Assembly: GCA_965113315.1 (NCBI GenBank)
Contig: OZ220367.1
DNA from: Podarcis vaucheri
Taxonomy: Eukaryota
Reading direction: 5' to 3' (one strand)
Length of the DNA: 64,000 bases
In this document: positions 1-64,000 of the stretch, one piece after another
Layout of the letters: each line of letters opens with the position of its first letter
Numbering within the stretch: the first letter of the stretch is position 1
Made by a program: the position numbers and the translations under genes
Notes under the pieces: generated by a model
What the model was told of the DNA's origin: nothing
The model's input: the letters and a program-made list of their open reading frames with translations, nothing else
Database searches by the model: none

Positions 1-440
1 GCCTTTAACTTCCTCCTCAAAAGCTTCTGATCCATACAAGATTGGTGTTCCCACACGGCATCAAGAACACAAGGGGCAGGGATTAACATCCATTCCCCCA
101 CTACTTCCTGTGCAGATCAGCTAGTGGGGAGATAGTGTATATAGTGTGTACATGTGAATTATGCGTTGAAGGTGTGTGAGAGAGTTGTGTATGTCTTATT
201 TAAAAGCACTGTCCAGTGCTGACTGTGCCCATCCACTGGCTTCACATCTTTTATAAGTGGCAGCATATAATTGTCAAAACAATTAGCACATAAATAATCT
301 GTTTTGTAAAGCTTCAAAGGCAAAGATGCGTTGTCTGGCAATATATGTTGGTACGTATACCCTACTACTATTTCCGTGGCTTTTTTTGTTATATCTTCAG
401 CAATATGGATATTTAATTGATGCCTACTAAGGATCACAAT

Positions 441-1309
441 GGGGACGCAGGTGGTGTTGTGGGTTAAACCAGTGTTTCCCAAACGTATTTGGGCAACGGC
501 ACACCTGTTTACCGGAAAAAAATCTCGCTGCACACCACCATTAAAGCCCCGCCCCGTGACGTCAGCGCGCAGCGTCACGCCGGGAGGGACGCACAAAAGT
601 GAACGTTTTTTCCCTTCCCCTTGCCGTGGTGGGAGGAGGCAGCAGAGCGAGGGACTGAGGGACGGCGGCAGCTGAGGCGGCGGCGGCTGTTGTGGTGGTG
701 GCGGCGATAGCGGGCAGAGGAGGAGCCGTCGCCGGGAGTTGCTGCTGCTGCTGTTGCCGCTGCTGCCCGGACATGCCGGCCTCCTCCTCCTCCGCTGTCT
801 CGCGCTCCTCCCTTTTGCGCGCGCTGCCCCACCGCTCGGCACCACCACCGCGGAGCCGCCCCCGGCTCGACGCGGATCCTCGCCGCCGCCGCCTCTCGCC
901 GCCCGACTCGCCCGCCTCCCTCCCACGGCACACCAGCCGGTGTCTCACGGCACACTAGTGTGCCGCGGAACACCGGTTGGGAAACACTGGGTTAAACCAC
1001 AGAGCCCAGGGCTTGCTGATCAGAAGGTCGGCAGTTCGAATCTCCACGATGGGGTGAGCTCCCGTTGCTCAGTCCCTACTCCTGCCAACCTAGCAGTTCG
1101 AAAGCACGTCAAAGTGCAAGTAGATAAATAGGTACCGCTCCGGCGGGAAGGTAAATGGCGTTTCTGTGCGCTGCTCTGGTTCACCAGAGGTGGCTTAGTC
1201 ATGCTGACCACATGACCCGGAAGCTGTACGCTCCCTTGGCCAATAAAGCGAGATGAGCGCCGCAACCCCAGAGTCAGTCACGACTGGACCCAATGGTCAG
1301 GGGTCCCTT
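441..1309 (+). mobile_element. Sauria SINE (Squam1, lacertid type), interrupted by a nested hAT element
   Basis: 16-bp TSD tactaaggatcacaat at 425-440 and 1310-1325; tRNA-like head with A box near 452-462 and B box gttcgaatc 1034-1042; characteristic body ...gtgcaagtagataaataggtaccgct...gggtcccttta. Confidence 0.92.
470..989. mobile_element. Non-autonomous hAT (Charlie-like) DNA transposon with GC-rich internal segment
   Basis: Perfect 13-bp TIR cagtgtttcccaa/ttgggaaacactg; perfect 8-bp TSD ggttaaac (462-469, 990-997); subterminal cggcacac motifs. Confidence 0.92.
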
Positions 1310-1789
1310 TACTAAGGATCACAATCTAGAATTACTGATAATTGCAAAGTTATTCTAAGAAAAAAAGAAATAAAAACTGATGAGGGGAAAGGAAACATAC
1401 AAAACATTGCATCCCTTGGGCCCAACACTGTGGATTTTTGCCTTTATGTGGAGGATTCCCCCAGCTGTTTCCTCTGTCCTGCTTGCAGGCAGGTAATGCA
1501 AGGGGCGATTGCAGGGAGCAGGAAGATCCATGCATGCCTTCCATAACCCTGTCCACTTCTTCTGTGTGCATCGTCATGCTATTTGCATGCATGCATGCAC
1601 AGGTGATGGGGAACAGGAATTCGGGTTCCACCGGTATGCATCCTCTGTGTCCATACTCAGGTGGGATCAGGTCTCACTTTTCTGTAATGTAGACTCCATC
1701 CTGAAACTAATGGCAGGTAATTTTCATAACCAAGGTCAGCCACATAAAAGTGCTTAGCAGATAATTTTCACTTGTGTGTAATATTGCAG

Positions 1790-1900
1790 GATGCATACAG
1801 TGGACAACAACAGAATTTCCGGTTGGTGAAACTGTGCCTGTTCATGTATTAGATGTGACAAACCCTGGTTTATTCTATGCTGTACCCACAAAAATGAAAG
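1790..1900 (+). CDS. TDRD1: TDRD1 coding exon (CIQWTTTEFPVGETVPVHVLDVTNPGLFYAVPTKMK)
   Basis: tgcag| acceptor, G|gtaaga donor, phase 1-1. Confidence 0.9.
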
Positions 1901-4900
1901 GTAAGAACTACAGAATGCTGTAAGTTGACATAGATTTTCTTTATGTGGGCCCCGTTCAGTCATAATAGAAAACAATGTTTTTCACTATGTAAATGACCAC
2001 GACAAAATCTGGTCACAAATGATCATTATTCCCTTCCCTTTTTAGTGCCTGTAAGAAGACTAGAAGTTCCCCATGTGACGTTCAGATTTGGAGAGTTATG
2101 GTTTATTTATGAATTGTTCTAAAACCATGACCCCATGGTGTGTTAAACCTCAATTTGAAGAAGCCCATTGTTACGTATCTGCACCAGAAGTGTGCAAGGA
2201 CTTAAAAAAAAACCTGCACTAGTTGAAAGTTTTATAATTTGGGAACTTGAGTTACTGAAGAAAGAAAGGCAGTACTGATTACCATACTTTTAAAAATAAA
2301 ACTAAAGGAAATATTTTAGGTTTGCAAATTCGCTACTTTATTATTAATATGTTATCCAAGGAAATTTAGCTTAAGTAGCATGCTTCTAGATGCTAGAATG
2401 TATTTGCTCATAGACTTTATCAGAATAGGTGAGTGGTAGAAGATACAAAACATTACACTTCTTTTATGTTTTAGTGGATCTGCAGAGACTCCATAAGCTA
2501 ATGACTGGACTTGCAGATTACTGCAGTTCTCAGAATGATTCCAGTTTCAAGCCAAAAGTTGGTGAACCCTGTTGTGCCAGATTCACAGGTGAAAAAATGA
2601 AAAAGTGTGTGTGTTTGTGTATTAGAAAATGTTAAGATTACTTCATAAAAAAGGAAAATATTTTAATTACTTTCTTAAAATGTCTAAAATAAGCCTATAG
2701 AGCTCGTAGTCTACAAGAGGGAGGTGATGGCTGAATTTCACACTATCATGTTTAAAATAGGTAACTCCCAGTTTCTTGCATAACAGCTTAGTTGGATGAA
2801 ATGGTATCACAGGAAAGAACCATTTTCTTGGGTAGTATACTATGGGTAATATGGTGAAGACCCTATTATCAAGTGGTAACATTTACTACTACAGTAACTG
2901 AGTGACCACCCAAGTGGATTATACATACAGCCCTTCAGTAATTTGAAGCATCTAATTCTTTTTTGGGGGGCACGGAATTTGACAGCATACATCCTCGCTT
3001 CTTTCTCTGGGTCCAATGAATCACTTGCCTCCTTAGGAGAAAGATAGTCCAGAGTCGGGTTGCTAAACAAGGAACAGCATCTTTAATTGGTGTGGCTGTC
3101 TCTAATTCTGTAGAGATCTCTTCTACCCTGGTGGGAATAACATAAGGAGTAGCGGCCATACAACCAAGACTTGAAAATCCCTATTGCTGTTTTCATCTAT
3201 GTACTGATAGAGCAATAGACACATGTCCAGAACTACAGTGATAGTATTTCAGCATTTAGGGGCACTTTGTCTAGGTTCAAACTAGGGAGGCATGCTATTC
3301 ACTCTGCAGTCTTTTTAAATCTTTTCTGGCCAAGTGGTGTGAACTTGTAATGTAAATTCCTCACAAGTAAGCTGACTTTTCTGGTTGCCAAATAATGTGA
3401 ATCAAGCGGTATCACATCATCTAAAGGCAGTCCAGTGAATCATAATTTCCAAATCTCCTTAATTTGTGAAAATCTAGCTTTTAGGGAAATGCTTACTGGT
3501 TTCAGGTTTAAGAGAAATCTCTTTTAAGCAGGGTATACAGTTTCACATAATGGTAAGCCTCTTAAAACGTAAAATTTTGTTCACTTTTTTAGGTGATGAC
3601 ACTTGGTACCGTGCTGTCGTTCTGGAAGTTTGTGTATCAGAAGTCAAAGTGGCATATGCAGACTATGGAAATGTGGAAATGTTGCCATTATCTAGGCTTC
3701 TACCTATAACTGCCCCCTACTTGGAACTACCTTTTCAGATACTCAAGTGTTCCATTGCAGGTAGCAAACCAGCTAGAGCAATTTGTCAAAAAACCAAATG
3801 CCTTAATATGAATATATATTCACATGTATACAGAGCCTTGAATTTTAATGTGTTAATAAGCAGTGCTAATGTTATCTTGTAATTTTCTTGTGGAAATCCC
3901 TTGGAGAATAAAAGTGGAATGTAAATATGAAATTAAAATTGTCAAATGTTCCATAGGGCACATGCCAGAGGTAAAAGCAGGTGCAAACATAAATGTTTTC
4001 TTTGACTGTAGGGTAGTTTTGCACACATTCAACCACTCCTCTATCCTCCAACCAGGAAAGCAAGAGGCATTATCAAAGTTTCAAGGGCACATTCCAGCTA
4101 GGCAGAAACACTGGCTGAGGAAGAGGTGGGGCCTGGATCCTAAGCGCCAGACAGAGGACTAGAAGGGCCACAGTTGGCCTTGAGGTCTGAGGTTCCCCAC
4201 CCCTGTCTTAAAAACATTGCAAAAACTATTCTTGTGGTGGCAGAGTTCATGTGCAAGAAGCAGTGGCGTAGTGTGGGTTGTCAGCACCTGGGGCAAGGCA
4301 AGTAATTTGCCCCCCTAACCCGTGGATTTGCGCCCCCTAACCCTAACCCCCAGATGTTGCGCCCAGTGCGGCCGCCCGCCCCCCCTGCACCCCCACGCTA
4401 TGCCCCTGGAAAGAAGGATTGCAAATGTATTTTAATATAAACGGAGTATTTTTCATTATTTTAATGGCACTGAGTATTTAAATATGAACAGAGTAGTTTT
4501 CATTATTTTAATGGCACTGATTTTAAGAAAAGCAATGTAAACTGTCAGATTTATAAGCACTAGAATTGTAAACTGTCAGTAGCATAGATTTGAATTTAAG
4601 GTTTATTTGTATTCTAGGAATTATGGAACTGGATGGAAAGTGCTCCCTTTTAGCAGCAGAGAAGCTGAAAAGTTTTTTACTGAATGAGTGTGTGACAATT
4701 ACAGTGAAAGGAGTTAATAAGAATATTCATATAGTAACTGTCAAAAAAAAATCTGGAACTAATACTATGAATGTAGCTGATGAACTAGTAATCGAAAACT
4801 CGGCAAAAGATAGCAAGATTGAGAATCGTAAGTAATTTACCCTGAGGTAATTTCTTGCTGAAATGTAACCCACATACTTATTATAAAGATTTGGAAAGTT

Positions 4901-6377
4901 TATTACCACATAACACAAATTTTTAGTCGGTACTTTATTTTACAAAATTGGAAATGCCTTGCTATGGGCAGCCTTATTGCTGTTCAGTGGTGTTACAAGA
5001 AGCTATATATATTTGTTTTTCTTTCAGGATGTGTAAAGAACACTAAGTGCTGTTGTATGGAGCTGAGAAAGCAAGTAAGTTTCAATTTGGAGTTGAAGTT
5101 CTCTTTGTTTCCAAATCCTGATTGCTTGCAGAGCCAATGCAAGTTTGTTTTGGTATTTTGTATCCACCTTCAGACCAGATCTGATCCGCCCATGACACGG
5201 GGTGAAGCGCTTGCCTCAAGCAGCAGAAGTGCCAGAGGCGGCGCTCCACCCACCCCACCACTTCTGCCACTGAGAGGGAGGTGTTCTGGCTCACCGCGTT
5301 GCTGCTGTCAGCCAGAGAAGTCAAGTGAGCAGCACCGTGGATCCTGCTGAGTTTGGCAAGAGCCAAGGAATTCCTGCATGCCATTTGTGGCTTGGCAACA
5401 CTTAGAGGAGCACCTTGGATCCTGCCAAGTTCAGCAAGAGCCCAGGCACAGCAGTGGCAGAAGTGGGGTGCCATGGGCAGAGCAGGAGGCAGCAATTCCC
5501 ATTTTGCCTCAGGTGGTGAAACAAGGCAGGCTGCCCCTGTTCAGACTGCATCACGGATGTTGAAGAGGTAGCAAGACTGTCAGTTATGGAAACATCAGAC
5601 ACTGGTATAAAACATGTTTTTTAAGAGGTTGCTGCCCAGCTCACTTTATTCTCCTAAATAAAACTTAAGCATTTGTTTTCTAGCTGAAATTTGGATGGCA
5701 AACAATATTGACTTCAAAATGTTACTGTATTTCATCAGCTTTCCAACTGATTTTCAGTATATTTCAGTTCATTTTGAGAGATGAGTTTGGATCCAAAAGC
5801 TCCCTTCTGACAGAAGGTGCATTTGCATTCAACCTGAGATCATGATGTAGACAGATTTGAGTATTACAAACTAGTTAGCTTAGGTTTTGCTAAGTGTGCT
5901 TTTTCTTGCTTTTTAGTATGTGTGTTGTGTGCTTGCTTATTTTTTCCCTTTTTTGTTAGGAGTGTTTTATAATAATAATAATTTATTATTTATACCCCGC
6001 CCATCTGGCTGGGTTTCCCCAGCCACTCTGGGAAGCTGCCCATGTTTGGTTTTGTTGATGTGTGCCTTTTGCTGGCCTTGCCTGTTTGTGGGGAGGGTTC
6101 TAATTGTTCTAATTTATTTTTTTTACTTTGTGTGTGGCAGGAATACCTCTTTTTTGTTTTTGGTTGGGTCCTTTCACTGAGCATTACCAGTTTTACCTGT
6201 TGTGAAATGCATCCCCCAGACTTAAAACAAAATTGTTCCATTATAATGGCTGTTTTTTCTACCCTTTCATAGGTTACAAAGCTTGAACAGATTATTTATT
6301 TTCTCCTAAAAGATCGCTTTGGTGAAGAAAAAGTTCCTGAAATGATAAAGCTCTTTGAAGAACCTGTGCTGGAATGA
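1790..6377 (+). CDS. TDRD1: Tudor domain-containing protein 1 (piRNA pathway), 3' part: last extended Tudor domain and C-terminus; gene starts upstream of window
   Basis: Six GT-AG exons 1790-1900, 2475-2588, 3593-3760, 4618-4827, 5028-5074, 6273-6377 splice into one open frame. Tudor signature CCARFTGDDTWYRA...VAYADYGN; C-terminal KCCCMELRKQVTKLEQIIYFLL resembles mammalian TDRD1; synteny with VWA2 and AFAP1L2. Confidence 0.95.
2475..2588 (+). CDS. TDRD1: TDRD1 coding exon (VDLQRLHKLMTGLADYC...KVGEPCCARFT)
   Basis: ttttag| acceptor, G|gtgaaa donor, phase 1-1. Confidence 0.92.
3593..3760 (+). CDS. TDRD1: TDRD1 coding exon, Tudor core (GDDTWYRAVV...YADYGN...PFQILKCSIA)
   Basis: tttttag| acceptor, G|gtagca donor; Tudor aromatic-cage residues present. 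Confidence 0.95.
3950..4206. mobile_element. Old hAT-type MITE fragment
   Basis: Ends ...gaggttccccacccctg; similar to the element split by BovB at about 14375-15375. Confidence 0.5.
4261..4408. mobile_element. hAT-type MITE
   Basis: TIR cagtggcgtagtgtggg / cccacgctatgcccctg; 8-bp TSD gcaagaag/gaaagaag (7/8). Confidence 0.8.
4618..4827 (+). CDS. TDRD1: TDRD1 coding exon (GIMELDGKCS...NVADELVIEN...)
   Basis: ttctag| acceptor, C|gtaagt donor, phase 1-1. Confidence 0.9.
5028..5074 (+). CDS. TDRD1: TDRD1 coding exon (CVKNTKCCCMELRKQ)
   Basis: tttcag| acceptor, CAA|gtaagt donor, phase 1-0. Confidence 0.88.
5171..5539. mobile_element. Degenerate GC-rich MITE-like element with internal direct repeat
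   Basis: GC-rich block in an AT-rich intron, cag...cctg ends, internal repeat cacc(g/t)tggatcctgc...gcaagagcc twice; no clean TSD. Confidence 0.45.
5969..6042 (-). mobile_element. 5'-truncated L2 LINE 3' end
   Basis: Reverse complement reads ...cagccagatgggcggggtataaataataaattattattatt, same tail type as the L2 at 55755-56412. Confidence 0.65.
6273..6377 (+). CDS. TDRD1: TDRD1 last coding exon (VTKLEQIIYFLLKDRFGEEKVPEMIKLFEEPVLE*)
   Basis: ctttcatag| acceptor, phase 0, TGA at 6375-6377. Confidence 0.88.
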   Translation, partial: VTKLEQIIYFLLKDRFGEEKVPEMIKLFEEPVLE

Positions 6378-7800
6378 ACAGCATAGTATAGTTGTTGAGT
6401 ACTGTTGAAATCCATACTGTTCACTCTAACCTAAGCCTGTAATCTTAAACTATTTAGTTGAAAATACATTCAGTTGACATGTCAGAATGTAACTACTTAA
6501 GTACATAAATCAAGGTTTATTTCCTGTCTTGCATTTTGGATTGCATGCTTGCCTTCAGATGATGGTCTGGGCAGTGTTTGTTTTCTTTCTCTCATCCCTT
6601 ATCAGTGTAACCAATTGCATCTTTATCATTATTCAAGTTGCAAAGATCAGCTTCCTCTGTGTTGATCTGATCAGAAGTTTAAAGGCATGATGCCTTCTGG
6701 ATAGAAGGATTTTTACTTCAATCGCTTAAGAAATTATTCAGTCTAGACACGACAATTCATTTAAATCTTCGTCCCCATTAAGTAGCCCATAAAGGCCTCA
6801 ATTATTTGGCTTAAAAATCTGTATTTAAGTTTCTTATGTGTCTAATTTTAAAATGGCTTTTCAGAAGTATTTAGGACTTCACAGAAAGAAATAGATTTGT
6901 TTAGTGATTGTAGCTAGTAGAATTGTGGGTTTGTTTGTTCTTTTCCTTTTTTGAACCCTTTTTCCTTTTGGGGAAAAATGTATGTTGATTCTCTTTGTTT
7001 TTATTACCGGTATTTATTTTATTATTTATTATTATTTACTACTGCTAAACTCGCCCAGTCTGCAATCCTCACCCCTCTCCTGATGATGATGTGCTGGGAA
7101 GGATTAGGATGGTGTGTGTTTAGGTGCAGAGACTGCTGCTGAATCTGGGCAGGTGACAACTTCCTGCCTCTGGTTCTCCCACTGTTGATAGTTAGCACAA
7201 AACCCTGTTTCAGGTTGGAGGTAGGTGATGGAGGCTTTGGATATGGGATACAAAGCAGGAGTGGTCCCCTAAAGGACCCAGTTCCCAGGCACTGTTGAGT
7301 CAACTCAGTGGATGCAGCAAAAAGCAGGAGAAACTCTGCTCTTCCCCAACCCCCTGGCTGTCAGGTCTTCATATGCAGCTGCAGGTTGGAATTGCTCAGT
7401 TAGTCCTATTGGTCACAGTGAGATTTACTTCTGAATAAACATCCATAAGATTGTGCTGTGAATCTTCTTTACATCGAAACATTTTACTCTCGAGCCTGTT
7501 TGTGCATGGCCTTCAATCACAGAGAAGTGCAGCTCTGAATTGATCATACACTTCACGTTGTGACTAGGTTACTAGCAAAGGCTAGAATTTAAATGTAACT
7601 ACACAACTTCTGCAGATGAACAAGGTCCATGATCACTTAATTTATTTAGTCCTCAGGATAAGATTACGCTGAAGCCTGCTACAATGGGATCTGCCTGCAG
7701 GTGGTAATAGCCCACTCATATAGTTAGAGTGTTACCTATTCTCTGGTCTCTCAGCTGGTGGGCCCCTGTCACAAGGCAGGGAGCTGTGCTACATCTAGGT

Positions 7801-8152
7801 CAGTGGTTCCAAACATTTTGCCACACACACCTGAGTCTTTGTACACCAGTTAATAGTTTTTCTGCCTGTTGTAGCAGTTGTAATATGCTGCACTAGATGC
7901 AGTCAAAGCTTTAATTGTAGTTTATTTGCTGTGGCTGTTACTCACTTATTGCCTGTTACTGTATTGCAATCTGAATTCCATAGAATTCAAACTATAATAG
8001 AATATAAGAAAGAAAAGCAATTGAAATACAATTAAGAAGCAGACTGAATACTTAATTTGATTATGCCCTATCTCCTGTCTTCAGCCACCGCAGACCACGA
8101 TTGTGAATCCCTGATCAAAATGGATGCAAGCCTAACAGTTTGAGAACCCCTT
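7801..8152. mobile_element. hAT (Charlie-like) MITE
   Basis: Ends cagtggttccaaac... / ...gtttgagaacccct; TSD not preserved. Confidence 0.55.
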
Positions 8153-8619
8153 TGGTTTATTCTTTCCACAGCAATGAAGGCGCTTTCTAGGAGTAAATGT
8201 GTAAAGGTTCAATAAGCATCTTGGGAGACTATGCATGCATTTATGTATGAGCCATGGGATGATTGGGGATTTGAGAATTGTGGCTGTAGTTCATGATAAC
8301 ATACTTGCGGGGACATGAGACTGGGATAACTCCATCAAACGTTAGCCAGTGTTTGGTAAATGGAAAACAAGTCAATTTCCTTAGAATCAACTCCAACATT
8401 AGTCGAGATAGAGCCCACACCACAGGCAATGAATGAGGGAAGCACTTTAAATCCACGTTGTCTATGAGGACATGCTTTGCCCCAGCAGCCTGAAAGGGAA
8501 GCAAAGTAGGGTGGGTCTGTGCCCCCAGTCTCCTCTGGCTTTAGCTCTGACCCCAGTGTGTAATTGCTTGTTGACATTCCTGGCCGGCATTCCTCACCTT
8601 AAAGGTACATTCCTCTGGG

Positions 8620-9700
8620 TCAGGAAGCCACCCGCCCCGCCGCTCCTTTGGGAAGCGCGTCCCTCCCACTCTCCACGTTCAAATGGGCAGCAGCTGGAGT
8701 TCCGCCCGAAGCCTCGAGGTTGGCTTGGTTTGGAGGGCGAGGGGGGCGTCGATCAGCGCGTCATTCGCACCTCCTTCCGCGGGCACCCGGTCAAAAGTGT
8801 GCACGGGGCGGGAGGCGGAGGTTAGGAGGGGCTTTCCTGGGATCGCCTGGCTGCCTGCTCGTAGTCCAGGATCGGTGCAAGCGCAACAGCCGTCGGAAAG
8901 CGTTAAGGCGCTTCGGCGATCGCAACAGCTATCTCTGCGCCTCGCCGGAGGAGAGAATCTGCCCCACGGCCACTATTGGGGGTGAGCGGCCGATGCAAGA
9001 TCTGCCTGCGCTGCAGCGCAGTCCGTGACTTAGAAAGGGGAGAGAAAAGGACGGCTAGGTGTAGAGAGCACCTGGGGGTGGAGGGATAAAACTTGACCTC
9101 GCCTTGCAAAGATTGCTCTGCTCTTCCATTGCTTCCGTCTGGGGATCCGCAAGGGAAGCGGTAAGTTCCACGAGCGCCTCGTTCGCGATTTGCAAAGGGA
9201 GCCGCGAGTTTACAGTAGGGAGGCTGCAAACCCTAAGCAAAAATAAAATGAAAGCTGCGTGCAGGGTCAGAGCAAGGGGGACACCGCGCATGGTTCGGCC
9301 CTGCGCTCAGCAGCTTGGAGATTTGTGGCGCAAAGCAAGCGGCGCTTCGGGGACAGAAATCCGGCAGACCCATCCGAGGAAGGAGAGAAGTGAATGCCCC
9401 GGACGGTCCTGGCATTGGGAAAGCAAGCGCAGGAGTAGCAGAGGGCGAGCCTGCCGGTGGAGTTTGAATTTCAGCATCCTTTCCCTTTCGATCCGCAGCA
9501 ATGCATCTGGGCGCTGGGACTCCAGGAATTGCTCTTTGAAATGAGGGCGCCTCCCGCACCAGCGCCTGAAGACGCGCAACGGTCCGAACGCAGCTGGTGG
9601 CACGTTTTGCAACTTTTAGGGGGGGGGGGACTGCGCAACATAGGGCGGGGTGGGGGCTTCGGGAGTCTTGCACCATCTCTCCGCCCACTCAGTGTTTATA
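8620..9700. promoter_or_regulatory. VWA2: CpG island, probable VWA2 promoter and non-coding first exon(s)
   Basis: Dense unmutated CpG, GC boxes (ggggcgggaggcgg near 8805-8818; gggcgggg near 9643-9650), + strand donors GG|gtgagc (exon end 8981) and CG|gtaagt (exon end 9160); lies upstream of the VWA2 ATG exon, which has its own acceptor. Confidence 0.75.
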
Positions 9701-9869
9701 ACAGTTGTAGATTTTCACGGAACTAAAATATCATGAAACAGTTCTCAAACTTTCAAGTTCCTCAGAACTCTTCTGCAAGACTTGGGTATGAAGCATGGGC
9801 GTAACCAGGATTTGTGTTGAGGTGGTGGGGGCACGACACTCACCTGCCATCTTCCTCTGTCTCTCTTAA

Positions 9870-9908
9870 GTATGTATGTATGTATTTGATTGATTGATTG
9901 ATTGATTG
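9870..9908. repeat. Compound tetranucleotide microsatellite (TATG)n(TGAT)n
   Basis: Direct reading. Confidence 0.85.
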
Positions 9909-12900
9909 GCAGCTGGCCTGCCTTCTCCTCCTATGGTATGAAGCAAAATGGGCAAAACCCCAAGAGTTTGCAGTCCCAACTTCATTAACATGCAGCCTTA
10001 AAAAGAGTTCTGGAGAACTTGAAAGCTTGATCACTATTACACTGTATTTGCCCCCAGAAAGATACTACTCTGTTGTGACTTTTAGATACTCTCGAATGAG
10101 CTGACATGGCTTTCTCCATTTTTTCCACAGAACCTTGTGCGCAATTCCTCCCCGTCCTGGACTAGCTGCCCGTGATGGTATGTTAATAGCCACAAGTCGG
10201 TTCCTAGTTTCACAGTTACCAAAAGGGGGCAGCTGTTGCCTGCAGTGCAAAAAATCAAAAGGTGATTTATTTCTACATTTTTTTCTTTTCTTTTTTTGGG
10301 TTGAGAGCAGTGTCTTGTTTCTACTCTGTGCACTTAGATGGGGAGATAGGTATCTCCTTTGTCTATCTGTGTGCCTCAGGAACCATGCCAGCTTCCTGGA
10401 AGCATACCTGTAAATAAAATGGATCCCTTTCTGCAAATGCAACCACGACATGATCTTATCAGTGACATGTGCTCATCTGCTTTGCTGAGGGCCTCTCAGG
10501 GGCAGGTTTCTGGGAGCAGCTGCAAAAAATGTAGCTGCTGGTCTAACTGAATCAGAACAGTGAGTCGATATGGTGAGGTAAGGCAGAAATGTGGCCCCCA
10601 GAACAAGGAAAGGGATGTAGTGGTAGAGCATAGGCATTGTAAGCCCAGGTTCCCAGATTCAACCATGGCAGTGCCAATTAAAAGTCTGGAACAGGTAACA
10701 TGCCTGGAACAGACACGAAGCCTGTGACATTGGAGTGGCATGGGAGACTTTAGGAAGAACAACCTATTTGCCAGTCCCACCAAATGTTCCTATGTAAGAT
10801 GTGCAAAGGGAAAACAAAATTTATTCCTTTCCCTTTAATGTAAGCCTAGCCTATTCTTCATATTCCCTACCAGTTCATCACTTTCTCTTTTCTCTTGGCC
10901 TAATCAATCAAAAATTGCATTGATGCCTCAAGGATATTTATATATTTTTCATGGATCTCGGTAGGGTGATTCTGTGGCAGAATGCATTGGGGAGTGAGCA
11001 GCCCATTGTAAGATTTTTAGTTGGACCAATGCCAACAAACTTACTATCCACAAATAACTGACCATCTTGTATGCACAGTAAAACAAGGGCCATGTCTTGA
11101 CTACTATGGGTTGGATGGTTTAGTGGGAATGTGCATGACACTAGTCCGCTGGGATAGGATCTCATTTATTTTTTCTGAAGGGTTTTCAAGGCCTTGTTAT
11201 GATCAAAAGGTAGTAAATATAGGCCAGATCACTATCAGCTGATCGATGATTAAATGACTCACCAAACAAGATGTGCACCTGCTCACCATTTTGCTCTTTG
11301 ATTGCTCTTCTGTTAGCCCTAGATGGTTCCAATTTCATTAAGTGTGTAAGTATCTGTAGCCATGTATTCTGCATCTTTTGTTTCAATAGGCATTTTAAAT
11401 GTGATGTATGTGAGTTGTTGTTAGGCTAATTCTTGTATAAGGAAAGAAAGAAAGCACATCCCTAAACACGTTTATTCAGAAGTAAGCCCAACATGGGAGT
11501 GCATAAGATTCCAGCATAAGTCTCCAGCATAAGTATCAATAAGCTGCTTTCCTCATTTTGCTTGCTTGTTTGGCTGCTTCATTGTGAAGATTATGAATCT
11601 TTGGACTACTCCACCCATTTTACAGCCACAAACATGAGCTTACCAGTACTTCTACATGCAGTAGGAAGTTGCATCAATCCTTGTGTGATATACACAGTAA
11701 AATATTTGTGCACATGCGCATAAAACACCATGTGAAGCTGCCATACAATAGCAGATTATTATTGGAACAAGCAGCACATGCTCACAGTTTGGATACCTCG
11801 TGATGTTGAATGTGTTTACCTCAACACAAAAAATGAACAAAAAATATATTTTTACATCCCACCAGGACCACAAGTTAGGCTTCGTTCAAAGTTTGATTAA
11901 TGGGGAAAGCAATAATAAGATCCAAGCTGAGGTGTGATTAAATAGCAGTGGAATATCATATATACATGTGTAAAACTAGACCTTCCAAGGATAATATGGG
12001 GATTCCAAATTGTTTATGCATTTTTCGGTTGTGACAGAAGCTTGCAATAAAGGGCTGTTTCTTGAGTGGTTCTTTCTATCTGAACCAAATGAACTCTTTG
12101 CTCAAGAGCTTTAGAACTTGTCAACCAAAGCAAATGTAAGCCTCCCTGACTCACCTGTTCCACCTTAGCTTTCATGATTTGTAATAGCAGGTGTATCTAA
12201 TTCAATTAGAAGGCTTAAAATAAGTTGAAGTAGGTCTCTTGCTTCAGCTAAAATGGTACTAAATAGGAATCAGCATTTGGTCTGTCTGTCTAAAATTAAG
12301 ACTAACCAATTTGCAGTACAAAAATGTAGCTTTTCTCAGTTCAGTATTGTTCATGCTCATCCTTAGCATGGTGTTTTCAGTCTATATTGACTCTCAATCC
12401 TGCCGCTTACAAAGTTTGGTGTGGTTACTTGATACATGTTTGAAACCTGTCCCCTTGACTAGGCTGTGCCTTTTCCTACTTGCATGCGTCCAAAGTGAAT
12501 GTAGAAGGCAGTGGTGATTGCAGTCTTGGCATACGCCCACCCACAATGCACTGGGCAGGTCTGAATACATCCTTCCCTATTGCCTGGACAACCTACTTCT
12601 GTTTTCTATTGGATAAACTGTGGGGTAATCAAACTCTGCAGAATCAGTCTGCAGTGAACTTTGACTTTCAGAATGTCTTAAGAAGGGGCAAATAAATATG
12701 CAGTACATGTAGATAGTGTGTAGACTCCTTTAGGGGAAAAAACCAAACGCAATCTCCGCTGATTCTAGAATAAATGCAGCCATAAGCTGCATCTGCAAAA
12801 AGAGCACAAAAGCTTGTATTACTTGTTGCACCGGCTCTTTATAACAGCTGACCTTTAAAACAACCAGATTCTTTTTCAAAGTCTGTTTTATTTCTAAGAT

Positions 12901-14563
12901 TCCATTATTATATGAGTGTTCTTTCAGTCTCTTGCTGCAAGGAGGAGGAGGAGGGCTTGAAGTCCCCAGCCTAATGAGCCAACTTGTTGTATGTTGGATC
13001 CATATCAAAAGGGAGGCAGTAATTAATTAAAGTTGTACCTACTGCTTGACACTTTCTAATGATTTATTCCCATCCCATTTTTTGGCAACACTTGTTGTAG
13101 GGCCTGTTGTTCTAGGCAAGTACACACTTCAACTATTTTGATGATTATGTCTGCTGGGGAGAAGAGTTAAGCAAAATTGCTATGAACTGTGTTCCTTAGA
13201 ATTATATGTAGTCACCTACATGCCTGCCCTCTTGGCAAATGTAGGATCAATTCACCCAGCTAAGAATGTGAGTTGAATTTAGGCATATGATGCTCAGATT
13301 TTTAGGTGCTTTGGGTTGCGTTTTAGTGTGTATAACTGCCTGCCTATCTTTCTTAGGTGATAATAAGCATACACAGAAACTACAAAAAGCAGAAAGGAGT
13401 TGTTTTATTTGACATTAGTTGCTTCCTACAAAATAGTCTTTAAGCGACATACAAAAAGGTTGAATATCAACTTAAGGAGCCATTTCTAGATGGTAAATAT
13501 CCAGTTTGCACGACTTTTTGATATCTGGTTGCATGGGCTGAGTTAGGGCATGGAACAAAGCAGATCTATGGTTATATATTTCATTGCCTCATCATTTCTG
13601 GAAACATTTGTGTTAGGAAAGTTATAGTGTGTGTTCTAAACAGCAGGAACTTTTGACGTGGTGAAACATTTGCAGGGACACTTTGTCTGCTCATACTTGA
13701 TTCCTCATCATCGCTTGAAACTCCATATCCTTCACACACTTCGATAATTGTCCTAATCCTTCTCAGTTCTCTTGTGTGTTTTTTAAAAAGAATCAAAAAT
13801 CTATACCAAAGTTGCAACTCTTAAACACTAAACTACCAACAGACATTAATGTCCAACCTTCTGTGTCAACATATGAAGAAGGTAGTATAATCGAACAAAT
13901 AGTGTACAATGGTGCTTTTGGTTTTACATCTCAGAGGCTACATTTTCAAACCACAAACAGATCAAACTTCTTCGTACAGTGATGCATATTTTGCCCAGTT
14001 GACTTTCAGCACATTTTCCCTTTTGGAAGCCACAAGTTTTAGTAAAACATCAGAGCTCCATTTTTTCTTGTTTCTTTGAATGGGTCTTATTCCAGGTTCT
14101 CTGCGGAAAGGGGAAGAAGGACCATAGCTCAGAGCATCTGTGTCCTTGGTTGTTCCCCTTCAGCTGCAGTCTTGGTGACTGTCCCTCAAATACAAGTTAT
14201 GGATAAGGCCAGACTAGACACATGAGGCAATTATGTCTTGGAGAGATGTGGTGCCCTATTTACATATAACTCAGAGGTGGAATCTACTTTTTGCACCAAA
14301 ATAGAGTGCATTGAGGAGGGGAGCAAAACCTGCTCTTCTCTTGCCTGGTTTTGCCGCTGTCTGTAGGTTTAAGCCAAGGGGACGGGTGAGGGAGGCATCT
14401 TTTCCAGCCCAGGGGCCATGTTTCCTTCTGGGCAACCTTCCAGGGAGTCAGATGTCAGGAGTGGGCAGGGCCAGAGACAAAAGTGTGTGGAGAAATGAAT
14501 ATAAATGTTACATTTGTACATAGTTTTCCACCCATGCTCATTTACACCTCTCTAACCATCATC

Positions 14564-15190
14564 TCCTGGCAAATAGAAGGGGAAGAAATGGAGGCAGTGA
14601 GAGATTTTACTTTCTTGGGCTCCATGATCACTGCAGATGGTGACAGCAGTCACGAAATTAAAAGACGTCTGCTTCTTGGGAGAAAAGCAATGACAAACCT
14701 AGACAGCATCTTAAAAAGCAGAGACATCACCTTGCCAACAAAGGTCCGTATAGTTAAAGCTATGGTTTTCCCAGTAGAGATGTATGGAAGTGAGAGCTGG
14801 ACCATAAAGAAGGCTGATCACTGAAGAATTTATGCTTTTGAATTATGGTGCTGGAGGAGATTCTTGAGAGTCCCATGGACTGCAAGAAGATCAAACCTAT
14901 CTATTCTTAAGGAAATCAGCCCTGAGTGCTCACTGGAAGGACAGTTTGTGAAGCTGAGGCTCCAATACTTAGGCGACCTCATGAGAAAAGAGGACTCCCT
15001 GGAAAAGACCCTGATGTTGGGAAAGATGGAGGGCACAAGGAGAAGGGGACGGCAGAGGACGAGATGGTTGGATAGTGTTCTCGAAGCTACCAGCATGAGT
15101 TTGACCAAACTGTGGGAGGCAGTGGAAGACCGGAGTGCCTGGCGTGCTCTGGTCCATGGGGTCACAAAGAGTCGGACACGACTAAACGAC

Positions 15191-15227
<37 letters not shown>

Positions 15228-15228
15228 C
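14564..15228 (+). mobile_element. BovB (RTE-clade LINE), 5'-truncated, RT C-terminal region with one internal stop
   Basis: Translation SWQIEGEEMEAVRDFTFLGS...LEKTLMLGK...[13 protein letters not shown] is typical BovB; (CAA)n tail; TSD ccatcatc at 14556-14563 and 15229-15236. Confidence 0.93.
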
Positions 15229-16112
15229 CCATCATCCAAACAAGTAGAAGTTTGAGGCCACATTTCAGCCGGGAAAATGTACTAGGGAGTGCAAAGTAGG
15301 ACAAGTAAGAGGTGTGGCCTGGGGAGAGTTCTGAAGGCCAGAAAGAGGCCCAGAGGACCACAATTGGGCCACATAGTTAAGAGCCCCTTTCTGGCTTAAG
15401 CGTTTATTTTTCTGCCCACATCAGAGCTGGGCTTGGGGGCAGAGTGCTTAAAAGAAATGGAGCACAGCTTTAGCAGTGTTAGGCATTCTTCTTACCTGCC
15501 TGCTATTTGGTGGTGGTTTTGGTTAGATGCAGACACTTCCATCCCTGATTTATATAGGAATAGGGAAAGCACACACTTAAGGTATCATATCTAGTTTGGT
15601 CATGTGTGTTTATAATAATATAATATATATACACAGTATTAATATGTATTATAAATGCAGCTCAGGCTCCTTTAAAACTTTTGCACAGCTGTTGTTCCAT
15701 TCACAGCTATGAACATTCAGACTCTTAGTGATACAGATGTTTGTAAGTACTGCCTAATAAATTTATTCATAAGTGCATGCTATGTTTGCTGCTCTCAGTT
15801 TTTCCTTTAAAAGAGTAGAGCGGGGCAGCTGGGTGAAATAATTTCCCTTGAGAAATCTGAGATCTAAAGTTGAGATAGGAGTGTCATGAAAACACCCTTA
15901 TCTCCCTAAACTTTGTGCTATAGCGTCCTGGTCGACTCACCTGCCAGGGCAAGTGGGGACTTGTTCATGTGTTTCTGGGAATTTACAGTCAAGCAGTTCT
16001 GGAGTTATTTGAGTGCGCATTTGTGGGGAGTGGAGAAATATATCATTATCTTATTGGCATGTACCAGGAGATGGACTGGAGAAAGAGGGAACCAGAGCTA
16101 TTTGAGGAACTC

Positions 16113-16156
<44 letters not shown>
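16113..16156. repeat. (GTT)n microsatellite
   Basis: Direct reading. Confidence 0.95.
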
Positions 16157-16157
<1 letters not shown>

Positions 16158-16176
16158 CACCTTCATTTGGTTAAAC

Positions 16177-16302
16177 AAGGAATGGGGCCCTCCAGTTGTT
16201 GGACTACAACACCTGTGTTCCTTGGCCATTGGCCATGCTTGTTGAGTCCAGTGGGAACTGGAGTCCAACAGCATCTGAAGGGCCACAGCTTCTCCATTCC
16301 TG
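16177..16302. mobile_element. Short hAT MITE (same family as 35689-35824)
   Basis: ggccctccag.tgttggactacaac... / ...gtccaacagcatctgaagggcc palindromic arms. Confidence 0.65.
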
Positions 16303-17400
16303 GGTTAAAAACAGAATGACCTGTCCTGTAGAGAATCAGCCCTTTGAGCATTAATTATGTTTGTAAAATATAAGAAACTAGGTATACAAGTGTCAGGCAA
16401 ATGTCCAGAATTCAGCTAGTAAAATAAGAGGTGGTGGGATTTGAGTCTCCCTAGAAAGCATACGGCCTCTGACGTAGGGACATGGACTGTGGTTGGCAAG
16501 GAGAAGCACTTGCGCCTTTTCAAACGTACTCTGCTTGAACTACCAGTTTGTAGATGCAAAGAACCACTTGGTTAATACATGGTATAGGAAAATGAGGCTC
16601 CAGGGCATCCCAAAAGCCTCTGGAAAGATTTAGGACCAGCAGTCCTATGTTAAATACGTTTCTACTGTTTTTAGCTCTGACATTACCTTTGGCCAAATAC
16701 CTGAAAGGATATTAATCACTATCTCAGACTGTATCCAAGTAGCTCGATGTAGCAATGTTGAGTTCTCAGCTGGCCTTCCATTAGGTATTAGCCAGGCTCA
16801 GATCTACGTGCCTCCATTGATAGAGCTATGCTGTGTGACATCTTTCTTTATATATCTAGTCTACCTTCAGCAAGAGATGCTGATCCGTAGGCATTAATAT
16901 GCTGCTTCCCAGAATTCTAGCCTAAAGCTTGCTATTGAAAAACAGTGCTGAACCTGAGGAGCTCAAATTAAGGTTTGTGAGTTGGTAGATGGGGCATTAC
17001 ATATATAGCACAGCACATGATTCACAAACAATAGATCAAGACTCGCCAATGAGTCATGGCAGCCTTACGTCACCAAACTATAGTTTCCATGTACAGTTCA
17101 AATGGAAAGTTTTAGCTACAGTAAACATGGGCACTAGCCAGCTAGATAGAGGCCAGATCTTTGTTTATGCAAAAATGTCATTGCTGTTTAGAGCAGCATA
17201 AGGAGGTTTATAAGTAGCTCATAAGGTTAAATGGTGCTGATGTGTGACATACAGTCAGAAAAAGGATCTGTTTGCAATTCTACAGCATGCACCAGCTGCC
17301 ACTAATACCTTTTGATAGTCAAGATCTTAAAAGTCAGATAATATGTTTAGCACCTTTCCTAGAAATAGTATGTGCCTTTTTATCCCGCAGTGCTGTCATC

Positions 17401-17452
17401 ATGAGCCTCTTGATGTGTCTTACCTACGCTTGCATTTTCCTGTTTTCCCAAG
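17401..17452 (+). CDS. VWA2: VWA2 first coding exon, signal peptide (MSLLMCLTYACIFLFSQ)
   Basis: Exon 17391-17452; acceptor cccgcag|, atcATG context, G|gtgagt donor. Confidence 0.9.
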
Positions 17453-20400
17453 GTGAGTTTACAAGGTAAATAATCGTGGGTGGACTGTGGTGTCCTGCAA
17501 AATCTGCCCTTTTAAACACAGGAGAAAGGTGGTGATGGTTGTAGAATAAGGAATAAGGCTGCATCCACTCAGGCACAAATTTGTATGGTACTTGTTCATC
17601 AGCTCCACACAGATGTGTGACCAAATCATACACTGTGCTGTGCTGGGCATGAACAGAAAATGAACAATATCAATGGTACAAATCTTAAAACAGCATTTGT
17701 GTGGTGTCCAGAATGGTATACAACCAGGTCGCTCTCTTCGTTATTTAAGTTACAACATTCCACACAATCCTTCTTTCTGATCCTGTTGTCTCACAGCAAC
17801 AGGAATCAAGCTGACTCACCCAGCCAAACTGTTGCTAGCCAAACCGTTGCTTACTGCAACACACAGGAGGCTGAGAGTTCCCCGAGAGGAGATCACACTT
17901 TCTTCACACCACCTCTGGTTCTCCTGTTGCTGTGCTTCTGCAAGCTTAACCATTATTTGGTTTAGGGTGTCATCCAAACCTGGGCTTGTGATTTGTTTTG
18001 CTGGAGACAAGCCCAGGTTTGGATGACAAACTAAACTTGACTTAAAGCATCTCAACAGGAGTAGGAACAGAAAGAATAGCTGCAATCTCATTTTTGGGAG
18101 CCTGTATGCCTAGGACATTCATATGCCGTAGTTTGGCATGGCATTATGTCTAAACCTTCTCAAAGTTCTAGTTTATCAAGATCTGTCTGGAGGGCCCAAG
18201 CAAGATGTACCAATACGTGAGCCACAAAACTCTCCAGTGAACCCCTTCAAACAAACTTTATGCTGTGACCTGGTAAAGTTTGAAAATGATTAACAAATAT
18301 TTTCAATTGTAAGGAAATTACTCAATTTATACACTGATACCAGTCAGATTTAAGTCAGCTCCGTCAATTCCATAACATTTTGTTCAGTGTTGAAGCAACA
18401 TGGGTGGTATTTAACCCAGAGTAGACCCATTGAAACTAATGATCATGACGACTATTAATTTCAGTGGGTCTACTCAAGAGTAAAATTTAGTTGAATACCG
18501 CCTAGTATTCTTTTGTGTCTTGCGTACCTTGATAGCCTTTCTGCAGCTGAAAAAGCTAGATTATTGTGCTTATCGTATGACCATTTGCATCTTTAAATGG
18601 GTGCCAAAGAGAAAGCGCACAAGCTATCCTGTCCTCAGGGGCAGAGGAAGGGGGGTGCAGTGGGGCGATGCGCCCCGGGTGTCACCACTGAGGGGGGGTG
18701 AAAAAATGGCGGGCGGCACTCACGCAGCACGCCCAAGTCACGCATCTCTCCTGGGAATGACGCGGTGGCTTGGGTGCCCGCAGGCTCCGCGCTGTCCCAA
18801 ACTGTCTGCCTGCTGCCTCCCCTCCAACTGTGGGGCGGCTGAGTGGGAGGAGGCAGGCAGACTCCTCAGAGGCCCCGCAGCGCATCCTGCCCCGGCTGGC
18901 CCCACCCTTGGGCGCAGGTCATGTGCGCCGCCTGGGTGCCCGGTGGGCTTGCTCCACCGCTGCCTGTCCCTATCCTGATATTTTCTGGAAATCATCTGAA
19001 AGTAATGCATTAAAGAGGTTTTGTTAAAATATTTTGGTAATAGCTGGTTAACTGTGTTGACAACTTGATTTTACAGCACTTGTGTCATGGAGCATCCAAG
19101 AACTGCACGTCAGCCAGGAAACCATTGAGAAAATTTCAGCAGCTGGCCAGTGTGAGTGTTTTTTGTTTGTTGCACAAAAAGCTCTTGCAATGCCTAGTTC
19201 TCCCGCCTGCAGATTTGTACCCTTCATTACATGATCAACATATTTTTATTCACCCAGCTATTTAAAAGAATTTCTGATCTTTGACTATGAGCTCCTAATG
19301 TCAGTTGTGCAATTTATTCTATATTTATGCTGCCAAGCTGGCTTGATCTGCAGGCTGAAAAGTTTTTATGTTGCTGTAGTGGGAGGTGAACTTGGGGAGA
19401 AGAGCAGCTGTGGAAACTGTATGGTTTATACCCATTAATTGTGTGTTGGGATGTGTGCTTGACACCTTTGGCTGCGCATTCTGAGTATATGTCTTTTTTC
19501 CTAGCGGATTAATTTCAGCTATAGTATTATCCTCTGTTGCTGAAACATCTCAGTGTTCCAGCAACCATTTAATGAGGGGTGCAGTGGACTATTGCCAGAT
19601 AGGAATTAACAAGGTTACTGTATAACATGACTCAGTGGCTTTCAGTGGAATGCTTTAAAACTTTCAATCCCTTTTAATCTGTTTTTAAGGGGGGGGGGCG
19701 GACTGATTTCAAATCTTTTTAACTAGGCAGAAATCGAAGCCAAAGGGGATAATCAGTGCTGTCCTGGAAGACAAAGTAAAAGAGAGAGGAAATCAAGAAT
19801 AAATACATGGCTGCCTTACTTAAAAATGCAAATTTTTCATTCCTTGCTGCATGAACTGTTCCTACTTGTTTTTTTTTAATTAGTTCAGTTTTTATATATC
19901 AGAGGAGTTAGGATGGGTAACAATGGTTTAAGGTGGGAGGGGGCTATAAAAACAAACACAGTACACCATAATATGTAAGTTACGTAGGATTTAAATTGAC
20001 CCACTATACCTGTTGAATGTCAAAATCTTTTATCAATTAAATGCTTCTTGTCCCCCTAATGCATTTTATCTGCAGGGGGGTTTCCCCTGCATTGAGGGGC
20101 AGCTGGGCCATACCACTGGTCCCATTCACAGATGACACCGTTCCAGCCACCTACTGTTCACAAGTTGAGTCTGGAAGTCTGAGCAAGGAAGCATATGCAT
20201 GCAGACCTCTATGCAGTGTGTTTTTGCTTTTTTTAAAAAAAATTTAGAGGTACTCTCATTTTCCTACTCATATTGAAATACTGCCCCTCAATTTAGATAC
20301 ACAAAATGTTGGGGGATATGCGTACCCCTGTGTGTGTCCCCCAGAAAAAACACTGCCTCTATGCAAAGTACAATCCTATATGATGGGTAGTCCAGGTCAG

Positions 20401-23400
20401 TAAAACCCTACATGCATAGAAATCATAGGGTCCAGGGAGCTGGGGACAGGGTTTGGGCCCTCATGTGAAGGGGTCTCTTGGAATAGGCTAAACAAAAATA
20501 TAGGATGTAGGGAAATCATAACTGGCTTCCCCAATGTTTGCTTTTACTTATAAGCAGATGATAGTGGAACTCTGAATTTGATTGGAGCAGTATAGAGCAA
20601 GGCGATTTAACTCTTCCCTTAAAGATGGCATTTCTTGTTACTTTATTAGAATAATGTGGGTCCCACCTTTTACATCTACCAGAGTAGGACTCTGAGAAGC
20701 TAAGAACATTCAAGAAACAACAAAGCAATCATTAAAAATTAAAATGGGGAGGGGAAGAAACAAGACACAAGAGGGCAGATAACTGAGAACATCATCATCT
20801 GCTTAAAATAAACAAGGCGAATAAAAAGCCGGGCTCCTCTACTGCACACAGCAGCTTCTGAGGTGTGGCTTGAACACTGGGCGGGGTGGAAAGGCTAGCA
20901 GGCCCCCTTCTCTTGGTGTCACTGCTGTAATCAAAATGAAGACAACCATTTCTCCTGCATGGCTGCTGTTAAAAAACATAGCATTAGAAACTTTAGGAAC
21001 GCTGATCTTAGATTTCTCCCACATTTAATGGAATTTGGCACATATAGCCTGGGGGAATACGATTTGTAAGATTCCATTTCTGATTTTGCCCATTGTCTCT
21101 GCTGTAGTTGGGCTTTCAGTAAGTGAATCTGATAGCTTTTCTGTGCACTGTTTTGAGTGCTGTGGCATGGAAGCAGCCTTTACTTGCTGACATGCTTATT
21201 CCCTATTTATCAGTGTAGTCCTTTTTCTTTCCTTTTTTTATAACTAATTTCAGGGATGCAGAGTATATACAGTGACTGAAACAAATGTTTTCCAAATTTC
21301 CAAGGGCATGTTTGTGCTTTGCACATTTTCACAGGCCCCTCCCTGTAAAATGAAAGGACAACCTTAGCTTAATCCAACTCTGTCAACTTGAAGCTTCTAC
21401 CTTGGCACACACTCCTAGCAACTAGTAATTGCCTTGCAGGCAAGTTTGTGCATGCTCAGGTAACACCAGGACATGGTCTCAGGAAAACCTGATGCTAGTA
21501 TGAAACTGACTCTGTGAAACTTGTTTCAAGCAAACCACAAGTGTTTAAACTTATGGATTTAATAGAATCTTAGAGCCGCAAGAGACTGTAAGGATCATTA
21601 ATGCCAAGTCCCTCAGGCAGAATGCAATGTACCTAAATCATCCTTAACAAAGCTATAAAGCCAAAAGAGGCTCCACGACATCTCGTTTGTGTCTTTAAAT
21701 AATAAGAGAGAGAGAAAATTCCTCTCAGCGCATAGGCAGTCATGATTAATCAGCAATTTATGGCAGCTAGTATTGCAGATATAACTTCTCCTCTCAGACT
21801 GTAGTTTCTATGATACTATGACATCCCCCCCCCCCGCCATGAGAAGGTTAGTTGAGCTTAGAGGAGTGAGCCATCTTTGGGGAATACCTGACCCTGAAAG
21901 TTGTTGACCCCACTAGGGATGTGCTTTAAGGATTAGTACAGAATCTGTGGTTCTGCAAAAGTTCTTGGGCTGTAATTCCCATCATCCTTGGGCATTGGTC
22001 ATCCTGGCTGAGGCTGATGGGAATCAGAGAGTCCAACAGTATCTTGAGGGTTGCAGGTTTAAAGGCTTTCTCAGGCTGGTGTTTGGAACCACAAGGCAAG
22101 ACAGTTGCTTGCAACATGTAACCATATGCTACGTTCAATATTATCATCTCTCCCACTTCCTGGAGTTTGGAATGGCTGGAGTGATGCTGGTTAGATCCTG
22201 ATCACTTGTGATTACAGACACTGCACAGAGGACAGAGAGGCGTGTGTGAGTGTGATAAAACTAGCCTACAGTACAGAGATTAAATTCACAGTTATTGTTC
22301 TGCCTATTTTTGCCTGTGCCCCTTGCACTGAAAAGGGTTCCCCACTTGTGAGCTAGAGGCTGAAAATTTCAGTAACTGGGAACAAAACAAAGAAGTGCAA
22401 TGTACTGAGTTTTTGTTTAATGAATGGTGATGTGCATTTGAATTCTTATTTCCTTCTGGACCTTCACTTCCTAATGTATTATAATGAATGTTATCCTTGG
22501 TTTCTTTTCAGCATGTATACTTCACCCCACCCCCTGCCAGTCTTCTTCTCCTCCTCCTTCTGTCCTCCCAGCCAACCTGACTTCTTAACATTATTACTAT
22601 GTGTTGTGATTAAAAGACCCCTCTCTCTTCTGCCAGTAATGAATTGCTCTGCCCCGGTTGATGTCTTGTTTCTGATCGATGGATCCTACAGCATTGGCAA
22701 AGGGAGCTTTGAAAGGTCAAAATACTTAGCAATCAAACTTTGTGATGCTCTGGACATCAATCCAGGAAAGGTGAGCACCCTCCACCCCCAGTTTATTCCA
22801 CTCACTGGGTGCCATGTAGAATCTGGGAGATGCATGTTGTGTAGGGTTGTGCATGTTGTGTATGTCTGTAGGAGAATATAGACAACTTGGGGAATTCTTG
22901 TTAGTTTATCTTTATGGGGTTTGCTAGTTCACTTCCCATGTCTGTTCTTGCTGTAGCCATTTTGAGCATTCCTGGAATGGCAGCAACTGCATAAAAATAA
23001 ATCCGCCTTGTTGACCTTCCCCTCCCCTTTCAGGTCAGAGTGGGAGCAATACAGTTCAGCAACACTCCTCATTTGGAGTTCCCTTTGGATGCATATTTCA
23101 CCAAGCAGGAGATAAAAGACAAACTCAGGAAGATTGTGTTCAAGTAAGAATTATTATATGTGCGAGTTCTTATTAAGGAGGTTAAAATAAGTAGTTGGCA
23201 AGTAATAGTTTCATTCTGATAGTTGCATGTTCCTGTTGTATTTGGAACATTTTACTTTCGATGTTGTGAATGAAATATTTAACGATTTATTCCTTGATTT
23301 ATATCCTGACTTCATTATTTTATGGAATCGGGGGGGGGGGCATCTATTTGATTCCCAGCTGGTCTCCTGTCAACCAGACCACCAGCTTAGCTTCAGCAAT

Positions 23401-26400
23401 ATGATGGCCTCATGTACCTCCAGATCATTTCCTGGGACCTAACTTTATTGGTATATTTATATTTAAGCTGATTTTCCATATCCAGCCATATTCAGTGTCC
23501 CATGGTGCAAATAGTTTAAATGTCAGTCTAACTTAACAAAAACCTTGCCAAGTCAAGTTTTATTGACTTGGCATGTACTCACTTAACAAAAACGCTGGCA
23601 TGGGAGTAAGTTACATTTAATCCAATAGGTCTTATTTCCAAGTGGATGTATTAAGAATCAGAGTGTGGGTCACCACCAACAACAGTTCTGCTGGAACAGG
23701 CCAAAGGCATGGATCCAGCTTCCTATTCTCACAGTAGCCCACCAGATGCTTATGGGAAGCCAGTAAGTGGGACCTGAGTGTAACAGCACTTTCTCTATTT
23801 GTGATTCCAAGCAAAATAGTATTCAAAGGCACACAGCAGACCACGAGATTACAAACATTACAGTGAATCAGAGATGGTCTCGGTGACAACCTTCATGTAC
23901 AGCAAGGACTTACAAGGAACTGTTCTGGGTGCCCATTCCTCAGCTTTGGAATTCCTTCTAGTGTACATGTGTGGTGGTTACATTCTGGACCTCTGCATGC
24001 ATCGGCAGCACCCTCTCTCCGTTCCGCCCCCTTTTGTGATGTCACGCACATATCAGACACACCTAAGACGGTCGCTGCCTGTATTCCAGAAATGATGTAG
24101 GGGTGGGTGGGTGGGTTGTGGATTTTTTTTTGTCCCCAGGGATAGACATGAGGTCTCTAAGTGGCTAATTTGTGCTGTTTTTGCATATATATTTCTCCAT
24201 AACATGGTGTATCCTAATATTTAGAAAGCTTTCCTCATTTTTACTTATTTTGAAGCATAGTTCCTCCCTTCTCTCTCAAACCCCAACATGTGCACACAGA
24301 CACTCTATGCGCCAGGAAGATTTCTGCACACCTCCAGGGCTCCCACGCAGCCCTCCCTCTGCATGATCATTTTGGACACCAAGTATGCACCTGTCACCAG
24401 GAAAGAGATGGAGGAGAGAGAGAAATGGGGTTCTGTTGTGCTAAGTGGAGATTCCTCTCTGCCTCTTGTGGGATTGGACTGAGCTGTTAATGTTTCAAGA
24501 GAAGACAGGGTATGAAAAGCATACCCCCGATTCCTCTTTGACTGCTTCTGAAGTGCAACTGAAAGCAGAGGCTGTGAAATGGTATTGAATATCTGGAATC
24601 TAGACATGTGCTGACATTCCTTTAATGCTGAGAAGAGAACGTTGACAGCTCCAGCAGAGATAACGTCCTTCAGTTTGCCAGTAAATCCTGGTTTTAGCTT
24701 AAAGATATCACTGGCAAAAATAGCCAGGATGGCAGCAACCACTTCAGAGGGCAGAATTAGAAAAGATGAAGGTCTGCATTCATGGCCACTTGGTTCTCCC
24801 CCTCCCTCTTCAATCTTTTGTCTGTGGCTCTTAATGCTAAGATAGGCTTCAAGCAGTTTAGAAGTATCACAACCAATGACGCATGCATTAAAATAGAGTG
24901 GGCCAGATTCAGCCACCTCATTCTGTTAGTAGAAGCCAATTCAAGGATTCCCGCTAGTGCAATGGAGCTGTGAGTCGATATCTATAGGGTGATTCTGGTT
25001 CTAATAGTGTCCTCCTTCATGGCCAAGCCCATTGTGCTTCAAAAAATCACTTTCTTGCTGATAAGACACATGAAAAGGATAAGCATCCTGCCACAGTGTT
25101 TTTAATCACTTGCATGCAAATTTTACATCACTTGTGGGGTATACCATTCCTTTTTCTCTCTGGGTATTAGTGCCAAGAAGACACAGTGCCAGAAAACAAA
25201 GAGGAGGCTGTTTTCTGGTGACAAACTCACACGCCTCACATGCAGGTATTCATATGAATGTGAGGTATGCGTGTGTCAATTTTGTCATAACAAACAGTGT
25301 GGAAAGGACATTCCTGGCTTGAAGGGCCTGCCAGCTCATTGACTGAAAGGAACTCCCATCTCCTCAATCAAAAAACAGCCCTGGTTGCACAGGATCTAAG
25401 AAATTATTATTTTTTAAAGCCTGCCGCATTTAAAATCAAAGCCGTCAAGAGTTTCAAGTCATTTAGTGATGGAAGCAAAGCAATGACAAAATGCAGCTGG
25501 CTAAGGAAGATTTGACTGCTACTGCAGTGTTGCTGATGCGTTCTTGACATGTGGCTCAAGAGAGAGAACGTTTAAGTAAGGGAATAAAGGGGAGACCTAG
25601 AAAAGATCAAAGCCGGCTCTGGCAGGAGTTTAGAGAATTGAGAATTATAGGGTGGTACAAAGAGAAGTGTGCAGATTAAAGAACCAAGCACCACAAAGCG
25701 TGAGTATGATCAAATACTGACTACACAAGGAAATACAGAAATCACAATGAGGGTCATTTTTTTAAAACTGAATAAACATGGCCCAAAATAAAGAGTTGTA
25801 GGCATGTGGAAATGAGGGGGTAACACTGTGATTTATTTTAAAAGGAGTTTATTCACAATTTTGCCCCGGTCATTTTGAATGGAAATAAAAGCAGACTCTA
25901 AGAAAGAGTACAGTAACTGGAAATGGTCAAACTCCCACAACAGGCATAGAAAACGGAGATAATCAAGGCAGTTTTGTTACAGAGTTAGTTGGAGTGGTGA
26001 CTGGAAGTATGCAAGAAAATATAATACTGAATATGACCATTCTGTAATTCTCACCGTAGATGGCCTCTTCAGTTATGCGAAGTGTTAGCATTGTGGTATT
26101 GCCACCACCAGCACACTTGTTTTACCACACTGTATATCATTTCCAGTCATTCCTTGTGTTTGTTGCAGTCTAAATTCTTTGTACGTCATGCATGATTTCC
26201 CTCAGCAGAAGACGAAAAGCCCTGTGACAGCCAAAATGCTTGGCTAATAGATCTAGTGACCAGCTAGTAAAATCCGAGGGAGCTTCCCAGAACAGCACTT
26301 AATGTCTTGGACTTCTGCAACCTAACATTTAACAGATGTTGGAGTGCAAGTGTGGGGGCAGAGATGAAACTGCACCTGCAGTGACTCTTTAGAAATCTTT

Positions 26401-29400
26401 GTAGCGCAGCAACCCCCGCAAGCAGGGCAATATGAATCATGGCATACATATATAACTTGGTACCCGATGACTATGCATGTGTGAGCCACCTCCATTGGAT
26501 GCGGTGACTGTTCCTCGCGTGCGAGTCATTACTTGCTCTTGTGACTGCCAAGAGATGAACTTGCATCATACGTGCTCTCACCCTGAGTGCCAGGTTCTGA
26601 TCTATCTCTATGAGAAGTAGCTTCTTGTGTGTTAAAACAAATGAAACAGAATATAATAGAGTTGCCCCAGGCTGCAACCTGGAGATTCCCCTGATTAGAA
26701 GGTACCATAGGGCAAGTGTTTGTTTTGAACCCCCTGACTGTGAATGGGTGGGGCAATTTGGACCAGAGAAGTGGTGTGTGGAGAGTGTTAATGTTCCTCT
26801 CCAGAAGCTTGTGGGGTTTTCTCATGTGGTAGAAGGGCAGTTGGATTTCATTGTACAGTGGAACCCCGGTTTGCAAACGTGATCCATGCGGGAGGCACAT
26901 TCGCAACCCACAGCGCTGTGATTCGGCGCTTCTGCACATGGGCAAAGTGTGATTTCGTGTTTCTGTGCATGCGCAAAGCGCCGAAACCCGGAAGTAACCC
27001 ATTCTGGTACTTCCGGGTTCGGCATGTCCATAACCCGAAAACAGGCAACCCGCAGCGATTGCAACCCGAGGTATGACTGTACATATGTAATGTGTAGTTT
27101 CCCGCCAATTGATAGTAAAGTGTTATTGGATAAGACTTACTTGACTCCAAAGCAATGTATGATGTCTGTTGCCTATACAGTCAGTAGGGAAAGGGGAGAA
27201 GAATGAAGTAGAAATTACATTTAAGAGGAACGTGCACCATCTCAAAACAGTTTTTGCTCCTCTTTGCTGTCCTGCCTGCTGGAAAGGTAGAATGCATTCT
27301 CTTTTTGCTCTCAAACAGCATATTTGTGTATGTTGCACCTATTTTATCAAGATTGTTTTTACTTATGTGATACAGCCCTGCTTTATTTATAGTCTCCATC
27401 ACCTGTTGACTTTCCAAACAAACCATATTCTGTATTCTAGCATTTTCCCTGAGCAAATGACAGGTCTTCTATTGGAAACGAAGCAGAGAGCATTGTTAAC
27501 TTATCCTCCTCCTTCTTCTGTTTAACTCAGAGGTGGGAGAACAGAAACAGGACTTGCTCTGAAATACATTCTTCGGAAAGGATTCTCTGGGGGCAGAAAC
27601 TCATCCATACCTCAGATCCTTATAATCCTAACTGATGGGAGATCTCAGGGCAATGTGGCAGTGCCAGCCAAGCAGTTAAAAGAAAGGGGGATTGCTGTGT
27701 TTGCTGTGGGAGTCAGCTTCCCAAGGTAAGTTTATCCTCTAGTCTAGAGTGGGAAGAAGTCAGGGGTGCTCCATTACTTATTGACTACCAGTGACTGAAG
27801 AAAAGGCTTGCAGCGGAAGTGAGATTTATCAGGCTAGAGAGTTGAAGAGAAAGTGGTGGTCCATATGCTAGAAACCCATCGCTAGGGAGAGTTTTAGGCA
27901 TCGCTAGGGAGAGTTTTGTATCCCAGAGAGGTTTACATCAATAAATGAAGAAAAGAAAACAATATAATAAATAAAATATACCAAAACAATTCCATAACCA
28001 CACACACACACACCAAAAACAACATTAAATTATCCACCAGCCTATAAGAAAATCTGACTTTTAAAAAAAACCTGGACTCCTATGCCTCCTCCAAAAGCAT
28101 GGAAAAAGGCATGTGTCTTGACTTGCTTTCTAACAGAGCATTATGAAGAGGCCAGGCACACCTCAGTGGGGAGACAACTCCACAGGAGCCACTATCAAAA
28201 AGGTCCTTCCCTTTCCTTGCATTAAGTGTGCATATAAAGCTCCAAGGTGTACGTTTGTGTGCATCCTTTTTCTATTGGTATAGTGGCAAGGGTGTGTGTT
28301 GGGAAATCTTTTGTTAAAGCAAATGTGGTAAGAACAGAAAAAGAACGTTTGTGTTTGGAAAATGTAGTAACTATAGCAGAGCAACGGCTGCTATTGGGCT
28401 TCAGTTTCACACACATCTATACATGCATCGTGCTCTTTTAAATAGCCCCTGTTAATTATGACACCCATTGCCATTACCTTGTTGCCATGCTGCAGTGCTT
28501 TATTTGTTGTGCTGAATTATTTCTGTGCAGATGGGAAGAACTGCAGGCACTAGCCAGTGAGCCGGCCGAATGGCACATCCTCTTTGCCGAAGATGCTGAT
28601 GACGCCTCCAATGGTTTATATACCACCCTTACAGAGTCTGCCATCTGCAGCGCTGCATTTCCAGGTAAAAATGGTTTTTAGTCGTTTACATACTGATTAA
28701 ACAAGTCTTGCCATCTATTTTGTTTAGGCACTAGCTGTCACATTTAGGCATTTTGTTTGTGCTCCTGGGCCCAAAGCCTCATTTGTCCTTTCTCCCTCCA
28801 GGCTGCTCTTCTAATCTAGGGCATTCTTTCTGTTTATCAGAAGGCAGGAAGGAAGAGAAATTCCAGACAGAGAGGGAGAAAGAGAAGCTTCGAAGTCTGG
28901 TGATTAAGGGTAGAGCTGCTATTTGCCTGTAGGGATGCCTGTTTCTGAGAGCTTGAAGGCAGCAAGTGAGACTCTCCAGCAGTGGTGCCGCTTACACGGC
29001 CATTCCATCCCTGCACACGCCTAAGAGAATTAAGCTGCATGTTAAATTTACTGTAGAGCGTGTCTTCAGTTTTTGATAATTAAACCAATTAAACCATTAG
29101 TGTGGTGGCATGCTGGTCCTGCTGTAAATGTTGCGGGTTGTATCTAACACTGCGCAGGCAGAGTTCCATTTGAGCAATGGGACTTGCCCTCCCAAAATCT
29201 GTTTTCCAACCTTCTGGAGAAGATTTTAAGGAAGTGAGTGGTGGGTTGCCAAGTAGAGGAAGGGAAGTTCCATTGTGGAAGTGGAAAAGCAGCATTGGAC
29301 GCAACACGTACGGTGAGAAGTGCCCCCCCCCCCCGATACTTTTAATCTGAAGCCCTAGTCATGGGAGGGGACAATTTCCTTGTAGATTGGGGTTGGGAAG

Positions 29401-32400
29401 GCAAGAGGTAAGCTCCCCCTCTATACACACTGTATTTATGGTAGGAATTGTACTTCCGCCCCACCCTACACCTCTTAATTTAATTGACAACAACAGCAAA
29501 AACCCAGAGTTTGTTCCATGCTATGCAATGCCTATTAGGTGTAGTTTGACCCTTTATAATTGTATATCACAGCAAGCAATAGAGAAGGCTGGGCAACACC
29601 GAGGGTTGGCTTCAAGTTAGAGAGGGAGCGCTACCTAGCCAAGTGTCCTGTGTTTCCCTTCCCTCCACTGCCCACCTTGTTGATTCCCCAGTTTTACCCC
29701 ATGGCAGTAGCTACATCAAGTATTTGGGTGTATTGTTGGAAATTCAAAATGGTGGTTGGCTTCCCTGCCATTGCTATCAGAAAAGCAAGTGTCCAGGAAA
29801 GACAGAAAGCTGCCTCATATCAGCTCAAGCGGTTTGTCCATCTAGCCCAGTATGTTCTACTCTGACTGGCAGTGGCTTCCTAGGGTCTCGGGCAAAGGGC
29901 TTTCCTGTCACCCGCTACCTGATCTTTTCAGCAGGAGATGCCAGGGATGAAATCTGAAGCCTTCTCATGTAAATAATGTGCTCTTCATGTATTGCTGTGC
30001 TCCCTTTTTGGGGGTGCATAAAGTTTTTGATCTCAGGCAATGAATGCCTACTCTTGAGACCTTTTTCTCCTTGCCCCAGGCTGCGGAGCTGAATCTCACT
30101 CTTGCGAACGCAAAACACTTGAGAGAGTCAAAGAGTTTGTTGGAAACTACTTTTGCTGGAAGGGGTCGAAGAGCAATAATGCAGTGCACACGTCCCTCTG
30201 CCCATTTTACAAGTGAGTCAGCAGCTGTGTGCTGTCCCTTTAAACCTCAGTGGGGATCAGTGAAATCTATATGTATAGGTGCCCTAGGGAAATGAAGGTG
30301 ATGGCTGGGCAGGAGCTCAGCACTGTCCTGTCCTGCTGGCCTCTAAGCAAAGTTTTAAAAAATAAAGTTTAAAAAAATGGGGGAGAGGCAGGGGAAATGG
30401 AGGAGCCCATCACACACAAAAATGGGTTTCAAACACTCCAAGGCTACACCCACAACAGCACCTGGAAGCTAGTGTCTCCAGCAGATTTTTGCATTTGAAT
30501 TAAAAAAAGAGAGATAGAGAGGCAGAGAGATTTGGCTGAGTCCATTTATAGTTGGAAATCAACACAATATCTCTTGATTCATATGCAGGGCACATCTTTG
30601 TATTCCTGAATTCCCTCCAGTGTCACAATGGATTACTTTCCTTGAGGTAGAAAAAGAGCCAGGCCCAGAACTCTCACAGCTGGCCCTAGTACGCAACTGA
30701 GGCCTCTCCGGATGTTTTTCATGCCTCTTGGTTGGAAGAAACACTTCTTCTCTTGTCTTGCTCCTTTGACAGTGCTATAAGATCATCCCTGATATGGGGC
30801 GAAGGCTCAATCACTGGCAGGAAATAGCCTCTGCTCATATTGCAGCCAATGTGAAGCCCAAAGCCTGCAAACACAGGGCTATATTGTCAGCTCGGGGGCA
30901 GCAGGTCCAACAAGAAAATTCCCTGCATGCTGAGTTGAGGATATATCCTAAAATTAGGCAAGATAAGTAATGTCAAATGCCTGTAAAAGGAAGTAGTTGC
31001 ATGCTCAAATCTTTGTAAGAAGGGCTTGTACCCCTAAGTGAAATATTTGAGAAAGGACTTGGAAAGAAAAACAGATCTTTGTGCCTTTTGTAGTTTTGTT
31101 TTGTTTCTGTATATAAAGAAGTTTTAAAAGATGTAGTATTTCCTTTCAGCTGCTCCCTCCCCCCGCATCCCCCACTTGTTTCCTCTATGAGAAATCTACC
31201 TTGGGGACTAGCTAGGGATGGTGGGAGGAAGCAGGCTTGTGATAGCACATACACATATCTTGATTGATGCAGCGTGGGAAGTAAAGAAATAAAATAGCTT
31301 TGAAAAGAGCAAATTTTTATGAGCCGACCAACAGAATTCTGAAGTTGGAATATCTTACGTAGTACGTAGATTTATGTAAATGAAGGGCATACTTTAAAGA
31401 TGTACTTCTCGGGGGTTACAGCAAATGTGTGTGGGTCGGAGCCAGTGATTATGCAGCTAGACATTGTTGGACTCCAGATCCCATCGTCCCTGTCCACTGG
31501 CCTTGCTGCCTGGGACAGATGGGAGTTGGAGTCCAGCATCTCAAGGGCAGCACATTGGTTACCCCTGGTGTAAGTAAGCATAAGAGGGTGGTGTGGAGTT
31601 TAGAAACATCAGTGGTGAAATCTCTGCTGCCTTGTAGTTTTTTTGCTTTTCCATGGGCTTTATTTTTGCAAAGCTTTCTGACTAGGCGTGCATAAGATTG
31701 TGTATTTAATACATTAACCGAACTGAAAGTTGTCAACTTCTATTTCATAAAGTTTATCCCAATCTCACTTTTTTATATACTGGCTTTTCTAATTAAGCTG
31801 GAGGAACACCTTCATCAAGTATCCTTCTAGATGCTACCGTACCACATGCCCAGGTAAGATACGGTCTTCTGAAACGTTTCAAAATGAAAAATAATGAGGT
31901 ATTAATTTAATACCTGGACTTGTCTTGACTAATTTCCGCAAAACAAATCATGGTGTAAGAATGTAAGATAAAGAGAAAAATAGAGAAGACGAACTGAGAA
32001 AGAAACAGTTGACTAAGTATACACCCCGACCTGCATTGAGGATGAAGGAAGTCAAATAGAAATGAATAAGAACTGAATTAGGGATGTATCTGTAACATCT
32101 GCTTTGCATTTGTAGTTGTAGTATCTTTTTGTTAGTTTGTTTTGTGAGTGTTGTCTGTGTTGGTGTCAGTATAATAAATCAATAAAGGAAAGGGAAAGGG
32201 AAAAAATGGGGTAAAATAAGGTGGTGCCTCAATTAATAGACATTCTGTTTGCCAACAAAGGGAAACAGGAGAAGCCTGGTTTATAAGAAGAGTGTCAAAT
32301 GAAGACCCTTTTACTGTGTTCCAGAGTCTTATTTTGCTTTTCTAAAAGGCAAGATATGCTCTCGCTAGACACAGAAAAGGGATCTTGGGGTTAAATACTC

Positions 32401-33364
32401 TGCTTAGATGCCGTGTGAACTGTGCCTGAGTTTTCCTAGAGCTCAGTCTTGTTTACAACTTAACAACAAGAAAAAATGCTCTATAATCATTAAGAAATTA
32501 AATGGGTACCCTTGTCTTTCTCCTTCCTGGTTGTTGGTTTTTTTTTTTTTTTTAGATCCTTGTGGTTCTCATCCTTGCCAGAATGGAGGCACATGCATTC
32601 AGCAGGGATTAGAAGGATACCACTGTGTCTGCCCAGTTGGCTTTGGAGGAGATGCTAATTGCGGTATGCCTTTTCATCTTAGGCACCAGTGCTTTGAGGT
32701 TGCTGTTTTTTAATGTGTCATGAACATCACTCAGTTTCCTGTAACAGTTCTGGTGGTTGTTATTTTTGTTTTATAACAGGGAAGAGGAGAAAAGGATAAG
32801 GGTTAAGAGACTCGATTTACAAAACAAAACATTAAATGTTTCAGAGGAAGGGGTTTTTTTTGGTACTGCTTGTTTCTGGTGACTGAGACATGGGGCTCAT
32901 CCAGATTTCCTTTTGCGCCACGTTTCTAGGCACAGGTCTGAGCTTTAAAGCTATGGATCTGAGCAATTTTATTTTATTTTTACCCCTGCGCTTTCCCCAG
33001 GAAAACATGTGTTTTACCACTGAATAAGAGCAAACAGCAAATGGGTTTTGTGTGGATTGCCATTTGCTCCAATTCAGCAGTAAAATGCAGGTTTTCCTGG
33101 CGAAAGCAGCGGGACAAAAAAATAGCTGCTTGGACACAAAGCTTTAAAGTCCAGACCTGTGCCTAGAAATACGACACAAAAAGAAGTCTATATGAGCCCA
33201 CGGTGAAAGCTGTAATCTTAATCACATTCACTGGGAAATAGGTCCCATTGAGGTTAATGGGAATTACTTCCATGTTAGTGTATTTAGGAAAAGGATCTGA
33301 AGGTTCTTGATGACAATTTCAGGACATTCAGGCTGCAGTTAATTATTTGGGTTTTTTTTATTTA

Positions 33365-33412
<48 letters not shown>

Positions 33413-33415
33413 ACA

Positions 33416-33448
<33 letters not shown>

Positions 33449-36400
33449 TTTGCTTGCAAGAAAACCTCAAAGTGGTTTAAAACATTAAAATTATCAGTTA
33501 AAAACAAATCTTTATAAATTGTTAAAAAAATAATTACAATCAATGCAACGCTAAAAAACAGATTAAAACATGTTTATATGTCTGGATTGGCTTGCCTAAA
33601 CAAAAATGTTTTTAGCAGTCACCGAAAAGAGTACCGTGAAGGCGCCTGCCTGGTGTCAATTATAAGCCAGTCTTCCTGGAAACAAGCCCAATTACACTCA
33701 CTGGAACGTATTTCTGAGCAGACATGTATAAGATAGTGCTGTTAGCTTTGCTTTATGTCTTTGCAGCCAACCTGTCGTTGCTGCTTATTTCTCCACACCC
33801 AAAGAGTTGGCATTTCTGCAAAAGGCAGCAAACATCAAATAATTGGGGAGGCTGTTAAAAGGAAGTGCAGCATTCAAAATCACAGGCTGCTCTTGAATTG
33901 GCTCTATGCATAGAGTATTGTTACGGAGAGCTAGGAATTTCTATGAAGACATGGATCAAGCAATTCATGTCTGGTTGCACATCTTAAGCTGGATCTAAGA
34001 CACTTCAAAAAAAAGTTTCAGGAAAACGCATTGTGAACCTCATAATGGGAAATCACATTGGCAAAAGACGGAACTCTACAGTGCCATCTGGTGTCACAAC
34101 ACTTTTAAAACTAATGTAGCTGAGTCCTTAGTGGCTCTTCGTTTGTTAATTGGTTCTGCAGATTCTGCTTATACTGAGATTGGGAGTAAAGCTCAGGATT
34201 CTGCACTCTCTCTACTGTGGATAGATCCTACCCTGGCCTGGGGTGAATGTTATTGTAATTAAAAGTTGGCTAGCCTAAATTATCATAGCTTACTGATTTC
34301 AACAGCCTACTCTAGACTCTCCATTAGAAACTTGTTACATTTTTATTTGGACTTCTTAACCCTTTCTTAATACTTTTAAACAAAATTTCCAGCACCCAAG
34401 CTGAGTCTAGAATGCAGCGTAGACCTTCTTTTCCTGGTGGACAGTTCATCCAGTACCACCCTCGAAGGCTTCTTGCGCTATAAAGCTTTCCTGAAGAGGT
34501 TTCTCCAAGCCGTGTGGAGTAGAGAGAGCCCAGGGAATGTGGGTGTGGCCCAGTACAGCAACGATGTCAAAATGGCCGTCGGCACTGGAGGCCACCAAGA
34601 TGCTCTCAGTCTGGTGAAGGCTGTTGATTCCATGCAGTTCAGTGGAGGAAGCACCTTGACTGGCAAAGCTTTGCGGTACGTTGCACAGCATGGCTTTAAG
34701 AGCGGCCCAGTCTTTGCTGATACACCCGATGACCTGCCACGTGTGGTCGTCTTGCTCACGGATTCAAATGCTCAGGATTCGGTGGCAGAGGCAGCGAAGT
34801 ACAGCAGAGGCCAAGATGTCTTCCTCATTGGAATTGGCAGCGAATCTTTGAAAGCAGAGCTGGATAATATTACAGGGAATCCAAAGTGGACACTGATCTA
34901 CTCATCCCCACAAGATCTCTTCAACAAGATTCCTGAACTACAAAGGAAAATATGCAGCATAGACAGCCAAGGTAAGGGTTCTAGGTAAGAAAGCATTATC
35001 ATTTGGTATCTCAGCATCTACTATTGGCCGTCAGGTCCTGCTATCTACATACTTGCTATCCAGAAATTCACTTATCTGCACTTAAAGAATTCTGCCCAAA
35101 CCTCACTATATGCTCCACAGATTCACTTATTCGAACAGCCAATTTCCTTACTCGGCTTGGGTTTTTTGTTTGTGATTTGCTGGTCATCATCCCAGCAGCT
35201 ATGAGTCCGAGGCCAGGAAAAAATCTGACAAAACTATTAAAAGAGTGGACAGATTGCACATTGGAAGTGTTTCCATAGGAAATAATAGAAATCGTGGACT
35301 TGTTATGTGACCACTTGCCTAACAAACAATTTCCTGGGAACACATTGTGTCCATAAATCAGTACCTGCATGTATGACTTAAAGAGGCACTGGTATATTCT
35401 GATACATACTTGAAGATGTATGATGGAAAATGGGGAAAAAGGCATCACTTCTCAACAGTTAATCAAGTCTAGTTGCCTGCAATCAAAATGGATCTGCTAT
35501 TTACTAAGCCATCTCAGAGGCTTAGCTGAGCTTTTCTTCAGAACAAATTATGAGAAGGTGGTGCTAGTGAATGCTTCCATGGCCTCTTGCTGATCACAGG
35601 GAATTGATTCAGATCTTTATCTATACCTTCTAAGATGATGAAACGTCTATAGTTTTTTCTAAACAAATTATGAGTTAACTATTTAGAACAGGCATCCCCA
35701 AACTCAGCCCTCCAGATGTTTTGGGATTACAGTTCCCATCGTCCCTGACTACTGGTCCTGTTAGCTAGGGATGCTGGGAGTTTTAATCCCAAAACATCTG
35801 GTGGGCCGAGTTTAGGGATGCCTGATTTAGAAGATTGTTTTAGTTTGACTGAGCTATTTAGAAATGAACTAAATGTTGGGTTTATTTTGATTTAATTTGT
35901 TACATTTTTCTCCCTCCCTTCCTTCAGTGGCTTCAGGCTGGCATACATTTTAATTCTAACAACTGCCCTGTGAGGTAGGTTAGACTGAGAGGTGGTTGCT
36001 GGCCCAAGCTCACCTTGGTGAGCCTCATAACCAAGCAGGAACTTGAATGTGATCCAATATTCTAGCACTGGCTTTGCCTCACCTTACTGCTTGCTCAGTG
36101 CCATTTAATTTTTAATTCAAAAGAAATCTGCTGTTCTAAGACTCCTGCCTTTCTAAATTTAGCCCAAACTAATGTCAATATGACCTTATGCAATTACCAT
36201 TTCCTTTCATTTGACTGTGTTTTAGATGCCTTCCAGCTATTCAGACTATTGAGCCATGTTCTCAGAAGCTTAATGCTGCTCCTTCCTTCCTTCCTTAGGC
36301 TGCCCATCTCAGTCTATGGACTTGGTATTTGCTTTGGACTCTTCGGCTTCTGTTGGAAGGAAGAACTTTGTGCATCTGAAAACCTTTGTCAGCAGCCTCT

Positions 36401-39400
36401 CTCTCCAGTTTGACATCAATCGGGATGTGACTCAGGTAGGCCTTGTTGTCTTTGGGAAAAGGCCTCACACCACATTTGGGCTGGACACACACGTGACCAG
36501 CTCAGATCTCCATGAAGCCATCAGTCAAGCTCCCTTTGTAGGTGGCTCTGCCTCGGTTGGCAGCTCCTTGCTCCATATTTATGACGATCTCATGACTGTC
36601 CAAAAAGGAGCAAGGCCTGGTGTGAAGAAGATTGTGGTGGTGGTCACAAGTGGAGCTGGAGTGGAGGATGCCGTTGTCCCAGCTCAACAGCTACGTAATA
36701 ATGACGTATCGCTACTGGTTATTGGGATGGAACAAGTTCAAGTGAGCTCATTGCTGAGGATTGCAGGTTCTCACAATAATCTCTTAAGGATTCCTTCCTA
36801 TGAAGAACTAAAAAATAATGAAGAACTTATCCTTGAAAGAATATGTGATGGTAAGATGATTATTTTGACTTTATGGTTGTATCTGTATACAATGAATAGA
36901 ATAAAACCACATTTCTTTATTAATACCTTCATTTTATTATTATTTCGGATAACCCTTTGCCCAGCGTAACCTGGAGCCAGCCCTTCTTTCCCTGCATCTG
37001 CCCATAAACCAGGGGTTACTAAACTGCAACCTTCCAGATGTTATTGGACTACAGCTCCCCGTATTCAATTTGTGATGGTTCAGGGTGATGGGAGTTGGAG
37101 TCTTAACATCTAGAAGGACTACAGGCTTGTCACTTCTATCATAATGAATCATATATTATTATTTTTTAGAATTCACATTTGTTTCTTGGCTTATCACCAA
37201 TATCAAGTGTCCGAAGGGGCTGGCTAAATATCAATTTACAGTGAATTAGAAGTGCATTGTACATATCAAGTACCAGTAAAGTACATTACTTCAGTGCAAT
37301 AAAATTGCAGCGCTAGTTTGGATATTTCCAAACTTGAGCCATATTTAGTTCTTGAATTTGAAATGCCAATTGATTTCAGCGCTACCTTTTCTGATGTAAA
37401 CATACTTCTGAGAAAAAGAAGAAGAAAAGTAAGATCTATGCTTCAGCACTACCTATCAACCACATATGCCTAACCCCCTCTTTCTTTGAAGTTGAAAAGA
37501 AGCCACATTAAACACTTCTTCCCCTTCGTGTTTAGTTTAAACCATCTTCAAATCAGTATTTGCCATGTGTCTGATTATCTGTTTCACCTTTTAAGCCATT
37601 GTTCATCCAAGATTAGTGTGTATTCTTAACACATCAAACAGGGATTGCTTGTGGTAAATGGCAAAAGGACTAGCTGGTCTTTCACGGGCTAGTGTGCCTT
37701 GTTTACAAAACAACTCAAGATGAAACTGAACTTGTAGTCTTTGAACAGCTGCAGCTTAGCCATTTATTTAATGATTGGTAAGGTGATGTACTGTCAGATC
37801 CTGTGTGTGAAGGAAGGGCATGTGATGGCACAAATGGGGACTAGGAACAGTAATTGTGAGTTGAGGAGGGTCTATAGAAAGTTCTGGAGCAGGATGCTGG
37901 CATCCCGGATTCCGACAAAAAAGTTTCAGCTGTGATTTTGGCTGTGTAAAATTTAAGTAATGCACTCAATGTATAGCTTTGTCCTAGGTGTGAGACTTTC
38001 CCTCTTCTAAGGCTGTAAGGCGTTTCTGCAATACAGTGGTGCCTCGCAAGACAAAATTAATTCGTTCTGCAAGTTTTTTCTTCTTGCGAGTTTTTCGTCT
38101 TGCGAAGCACGGTTTCCCATAGGAATGCATTGAAAATCAATCAATGCGTTCCTATGGAGACCGTCCGGGGACAGAGGGGAAGCGCCGCTGGCCTTCCCCT
38201 CTGTCCCTGGACCTGTTTTAAAGCAAGGGAAGGGACAGCGGGGAGAAGATCGCTTCTCCCCGTTGCCGCCCCTTGGTTCAAAAGGGGTCCGGGGACAGAG
38301 GGGAAGGCACGTGCGGGGCTGGCAATGGTGAGAAGTGATCTTCTCCCCACCGCCCCTTGCTTCAAAAGAGGTCCGGGGTGCGGGGGCAAGCTTCGTTTTG
38401 CGAAGCAAGCCTATAGGGAAATTCGTCTTGCGAAGCAACTCGAAAACGAAAAAACCTTTCGTCTTGCGAGTACCACTGTACCAGGAGATGTGTTCACTGA
38501 TTTCCATCTTCACAAAACAACTGGGATGTTGCGGCATTAAGAAAGCTTTGATTTCTTTCTTTCTTCTTGTGCCTGCCAGTCAACATGATCTGTTGCTTTC
38601 TTTTGTCTTTTGCAGAGGCCAAGAAGCCAGCAAACCTCTGCAAACCCAACCCCTGCATGAATGATGGAGTTTGTGTTTCTGGAAATGGCAGCTACTGGTG
38701 TCGGTGCCAAGGTTGGGTAGGACCTCACTGTGAAAACAGTAAGCATCAAAGTACAGTAGCCAAAAGGCATTTAGGCCTCCTCCCTCATTTACATTTATTG
38801 CCCCCATCTGAAACAAATGATCCCTGAAGAATCTACTTGCTCCGTACCTTTGCCCCAGATAAAGTCAATTCATTTCCATTTAGATCACATTCCTAAAAGT
38901 ATGCTGAAAAACGGAGGGTGGGGAAATTAAATAAGCTTCGTAGTATAAAATTTTACGGTTGACTGGTAAATGTACTTTTGGCTTGTTCTCTTCACAAATA
39001 CTAATCTTAAATGACTCACTGCAATCTTCTTAAACCCATATATTTCTTAGGTTTAATTGGCACACTCTTTCACTAAGATCTTGTTGGATCTTATTCCAAA
39101 AGAGTCAGCTTGTTACAGCAAAAGCAGAACAACCTAGCATGTAGTGCGCACTGTATTTATTTTGCTGAACAAGAGGCGCTCTGCATGTGCAATGCCTCTT
39201 TTCTGCGTTGACCTATTTGGAAGGATCAGGAAGCATAGGTGGAGGCCTACAATTGTCTTCCTATGAGGTTGGCGCTTTGAGCATGTGCTTGTTGCTGCAC
39301 AGATGACACCAGCCTCACAAAGCAGATCACATCCACCAGACAAGGTGCTCCTGGCATCCTCTAGAAGAAGAAGAAGAAGAAGAAGAAGAAGGAGAGTTTG

Positions 39401-40291
39401 GATTTGATATCCCGCCTTTCACTCCCCTTCAGGAGTCTCAAAGCGGCTAACATTCTCCTTTCCCTTCCTCCCCCACAACAAACACTCTGTGAGGTGAGTG
39501 GGGCTGAGAGACTTCAGAGAAGTGTGACTGGCCCAAGGTCACCCAGCAGCTGCAGGTGGAGGAGCGGAGACACGAACCCAGTTCCCCAGATTACGTGACT
39601 ACCGCTCTTAACCACTACACCACACTGGCTCTAGGATGCTCGAGACCACATACCAAAAGAGAAGAGTGCTCACATATTTGCTTGCACCCCCACATATCTT
39701 CATCTGTAAAACACCATCGTTTTCTAGGATTCATTTTTGATCTCATAACTTACCCCTTGCAGTATTCCCTGCATTGTATTACTAAATTGCCAGAAGCATG
39801 ACAAATGGAACTCGATTGCTGAAGAAACCTTAATAATCAGTAGTGCAAACAAGACCTATCCTCAATGGAAAATATACTTGTGAAGGCTTTGGGTGTTGGG
39901 AGGACCCATAATATGGATAGTCTTAATGATGAAAGAGTTAACTGATATATAGCTGAAGTTGACCTTTTCAGTCCCTGCTAGGCTGTCAATGGACTAAATG
40001 AAGCAACTTCACTACACAACTACAGACACATTTGTAGGCCTCATTTCAACATGTTGGAAAAATGAAAAGGCTTCATTTAAAATTCATGTTTCATTTTTGT
40101 ATGTAGGAAAACCATATTTGACTGTTTGCTTTGGGAAACAATCATTCTTTATTTTTAATATAGGAATTCAGAGGGGTGACACTTCACAGATGCATCCAGC
40201 AATGGTCCGTGCTCCTCAAAACCGACGCGGCTGGCGACAGCTGTATCGATCTCGCAAGCATTCCAAAAGGCAAATTCCAGAGACTCACTGA
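17401..40291 (+). CDS. VWA2: von Willebrand factor A domain-containing protein 2 (AMACO), complete CDS, 792 aa: signal peptide, VWA1, Cys-rich region, EGF1, VWA2, VWA3, EGF2, RGD-containing tail
   Basis: 13 GT-AG coding exons (17401-17452, 19077-19151, 22637-22770, 23034-23143, 27531-27725, 28531-28664, 30080-30212, 31798-31853, 32556-32663, 34393-34971, 36299-36850, 38616-38738, 40164-40291) sum to 2379 nt in one frame; DxSxS motifs DGSYS, DSSSS, DSSAS; strong similarity to mammalian VWA2. Confidence 0.96.
18402..18502. mobile_element. Short palindromic (fold-back) MITE; relatives near 41915-41990 and 49190-49275
   Basis: Arms gagtagacccattgaaa / tttcagtgggtctactc with outer ggtggtattta / tgaataccgcc. 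Confidence 0.6.
18636..18962. mobile_element. GC-rich hAT-type MITE
   Basis: cag...ctg termini; 8-bp TSD cctgtcct/cctgtccc. Confidence 0.78.
19077..19151 (+). CDS. VWA2: VWA2 exon (ALVSWSIQELHVSQETIEKISAAGQ)
   Basis: ttacag| and T|gtgagt; resembles human LQEVHVSKETIGKISAAS. Confidence 0.92.
20214..20355. mobile_element. hAT-type MITE
   Basis: TIR cagtgtgttttt / aaaaaacactg; perfect 8-bp TSD cctctatg (20206-20213, 20356-20363). Confidence 0.85.
22637..22770 (+). CDS. VWA2: VWA2 exon, VWA1 start (MNCSAPVDVLFLIDGSYSIGKGSFERSK...)
   Basis: tgccag| and AAG|gtgagc. Confidence 0.95.
23034..23143 (+). CDS. VWA2: VWA2 exon (VRVGAIQFSNTPHLEFPLD...KIVFK)
   Basis: tttcag| and AA|gtaaga. Confidence 0.95.
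23650..23830 (-). mobile_element. CR1-type LINE 3' UTR fragment; similar short + strand ends near 53105-53168 and 61530-61592
   Basis: Motif ...ctgtgagaa...gctgga...ttggcctgttccagcag typical of squamate CR1 3' ends. Confidence 0.5.
26856..27079. mobile_element. Tc1/mariner (Tigger/pogo-like) MITE
   Basis: TA TSD on both sides; TIR cagtggaaccccggtttgcaa / ttgcaacccgaggtatgactg; internal palindrome ccgaaacccggaagta...tacttccgggttcgg. Confidence 0.82.
27531..27725 (+). CDS. VWA2: VWA2 exon (GGRTETGLALKYIL...LTDGRSQG...AVGVSFPR)
   Basis: actcag| and AG|gtaagt. Confidence 0.95.
28531..28664 (+). CDS. VWA2: VWA2 exon (WEELQALASEP...SAICSAAFP)
   Basis: gtgcag| and G|gtaaaa. Confidence 0.95.
29800..30005 (-). 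mobile_element. Degenerate tRNA-derived SINE (Squam2-like); head fragment also at about 48405-48445
   Basis: Reverse complement shows tRNA-like head ...agaaggcttcagatttcatccctggcatctcc and CR1-like tail ...ctgggctagatgga. Confidence 0.5.
30080..30212 (+). CDS. VWA2: VWA2 exon, Cys-rich region (CGAESHSCERKTLE...CWKGS...CPFY)
   Basis: ccccag| and AA|gtgagt. Confidence 0.93.
31798..31853 (+). CDS. VWA2: VWA2 exon (WRNTFIKYPSRCYRTTCP)
   Basis: AAG-type acceptor attaag|, G|gtaaga donor; resembles human CYRTTCPG. Confidence 0.9.
31900..32206 (+). mobile_element. L1-like LINE 3' end remnant
   Basis: A-rich body, T/G-rich 3'UTR, AATAAA twice (32173-32178, 32181-32186), degenerate A tail. Confidence 0.45.
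32556..32663 (+). CDS. VWA2: VWA2 exon, EGF1 (PCGSHPCQNGGTC...CVCPVGFGGDANC)
   Basis: ttttag| and G|gtatgc; six-Cys EGF pattern. Confidence 0.95.
32893..33199. mobile_element. Long-TIR fold-back MITE (PIF/Harbinger-like termini)
   Basis: About 70-bp imperfect inverted arms gggctcat...tttctaggcacaggtctg.gctttaaagct / agctttaaag.ccagacctgtgcctagaaa...atgagccc. Confidence 0.75.
33367..33448. repeat. Compound microsatellite (TC)n(AC)n(AG)n
   Basis: Direct reading. Confidence 0.95.
33450..33660 (-). mobile_element. L2-like LINE 3' fragment
   Basis: Reverse complement ...gtttaggcaagcc...ttttaatctgttttt...aaaccactttgagg resembles an L2 ORF end and 3' UTR. Confidence 0.5.
34393..34971 (+). CDS. 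VWA2: VWA2 exon, second VWA domain
   Basis: ttccag| and G|gtaagg; KLSLECSVDLLFLVDSSSS...IPELQRKICS. Confidence 0.96.
35689..35824. mobile_element. Short hAT MITE, intact; degenerate relatives near 21925-22055, 31455-31567, 37010-37130, 56413-56517
   Basis: TIR caggcatccc / gggatgcctg; perfect 8-bp TSD atttagaa (35681-35688, 35825-35832); whole element is a fold-back. Confidence 0.9.
35880..36075 (-). mobile_element. Old MIR/Squam3-like SINE
   Basis: acaactgccctgtgaggtaggtt...ctgagag...ggcccaag.tcacc core similar to the SINE at 39365-39632. Confidence 0.55.
36299..36850 (+). CDS. VWA2: VWA2 exon, third VWA domain
   Basis: ccttag| and G|gtaaga; DLVFALDSSASVG...LILERICD. Confidence 0.96.
38034..38478. 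mobile_element. Tc1/mariner (Tigger-like) MITE with internal repeats
   Basis: TA TSD; TIR cagtggtgcctcgcaagac / gtcttgcgagtaccactg; internal gtccggggacagaggggaag units in direct and inverted orientation. Confidence 0.88.
38616..38738 (+). CDS. VWA2: VWA2 exon, EGF2 (AKKPANLCKPNPCMNDGVC...GPHCEN)
   Basis: ttgcag| and A|gtaagc. Confidence 0.95.
39365..39632 (-). mobile_element. tRNA-derived SINE (Squam3 type) with (CTT)n tail
   Basis: Reverse complement starts agagccagtgtggtgtagtggttaagagc (A box), has B box ggttcgtgtc and an L2-like 3' end; TSD ctctag. Confidence 0.88.
40164..40291 (+). CDS. VWA2: VWA2 last coding exon (RIQRGDTSQ...KRQIPETH*)
   Basis: atatag| acceptor in the correct phase; RGD at 40172-40180; TGA at 40289-40291. 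Confidence 0.82.
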
Positions 40292-41035
40292 CTATCTTCA
40301 GCTACTGAAAACATTGTATGAAAGAACTGAAACACAGTCAACGTTTGCAAGCAATAATGCTGTTCCCCAAAGCACAGGAGTTCTGCACAGAATCACTTCC
40401 TGGTACGCCAAATGAGGTGACCAATATCTAGTTTGTGTTTATATTAGATATTTATTGTTGCTGTACTGACACTTTCACCATTTAAGGTCAGCATCTCTTC
40501 TGTATGGTGAGTTCCATAGCTCTGAAGATTTCGGTTTCTGTACTGGATTGGACATTCTTGGGAAAGTTGGTACCATTTTAAAGTTCAGATCAAACCGGCA
40601 AAATGACTAAGGTTTGATTTATATTGTTTACACACGCCTGAATTTCCCTGACCACCGAGAAGTTCCAGGCATGCAGTGCTTACTTGGGTTTGGTTTCCTT
40701 GGGAAGGAGGTCACTAGAGGCTTATGCCTTCTTTTAATTATTTGAATTTATTTACAAATATGCAGGTTATAAAAATATGATAGTTTAAGTTTAAGCCTTA
40801 AACTCTAATATATAGCCACCACTGCTCCCCCATTGGATCTCCACAGCAAAGCCCCCTCCAAAGGCACTTCCCTTCTGTGTCTGACATCCCAACTCAGAAT
40901 GAAGTCCACTCACAGCTAAATTGCCATCTGCCCCTGGATTGAGGTGGAGGAATTGAGGGTGGCTCATTTTCTCCAATTAATTTTTCTAATCAATTTTCCA
41001 GCTTCCCAATCCACTGGCTGCAAGAATCCTTTTGC

Positions 41036-41041
41036 AATAAA
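41036..41041 (+). terminator. VWA2: Candidate VWA2 polyadenylation signal (AATAAA); second candidate 42047-42052
   Basis: First AATAAA seen after the VWA2 stop. Confidence 0.45.
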
Positions 41042-42752
41042 TTCTGTCAGTTTGACTAAGCAGTGTGCAGCTATTTAGAAAAACAGGACCACCTCATCAC
41101 TTTATTAGGAATGGCTTCCTTTGCAGAATGCAACCTGTGCTTGCAAAAGCAATCTGTTGGCTAGCTCTGGTTACTGGTTGTACATCACTTGTGGTACAAC
41201 CAACACCCAGTACATGTGCCATGCTCGATTCTTTTCTGTGTTGTCCTCTGTATGTTGTTTGTTTTTCTCTCTGCATCTTCTGTCTGTGGGAAGAAAACTT
41301 GTTAAATTGGGCCTGACAAGCATTTTGCAGTTCTAAAGCACCACATCAGCAGCTCACCTGTTGCAATATTTAATAAGCATCTGACTTTCTGCACCAGCTT
41401 CATTTAGTTATGCCATTCCATCGTGCAGTAACATAATGTGAAAAATAACTTGGGAAAATGCTGATGAGTAATAACAGGAGTTGCGTATGAGGTTAAGATG
41501 GGTATAAAGCTGTTTCGAACTGTTGAATCTACTGGATTGAGGGGGTTTTGTTATAACACCAAATCCATATCAGTTTTCTATTTATCTTGCTGAAGCAGTG
41601 CTCTTAGTTTTGGCAGTTGCAGCCCTACCACATTGTATCTGTGTTAAGGATATAAACATGTAAGGTTTCTGAAGTAGGTTTCGTTCTCTAGTGCAGGGGT
41701 AGCTTTCAGTTCTTGGAATGTATTTTTGTTTATCTGCAGATATTGGGACAGCTGAGCAGAGGGAATATAGACACAGCTGAGCTATTCAAACAAGGTACGA
41801 AGACAAGTTTCACCACTCTGCTCTCAGTGCCCCTGTATACGCTATTCCAACCTTCCTGCACTGTAGTGTTGTTTTGTGTTTTTATTATACCTTTTAAAAA
41901 AAGTTTATGCAGTATGAGTAGACCCACTGAAATCAGCAGGCTAAAATCCATTTATTTCATTAGATCTACTCTAAGGTTGGGCATCCACCCATTTTGATTA
42001 TATTGGCTCTCCTATTGAGGCAGATAGGAAAGTCAAAATGGTTGAAAATAAAGAGTAAATTTCAGAGTGCCATCTAAAATGATGAAACAGTAGGCACCCA
42101 AAAATATTTAGAACAAGGTGAAAATCTGAGACAGCATCTGCACCCAGTTTTGCCCATCTTGGGAGTCATAAGACATTCCAGCGCTCAGCCTTCAGTGGCA
42201 ACAGTTCCTTTTTCCCAGCATGTACAGCATCCAACACTGATTGCAAGGAGGCTTGATGTTTCTTCATAGCCGCAAATGGACACTAAAGTTTGCTTCTCTG
42301 CTGGAGTTTTGTAATCAGAAGAGTTTGTGCAATTTTCTCTTAACCCGAGGTCTGCAGTAGACTGCTCCCTTCCTAGGCTGCTTAATCAAGCCGGATGAGA
42401 AGTGGTGTTTTTTTTTAATCAAGGGAGAATTTCTGTAAAAGATAAAGACTTGTGTAGAAAGGCCCAACAGCAGCAGCAGCAGCTTCTACTTACTTTCCAT
42501 TCTAAGAGGGCCCCCCGGTGGACAAAAGGGCGTTATTCCGATCTCCTTTTTGAACTCCTAGAGAATATTTATTTTCATCAAAGAGAGTTTTGGATTATGT
42601 TAATATACCCTCCTTGCCCACACAGCAGAAAGGTTTGGCTCTATCTGGGCCTGCAAAGTTTATAAATAGACACTGCTTGGTTTTCTCTCTCTTGTTTTTT
42701 CAACTATGTAATGATTTTTACACGCACGCTTAAATTATAGCCAACCTTTTTC

Positions 42753-42758
42753 TTTATT
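42753..42758 (-). terminator. AFAP1L2: Candidate distal AFAP1L2 polyadenylation signal; others at 43086-43091, 44111-44116, 44704-44709, 45031-45036
   Basis: tttatt on + is AATAAA on -, downstream of the AFAP1L2 stop. Confidence 0.4.
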
Positions 42759-44969
42759 AAAAAAACTTTTCTAAAATAGCAATGGATTGAAAAGACACAT
42801 GTACAACAAATAGAAAGTATTATTTTTAGCTAGGAATACAGTAACAACTTCATTCTATGGTGAGTTAAATGAACGCTTAATCTGAAACTGCCTGCTTTAC
42901 ATATTGACTTTTTGTGTCCCTGACCCCCCACCACTATCAGCTACAGTGTTGAGGTGGAGGAAACACAGCACTGTGTGTCAGGATGAGATCTGTGGCACAG
43001 ATGCTGGGGTGAAAGAGTCAATGGATACCTCTGGCACCTTCCCCTTTGATGCTTCCAGTTTGTCAGGGCACCTGAGGACCAAAACTTTATTGGCCCCTCT
43101 GCCTCTTCCCTGCCCTTATTCCCCCCATCTTAACACTTGCACCAGCAAAGAGAGACAAATGCAGTACAGACGCCACAAGACATTTAAAATGGCACAATTA
43201 ATTCCTAGGGTCAATGTAGACCCATTACTTCAAGAACTGTGGAAGCTACTTGTACGACAAATGGTAAAATACCTGTTGCTTTCAGAATGGTGGCACACAT
43301 GGTGTAGCTCTTTCAGATGGGCCTGTAACCTGTGGATAGTGGATATGCTTGTACTGTGGTTTTAAAAAGCCTGGTTTTTTAAAAAAAAAATACACGGCGA
43401 TTACATTACACAGGTGGCTTTTTAGCTTAAATGATATATTTGTCTGCAAACTTAAGAAACTGTTCTCCCTTGATATGAAGTAACCCCTGGAGATTGTTTC
43501 CCCCTCAAAAAATGTATATTCACATCTAGGGTTTGTGCCCACCTTGTGAGTTTCTGGCCTTTCCAACTGATGTCCCAATGATCCAGCCAGCATTAAGTAC
43601 TTCTAAGACTACAATCTTATGGATGCTGACCAGGTACAAGTCAATGGGGTATATATACTAAGAAAGCAAACGTGGTTAAACAGCAAATTCTTCTTGATTG
43701 TCAGGGCACCTGCTTAGGCACATGCTTGACTCAAGCCATTTTGGCTGTATCTTGGAGCTAAAGGGGGTGGGGTGGGGGGGAGAGAGATGGTTTACAAATT
43801 GCAGAAGACTGGTGTGTGATGAGAAATCCTGTGTGAATATTCCTTTCCACCCCACCACCTATTTCTGGAGCAAAAAGAGAACTCCCAGTGAAGTAGTAGA
43901 GCAGGAGTCACTCAATGCCTAGAAGTCTCAGCAGTTAATTAAATCAAAGTACACCAATTGCTATACACTGCCCGGATGTTATCAGTATTTCCCCAGGGGC
44001 AAATATCGCTTCTACTGCTGAGGGGGGAATGCTGTTTTGCCACAATAAACTTGGTAGTTTGGGGAAAGATGTTTGGAGATCCTGCAGCGACTGACCAGCA
44101 GGAGTGCACATTTATTGCACAAGAAAATGTTCACCTGAAAAGGCCCTTGCATGATGGCGAGACTACAGAGCTCAAGCACCTGTGGTCTTTACAGCATTTA
44201 GTACTGTGTTAGCACAAACAATTTAATAAAAATTTCTTTCCTTTGTATACAGCTAGCTTTGAAAAATTATTCATGTTCAAGGTTAAAATTAAGGAACCTG
44301 ACATTTTTGGCACAGAGTCCACACCTAACTCTGCCATATATACATAATTTAATCTCCTTGGGTTTGGGAAACACAGCTCAGTCAAGCTCTACCTTGGTCT
44401 AATTATACTTTTGTTTACAGAAAACAGAATGATAAGAATATGTTCAAGGGTAAAGGGGTGGAATTCCCCACTCTTCCAAATGTTTGGATGATTAAATTCA
44501 CCATACTTGGGTAAACAAATTCTCCTTTGCTTTTGTGCACTTAAACTATTGTGCAGAATATAATGATGTGGCATCTGTTCCTACACGCTACTATTACGTG
44601 TCTATTATTAACCTGAAGCATTCCAGAGTAACTAAAGTGCATTCAAATCACCCCACACCATGCTTAATCACATTTTGGAAGCTAGGACAGAAGATTCCAC
44701 CCCTTTATTCCTCAAATGACAGATGCAGTGGCTAAAGAATTACGTTAAATGACTTTCTGGCCCCAATCCACAAAGATTTAACTTCCCATCCACAGCCTCT
44801 AATCTATAGCATTTAGTGTAGATCCTTAGTCATAATGAGATATCTCTGCTACTTATGCCCACTGGAAAGCCCTTCTTAATCACAGGAGTTGTCTATGGGT
44901 ATTGGAATGTCTAGTCACCTGTGAACCCAGTGCATTGCGCTTGTGCCGACAACTGATAATAGCTCTTCT

Positions 44970-45093
44970 CAGTGCTATTTTTCTAGAAAAAGAGATGCTG
45001 GAACTCACCAAGAACGCCTCCCTTTGTTCTTTTATTGGCAATGGCACCCACCTGAGAGGTGCTGGAACTGAGTTCCGGCTGAAAAAAGCCCTG
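44970..45093. mobile_element. hAT-type MITE in the AFAP1L2 3' UTR region
   Basis: TIR cagtgctattttt / aaaaaagccctg; TSD gctcttct/gctctcct. Confidence 0.8.
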
Positions 45094-45139
45094 GCTCTCC
45101 TTGTACAAGCATTAAACATTGAAAATTAAGAAGCTGTAG

Positions 45140-45407
45140 CAGTGGTTGTCACCCACTGGGACTAGTTGGATGGGAGGCCAACAGTAGGTGGGCGCCAGAG
45201 CCAATGAAAGACATAGCCAACTAATTTTAAGTTTTGTCCCCATCCTCCTGAGTGCTACAAGGGCAGAACTGAGGCCAAGGAGGAGAATGTTCACAGCCAG
45301 TGCCAGTCCTGGACTGGTTGTGAGTAAGAAGGCAGGCAGGCGGGTGGGAACTGGCTAAGGGTTGGTGGGACACTGCCCCATTTGCCCTAACAAATGAGCC
45401 TCCACTG
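45140..45407. mobile_element. hAT-type MITE in the AFAP1L2 3' UTR region
   Basis: cagtgg.../...ccactg termini; TSD agctgtag/agctgtac. Confidence 0.75.
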
Positions 45408-46008
45408 AGCTGTACTCGTTTTTTTGGTCAGGAATTCTTTGTGGAAAGTCAGGCTGCATTGTGTACAACAATAATAATACCTTTTAGCTGTGTCTCTTGG
45501 TCTCCCTGGCCAAAATTGTCTCCGTTGGTTGGAGCAGCTCTTCTCCAACAGAAAAGTCTGACACAGAGACTTGTATTTACTTAACCAGCTTTCAGGATTT
45601 TAGCTCAGGAAACTGAATTTACCTCTGTGATCCCCAGGCCCTGGTGTATCAGAAGAACATTAAACAAATCTGGCAAGAATTCAGTCCTTCCTGTTCTATT
45701 GCTAACAACAAATCCTGGATTGGACAACAGTAAAACACCAAAGTAGAAATACACAAAGGCATCATTATGTACATTGGCCAGGTTAGAAGCAAGGTTTCCA
45801 CTTGGGTTAACTCTCTCAGCTGCACAGCACTCCTCTGCTAAAAAAGGAGCAAATTCCTTAGTCTGATGAAGCCTGGTCCACCCATTATTTCTTGGTGTAC
45901 AGCTGGCCATGCTTTACCTCATCTAGACCATTCTGTACTTGCAAGAGAATCCTGTAGTCCACGAATGGCCACTTCTAATATTGAGTCCAATATTGGTGCT
46001 AGGATTTC

Positions 46009-46035
46009 CTAACTAGCACCTTTCTTCTCCCATTC
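46009..46035 (-). CDS. AFAP1L2: AFAP1L2 last coding exon (EWEKKGAS*)
   Basis: ttgcag| acceptor; TAG at 46011-46009. Confidence 0.93.
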   Translation of the reverse strand, partial: EWEKKGAS

Positions 46036-49000
46036 CTGCAAAACAAAAATGGAAAAATAGGCCCCACTTGAAGGCTTATCCTTATCTTTATATATTTCTT
46101 TCCAAAACCCCAATAGTTTTAAATATGCCATAGGCCATGGGCAAATTATTATTGCAATAATAAGCACTGCATGCATTCTTACTATACATGTCTTACCTTA
46201 GCTTTCTGTAGAACTGTTCCTTTCCCTGTGACCATGACAGATAAAGGCCGGTTTTTTAGTGCCATTGCTGAATTGACAGGCGAGTTTTCTGTGCCATTCA
46301 GAGGGTTGGCAACCTTCATCTGTGTTTAGGGGGGAAAGATAATAGCTGTGGTCATACACAATTGTCTAAAATAGTTCATCAGGCACAGGTCAGAGAGCTC
46401 TTCTTGCCAAACATTAAAGATCTCATATTCCATAAGCACAAAGCATCGGCAATAAAAGTGCTGTTTATTAATGGCTTATTAGATCTACCTCTGGGTGCTG
46501 TTTATTGACTTTATGCTTTTGGTTTTAATTATGTTGCTTTATCTGTTGTTATCAAGAATGGCCAATGAGGTGCTACATTTATAAGCCACCCTCCCAACTC
46601 CAGCACTGCTGCATACCAGAGGGGCAGAGCAGTGGCAAGGTCAGAACTCCATGGGGTGCTCTGGCAAAGGCAATCTGGCGCACCCACCAAGGGCAACCCA
46701 CACAGCCCTGACTGTGCTGACAATTGGCTCCACCCAAAGACTGTTGCAGGAAGTGGCAGTGACGAGAGGGGCTCGTCAGCCACTACTGATGGCAATGCAT
46801 AAAACTCATAGCTATTGGCAGTCTGTAAGTCTAGGTGTATTTCTCAAACTGAACAACGTTCCTCATCTGTGCTGTAATTGGATCTATGGCTCCATGACAA
46901 TATGGCTCCTTGGGGTATCATGACTGAGGTATCAGTCAACCCCACATGCTATTTAGGCCTAGCTGTTGGGAGACACAGGCATCCATATTGCTATTACCAG
47001 CCTCCAAGGATGCTCACGTAAAATTCTGGCTAGGAAAATAGTGTGGGAGAAAAGCATTAAGCCCCTCCTTCCTCAGTGCTGCTATTTTGAGCCCCCTTCC
47101 CACCCACCAAATTGCCTTTTGAGCTTTAGAAAACACATCAAAAATGCAATCATGGATCTTCTGCATCAGGCATACTTTGAACCAGCTGCTGGCTTCACCT
47201 ACTTCCCTTTGCTGAAAAAGACCCTGCTAACGGTGCTGATTATAAGCAGCCCCCTACGTACTTTAGGGCTTGCGTTCTCCAGGTGTGTGGTGTCCACCGC
47301 AGTGCCAAGTGTTACAGGCCCAGACTCTGCTTTCCGGAGATTCTCCTTCACCTCCATGAGGCTCAGCTCCAAGTCCACGCGCTGATCTTCTTTCCTTTTG
47401 CACTCCTCCTCTATTTCCTTCAGTTTTTGCTCCAGTGTGGGCAAAAGGCTCTTGTCTGCCAAGGAAAGAAGCAAATGCAAGTGGAAATCTAACAGCAGAC
47501 GGGCAGTGTGCATCCTTCCCCATTGCCTGTCTGTCTTCTCAGACGATGGTGGCAGGCAAGAGGGTGGCTGCTGAACTAGCCCCCCCCCCCCCAAAGTGGA
47601 GGCTTTTCAGAGAAGACTACATGTCAATGGAGCACATGAGACCAAAACAATATGCCCCGTTCCACTGATCTATGAAAATGAAGTAGAAATGAGAGGCATT
47701 TGTTTACCTGTGCAGCTTATCAGCATCTCTTTCAGCTCCCTTCTGTCTTTCCGTAGTTGTGCCAGCTGAGAGCGGATTTCTTCTTTTTCCCTCTCCAAGC
47801 GATCTCTTTCTTCGGAGTATCGCTTCACTTCAGCCTCAGTCCTGTTCTTGCCGAGTTTGGTTTCTACAGCTGCTACAAATAAAAGATGAAGAAATTAGGC
47901 TCAGGGACAGAGACTGGAATTCCAAGAACCTTCCCTTAAAACCAGCAGCTAAATACACTGGCGCCATGTTTTCAACATGGGTTGGAAAGCTAATGATAGC
48001 AGGCATGGCCTCTACCATAAGTCTCCGTCATGAAGCTCTTGGGTAAAGAGAGATTACTGCAGACAGCAAACACACCTGAATTCACCACCTTGGAGCGTTC
48101 CATTTTCTCTTTGGATGCAATCATAATTGTTGTGGTGTCCTTAATCTCAGGGCCACTCTGAGGAAAAGCAATTTGCTGCTGTTGTGCCTGAATTTTGATG
48201 GTTGTTGTTCGTGGTGGGAGCGGCTCATCAATGTCTTGAGTCCTCTGTTAGGGAAGTCGGATGAGAGAGAATGTTTCAGAGGTTAAGCGACACAGAAGGC
48301 TAGCAGAAGCTGGCTGTCCATTTAAGATCCCCGCAAGCTGCTCAATGCTAAGTTTTGTCTCATTATATAATAAATAATAAAAATTATAAAAATTAACTAT
48401 GCGGTCATCTGCATGTGATACTCTACCACTGAGCTATGGCCCCTCCTTGATATCTCGGATTTGTTTTTGAGCATTACCGGGTCTGGTATCTCCAGTGATC
48501 TTCTACTCAAATCTGCTTCTTTATGCAATATGGAGGAGTCTCTCTCAGAGTCTGTTGAGCTCTTACTGGAAGCTCTTTGCAATGATGGAGAAACAGATGG
48601 GGAAAACTGGTCCTGCTTCTTGGTAGCACAATGAAGGAAGGATTTGACTGGCGTGAGGTCTAGATAGACTCTGTCCTGATCCCCCTCATCTTTGCCTTCA
48701 TTTTGGGGCACTTCCTCCTGTCAAAGATAAAAAGCATCTTCTTAGAAGAGCGCCCGAGAAATGCCACTCTGTTTAGAACAAGAGAGGCCAGCATGAAATT
48801 CTTTAAACATTACCTACAGTTAAAGAACAGTACAGACCTGAAACAAGGCAAATTGCAGACACCTTGCAATTGGGATCACTTGTTATTTCCAGCATTATCA
48901 ATATAAACTGCAGCCAATGGAAAACAAAATGGTCCCCCCAATTGCAACAAAACAAAACCCTCACCATTGTTGTTGCCTCTGGAACATCTACATCATCATA

Positions 49001-50205
49001 GAGCTCCTCTAGTCCCTCCTTCCCCTTTGGCAAGTTGTCAATGTAAGTGTTCGGCTCAGAGTACTTCCTCTGCATTAAGCTGGAAAAGATAGAAGCAGAT
49101 GTGCTATCAAAAGAAGTAAAAGCTGCACGAGACGATGATGTGATATTAGCCTATGCTCCCATAAGACTTCCTAAAATGCCAGTTACTTTGGGTAGTAGTC
49201 AACTAACATTTACTCAGAGCAAATCCATTAATTTCAATGGGTCTACTCTGAGTTAAAGTTAGTTGATTGCCATCCACTGGATGTTGCAAGGCACCTATTG
49301 CTCCTGCCTACTATCTTGTCTCCAGCATCCACAGGTCTGCAATGTGAAGAAGCCACTAACCACAGTGTAACCTCCCCTTTTGTTTGAGACTGAATATGTT
49401 AAATGCCTGGAATATACTCATTCTCTAACACAGGACAATGCATAGGTTTCATCAAGCCATAAGCAACATTGTGTGTGTGCTGCATGTCTTAAACATTCAG
49501 CTAGGAGTTCAAAGAAAAGCAGAGATTTGCTAGACTGCACACAATTACCACATCAGAAAATAAGGAGAGCTAATCACCATCAATGCAATATTTCACAACA
49601 ATCTCATGAGTGGATACCTCATTTGAATGCAAACGTGGTGGGTATTTACATATCAGAACCCTTTCCTGCTTCTTTTCGCTAGCAATTGTAAACTCATCAA
49701 AATTGTTCATTACATACTTTTCGGATAAAAGCTACTTGTTTGGTAGGAACTACCATCAGAAGACAGGTCAGAATGTCAAATATGCTACCATAGAAACTTA
49801 CAGTAATGAATTCTTTGCTGCACTGACGATGCAGGAGACTCTGTCAGCGTCAACATAATCATAGGTCAGCTCTTCAGGGTCTGTTTTTGAGCCAGATTCT
49901 GACAAAAGGAGACCAAGCCAGTGGCCCATTTCATCACAAGACTTGGCCTGTTAAACCACCAAAGAAAAAAAAACAATCATTAAGGATACAGGCCAAACTT
50001 ACTACAAGAAGCCTAAGTTGCTTTCATCAGAGTAAGCAGAAATAATGGAAAGAGAAATCAATTTTACGATGTGCCACCCTGGGCTGCTTGAGGAAGAAGA
50101 GCAGGATAGAAATGTGAGTAAATAAATAAAATTCCATGCATTGTAATATCTAAAAACATCTTCAACTGTCTTAAAAAAATTGATTGTGTGTGTGTGTATG
50201 CAAAT

Positions 50206-50236
<31 letters not shown>

Positions 50237-53200
50237 TATAAACACACAAAGCCAGAAGAGGGCACCAGTTTACCTTCCTAAAGTTCCTCTACCAAATTGG
50301 CTCAGAAGCAATTATGATTAAAACTTTCATCGTGAATGGTGAAAGCACCCTGCAATCACCCTGAAAGACCCACGAAAAATTATTTATAACCTCCAGCTGG
50401 CCTTAACTAAAATGCTAACATGCACCTTAGCTTCACAAATGGAGATAATCAGAGTAACTTTTTGAAGCCTTCCTTATTTTGTTCCATCAACCTCAGCAAC
50501 AACATCCAGAGCCTTTGGCAGTTGCTGGCAAGTGAGCCTGTTGTTGGTAGCAAGTATTCCTCCCACTACAAAATGCAGGAAATGTGTCACATTTCCCTTC
50601 TCCCACTCTAAGGGTGCTGATGTCAGAGAATCTAAGATTAGAGGTAAACAGAGAAGGAAAACAACTCTGATCCAAGTCAAGTGAAAGTTACGGATAGGAG
50701 TGGCTTGCTCTTTTTCCCCAAGGCAGCTTGTCAGCTGTGTGTGTTTGTCTTCACCAGTCTTAAACTTATCTTTCGTTTCAGTGGTGACAACCAACTACCC
50801 TTATCAACTGGTACTGAATCCAGCTGGCTGCTTATTTCAGAAAACATTTCAGGTGTACAATATTCCAATCAGAGGGCGGGGTGGGGATTCAGTATTCACT
50901 TACTATTCTGACTAGTAAGTACTGCTTTCCTGCCTTGAGTGTTTCTTTGGATGAATAGACGTCTATTCATTTAATAAAAATAAGCTGCCTGGTTAGCTGT
51001 TTAACATCTTTTTGCATAGCATTTTGTTCAAACTGGCTGCATTCAGGTGTCACACTAAACCATTGTTTATGACAACATATACAAGCAGCCTGCAGTGAGC
51101 CTTGGTTTAGTATGACATGTGAAGTAGGTTATAATGCTGTAAGGAGAAGTGTTGAATGAAGTCTATAAGCAATTTACATGGGGGTTTTTTAAATAAGAGT
51201 GAAGAAAATCAATACATTTACTTATTGGGGGCAGGAAGGTCTCTCATATTCCCACACTCCTCAATGAAATCAGCTTCAGGAATGTGGCAGATTACCCCAA
51301 ACAGGCTATGTACACAAGAGAAGATAAATCTGTACCAATAGCTATGTTCCCTAGACTGAACCATTCAATTGTGTGCACTGTAATAAGTTGCAATGAGTAG
51401 CTGTGTTGCTCATAAACAAATGTCACTCCTACTTCTAGAGAAAGTGGCAACCCGTACCTCTAACATGGCCCGTTCCTCTCCATTATGCAGGATACGGAAT
51501 GAGTAGAGATGATCAGGAGTTGGGTCTGGGATAATTTCACAGCCCGCCAGGTTGAGAGGCTGCTGAGCAGTTTTATTTCTGTTCTTGTCCTGGTAGAAAT
51601 GGAGCTGCCCATCTTTCACATGGCACCACCGAGATCTCCACTGGCTGTTCACGAGGACATTCAGGTACGCTGCAAAGAAGGAGACTCTCCCTTAGTGACA
51701 TCTAGGTCACCCTCTAAGCTGGTCTTTCCTGCCAGTCACAGAGACCCAAATGAAATGTAAATGTTTCACAAGGCTTTGTTTTGGGTTGCTTACTACATGT
51801 GTCCAAAGACCTTTCCGGACTGTCCAGCGTGGCAGATTTCTTCCTCCCAAGGTTCATCAGGTTGCTCAGTTTTAAACCAGACGTGCCCTTCTTCTTAACT
51901 AAAGATAAATAAATAAGAAGGAATAAACAAGCCATATACAAAGCTGTACTTCTGAATATCTAATGCAATGGCCAGGAGACACATTACACACAATTTGCAT
52001 CTGATGTTTGTGTGCGGAATCTCGCTTGGTGCAATTTAAGAAGAGACTCATATAAGCGGCAGCATTAATAATGTACACTTACATGACCCACATCAGTTAT
52101 GAATAAATGTGTTACTTTAATGAGCCAGGCATTAACTCCCTTCTACAACTACTGGTGGAAACAAAAAAGGGGCAGAGTAACCACAATGCTGTTCTCATCT
52201 CAGTCCCTGGAGATTCCTGGCTCTCCATGAATAGAGGTACGAACGCAGCAGGCTATTAAGCTACAACCATATAGTATGTCGTTTATGGATGGGACAAGTG
52301 GGGGCCATTCCTATGTCATGTGTAGGAAGGCTCAAGTCAATTCAATAACAACCAGGCAACCGGCAAGCTCAGTTTGACTTATCAGAGGCAAGTGCACTAT
52401 TCCATCTTCTTTTCACTCGACAACCACATTATCTTTTTGGAACGGCTATTACCGTCTTTGGTTTCTGTCAGTTCTGTGTGACCATCAGTGCTGCTTCCGC
52501 TTTCTGATGCCACTGAGTACCTCTCAGCCGTCTCCACCTGCAGACAAGAAGCAGGGATGAGGTCCACAGCACCAGTGATAGAGCAGCAGCATAGTAATGG
52601 CTGAAATGCTGCTCTCTCTGATGAGAAAACCCCTTTGCATTTGTGAAAATTAGGGGTTGCCTAAATAATGTCAAAAACTAGGGATGCTACAAAAGAAAAC
52701 ATGAATGTAGCACATATCCATAGCTGAGGAAACGAAGACTCATTCACAAACAAGATTATTCCACAGGGGACAACATTTGGCCCATAAAAATGGATGCTAC
52801 AAAGGCTCCTCTAGCTCTAGGGAGAACCCCTTTGTTTTGCTGTGTGTAGTTGCTCTGGTTGGACACAGTCTTCCTTATTCATAATGGCTCCTGGTGTTTT
52901 CTTTAAAGCTATTTGAAGTAAATTCAGGCAACCATATTTGTGCCAACTCAAAAAATAAAATTATACACGAGGGTTTTATTTTCCATCCTCATTGCCATAT
53001 GCTGTGAAGCTTTCTAGCTGTGAATGTTTCTTTGTGGTTTACGTTCGCATATATAGCTCCTGCCTCAGTTGTACATCATCAGCACATGTTCATTTACATT
53101 GTGGCAAGCTGTGAGAAACAGAAGGCTGGACTAGGTGAGCCATTGGCCTGTTCAGCAGGCTCTTCTTAAGTCACAATTTCCCCACCCCTAATTTATCTGG

Positions 53201-56200
53201 ATCAGGCCCAGTGCTTGATGACTTTAATTTTGCGCTCAGTAAAGCATTAGAGCTTGAAACTCTGGAACAGTCAGTATACAACGAAATTCTCGTTTCACCT
53301 GATGCTTTGGGGATATCTAAAATTCTAGCCTTATTTAAATAATACTTTCATTTGGATTTGGCCAGGATTAAATCTATAAGCTTCCTAGAATTAGATTTAT
53401 GCTTGAAACAAACTTGGGGGGGGGAGTAGCTATTAAAAGAATTGCTGATGTTAAAAGAATGCAAAAATGGCTTGACACTGAGCCAGTTATGCTTTAATCA
53501 GAAAACAAGTGGTTTGTTGGGTTTTCTTCAAGTGTAAGTTTCAACCACATTCCTGTTTTGATGGTGGGAGTAACTTCCTGTATATTAATCAGAAGTATTT
53601 TTTTAAACTTAAAATAATTTGATGCAACAGGAAAAAAATTAAGCTGCTCTTTGAACATCACTTTTGTTAAGAGATAAAACATACCTGAGGCTCCAATATT
53701 TTTGGCCACCTCATGGGAAGAGAAGACTCCCTGGAAAAGACCCTGATGTTGGGAAAGATTGAGGGCACAAGGAGAAGGGGACGACAGAGGATGAGATGGT
53801 TGGACAGTGTTCTCGAAGCTACCAGCATGAGTTTGACCAAACTGCGGGAGGCAGTGGAAGACAGGAGTGCCTGGCGTGCTCTGGTCCATGGGGTCACGAA
53901 GAGTCGAACACGACTAAACGACTAAACAACAACAAAACATACCTTGGGATAGCTAAGTCTCTGGGAGTCTGGGACATACTGGTTGCCTTCCCCTTGCCCA
54001 TCTGGATAGAGACCGCTTGTCTCCTGGATCACCTAAGGTGGGAGAGAGAGAAGCTGTGAGCAAGGCCTCATCCTGTGGCCATTTATATCTTTCCATTCTC
54101 CAATATACATTCTGCATTTAACTGACACACAGCTAAGTTCATAGAAAGTCTCTCTCGTTAACATGCAGAGAAGCAGAGGTCCCTCTGGCTGAGGTAGGAG
54201 CCTCAAATGACCATATAAACCAGGGATGGAGAACCTCTGGCCCCTCACAGGGTGTTGCTTTCCCTGCTCCCATCTGGCCCAGCCAACACGGCCAATGGTC
54301 AGGGATGATGGAAGCTGCAGTCCAGCAACATCTGCTGACGCACAGGTTCCCCATCCCTGGTATAAAGAAGGCACAAAAGTAAACGGCATGCATGCCCAGA
54401 TCAAACACTATTCCTAGCAAATTCAGGCTGAATTCTGAAGCAGCAGTGCAGAAAGGCCACATGTGCCATGTAGAGTTGGCAACTTTTTAAAACAATTTCC
54501 CCTCCATGTTCCTTTAATATCAACTTTATCTGCAAAATACTAGCAGATGATAATGCTTGAAACCTCCATGCTAGAAAATTCTGCACTGACCCTAGCTGAT
54601 TTCTGCGGATCAAAGAGCTGTTAGAGTATCAGGCCAGTATTCCATCTGAGTGTAATTCAGGTGTAGTAGAAGAAGAACAAAGGGGAGTGCATCTCAGGGA
54701 CTTTTTCAATGAAGTAAAGATTATATTATCTAGAAATAATGACAGACACTTCTTGTAAGTGAAGGAGCTGGCAAGTGAGTGAGTTGACAAGGAAGCTTTC
54801 GCATTTTACTATTGTAAAATTTGGTAAGCATAGAGGAAGTCCAAGAAAATAATCAAAAGGAGGTTGGGCACTTCTTTTTTCTACAATGGAGTTCCATCTG
54901 AGGAAGGAGATGAACTCTTACTTACTGAAGCAAGACTCCCTTCATTACTGCTGGAAAGGGTTGGGTTAGAAAGTTCCCCTTCCCACTCCTACGTGCAAAA
55001 GGGGAAAGGGATTTTCTCAGTTGTGCTCAAATGGAAAGGATCCTTCTCAGAATAAAGGCCTCCTTGCACTTGTGTAACAGCTGCATTTAGATGTAACCTA
55101 GAGATGGCAGCAGCACCATGACATCCTGAGAAATATCCTTTAGGATAATCCTGTGTGGACAGAAACCTAGGAAGCTGCCTTGTACCAGGTGAGTCAGGCT
55201 CTTTGCCCATTGAGTTCAATGCTCTCTGCTCCGAACAGCAGCAGCTCTGCAGGGTCTCGAAATCTCAAGTAGTTAAATTCTGGGCCAGATCTTGACTTCT
55301 GTGCTAGCATGGTACGACAGTGGGCACATTAAATCCACACAGCCTGGGGACAACGGCAGAAGTTGTCAGGAGAGATTGGTCCACTCACCCTGAGCCACTG
55401 CTCTGCCTGGTCTTTACTCTGCAAGCCCAGCACAATGACATCTGAGTTCATGGGGATGATCTTCAGCTTATGTTCCTGCTTCCTCACGTTCTTTTCCTTG
55501 TGGATGACGCTGCACCCCAACAAATTAACATCCAGCTGGGGATTTTGGTCCTTGGAAGACTTGTAGCACTGGAAATAGGAGGAGTCAGGTGGTTTAATGG
55601 AGAGTAAACAGGAGACGTTGCCTACTGGTAAAATATCTAAGAAAGGATAGAAACTTGGCATTGAAATAATAGATTGGAATAGTTCATAGTAGTAAATAAT
55701 TGTGAGCCCCAAATCCTAAGGTTTCTGAACAGATACATAATTATATATGTTTCAGCCCTTATATGTGGGGCTGCCCTTGAGACTGACCCAGAAACTCCAG
55801 CGGGTGCAGAATACCACGGCGAGACTCCTTACGAGATCCTCGCTGTGGGATCACATTCACCCAGTACTATACCAGCTGCACTGGCTCCCAGTAGAGTACA
55901 GGATCAGGTTTAAGGTGCTGGTTTTAACTTTAAAGCCCTATACAGCCTAGGACCCTCATACCTGCGGGACCGCCTCTCCTGGTATGGCCCATGGAGGACC
56001 TTACAGTCTTCAAACAAAAACATCTTGAAGGTCCCGGGCCACAGGGAGGTTAGGCTGGCCACAACCAGAGCCAGGGCTTTTTCGCCTGTGGCTCCGATCT
56101 GGTGGAATGCTCTGTTAAAAGAGACTAGGGCCCTGCAGGACTTGACATCTCTCCGCAGGGCCTGCAAGACAGAGCTGTTCCACCAGGCCTTTGGCCAAGG

Positions 56201-56372
56201 CACAGCCTGACCCCCTCCTTTGGTAATCCTCACAGAACTCTAGCCCAATGGTTGCCATTAATTTGATTTGAACTGATTTTATAATGAATTGATTTTAGAA
56301 TGCTGTATTATTTTACTGTTGTTAGCCGCTCTGAGCCCAGCTTCAGCTGGGGAGGGCGGGATATAAATAAAA

Positions 56373-56413
<41 letters not shown>

Positions 56414-59400
56414 CCCAACCAGACAACCTCCAGATATTGCTGGAGTCCAGCATGGTCAGCAGTCCTGTGTTAGCTGGAGCCTGGCAAAATCTAGAGGGTG
56501 TCAGGCTGGTGAAGGCTAAGAATATATATGGAAGAATTTAGAATGGATGGGGACTACTGAGAAGAAATCCAAGCCATCAATCCGGCACAGAGAGGAAGAC
56601 TTCTACCCATTTTCATAGTTAATGCCCAGATGTTTCATGTGGGTGAACAAACAGCAGTCAGTAGCAGTGGTACAGAGAAGATTAAAAAAATTGGCGAAGG
56701 AATTACTAAGTAAAATTCCCTGAATCCCACAAAACGGGAATAGTGGGGACATTCCCAAACTTTAAGTCCTGTTATACAGCCATAATACTAACAGCAGAAA
56801 GGGAACAGCACTGGGTTTTCCCTTGCTTGCACTCTGAAACATTCATAGAGTAGGTGCTTTCTGCAGTGCAGATGTTAATAGCAGGCATTGGAGGTGGACA
56901 GCTGAGCTCCTGGAAGTGGCAAACCTATAGTCCCAGCAGATCTTCATACCAGTCATACACCTCTCCCATCCAGACACACCTTCACCCACCCATATCCTAA
57001 GGGAATAGTCCAAGGCTGCATCTACTGTGCCCCCTGTGGCAGCTTCCCATTACTCGTTATGAACCTCTCCAACTGGCAGAGCTCCAGGATGCTCCCTCCT
57101 GTGCCGTTCCCCTTTTCCAAATGCCTGCTCTGCAAGAACCACCAGTCACAGAATCTCTCCCACACTGCTGCCAATAATAGCAACTTGATCACATTAACAC
57201 TTAGCAGCAGCAGCAATGGTGAATATTGATCCTAGTCTTTGACTAACACCATGCATGTAAGAGAAGTCTTAATTCATCAACTGAAAGTAAATAGGGGAGC
57301 AGACAGTATAACCCAGAGTCATGTCTTGCTTGTGGGCTTCCCATAAGGATCTGGGATTTTGGTCTTACCCAGCAGGGTTCTTCTTGGGCTTTGAGGAACA
57401 TCTAGATGGAGCTCTTAGGAACTGCTCTGGCTTTGAGAAAAGGTGTATTAGACACCCTGTTTCCTGCTTGCTTACCAACAATCTGTTGTCCTTAACGACG
57501 CAGAGCTGCTTGGCCCACTGGCCCAGCCATTTTTTTCTCCAAAGGAAAGCACAGATCCGGGCATCTTTCATGAGTTCAATGGAAGCTTCTGGGGAAGGCC
57601 ACTGGTGAGGGGCTGACTTGCCTTTGCTGCTCTCTTCTTCATCATAGGATTCATAGGAGCTGCTAACTGCTTCCCCATCATCTGCATCCATGGGGGCAAA
57701 AAAAAAAAAATCATTATAAGCACTTCCGGGTGACAAAGCCATGTGTTTCTTCCATGTTCCATTAGGCAAGCTGGAGAACAATTACAGCATGCATGAAAGA
57801 GACACAAAAGTAAAAGGCAAGGAGGTCTAAAGGCCTGCAAAGTTTAAACAATCAGACCTGCTCCATTGAAAAGGCCATTTTCCTTCATCTTCTGTCTGTC
57901 TCCCACACACGAAGATCATCATATGCAAGCCAGAATCAGATCTCAAAAAAGCCATCCAGAGCCAACCCCAAACATTTTGCTGTCTGAGGTGAAGGACAAG
58001 ATAGTGCCTTCCTGCCATTGCATGAACAGGAGCCAACTTGACAGACAGTTGAACTTTTCTTCACTATGGCGGATTGGATAGCATCCTCTCTGCCCTGGAG
58101 AACAGCAGGTTAGTCTGAGGGTGCAGGACAGGCCCTGTGGCACACACAGCTCTGTGTTCCAAAGATGGGAACAGCCAAGGGATGGCTCCCCAGCATCTGC
58201 CTACTGTGGCAGTTGTTTCACTTTGTCTAATGGGAGGGCTGGCCCTGCAGTGGTCACATCAAACGATGCAGGAATCATATAAATTTTTGTTTTGAATATG
58301 TGACGCTGCAATGATTGATGAAACCCTAACTTCTCCTGAAAGGTGAAATGCTTGAATGGTATTCCCAGAAAAAGGTTCAATGCTCTGTTAATACATTTCA
58401 GTTCTGCTCAGCTTTCCAGATGCAGCAAATGCATTGGATGGAATGTATATTTGTAAATGTAAATATTTGTACATTCAGCACATTTTGCTGGGAATATTTT
58501 GCCTGGCTAATTAATAAAAGCCAAGCAGCAGTACTACAAGGTAATCTCACAATCATACAAATTGTTTGAGGTTGCAAGGATGTGGCCACCAAAGACTTTC
58601 ATTTTACAACTTTGGTACAGACACACCCAGCTCAGTCTCCTACTACAGACACATTCCTCAAGTGCTATCAAATGTTTTCTGTAGGTTTTATACACCCAGC
58701 TGAAAAAGCATAGGACTGTGGAGGGTGTGCAAGCTGTTATCTGCTAAATGTTAGTTGCTGCTCCCTGAATATCAGGCAGAAAACAGCTTGTAGCAACATT
58801 CTGAAAAACAGGTCCAAAATAAATACATATGCTACTACAGTCAGCATATGGAGAATGACCTATAGGCAGAACCACGGGGAAAGAAACTTAATTTAAATTT
58901 AATTTCAAACAACTGACAAATGGCAAAAATAAGTAAATATTTGTTTAGAACAGTGGAAACCATGATACAAAATAGACAGCAAATTAAAAATGATATAGAA
59001 GTTATAAAGCTGTAAATTATATAAAATTGAGTACACGAATAGTTGAAACAGGTACAATGAAGCTACTCAGCAGAAGTAATATAAAGCTGTTTGCATAAGC
59101 TGCTTAAGGCATCTAAATCTAGCGCCCTCCCTCCAATCCAGCAAATTTAGAGGCAATAAGAATGTTTCACTACATTATAAAGGCATTCCAAAGCAATATA
59201 GGGGAAGTTAAATGAGATATAGGCTATTCCACAGTATTGAGATAACTTGATCACAGAATGGAAATGATTCATAATATAAAGGCACAGAGAACAGAGCAGT
59301 TTCTAAGATCCCTGCAGATCATTGACAAATCCCAGACTTTTCTGCATCTCCCCAAAGCACCATGTCTTCAGCACTCAGGAGAAATGCTATTAGGAGAAGG

Positions 59401-62400
59401 GAAAGGAAACAATATTGGCCAAAAGATCAGATTAGAAAGCAGAGAGACTTTGAGTGAGAAACATCAAAAAGGTACCCCCAAATAGAAATGTATTAAAGTA
59501 GTAAGATATTCCATTCCCAATTAGGTAAAAAGTCTGTGTTGTTCCAGCACAGGCTTGAATGGGTCACAGAGGTAATTATCTAGAATTTTTTATCTTGTTT
59601 TTAATTGGATTATAGTGTAACCTGAATTTACTCATTCAGGTGATGCTATCAGAGAACTGGCAGCTGAGTCACCTATCTCCAAAGCAAGATATAGGGCTCG
59701 TTGCTGTGTTTAATCTCATTTGTATGGTAGGAAGAATGATCCATGTAATCAAGGATCCTTAGCCAGCATCTTTTGTGCTCTTCCAGACTCTGGCCTAGGC
59801 ACAAGATAATCATAGCTTCCTGAAACCAAACTTCAGCTCATTCAATATGTGGATCTGCTCCTTTTGTACCAGAATCCGGAAAGAAATTCCAAAAAAGAAC
59901 CTAATTAACACATTTCAATCCCCTTTTCTTTCTCTGCGATAAACTGTTACGTCACCCTCATTGTAAAACAGTGATATATCTCTCTCTCTCTGTCTGCCTA
60001 CCTGTCTGTCTGTCTTTGTGTCTCTGTCTCTCTGTATTCAGCATTTAATTCGGATGGGCTCAGCCTATAGCGCCAGCACCATTCCACTCGCTTCATTTTG
60101 AGTCGCATTTGTTCTCTAAATTAATATCACTCATTTCATCCCTGGCTTCTGTGTTGCTTATTACCAAGCAAGAATATTCGTCTGCTTATGTCCTGCCCTG
60201 AAGCCCACTGAAGTTGAAGTGCATGGAAATGACAAAAGCATTTTGGAATAAGACTTCTGCTTCCACAGTTAAGATTGGCTAGCAACATCTACAGTTCTGT
60301 AGCTGCCTGCTAAGAGATCATGCCTGGCTAAGAGATCGCAAAAAAATAGACAGCAACTTTCCAATCCTTTATCACCCCTCGCCACACATATGCATTCAGG
60401 ATGAGAATGTGATCATGCGGTGATCCTTTAACCATGTATCAATGGTGAAAGACAATCTTTGTTCATATGACAAGGAAGTCAATGCATGAGTGTTAAGTTT
60501 TGGAAACATGCCATACCCATAGTTATTGTGGCATATATTACTCCCTCGGTAACCTGCAACCCTGGTCTGGATCCAGTAGCTGCAAGCCTACCGTAAAGAC
60601 CTGCACAAGCACAAATGGAAAAGAGAGGGAGAGAGAGGAAGAAAGAAAAAGACCTGCAAATGAACCTCAATGATCATTAAATTCTTTTAGAAGGAGAAAG
60701 CATAATTTATATGATGAACTATGGAATAATTAGAAACAGTCTGCTTAGAACAGTCTCTTTTGCCAAAAATATGGTGATAAGCACCATAAATAAAAACACT
60801 TGCAAATTCAGTTTGAATAATTACAATTCAGTGTTCAGCCTTTGTGNNNNNNNNNNNNNNNNNNNNNNNNNNNNNNNNNNNNNNNNNNNNNNNNNNNNNN
60901 NNNNNNNNNNNNNNNNNNNNNNNNNNNNNNNNNNNNNNNNNNNNNNNNNNNNNNNNNNNNNNNNNNNNNNNNNNNNNNNNNNNNNAGCTCATGACAATGC
61001 CAAAGGTAGTAAATACCAGTTCTTGGAAACCACAGGAGGGGAGAGTGCACTACAATATGCAGTCAACAAGGAAACGAAGGACCCATACTGAGGAAGACGG
61101 AAGTCTTAACGTATGAGAGAACTTTCTTTTATAGTGGTACCTCTGGTTACAAACCCTTTGGGTTACAAACCCTTTGGGTTACAGACTCTGCTAACCAAGA
61201 AATAGTACCTTAGGTTATGAACTTTACCTCAGGATGAGAACACAAATTGTGCACCAGCAGCATGGCGGCAGTGGAAGGCCCCTTTAGCTAAAGTGGTACC
61301 TCAGGTTAAGAACGGTTTCAGGTTAAGAACTAACCTCCGGAACTAATTAAGTATGTAACCAGAGGTACCACTGTATATGTAACAGTTTATTTGTATTTGA
61401 TGTGATTTGTTTTTTCTTTTGTTCTTTTTGTGGTGAATGGATTCAATAGTTAAAATCAATAAAAATTAAATTGAAAAAGAAAAGAAAAGGAGGGGAGAAT
61501 GCTCTTGCGGAGGGTTTCCCAGAGGCATTGGGGGTGGCCACTGTGAGAGCAGACTAGATGGGCCATTGGCCTGATCCAGCAAACTCTTCTTATATATGGG
61601 TCACCACTGCATTGTTGCACTGATGTAGAAATGTTCTCCATTTACTCCAGTCATAAATCGTTCCTTAATACATCACATACCACAGTTGGGATTCACTATT
61701 ATTCCACACATATTATAAGAGTGCTGCGTGCATGAGGAGATTCTGTGTCTGAAATGAATAAGCACAGAAACTGGTAATGGTCACAGCCTAAGCATATCTG
61801 GGTTTACTCCAAAATAAAACCTACTAATCTCAAGAGATATGCCTAGGATTGCAGTGTGAGAACTTCAACGATCCTCTTACGTTCTCTTTGGTCTGGTAAC
61901 TTATGATTAATCATGATGTCCATCCTAGGTGCTACAGAGTAATGTACGTGCAAAAGGGGGGGGGGGAGGAAAAGGAAAGCTGGCCAAATAAATTCAGTCT
62001 GCTCTTCCAGAGACTGGAGCCTAGAACTTCTCTAGAACATGCTTGTTCATTATCAGCAACAGAAAGCAAGACGGTTGCTATTCACTTTTACAAAGACACT
62101 ACAATCCTTACCTTTCTCACTGAGCCCTTATTCAGTCAGTAAACCTTATTCAGCCAAGGGCAGTTTTGGTGTGGAGATCAGGCTGAAAATGTAGCATCAG
62201 TGACCATGTTCAGCTCTGAATGAACTCAACATCTTCACTTGTCAGCAATCTCTTAAAAATCTTTGGATGCAAGAATATACCTTTAAATTCTCTGGTACTA
62301 AACTGACAACGTGACAAACACTAAACATATAGATTATAGATCACATTTCCAATATTTGTATCTGAGTGTTTTATTTATTTATTTTCCAACGCAGTTGCAT

Positions 62401-62538
62401 TGCCTATTTCTAGAAGTAATGAAATACTTGGGAGCACACCTACGTACCGATCAGTGAGACACCAAAGGGCTCAGCTTCTTCATAGTAGCCTTCTGGAGAC
62501 TCAGTTTTGGATCCTGAATGTTGCTTTGCTTCTGAAAT
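46009..62538 (-). CDS. AFAP1L2: Actin filament-associated protein 1-like 2 (XB130), 3' part: two PH domains and coiled coil; 5' exons lie beyond the window
   Basis: 15 GT-AG exons (62538-62448, 57681-57476, 55568-55389, 54032-53943, 52537-52453, 51898-51794, 51669-51458, 49947-49802, 49079-48965, 48717-48478, 48244-48076, 47872-47708, 47455-47262, 46319-46197, 46035-46009) total 2148 nt in frame, ending EWEKKGAS*; close match to remembered mammalian XB130. Confidence 0.97.
46197..46319 (-). CDS. AFAP1L2: AFAP1L2 exon (MKVANP...[20 protein letters not shown])
   Basis: acacag| and AAG|gtaaga. Confidence 0.93.
47262..47455 (-). CDS. AFAP1L2: AFAP1L2 exon ([17 protein letters not shown]...HLENASPK)
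   Basis: tggcag| and AAA|gtacgt. Confidence 0.94.
47708..47872 (-). CDS. AFAP1L2: AFAP1L2 exon, coiled coil ([14 protein letters not shown]...)
   Basis: Tandem acceptor tag|cag|, donor G|gtaaac. Confidence 0.93.
48076..48244 (-). CDS. AFAP1L2: AFAP1L2 exon ([28 protein letters not shown]...)
   Basis: taacag| and G|gtgtgt; phase 0-1. Confidence 0.85.
48478..48717 (-). CDS. AFAP1L2: AFAP1L2 exon (EEVPQ...[15 protein letters not shown]...)
   Basis: tgacag| and CCG|gtaatg. Confidence 0.9.
48965..49079 (-). CDS. AFAP1L2: AFAP1L2 exon ([14 protein letters not shown]...ELYDDVD)
   Basis: ttccag| and ATG|gtgagg. Confidence 0.93.
49802..49947 (-). CDS. AFAP1L2: AFAP1L2 exon ([15 protein letters not shown]...[21 protein letters not shown])
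   Basis: taacag| and CT|gtaagt. Confidence 0.95.
50185..50234. repeat. Inverted (TG)n / (CA)n microsatellite pair
   Basis: tgtgtgtgtgtgtatg-caaata-catacacacacacaca. Confidence 0.85.
51458..51669 (-). CDS. AFAP1L2: AFAP1L2 exon, PH2 ([15 protein letters not shown]...)
   Basis: ttgcag| and GAG|gtacgg. Confidence 0.95.
51794..51898 (-). CDS. AFAP1L2: AFAP1L2 exon ([22 protein letters not shown]...)
   Basis: ctttag| and A|gtaagc. Confidence 0.95.
52453..52537 (-). CDS. AFAP1L2: AFAP1L2 exon ([20 protein letters not shown]...ETKD)
   Basis: ctgcag| and G|gtaata. Confidence 0.92.
53687..53933 (+). mobile_element. BovB (RTE) 3' fragment, antisense to AFAP1L2
   Basis: [23 protein letters not shown]...SRTRLND*, short (CAA) tail; 11-bp TSD aaaacatacct at 53676-53686 and 53934-53944. 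Confidence 0.93.
53943..54032 (-). CDS. AFAP1L2: AFAP1L2 exon ([30 protein letters not shown])
   Basis: ccttag| and AAG|gtatgt. Confidence 0.93.
54221..54359. mobile_element. Short hAT MITE
   Basis: TIR cagggatgg.gaacct / aggttccccatccctg; degenerate TSD atataaac/gtataaag. Confidence 0.75.
55389..55568 (-). CDS. AFAP1L2: AFAP1L2 exon, PH1 (CYKSSKD...[11 protein letters not shown])
   Basis: ttccag| and AGG|gtgagt. Confidence 0.96.
55755..56412 (+). mobile_element. L2-clade LINE 3' portion with (TTA)n tail
   Basis: [19 protein letters not shown]...[26 protein letters not shown] and [14 protein letters not shown] are L2 ORF2 C-terminal motifs (frameshifted); tail gggcgggatataaataaaa(tat)n. 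Confidence 0.9.
57476..57681 (-). CDS. AFAP1L2: AFAP1L2 exon ([15 protein letters not shown]...[21 protein letters not shown])
   Basis: atgcag| and TTG|gtaagc. Confidence 0.96.
60517..60600 (-). CDS. AFAP1L2: AFAP1L2 putative alternative cassette exon ([28 protein letters not shown])
   Basis: Long polypyrimidine tract plus tgcag| acceptor, G|gtatgg donor, 84 nt, phase 1-1 matching both flanking exons, no stop. Confidence 0.72.
60847..60985. other. Assembly gap (139 N)
   Basis: Run of N. Confidence 1.
61132..61373. mobile_element. Tc1/mariner (Tigger-like) MITE, apparently inserted in an L1-like 3' end
   Basis: TA TSD; TIR agtggtacctctggttaca / tgtaaccagaggtaccact; repeated ggttacaaaccctttg. 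Confidence 0.85.
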
Positions 62539-63380
62539 CTGTGGAACGCAAACAATAGCTAGAAAATGTGTAGCTAAAGACCCAGACTTCTGAAATAAAT
62601 TTTTACGATGGTATCTGTAATTCAGAATAAGGAAGAATTCTTTTATAGAGGCAAGACTCACGTCACTGGAAAACCTCTGACATAAGAACAGATACTGAAT
62701 TATCAAAAGGACCTGTCAGTTTAAGATGAGGTTTAAAATGAGACCAAGGTTCAAATTCCACAAAGCTGGAAAACCAGAAGCTAATGCTGAGGCCTTAACA
62801 GTTGTGCCCAGTGAACAGTGTCACAAATTGTGCTTGCTTACAACATACTCCCTCCATGCACACACACATTTCCTTGGTCCTTCAGGCTCAAATCCAGATG
62901 GGGAAGACGAAGTGCCTAGGTCTAGCAAAGGCACCCCACATCATTCTAGTCCTCTGCGTGTGACATCCATGGTTCTATAGTGTGCCTAAGGAATATGTGG
63001 TACTGGGTGTGCATGCATGGTTATGGTGTGTGTGGTTGTGGGTTGTGCTAGGCAGTCCCCAAAACAGTCTCAAGGTGCCCACAAGCCCAAAAAACTTTGG
63101 CAATCCAAGTTCTAATCACTGCTCCACACTGTCACGTTCAACAGCTAGTGAAATAGGCACTGCTCATAGCATCCTCTAGATGGCTTCCATTAAAAATATT
63201 ATCATACTGGCAAAATTCCTGCTTCAAAATTTAATCTGTGTGTGTACCATATTTTGCCTATAGTTAAGAAACGCCTTGCTGAATCAGATCAAAAATTATT
63301 AAATTGTTGTGGTCCTTATTCAGTAAGTAAACCTTATTCAGCCAAAGGAAGTTTTTGTGTGGAGATCAGGCAGAAAATGT
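62126..63380. repeat. 67-bp dispersed direct repeat (62126-62192 and 63314-63380)
   Basis: 62 of 67 positions identical by manual alignment. Confidence 0.9.
62448..62538 (-). CDS. AFAP1L2: AFAP1L2 exon ([30 protein letters not shown])
   Basis: ccacag| and G|gtacgt; [14 protein letters not shown] conserved. Confidence 0.93.
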
Positions 63381-64000
63381 TTTGCCACACAATAAGCCAC
63401 ACCTAAGGAAACCAAGCAGAGACCTAACCATGGAACACTAAATGGATAGCATACAGTAACCAGGCAGAATAGAGCTGTCCCTTATTTCTTATTTAAAGCT
63501 GATCTTATAACTGGAGAATTGTATTTTAGTTTTCCCTTTGCAAGAGTAATTTCAATGGTGATGGTGATGGGAGTCAAGCTTAGAAATACACCAGACATTT
63601 TCAAAGCCAGTATAAGTGAAAAAGAAAATAGATAAATAATATTGGAGTAAACCAACACTTTCAAAAGATTCTAAGCACTGGAAAGTCCCTGGATGGCTGC
63701 CAAATCTATCCTAATGTGCAGCCCAAAGCTGAGGGAAGAAATCAAGACACAAAATACTTTGGAAAGCATCCCAAAGGACAAGCTAAAAGTCAATATTTTC
63801 AGGATAAACTGCCTAGAGAGGGAAACTTCCATGAACTTTTTAGGGGACCCAACTCCAGATTCCCGAATGCACCTCATTTTCTGCTCCTCCACAGGCAGAG
63901 TTGTGTATGTGTTCCTACCTAGACAAGTTGTGTAAGAATCTCTGTGCACTAGCATTGCCAATTTAATTTGCATATTCCTTTCGAAACAGGCAGTTGGAGA

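Follow-up and report, generated by a model that had tools for sequence, protein, structure and literature searches.

How does a short DNA transposon in a lizard genome come to enclose what reads as the start of a host gene? The question is raised by an element at positions 470–989 of a 64,000-nucleotide stretch of Podarcis vaucheri DNA (assembly GCA_965113315.1, contig OZ220367.1), here called the window. The original prediction, made from the letters alone, had described perfect TIRs and a perfect TSD enclosing a GC- and CpG-rich block, with a minus-strand ATG opening a peptide, and these readings all held. The 13-bp TIRs CAGTGTTTCCCAA (470–482 and 977–989) are perfect and delimit an element of 520 bp, and the perfect 8-bp TSD GGTTAAAC, of the nnnTAnnn type, flanks it at 462–469 and 990–997. 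Block 620–920 has 75% GC and 40 CpG, with a CpG observed/expected ratio of 0.94 versus 0.28 for the window. The minus-strand frame from the ATG at 774–772 runs for 71 codons and then meets a stop; the R of its peptide MSGQQRQ is private to the window copy among 29 copies compared, the majority residue being Q. The insertion interrupts a SINE, which we take to be Sauria-type: flanks 441–469 and 998–1310 align as one piece to other loci, and the joint is spanned in 57 of 101 matches, the best at 88–90%. Two open frames lie on the plus strand at 34380–34985 and 36274–36966, with the element ~33 kb upstream of them; we presume that they resemble von Willebrand A-domain exons. The layout of the locus is as follows.

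441–1310, plus strand: host SINE, broken by the element (flank alignment)
462–469: left TSD GGTTAAAC, nnnTAnnn, Buster type
470–543, plus strand: terminal arm with 13-bp TIR (470–482); element positions 1–74 align at 85–86% to L271, L272, and L273, at the end downstream of the transposase
544–615: block common to many sibling subfamilies and absent from the transposase-coding core; at least 2,072 exact matches of an 18-mer
616–668: older-cargo remnants, also in sibling elements (sibling comparison)
669–799, minus strand: RANBP9 exon 1 piece (alignment to L137 1064–1293)
795–879, plus strand: TCF20 promoter/first-exon piece (alignment to L177)
878–925: GC-rich block common to many siblings and to the outer arm of composite transposase-coding elements
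926–989, minus strand: terminal arm; GGCACAC repeats lie subterminally, and the 13-bp TIR is at 977–989 (end comparison)
990–997: right TSD GGTTAAAC, identical to the left copy

The element is not a chance arrangement, since all 40 matches scored in a genome search (from 1,724 candidates) were full length at 99–100% identity, 39 of them 520 bp long, and 29 of 30 fetched copies had their own perfect 8-bp TSD. Copies carry distinct TSDs on different chromosomes and are therefore multicopy by transposition. Counts of exact motif matches, all of them lower bounds, gave at least 368 copies of the 520-bp form (a junction motif specific to it), at least 863 places with the ATG motif of the RANBP9 start, and at least 2,072 matches to the motif adjoining the left arm. 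Being short (520 bp), uniform in length, high in copy number, and without transposase coding, the 520-bp form has the features of a MITE. One insertion is present twice with identical flanks (L023 and L024, C18:2.81 and 2.96 Mb), i.e., within a segmental duplication.

An 8-bp TSD and short TIRs define hAT elements, and nnnTAnnn is given as the Buster TSD consensus (PMC3517528). Both hAT features are present here, and TA occupies positions 4–5 in 253 of 254 distinct TSDs across all loci fetched. The element is thus a non-autonomous Buster-type hAT, a class set by the TSD consensus, with the names of the nearest transposases simply consistent with Buster. Two elements with both termini as in the window element, L271 and L272, were found via the AT-rich end of a sibling and contain intact frames of 627 and 626 residues (L271:2246–4737). 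The nearest named proteins are ZBED5-like and SCAND3-like, with 95% identity to Podarcis muralis. The frame gave a zinc-finger match (E 9.4e-6) as well as zf-BED (0.016) and DUF4371 (0.12), all under Pfam cut-offs; a PDB search returned 0 matches. Its catalytic residues (DDE/D core) are presumed. Both L271 and L272 are composites: 1.5 kb of filler follows the outer end, and beyond it sits an inner end at an 8-mer that is target-like. Window positions 544–877 had no alignment to these transposase-coding elements except two matches of ≤25 bp; alignment of the block to an autonomous hAT, which would have spoken against the predicted capture, was thus not observed. Partial-length matches to the transposase had 91–96% identity in Rana, Pleurodeles, Leptobrachium, and Thamnophis, and a match in Xenopus laevis had 86%, values that may point to horizontal transfer.

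The captured exon could then be traced to its donor. A translation of a longer form, of 1263 bp, matched RanBP9 in the PDB at E 3.9e-36. An exon-end motif had 31 matches, of which 29 were element copies, one a RANBP10-like paralogue (82%), and one a TIR-free locus, L137 (G000:C27:33.787 Mb). L137 is the RANBP9 parent locus: no exact TIR was found within 100 kb, and downstream lie RANBP9 exon 2 (tblastn E 8e-21) and, picked by motifs that we take to be those of RANBP9, another six exons, to the last. A TIR-less, single-copy parent at a gene 5′ end is what the proposed capture by a lizard hAT called for; this one retains all later exons, and an element that captured host first-exon sequence is accordingly what we observe, with near certainty. 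The RANBP9 piece in the window comprises 25 bp upstream of the ATG, the ATG at 774–772, and ~35 codons, with one internal deletion of ~106 bp near 723/724; the peptide beyond ...AAASA is chance read-through and not RANBP9. Longer siblings reach the start of the SPRY domain, the splice donor, and the intron.

Several other searches led to no donor. A protein search with the short, low-complexity 520-type peptide raised 6,317 candidates, none of which scored, and a PDB search with the likewise low-complexity 730-type peptide had 0 matches. Two junction-exclusion patterns gave 7 and 12 matches, all element copies, and a Pfam CTLH search found four other genes, the donor not among them. With TCF20, partial transposase, and RANBP9 exon 1 as input, Pfam returned 0 families for 4 of 4 queries, and an ESM Atlas search yielded a lead of 0.83 only. 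For the intron-side piece, 40 of 127 candidates were scored and 11 fetched, all elements, and an exclusion pattern had a single match, an element.

The region upstream of RANBP9 today holds ~3.6 kb (G000:C27:33783162–33786792, L149) that is absent from all element copies. As a TIR-like sequence from another hAT-like family opens this stretch, the RANBP9 promoter may be preserved in the copies in an older state. Separately, three loci (L083, L085, and L166; e.g., L166:2390–3500) have a different hAT-like element inside the captured RANBP9 exon, with other TIRs and its own 8-bp duplication. Within it is part of a transglutaminase exon (PDB TGM3, E 2.3e-7), so host DNA is packed by a second family too.

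A second donor accounts for much of the remaining block. A CCAAT-side motif had 56 matches, and of 29 fetched that were not tied to listed RANBP9 carriers, one was TIR-free (L177, C29:42.80 Mb). This is the TCF20 parent locus: a splice donor follows the captured part, and ~7 kb downstream is a 1,920-codon open frame that is TCF20, 98% identical to TCF20 of Lacerta agilis, a likeness that also puts the host with the lacertids. From its position, the splice donor would belong to the first exon of TCF20. Sibling elements hold up to 1.5 kb of this locus. The window piece (795–879) is on the strand opposite to the RANBP9 piece and has an 81-bp deletion at 835, with the CCAAT-containing part gone. 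The predicted purine-rich leader followed by a first exon therefore needs revision. A first exon is present, that of RANBP9, which fills only ~131 of the 300 bp, and most of the leader is TCF20 promoter/first-exon sequence in reverse.

For about 170 bp (544–668 and 878–925), our donor searches found no TIR-free source; we take motifs within 544–615 to be GC-box/CRE-like. In the search with 616–660, the first 30 loci were all elements, and 1 of 32 further loci (L348) was TIR-free. L348 covers more distal filler and not the window's part, and was ruled out as donor of 616–660; it is a sixth donor for another filler, which it matches at 87%. In all, six donors were traced, four beyond RANBP9 and TCF20, each TIR-free, and three of these four are CpG islands. 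These three came from sibling cargo pieces with one TIR-free locus each (1 of 17, 1 of 3, and 1 of 3 matches), with GC of 0.61–0.64 and CpG observed/expected of 0.65–0.97. Neighbor exons were sought by Pfam, with matches in 12 of 117 frames scanned. One of these donors lies between an RWD-domain gene and phosphoacetylglucosamine mutase, another has a SCAN/Myb gene on one side and a proteasomal ATPase on the other, and the remaining one is upstream of a class I tRNA synthetase, with its own ATG and splice donor on the other strand. Given these flanking genes, all three look like head-to-head promoters. Among siblings, cargo at L161:2289–2410 resembles an initial coding exon, with 38 codons up to a GT splice donor and a mitochondrial-targeting look, and cargo at L246:330–1100 is a long purine-rich 5′UTR-like stretch ending in an ATG and a short coding part. 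Fold-back (inverted) duplications occur inside sibling cargo at L038, L253, L052, and L058; if transcribed, long RNA hairpins would be possible.

We then compared the fillers of copies that share the arms. On contig C1, the window's block was present in 15 of the first 30 loci with these arms (seven of 520 bp, six of 560 bp, and two of ~1,040 bp), and the other 15 had different fillers. Filler is thus constant within a subfamily and varies between subfamilies, the comparison that the original prediction had proposed. One abundant sibling subfamily of 1.4 kb (8 of 30 sampled; L033, L034, L040, L047, L048, L053, and L060) has a promoter-like filler, in which we presume a ZNF143/SBS-like motif. 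Through the longer block-carrying subfamilies of 560, 730, and 1263 bp, a series of deletions can be followed back to a complete RANBP9 exon 1. The 730-bp form was revealed by exclusion patterns (108 motif matches), and the 1263-bp form, with the complete RANBP9 exon, GT splice donor, and an intron piece, was found among 30 of the 730-type matches. Several captures and deletions preceded the 520-bp element, which is what the pruning has left.

Divergence from the subfamily majority was 0.36% at non-CpG and 1.0% at CpG sites for the 520-bp form (7 copies, taken by position), 1.1% and 2.5% for the 560-bp form, 0.8% and 3.4% for the 730-bp form, and 1.5% and 4.9% for the 1263-bp form. It is lowest in the shortest form and highest in the longest, with the 560- and 730-bp forms out of the expected order. 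Compared with the donor, RANBP9-carrying copies differ by 3.0% substitutions, with 10 shared changes and several indels. Judged by these divergences, the amplification is young and the capture older, since 520-bp copies diverge from their majority by 0.36% at non-CpG sites and RANBP9-carrying copies from the donor by 3.0%. Of the predicted single, recent capture, recency holds for the amplification; the capture itself is older, and there were several captures and deletions. Change at CpG sites is two to four times faster than elsewhere, from which the copies appear to be at least partly methylated.

How was host DNA captured? The oldest-looking RANBP9 carriers start with a 96–118-bp module consisting of the right arm and a 23-bp inner left TIR, and their RANBP9 cargo opens with ACTTAAGT, a site that lies 4.3 kb upstream of the ATG of the gene. 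Across all loci in hand, with eroded variants merged, 8 of 9 distinct orphan inner-end junctions have nnnTAnnn, against a background of 3–5%; the ninth is without the motif, and several copies show small erosions at the inner-TIR junction. Wherever the donor is known (four of four cases), cargo starts exactly at a target-like 8-mer, one donor site now having one substitution. Three pieces, E, TCF20, and F, were added later in front of the RANBP9 cargo and join its older start with few bases lost. In their donors, the far ends fall at the end of ATCTAGTC (E), inside GTTTAAAG (TCF20), and at the start of GCCTATAT (F), all nnnTAnnn 8-mers, F being a weak case with filler bases at its far end. Because 8 of 9 junctions are target-like and the later pieces end at or beside such sites, we consider it likely that transposase made these captures at the inner end, rather than gap filling. 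The three additions join the same start with few bases lost, so the end beside the RANBP9 cargo would have been cleanly excised each time; by analogy, the losses are like hAT excision footprints, which are changes of 1–2 bases (PMC3744419).

In the sequence of events that we propose, an element with a short internal TIR would insert into the CpG-island 5′ end of a gene. Transposase would then cut the internal end and join it to another target, within a few kb, through either a local hop of the 96–118-bp end module or hybrid pairing of ends from sister chromatids, two routes that would yield the same junctions. The outer ends would mobilize the host DNA between both targets, and repeats of the process would put new cargo beside the internal end. 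The cargo would be shortened and fused by microhomology deletions and sibling recombination, with amplification greatest for the shortest forms. A free-standing end module was found at 0 of 30 loci examined, from 96, which weakens the simple-hop version and favors sister-chromatid end pairing. At the upstream RANBP9 target in the present assembly, neither element nor footprint is left and the intermediate was not seen. Neither the RANBP9 far end, in intron 1, nor any junction within the window element is target-like, and they resemble microhomology joins; the best reading of such joins would be later pruning and recombination between siblings. Taken as a whole, the reading of a Buster hAT carrying a pruned RANBP9/TCF20 mosaic in at least 368 copies, its cargo likely gathered via re-use of an internal end, is in our judgment quite probable.

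The best-surviving alternative is that gap filling or fork stalling/template switching (FoSTeST) brought host DNA into broken elements, which then transposed. FoSTeST is a published model for multicopy animal Pack-TIRs (PMC8277862). The microhomology at internal junctions of the window element and donors that are now without an element agree with it, and the RANBP9–TCF20 fusion between sibling elements is probably so explained. Cargo that starts exactly at nnnTAnnn abutting the TIR (8 of 9) is not predicted by it, however, nor are new pieces between the inner TIR and older cargo, and we regard it as improbable. Somewhat more doubtful still is a model known from Arabidopsis Pack-CACTA (PMC6379663), by which two independent neighboring insertions each lost one end and formed hybrid elements with no special internal end module. 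The composite transposase-coding elements, whose inner end lies at a target-like 8-mer after 1.5 kb of filler, fit that model, as do TCF20 carriers with a full arm instead of the mini module, but three additions join one RANBP9 cargo start with few bases lost, and two of them restore the same module upstream. Capture of this kind overlaps with our inner-end model and may be true for some subfamilies. That the GC-rich block is transposon or low-complexity DNA merely resembling a first exon has almost no chance of being right: peptide searches of protein and PDB databases were without matches and 878–925 sits in the outer arm of the transposase-coding composites, but collinear matches to single TIR-free RANBP9 and TCF20 loci refute such an origin for 669–879, and longer siblings extend into the SPRY-domain start, splice donor, and intron.

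The proposed transposase-made capture at an inner end can be set against known systems. The family has the structure that defines Pack-TIRs: a non-TE interior, TIR-free parents (RANBP9 and TCF20), multiple copies, and distinct TSDs. Tan et al. (2021) reported 4 multicopy Pack-TIRs among 370 in 100 genomes and proposed FoSTeST; by the authors' statement, their pipeline may miss end-bypass cases, and “lizard” and “Anolis” are absent from the main text (PMC8277862). Their Pack-hAT-N8_XT, which carries the CAPSL 5′UTR, likewise has hAT ends round non-TE host DNA, a TIR-free parent on another chromosome, distinct TSDs, and GC-rich 5′ cargo. It exists in three copies, whereas here there are at least 368 of one subfamily, at least 863 with the RANBP9 start, and six donors, and, unlike in the FoSTeST cases, the junctions point to transposase action. 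As in Arabidopsis Pack-CACTA (Catoni et al. 2019, PMC6379663), capture is tied to transposition and the outer ends of a composite move the genic DNA between; that plant CACTA system involves aberrant end loss and two neighbors, whereas here an inner TIR has been kept and marks one capture after another. P-element hybrid element insertion and Ac/Ds sister-chromatid/reversed-end transposition (Zhang et al. 2013, PMC3744419) are alike in having 8-bp target sites of the hAT type where rearrangements join, duplications and deletions in the flanks, and 1–2-base footprints. Those are chromosomal rearrangements in laboratory stocks, whereas here the products themselves multiplied as mobile families in a wild vertebrate. 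Bat Helitrons such as HelibatN3-NUBPL (Thomas et al. 2014, PMC4224331) are similar in being vertebrate, with a bias to gene 5′ ends, sequential capture, and about a thousand copies; they differ in being rolling-circle elements without TIRs or TSDs and in their capture route. Finally, Buster MITEs such as Mar (PMC3517528) have the 8-bp nnnTAnnn TSD, short TIRs, and short high-copy derivatives; these are plain internal deletions of an autonomous element, unlike the window family with its host cargo. Our literature search found no report of the window family and none joining RANBP9, transposon, and lizard; the family may be catalogued in Repbase or Dfam with its cargo unnoticed.

Among indexed RNA runs, none was on record as containing the element. 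We used raw RNA reads of a related organism (A, which may be another species than the window's), covering 6–12% of each run. The joint of the 81-bp deletion, which only the 520- and 560-bp forms have, was present on both strands in two bulk runs, with 40 and 36 reads, whereas a single-cell run had none (6–12% read). Of the RNA reads placed on copies, 83–93% continue into sequence that is unlike the element, and read starts or ends were not seen to pile up in copies with the reads of A. This pattern fits passive inclusion in host transcripts and would be compatible with promoter activity being either present or absent. The RANBP9 peptide is most likely a passenger and not a product.

Copying of host gene starts by a transposon on this scale is rarely reported in vertebrates. 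In lacertids, read mapping and gene annotation can be misled by the ~860 partial starts of RANBP9 and by the many fragments of promoters. A more speculative and, on balance, unlikely extension is that a still-competent lacertid Buster hAT works as an inner-end ratchet, repeatedly sampling CpG-island, often head-to-head promoters and placing the cassettes at thousands of sites, where some would start or re-wire host transcripts or regulate donors in trans. With hundreds of copies per subfamily, at least six donors, and intermediates with readable junctions, as well as an intact transposase frame and natural substrates, the capture of host DNA by TIR transposons becomes testable in a vertebrate.
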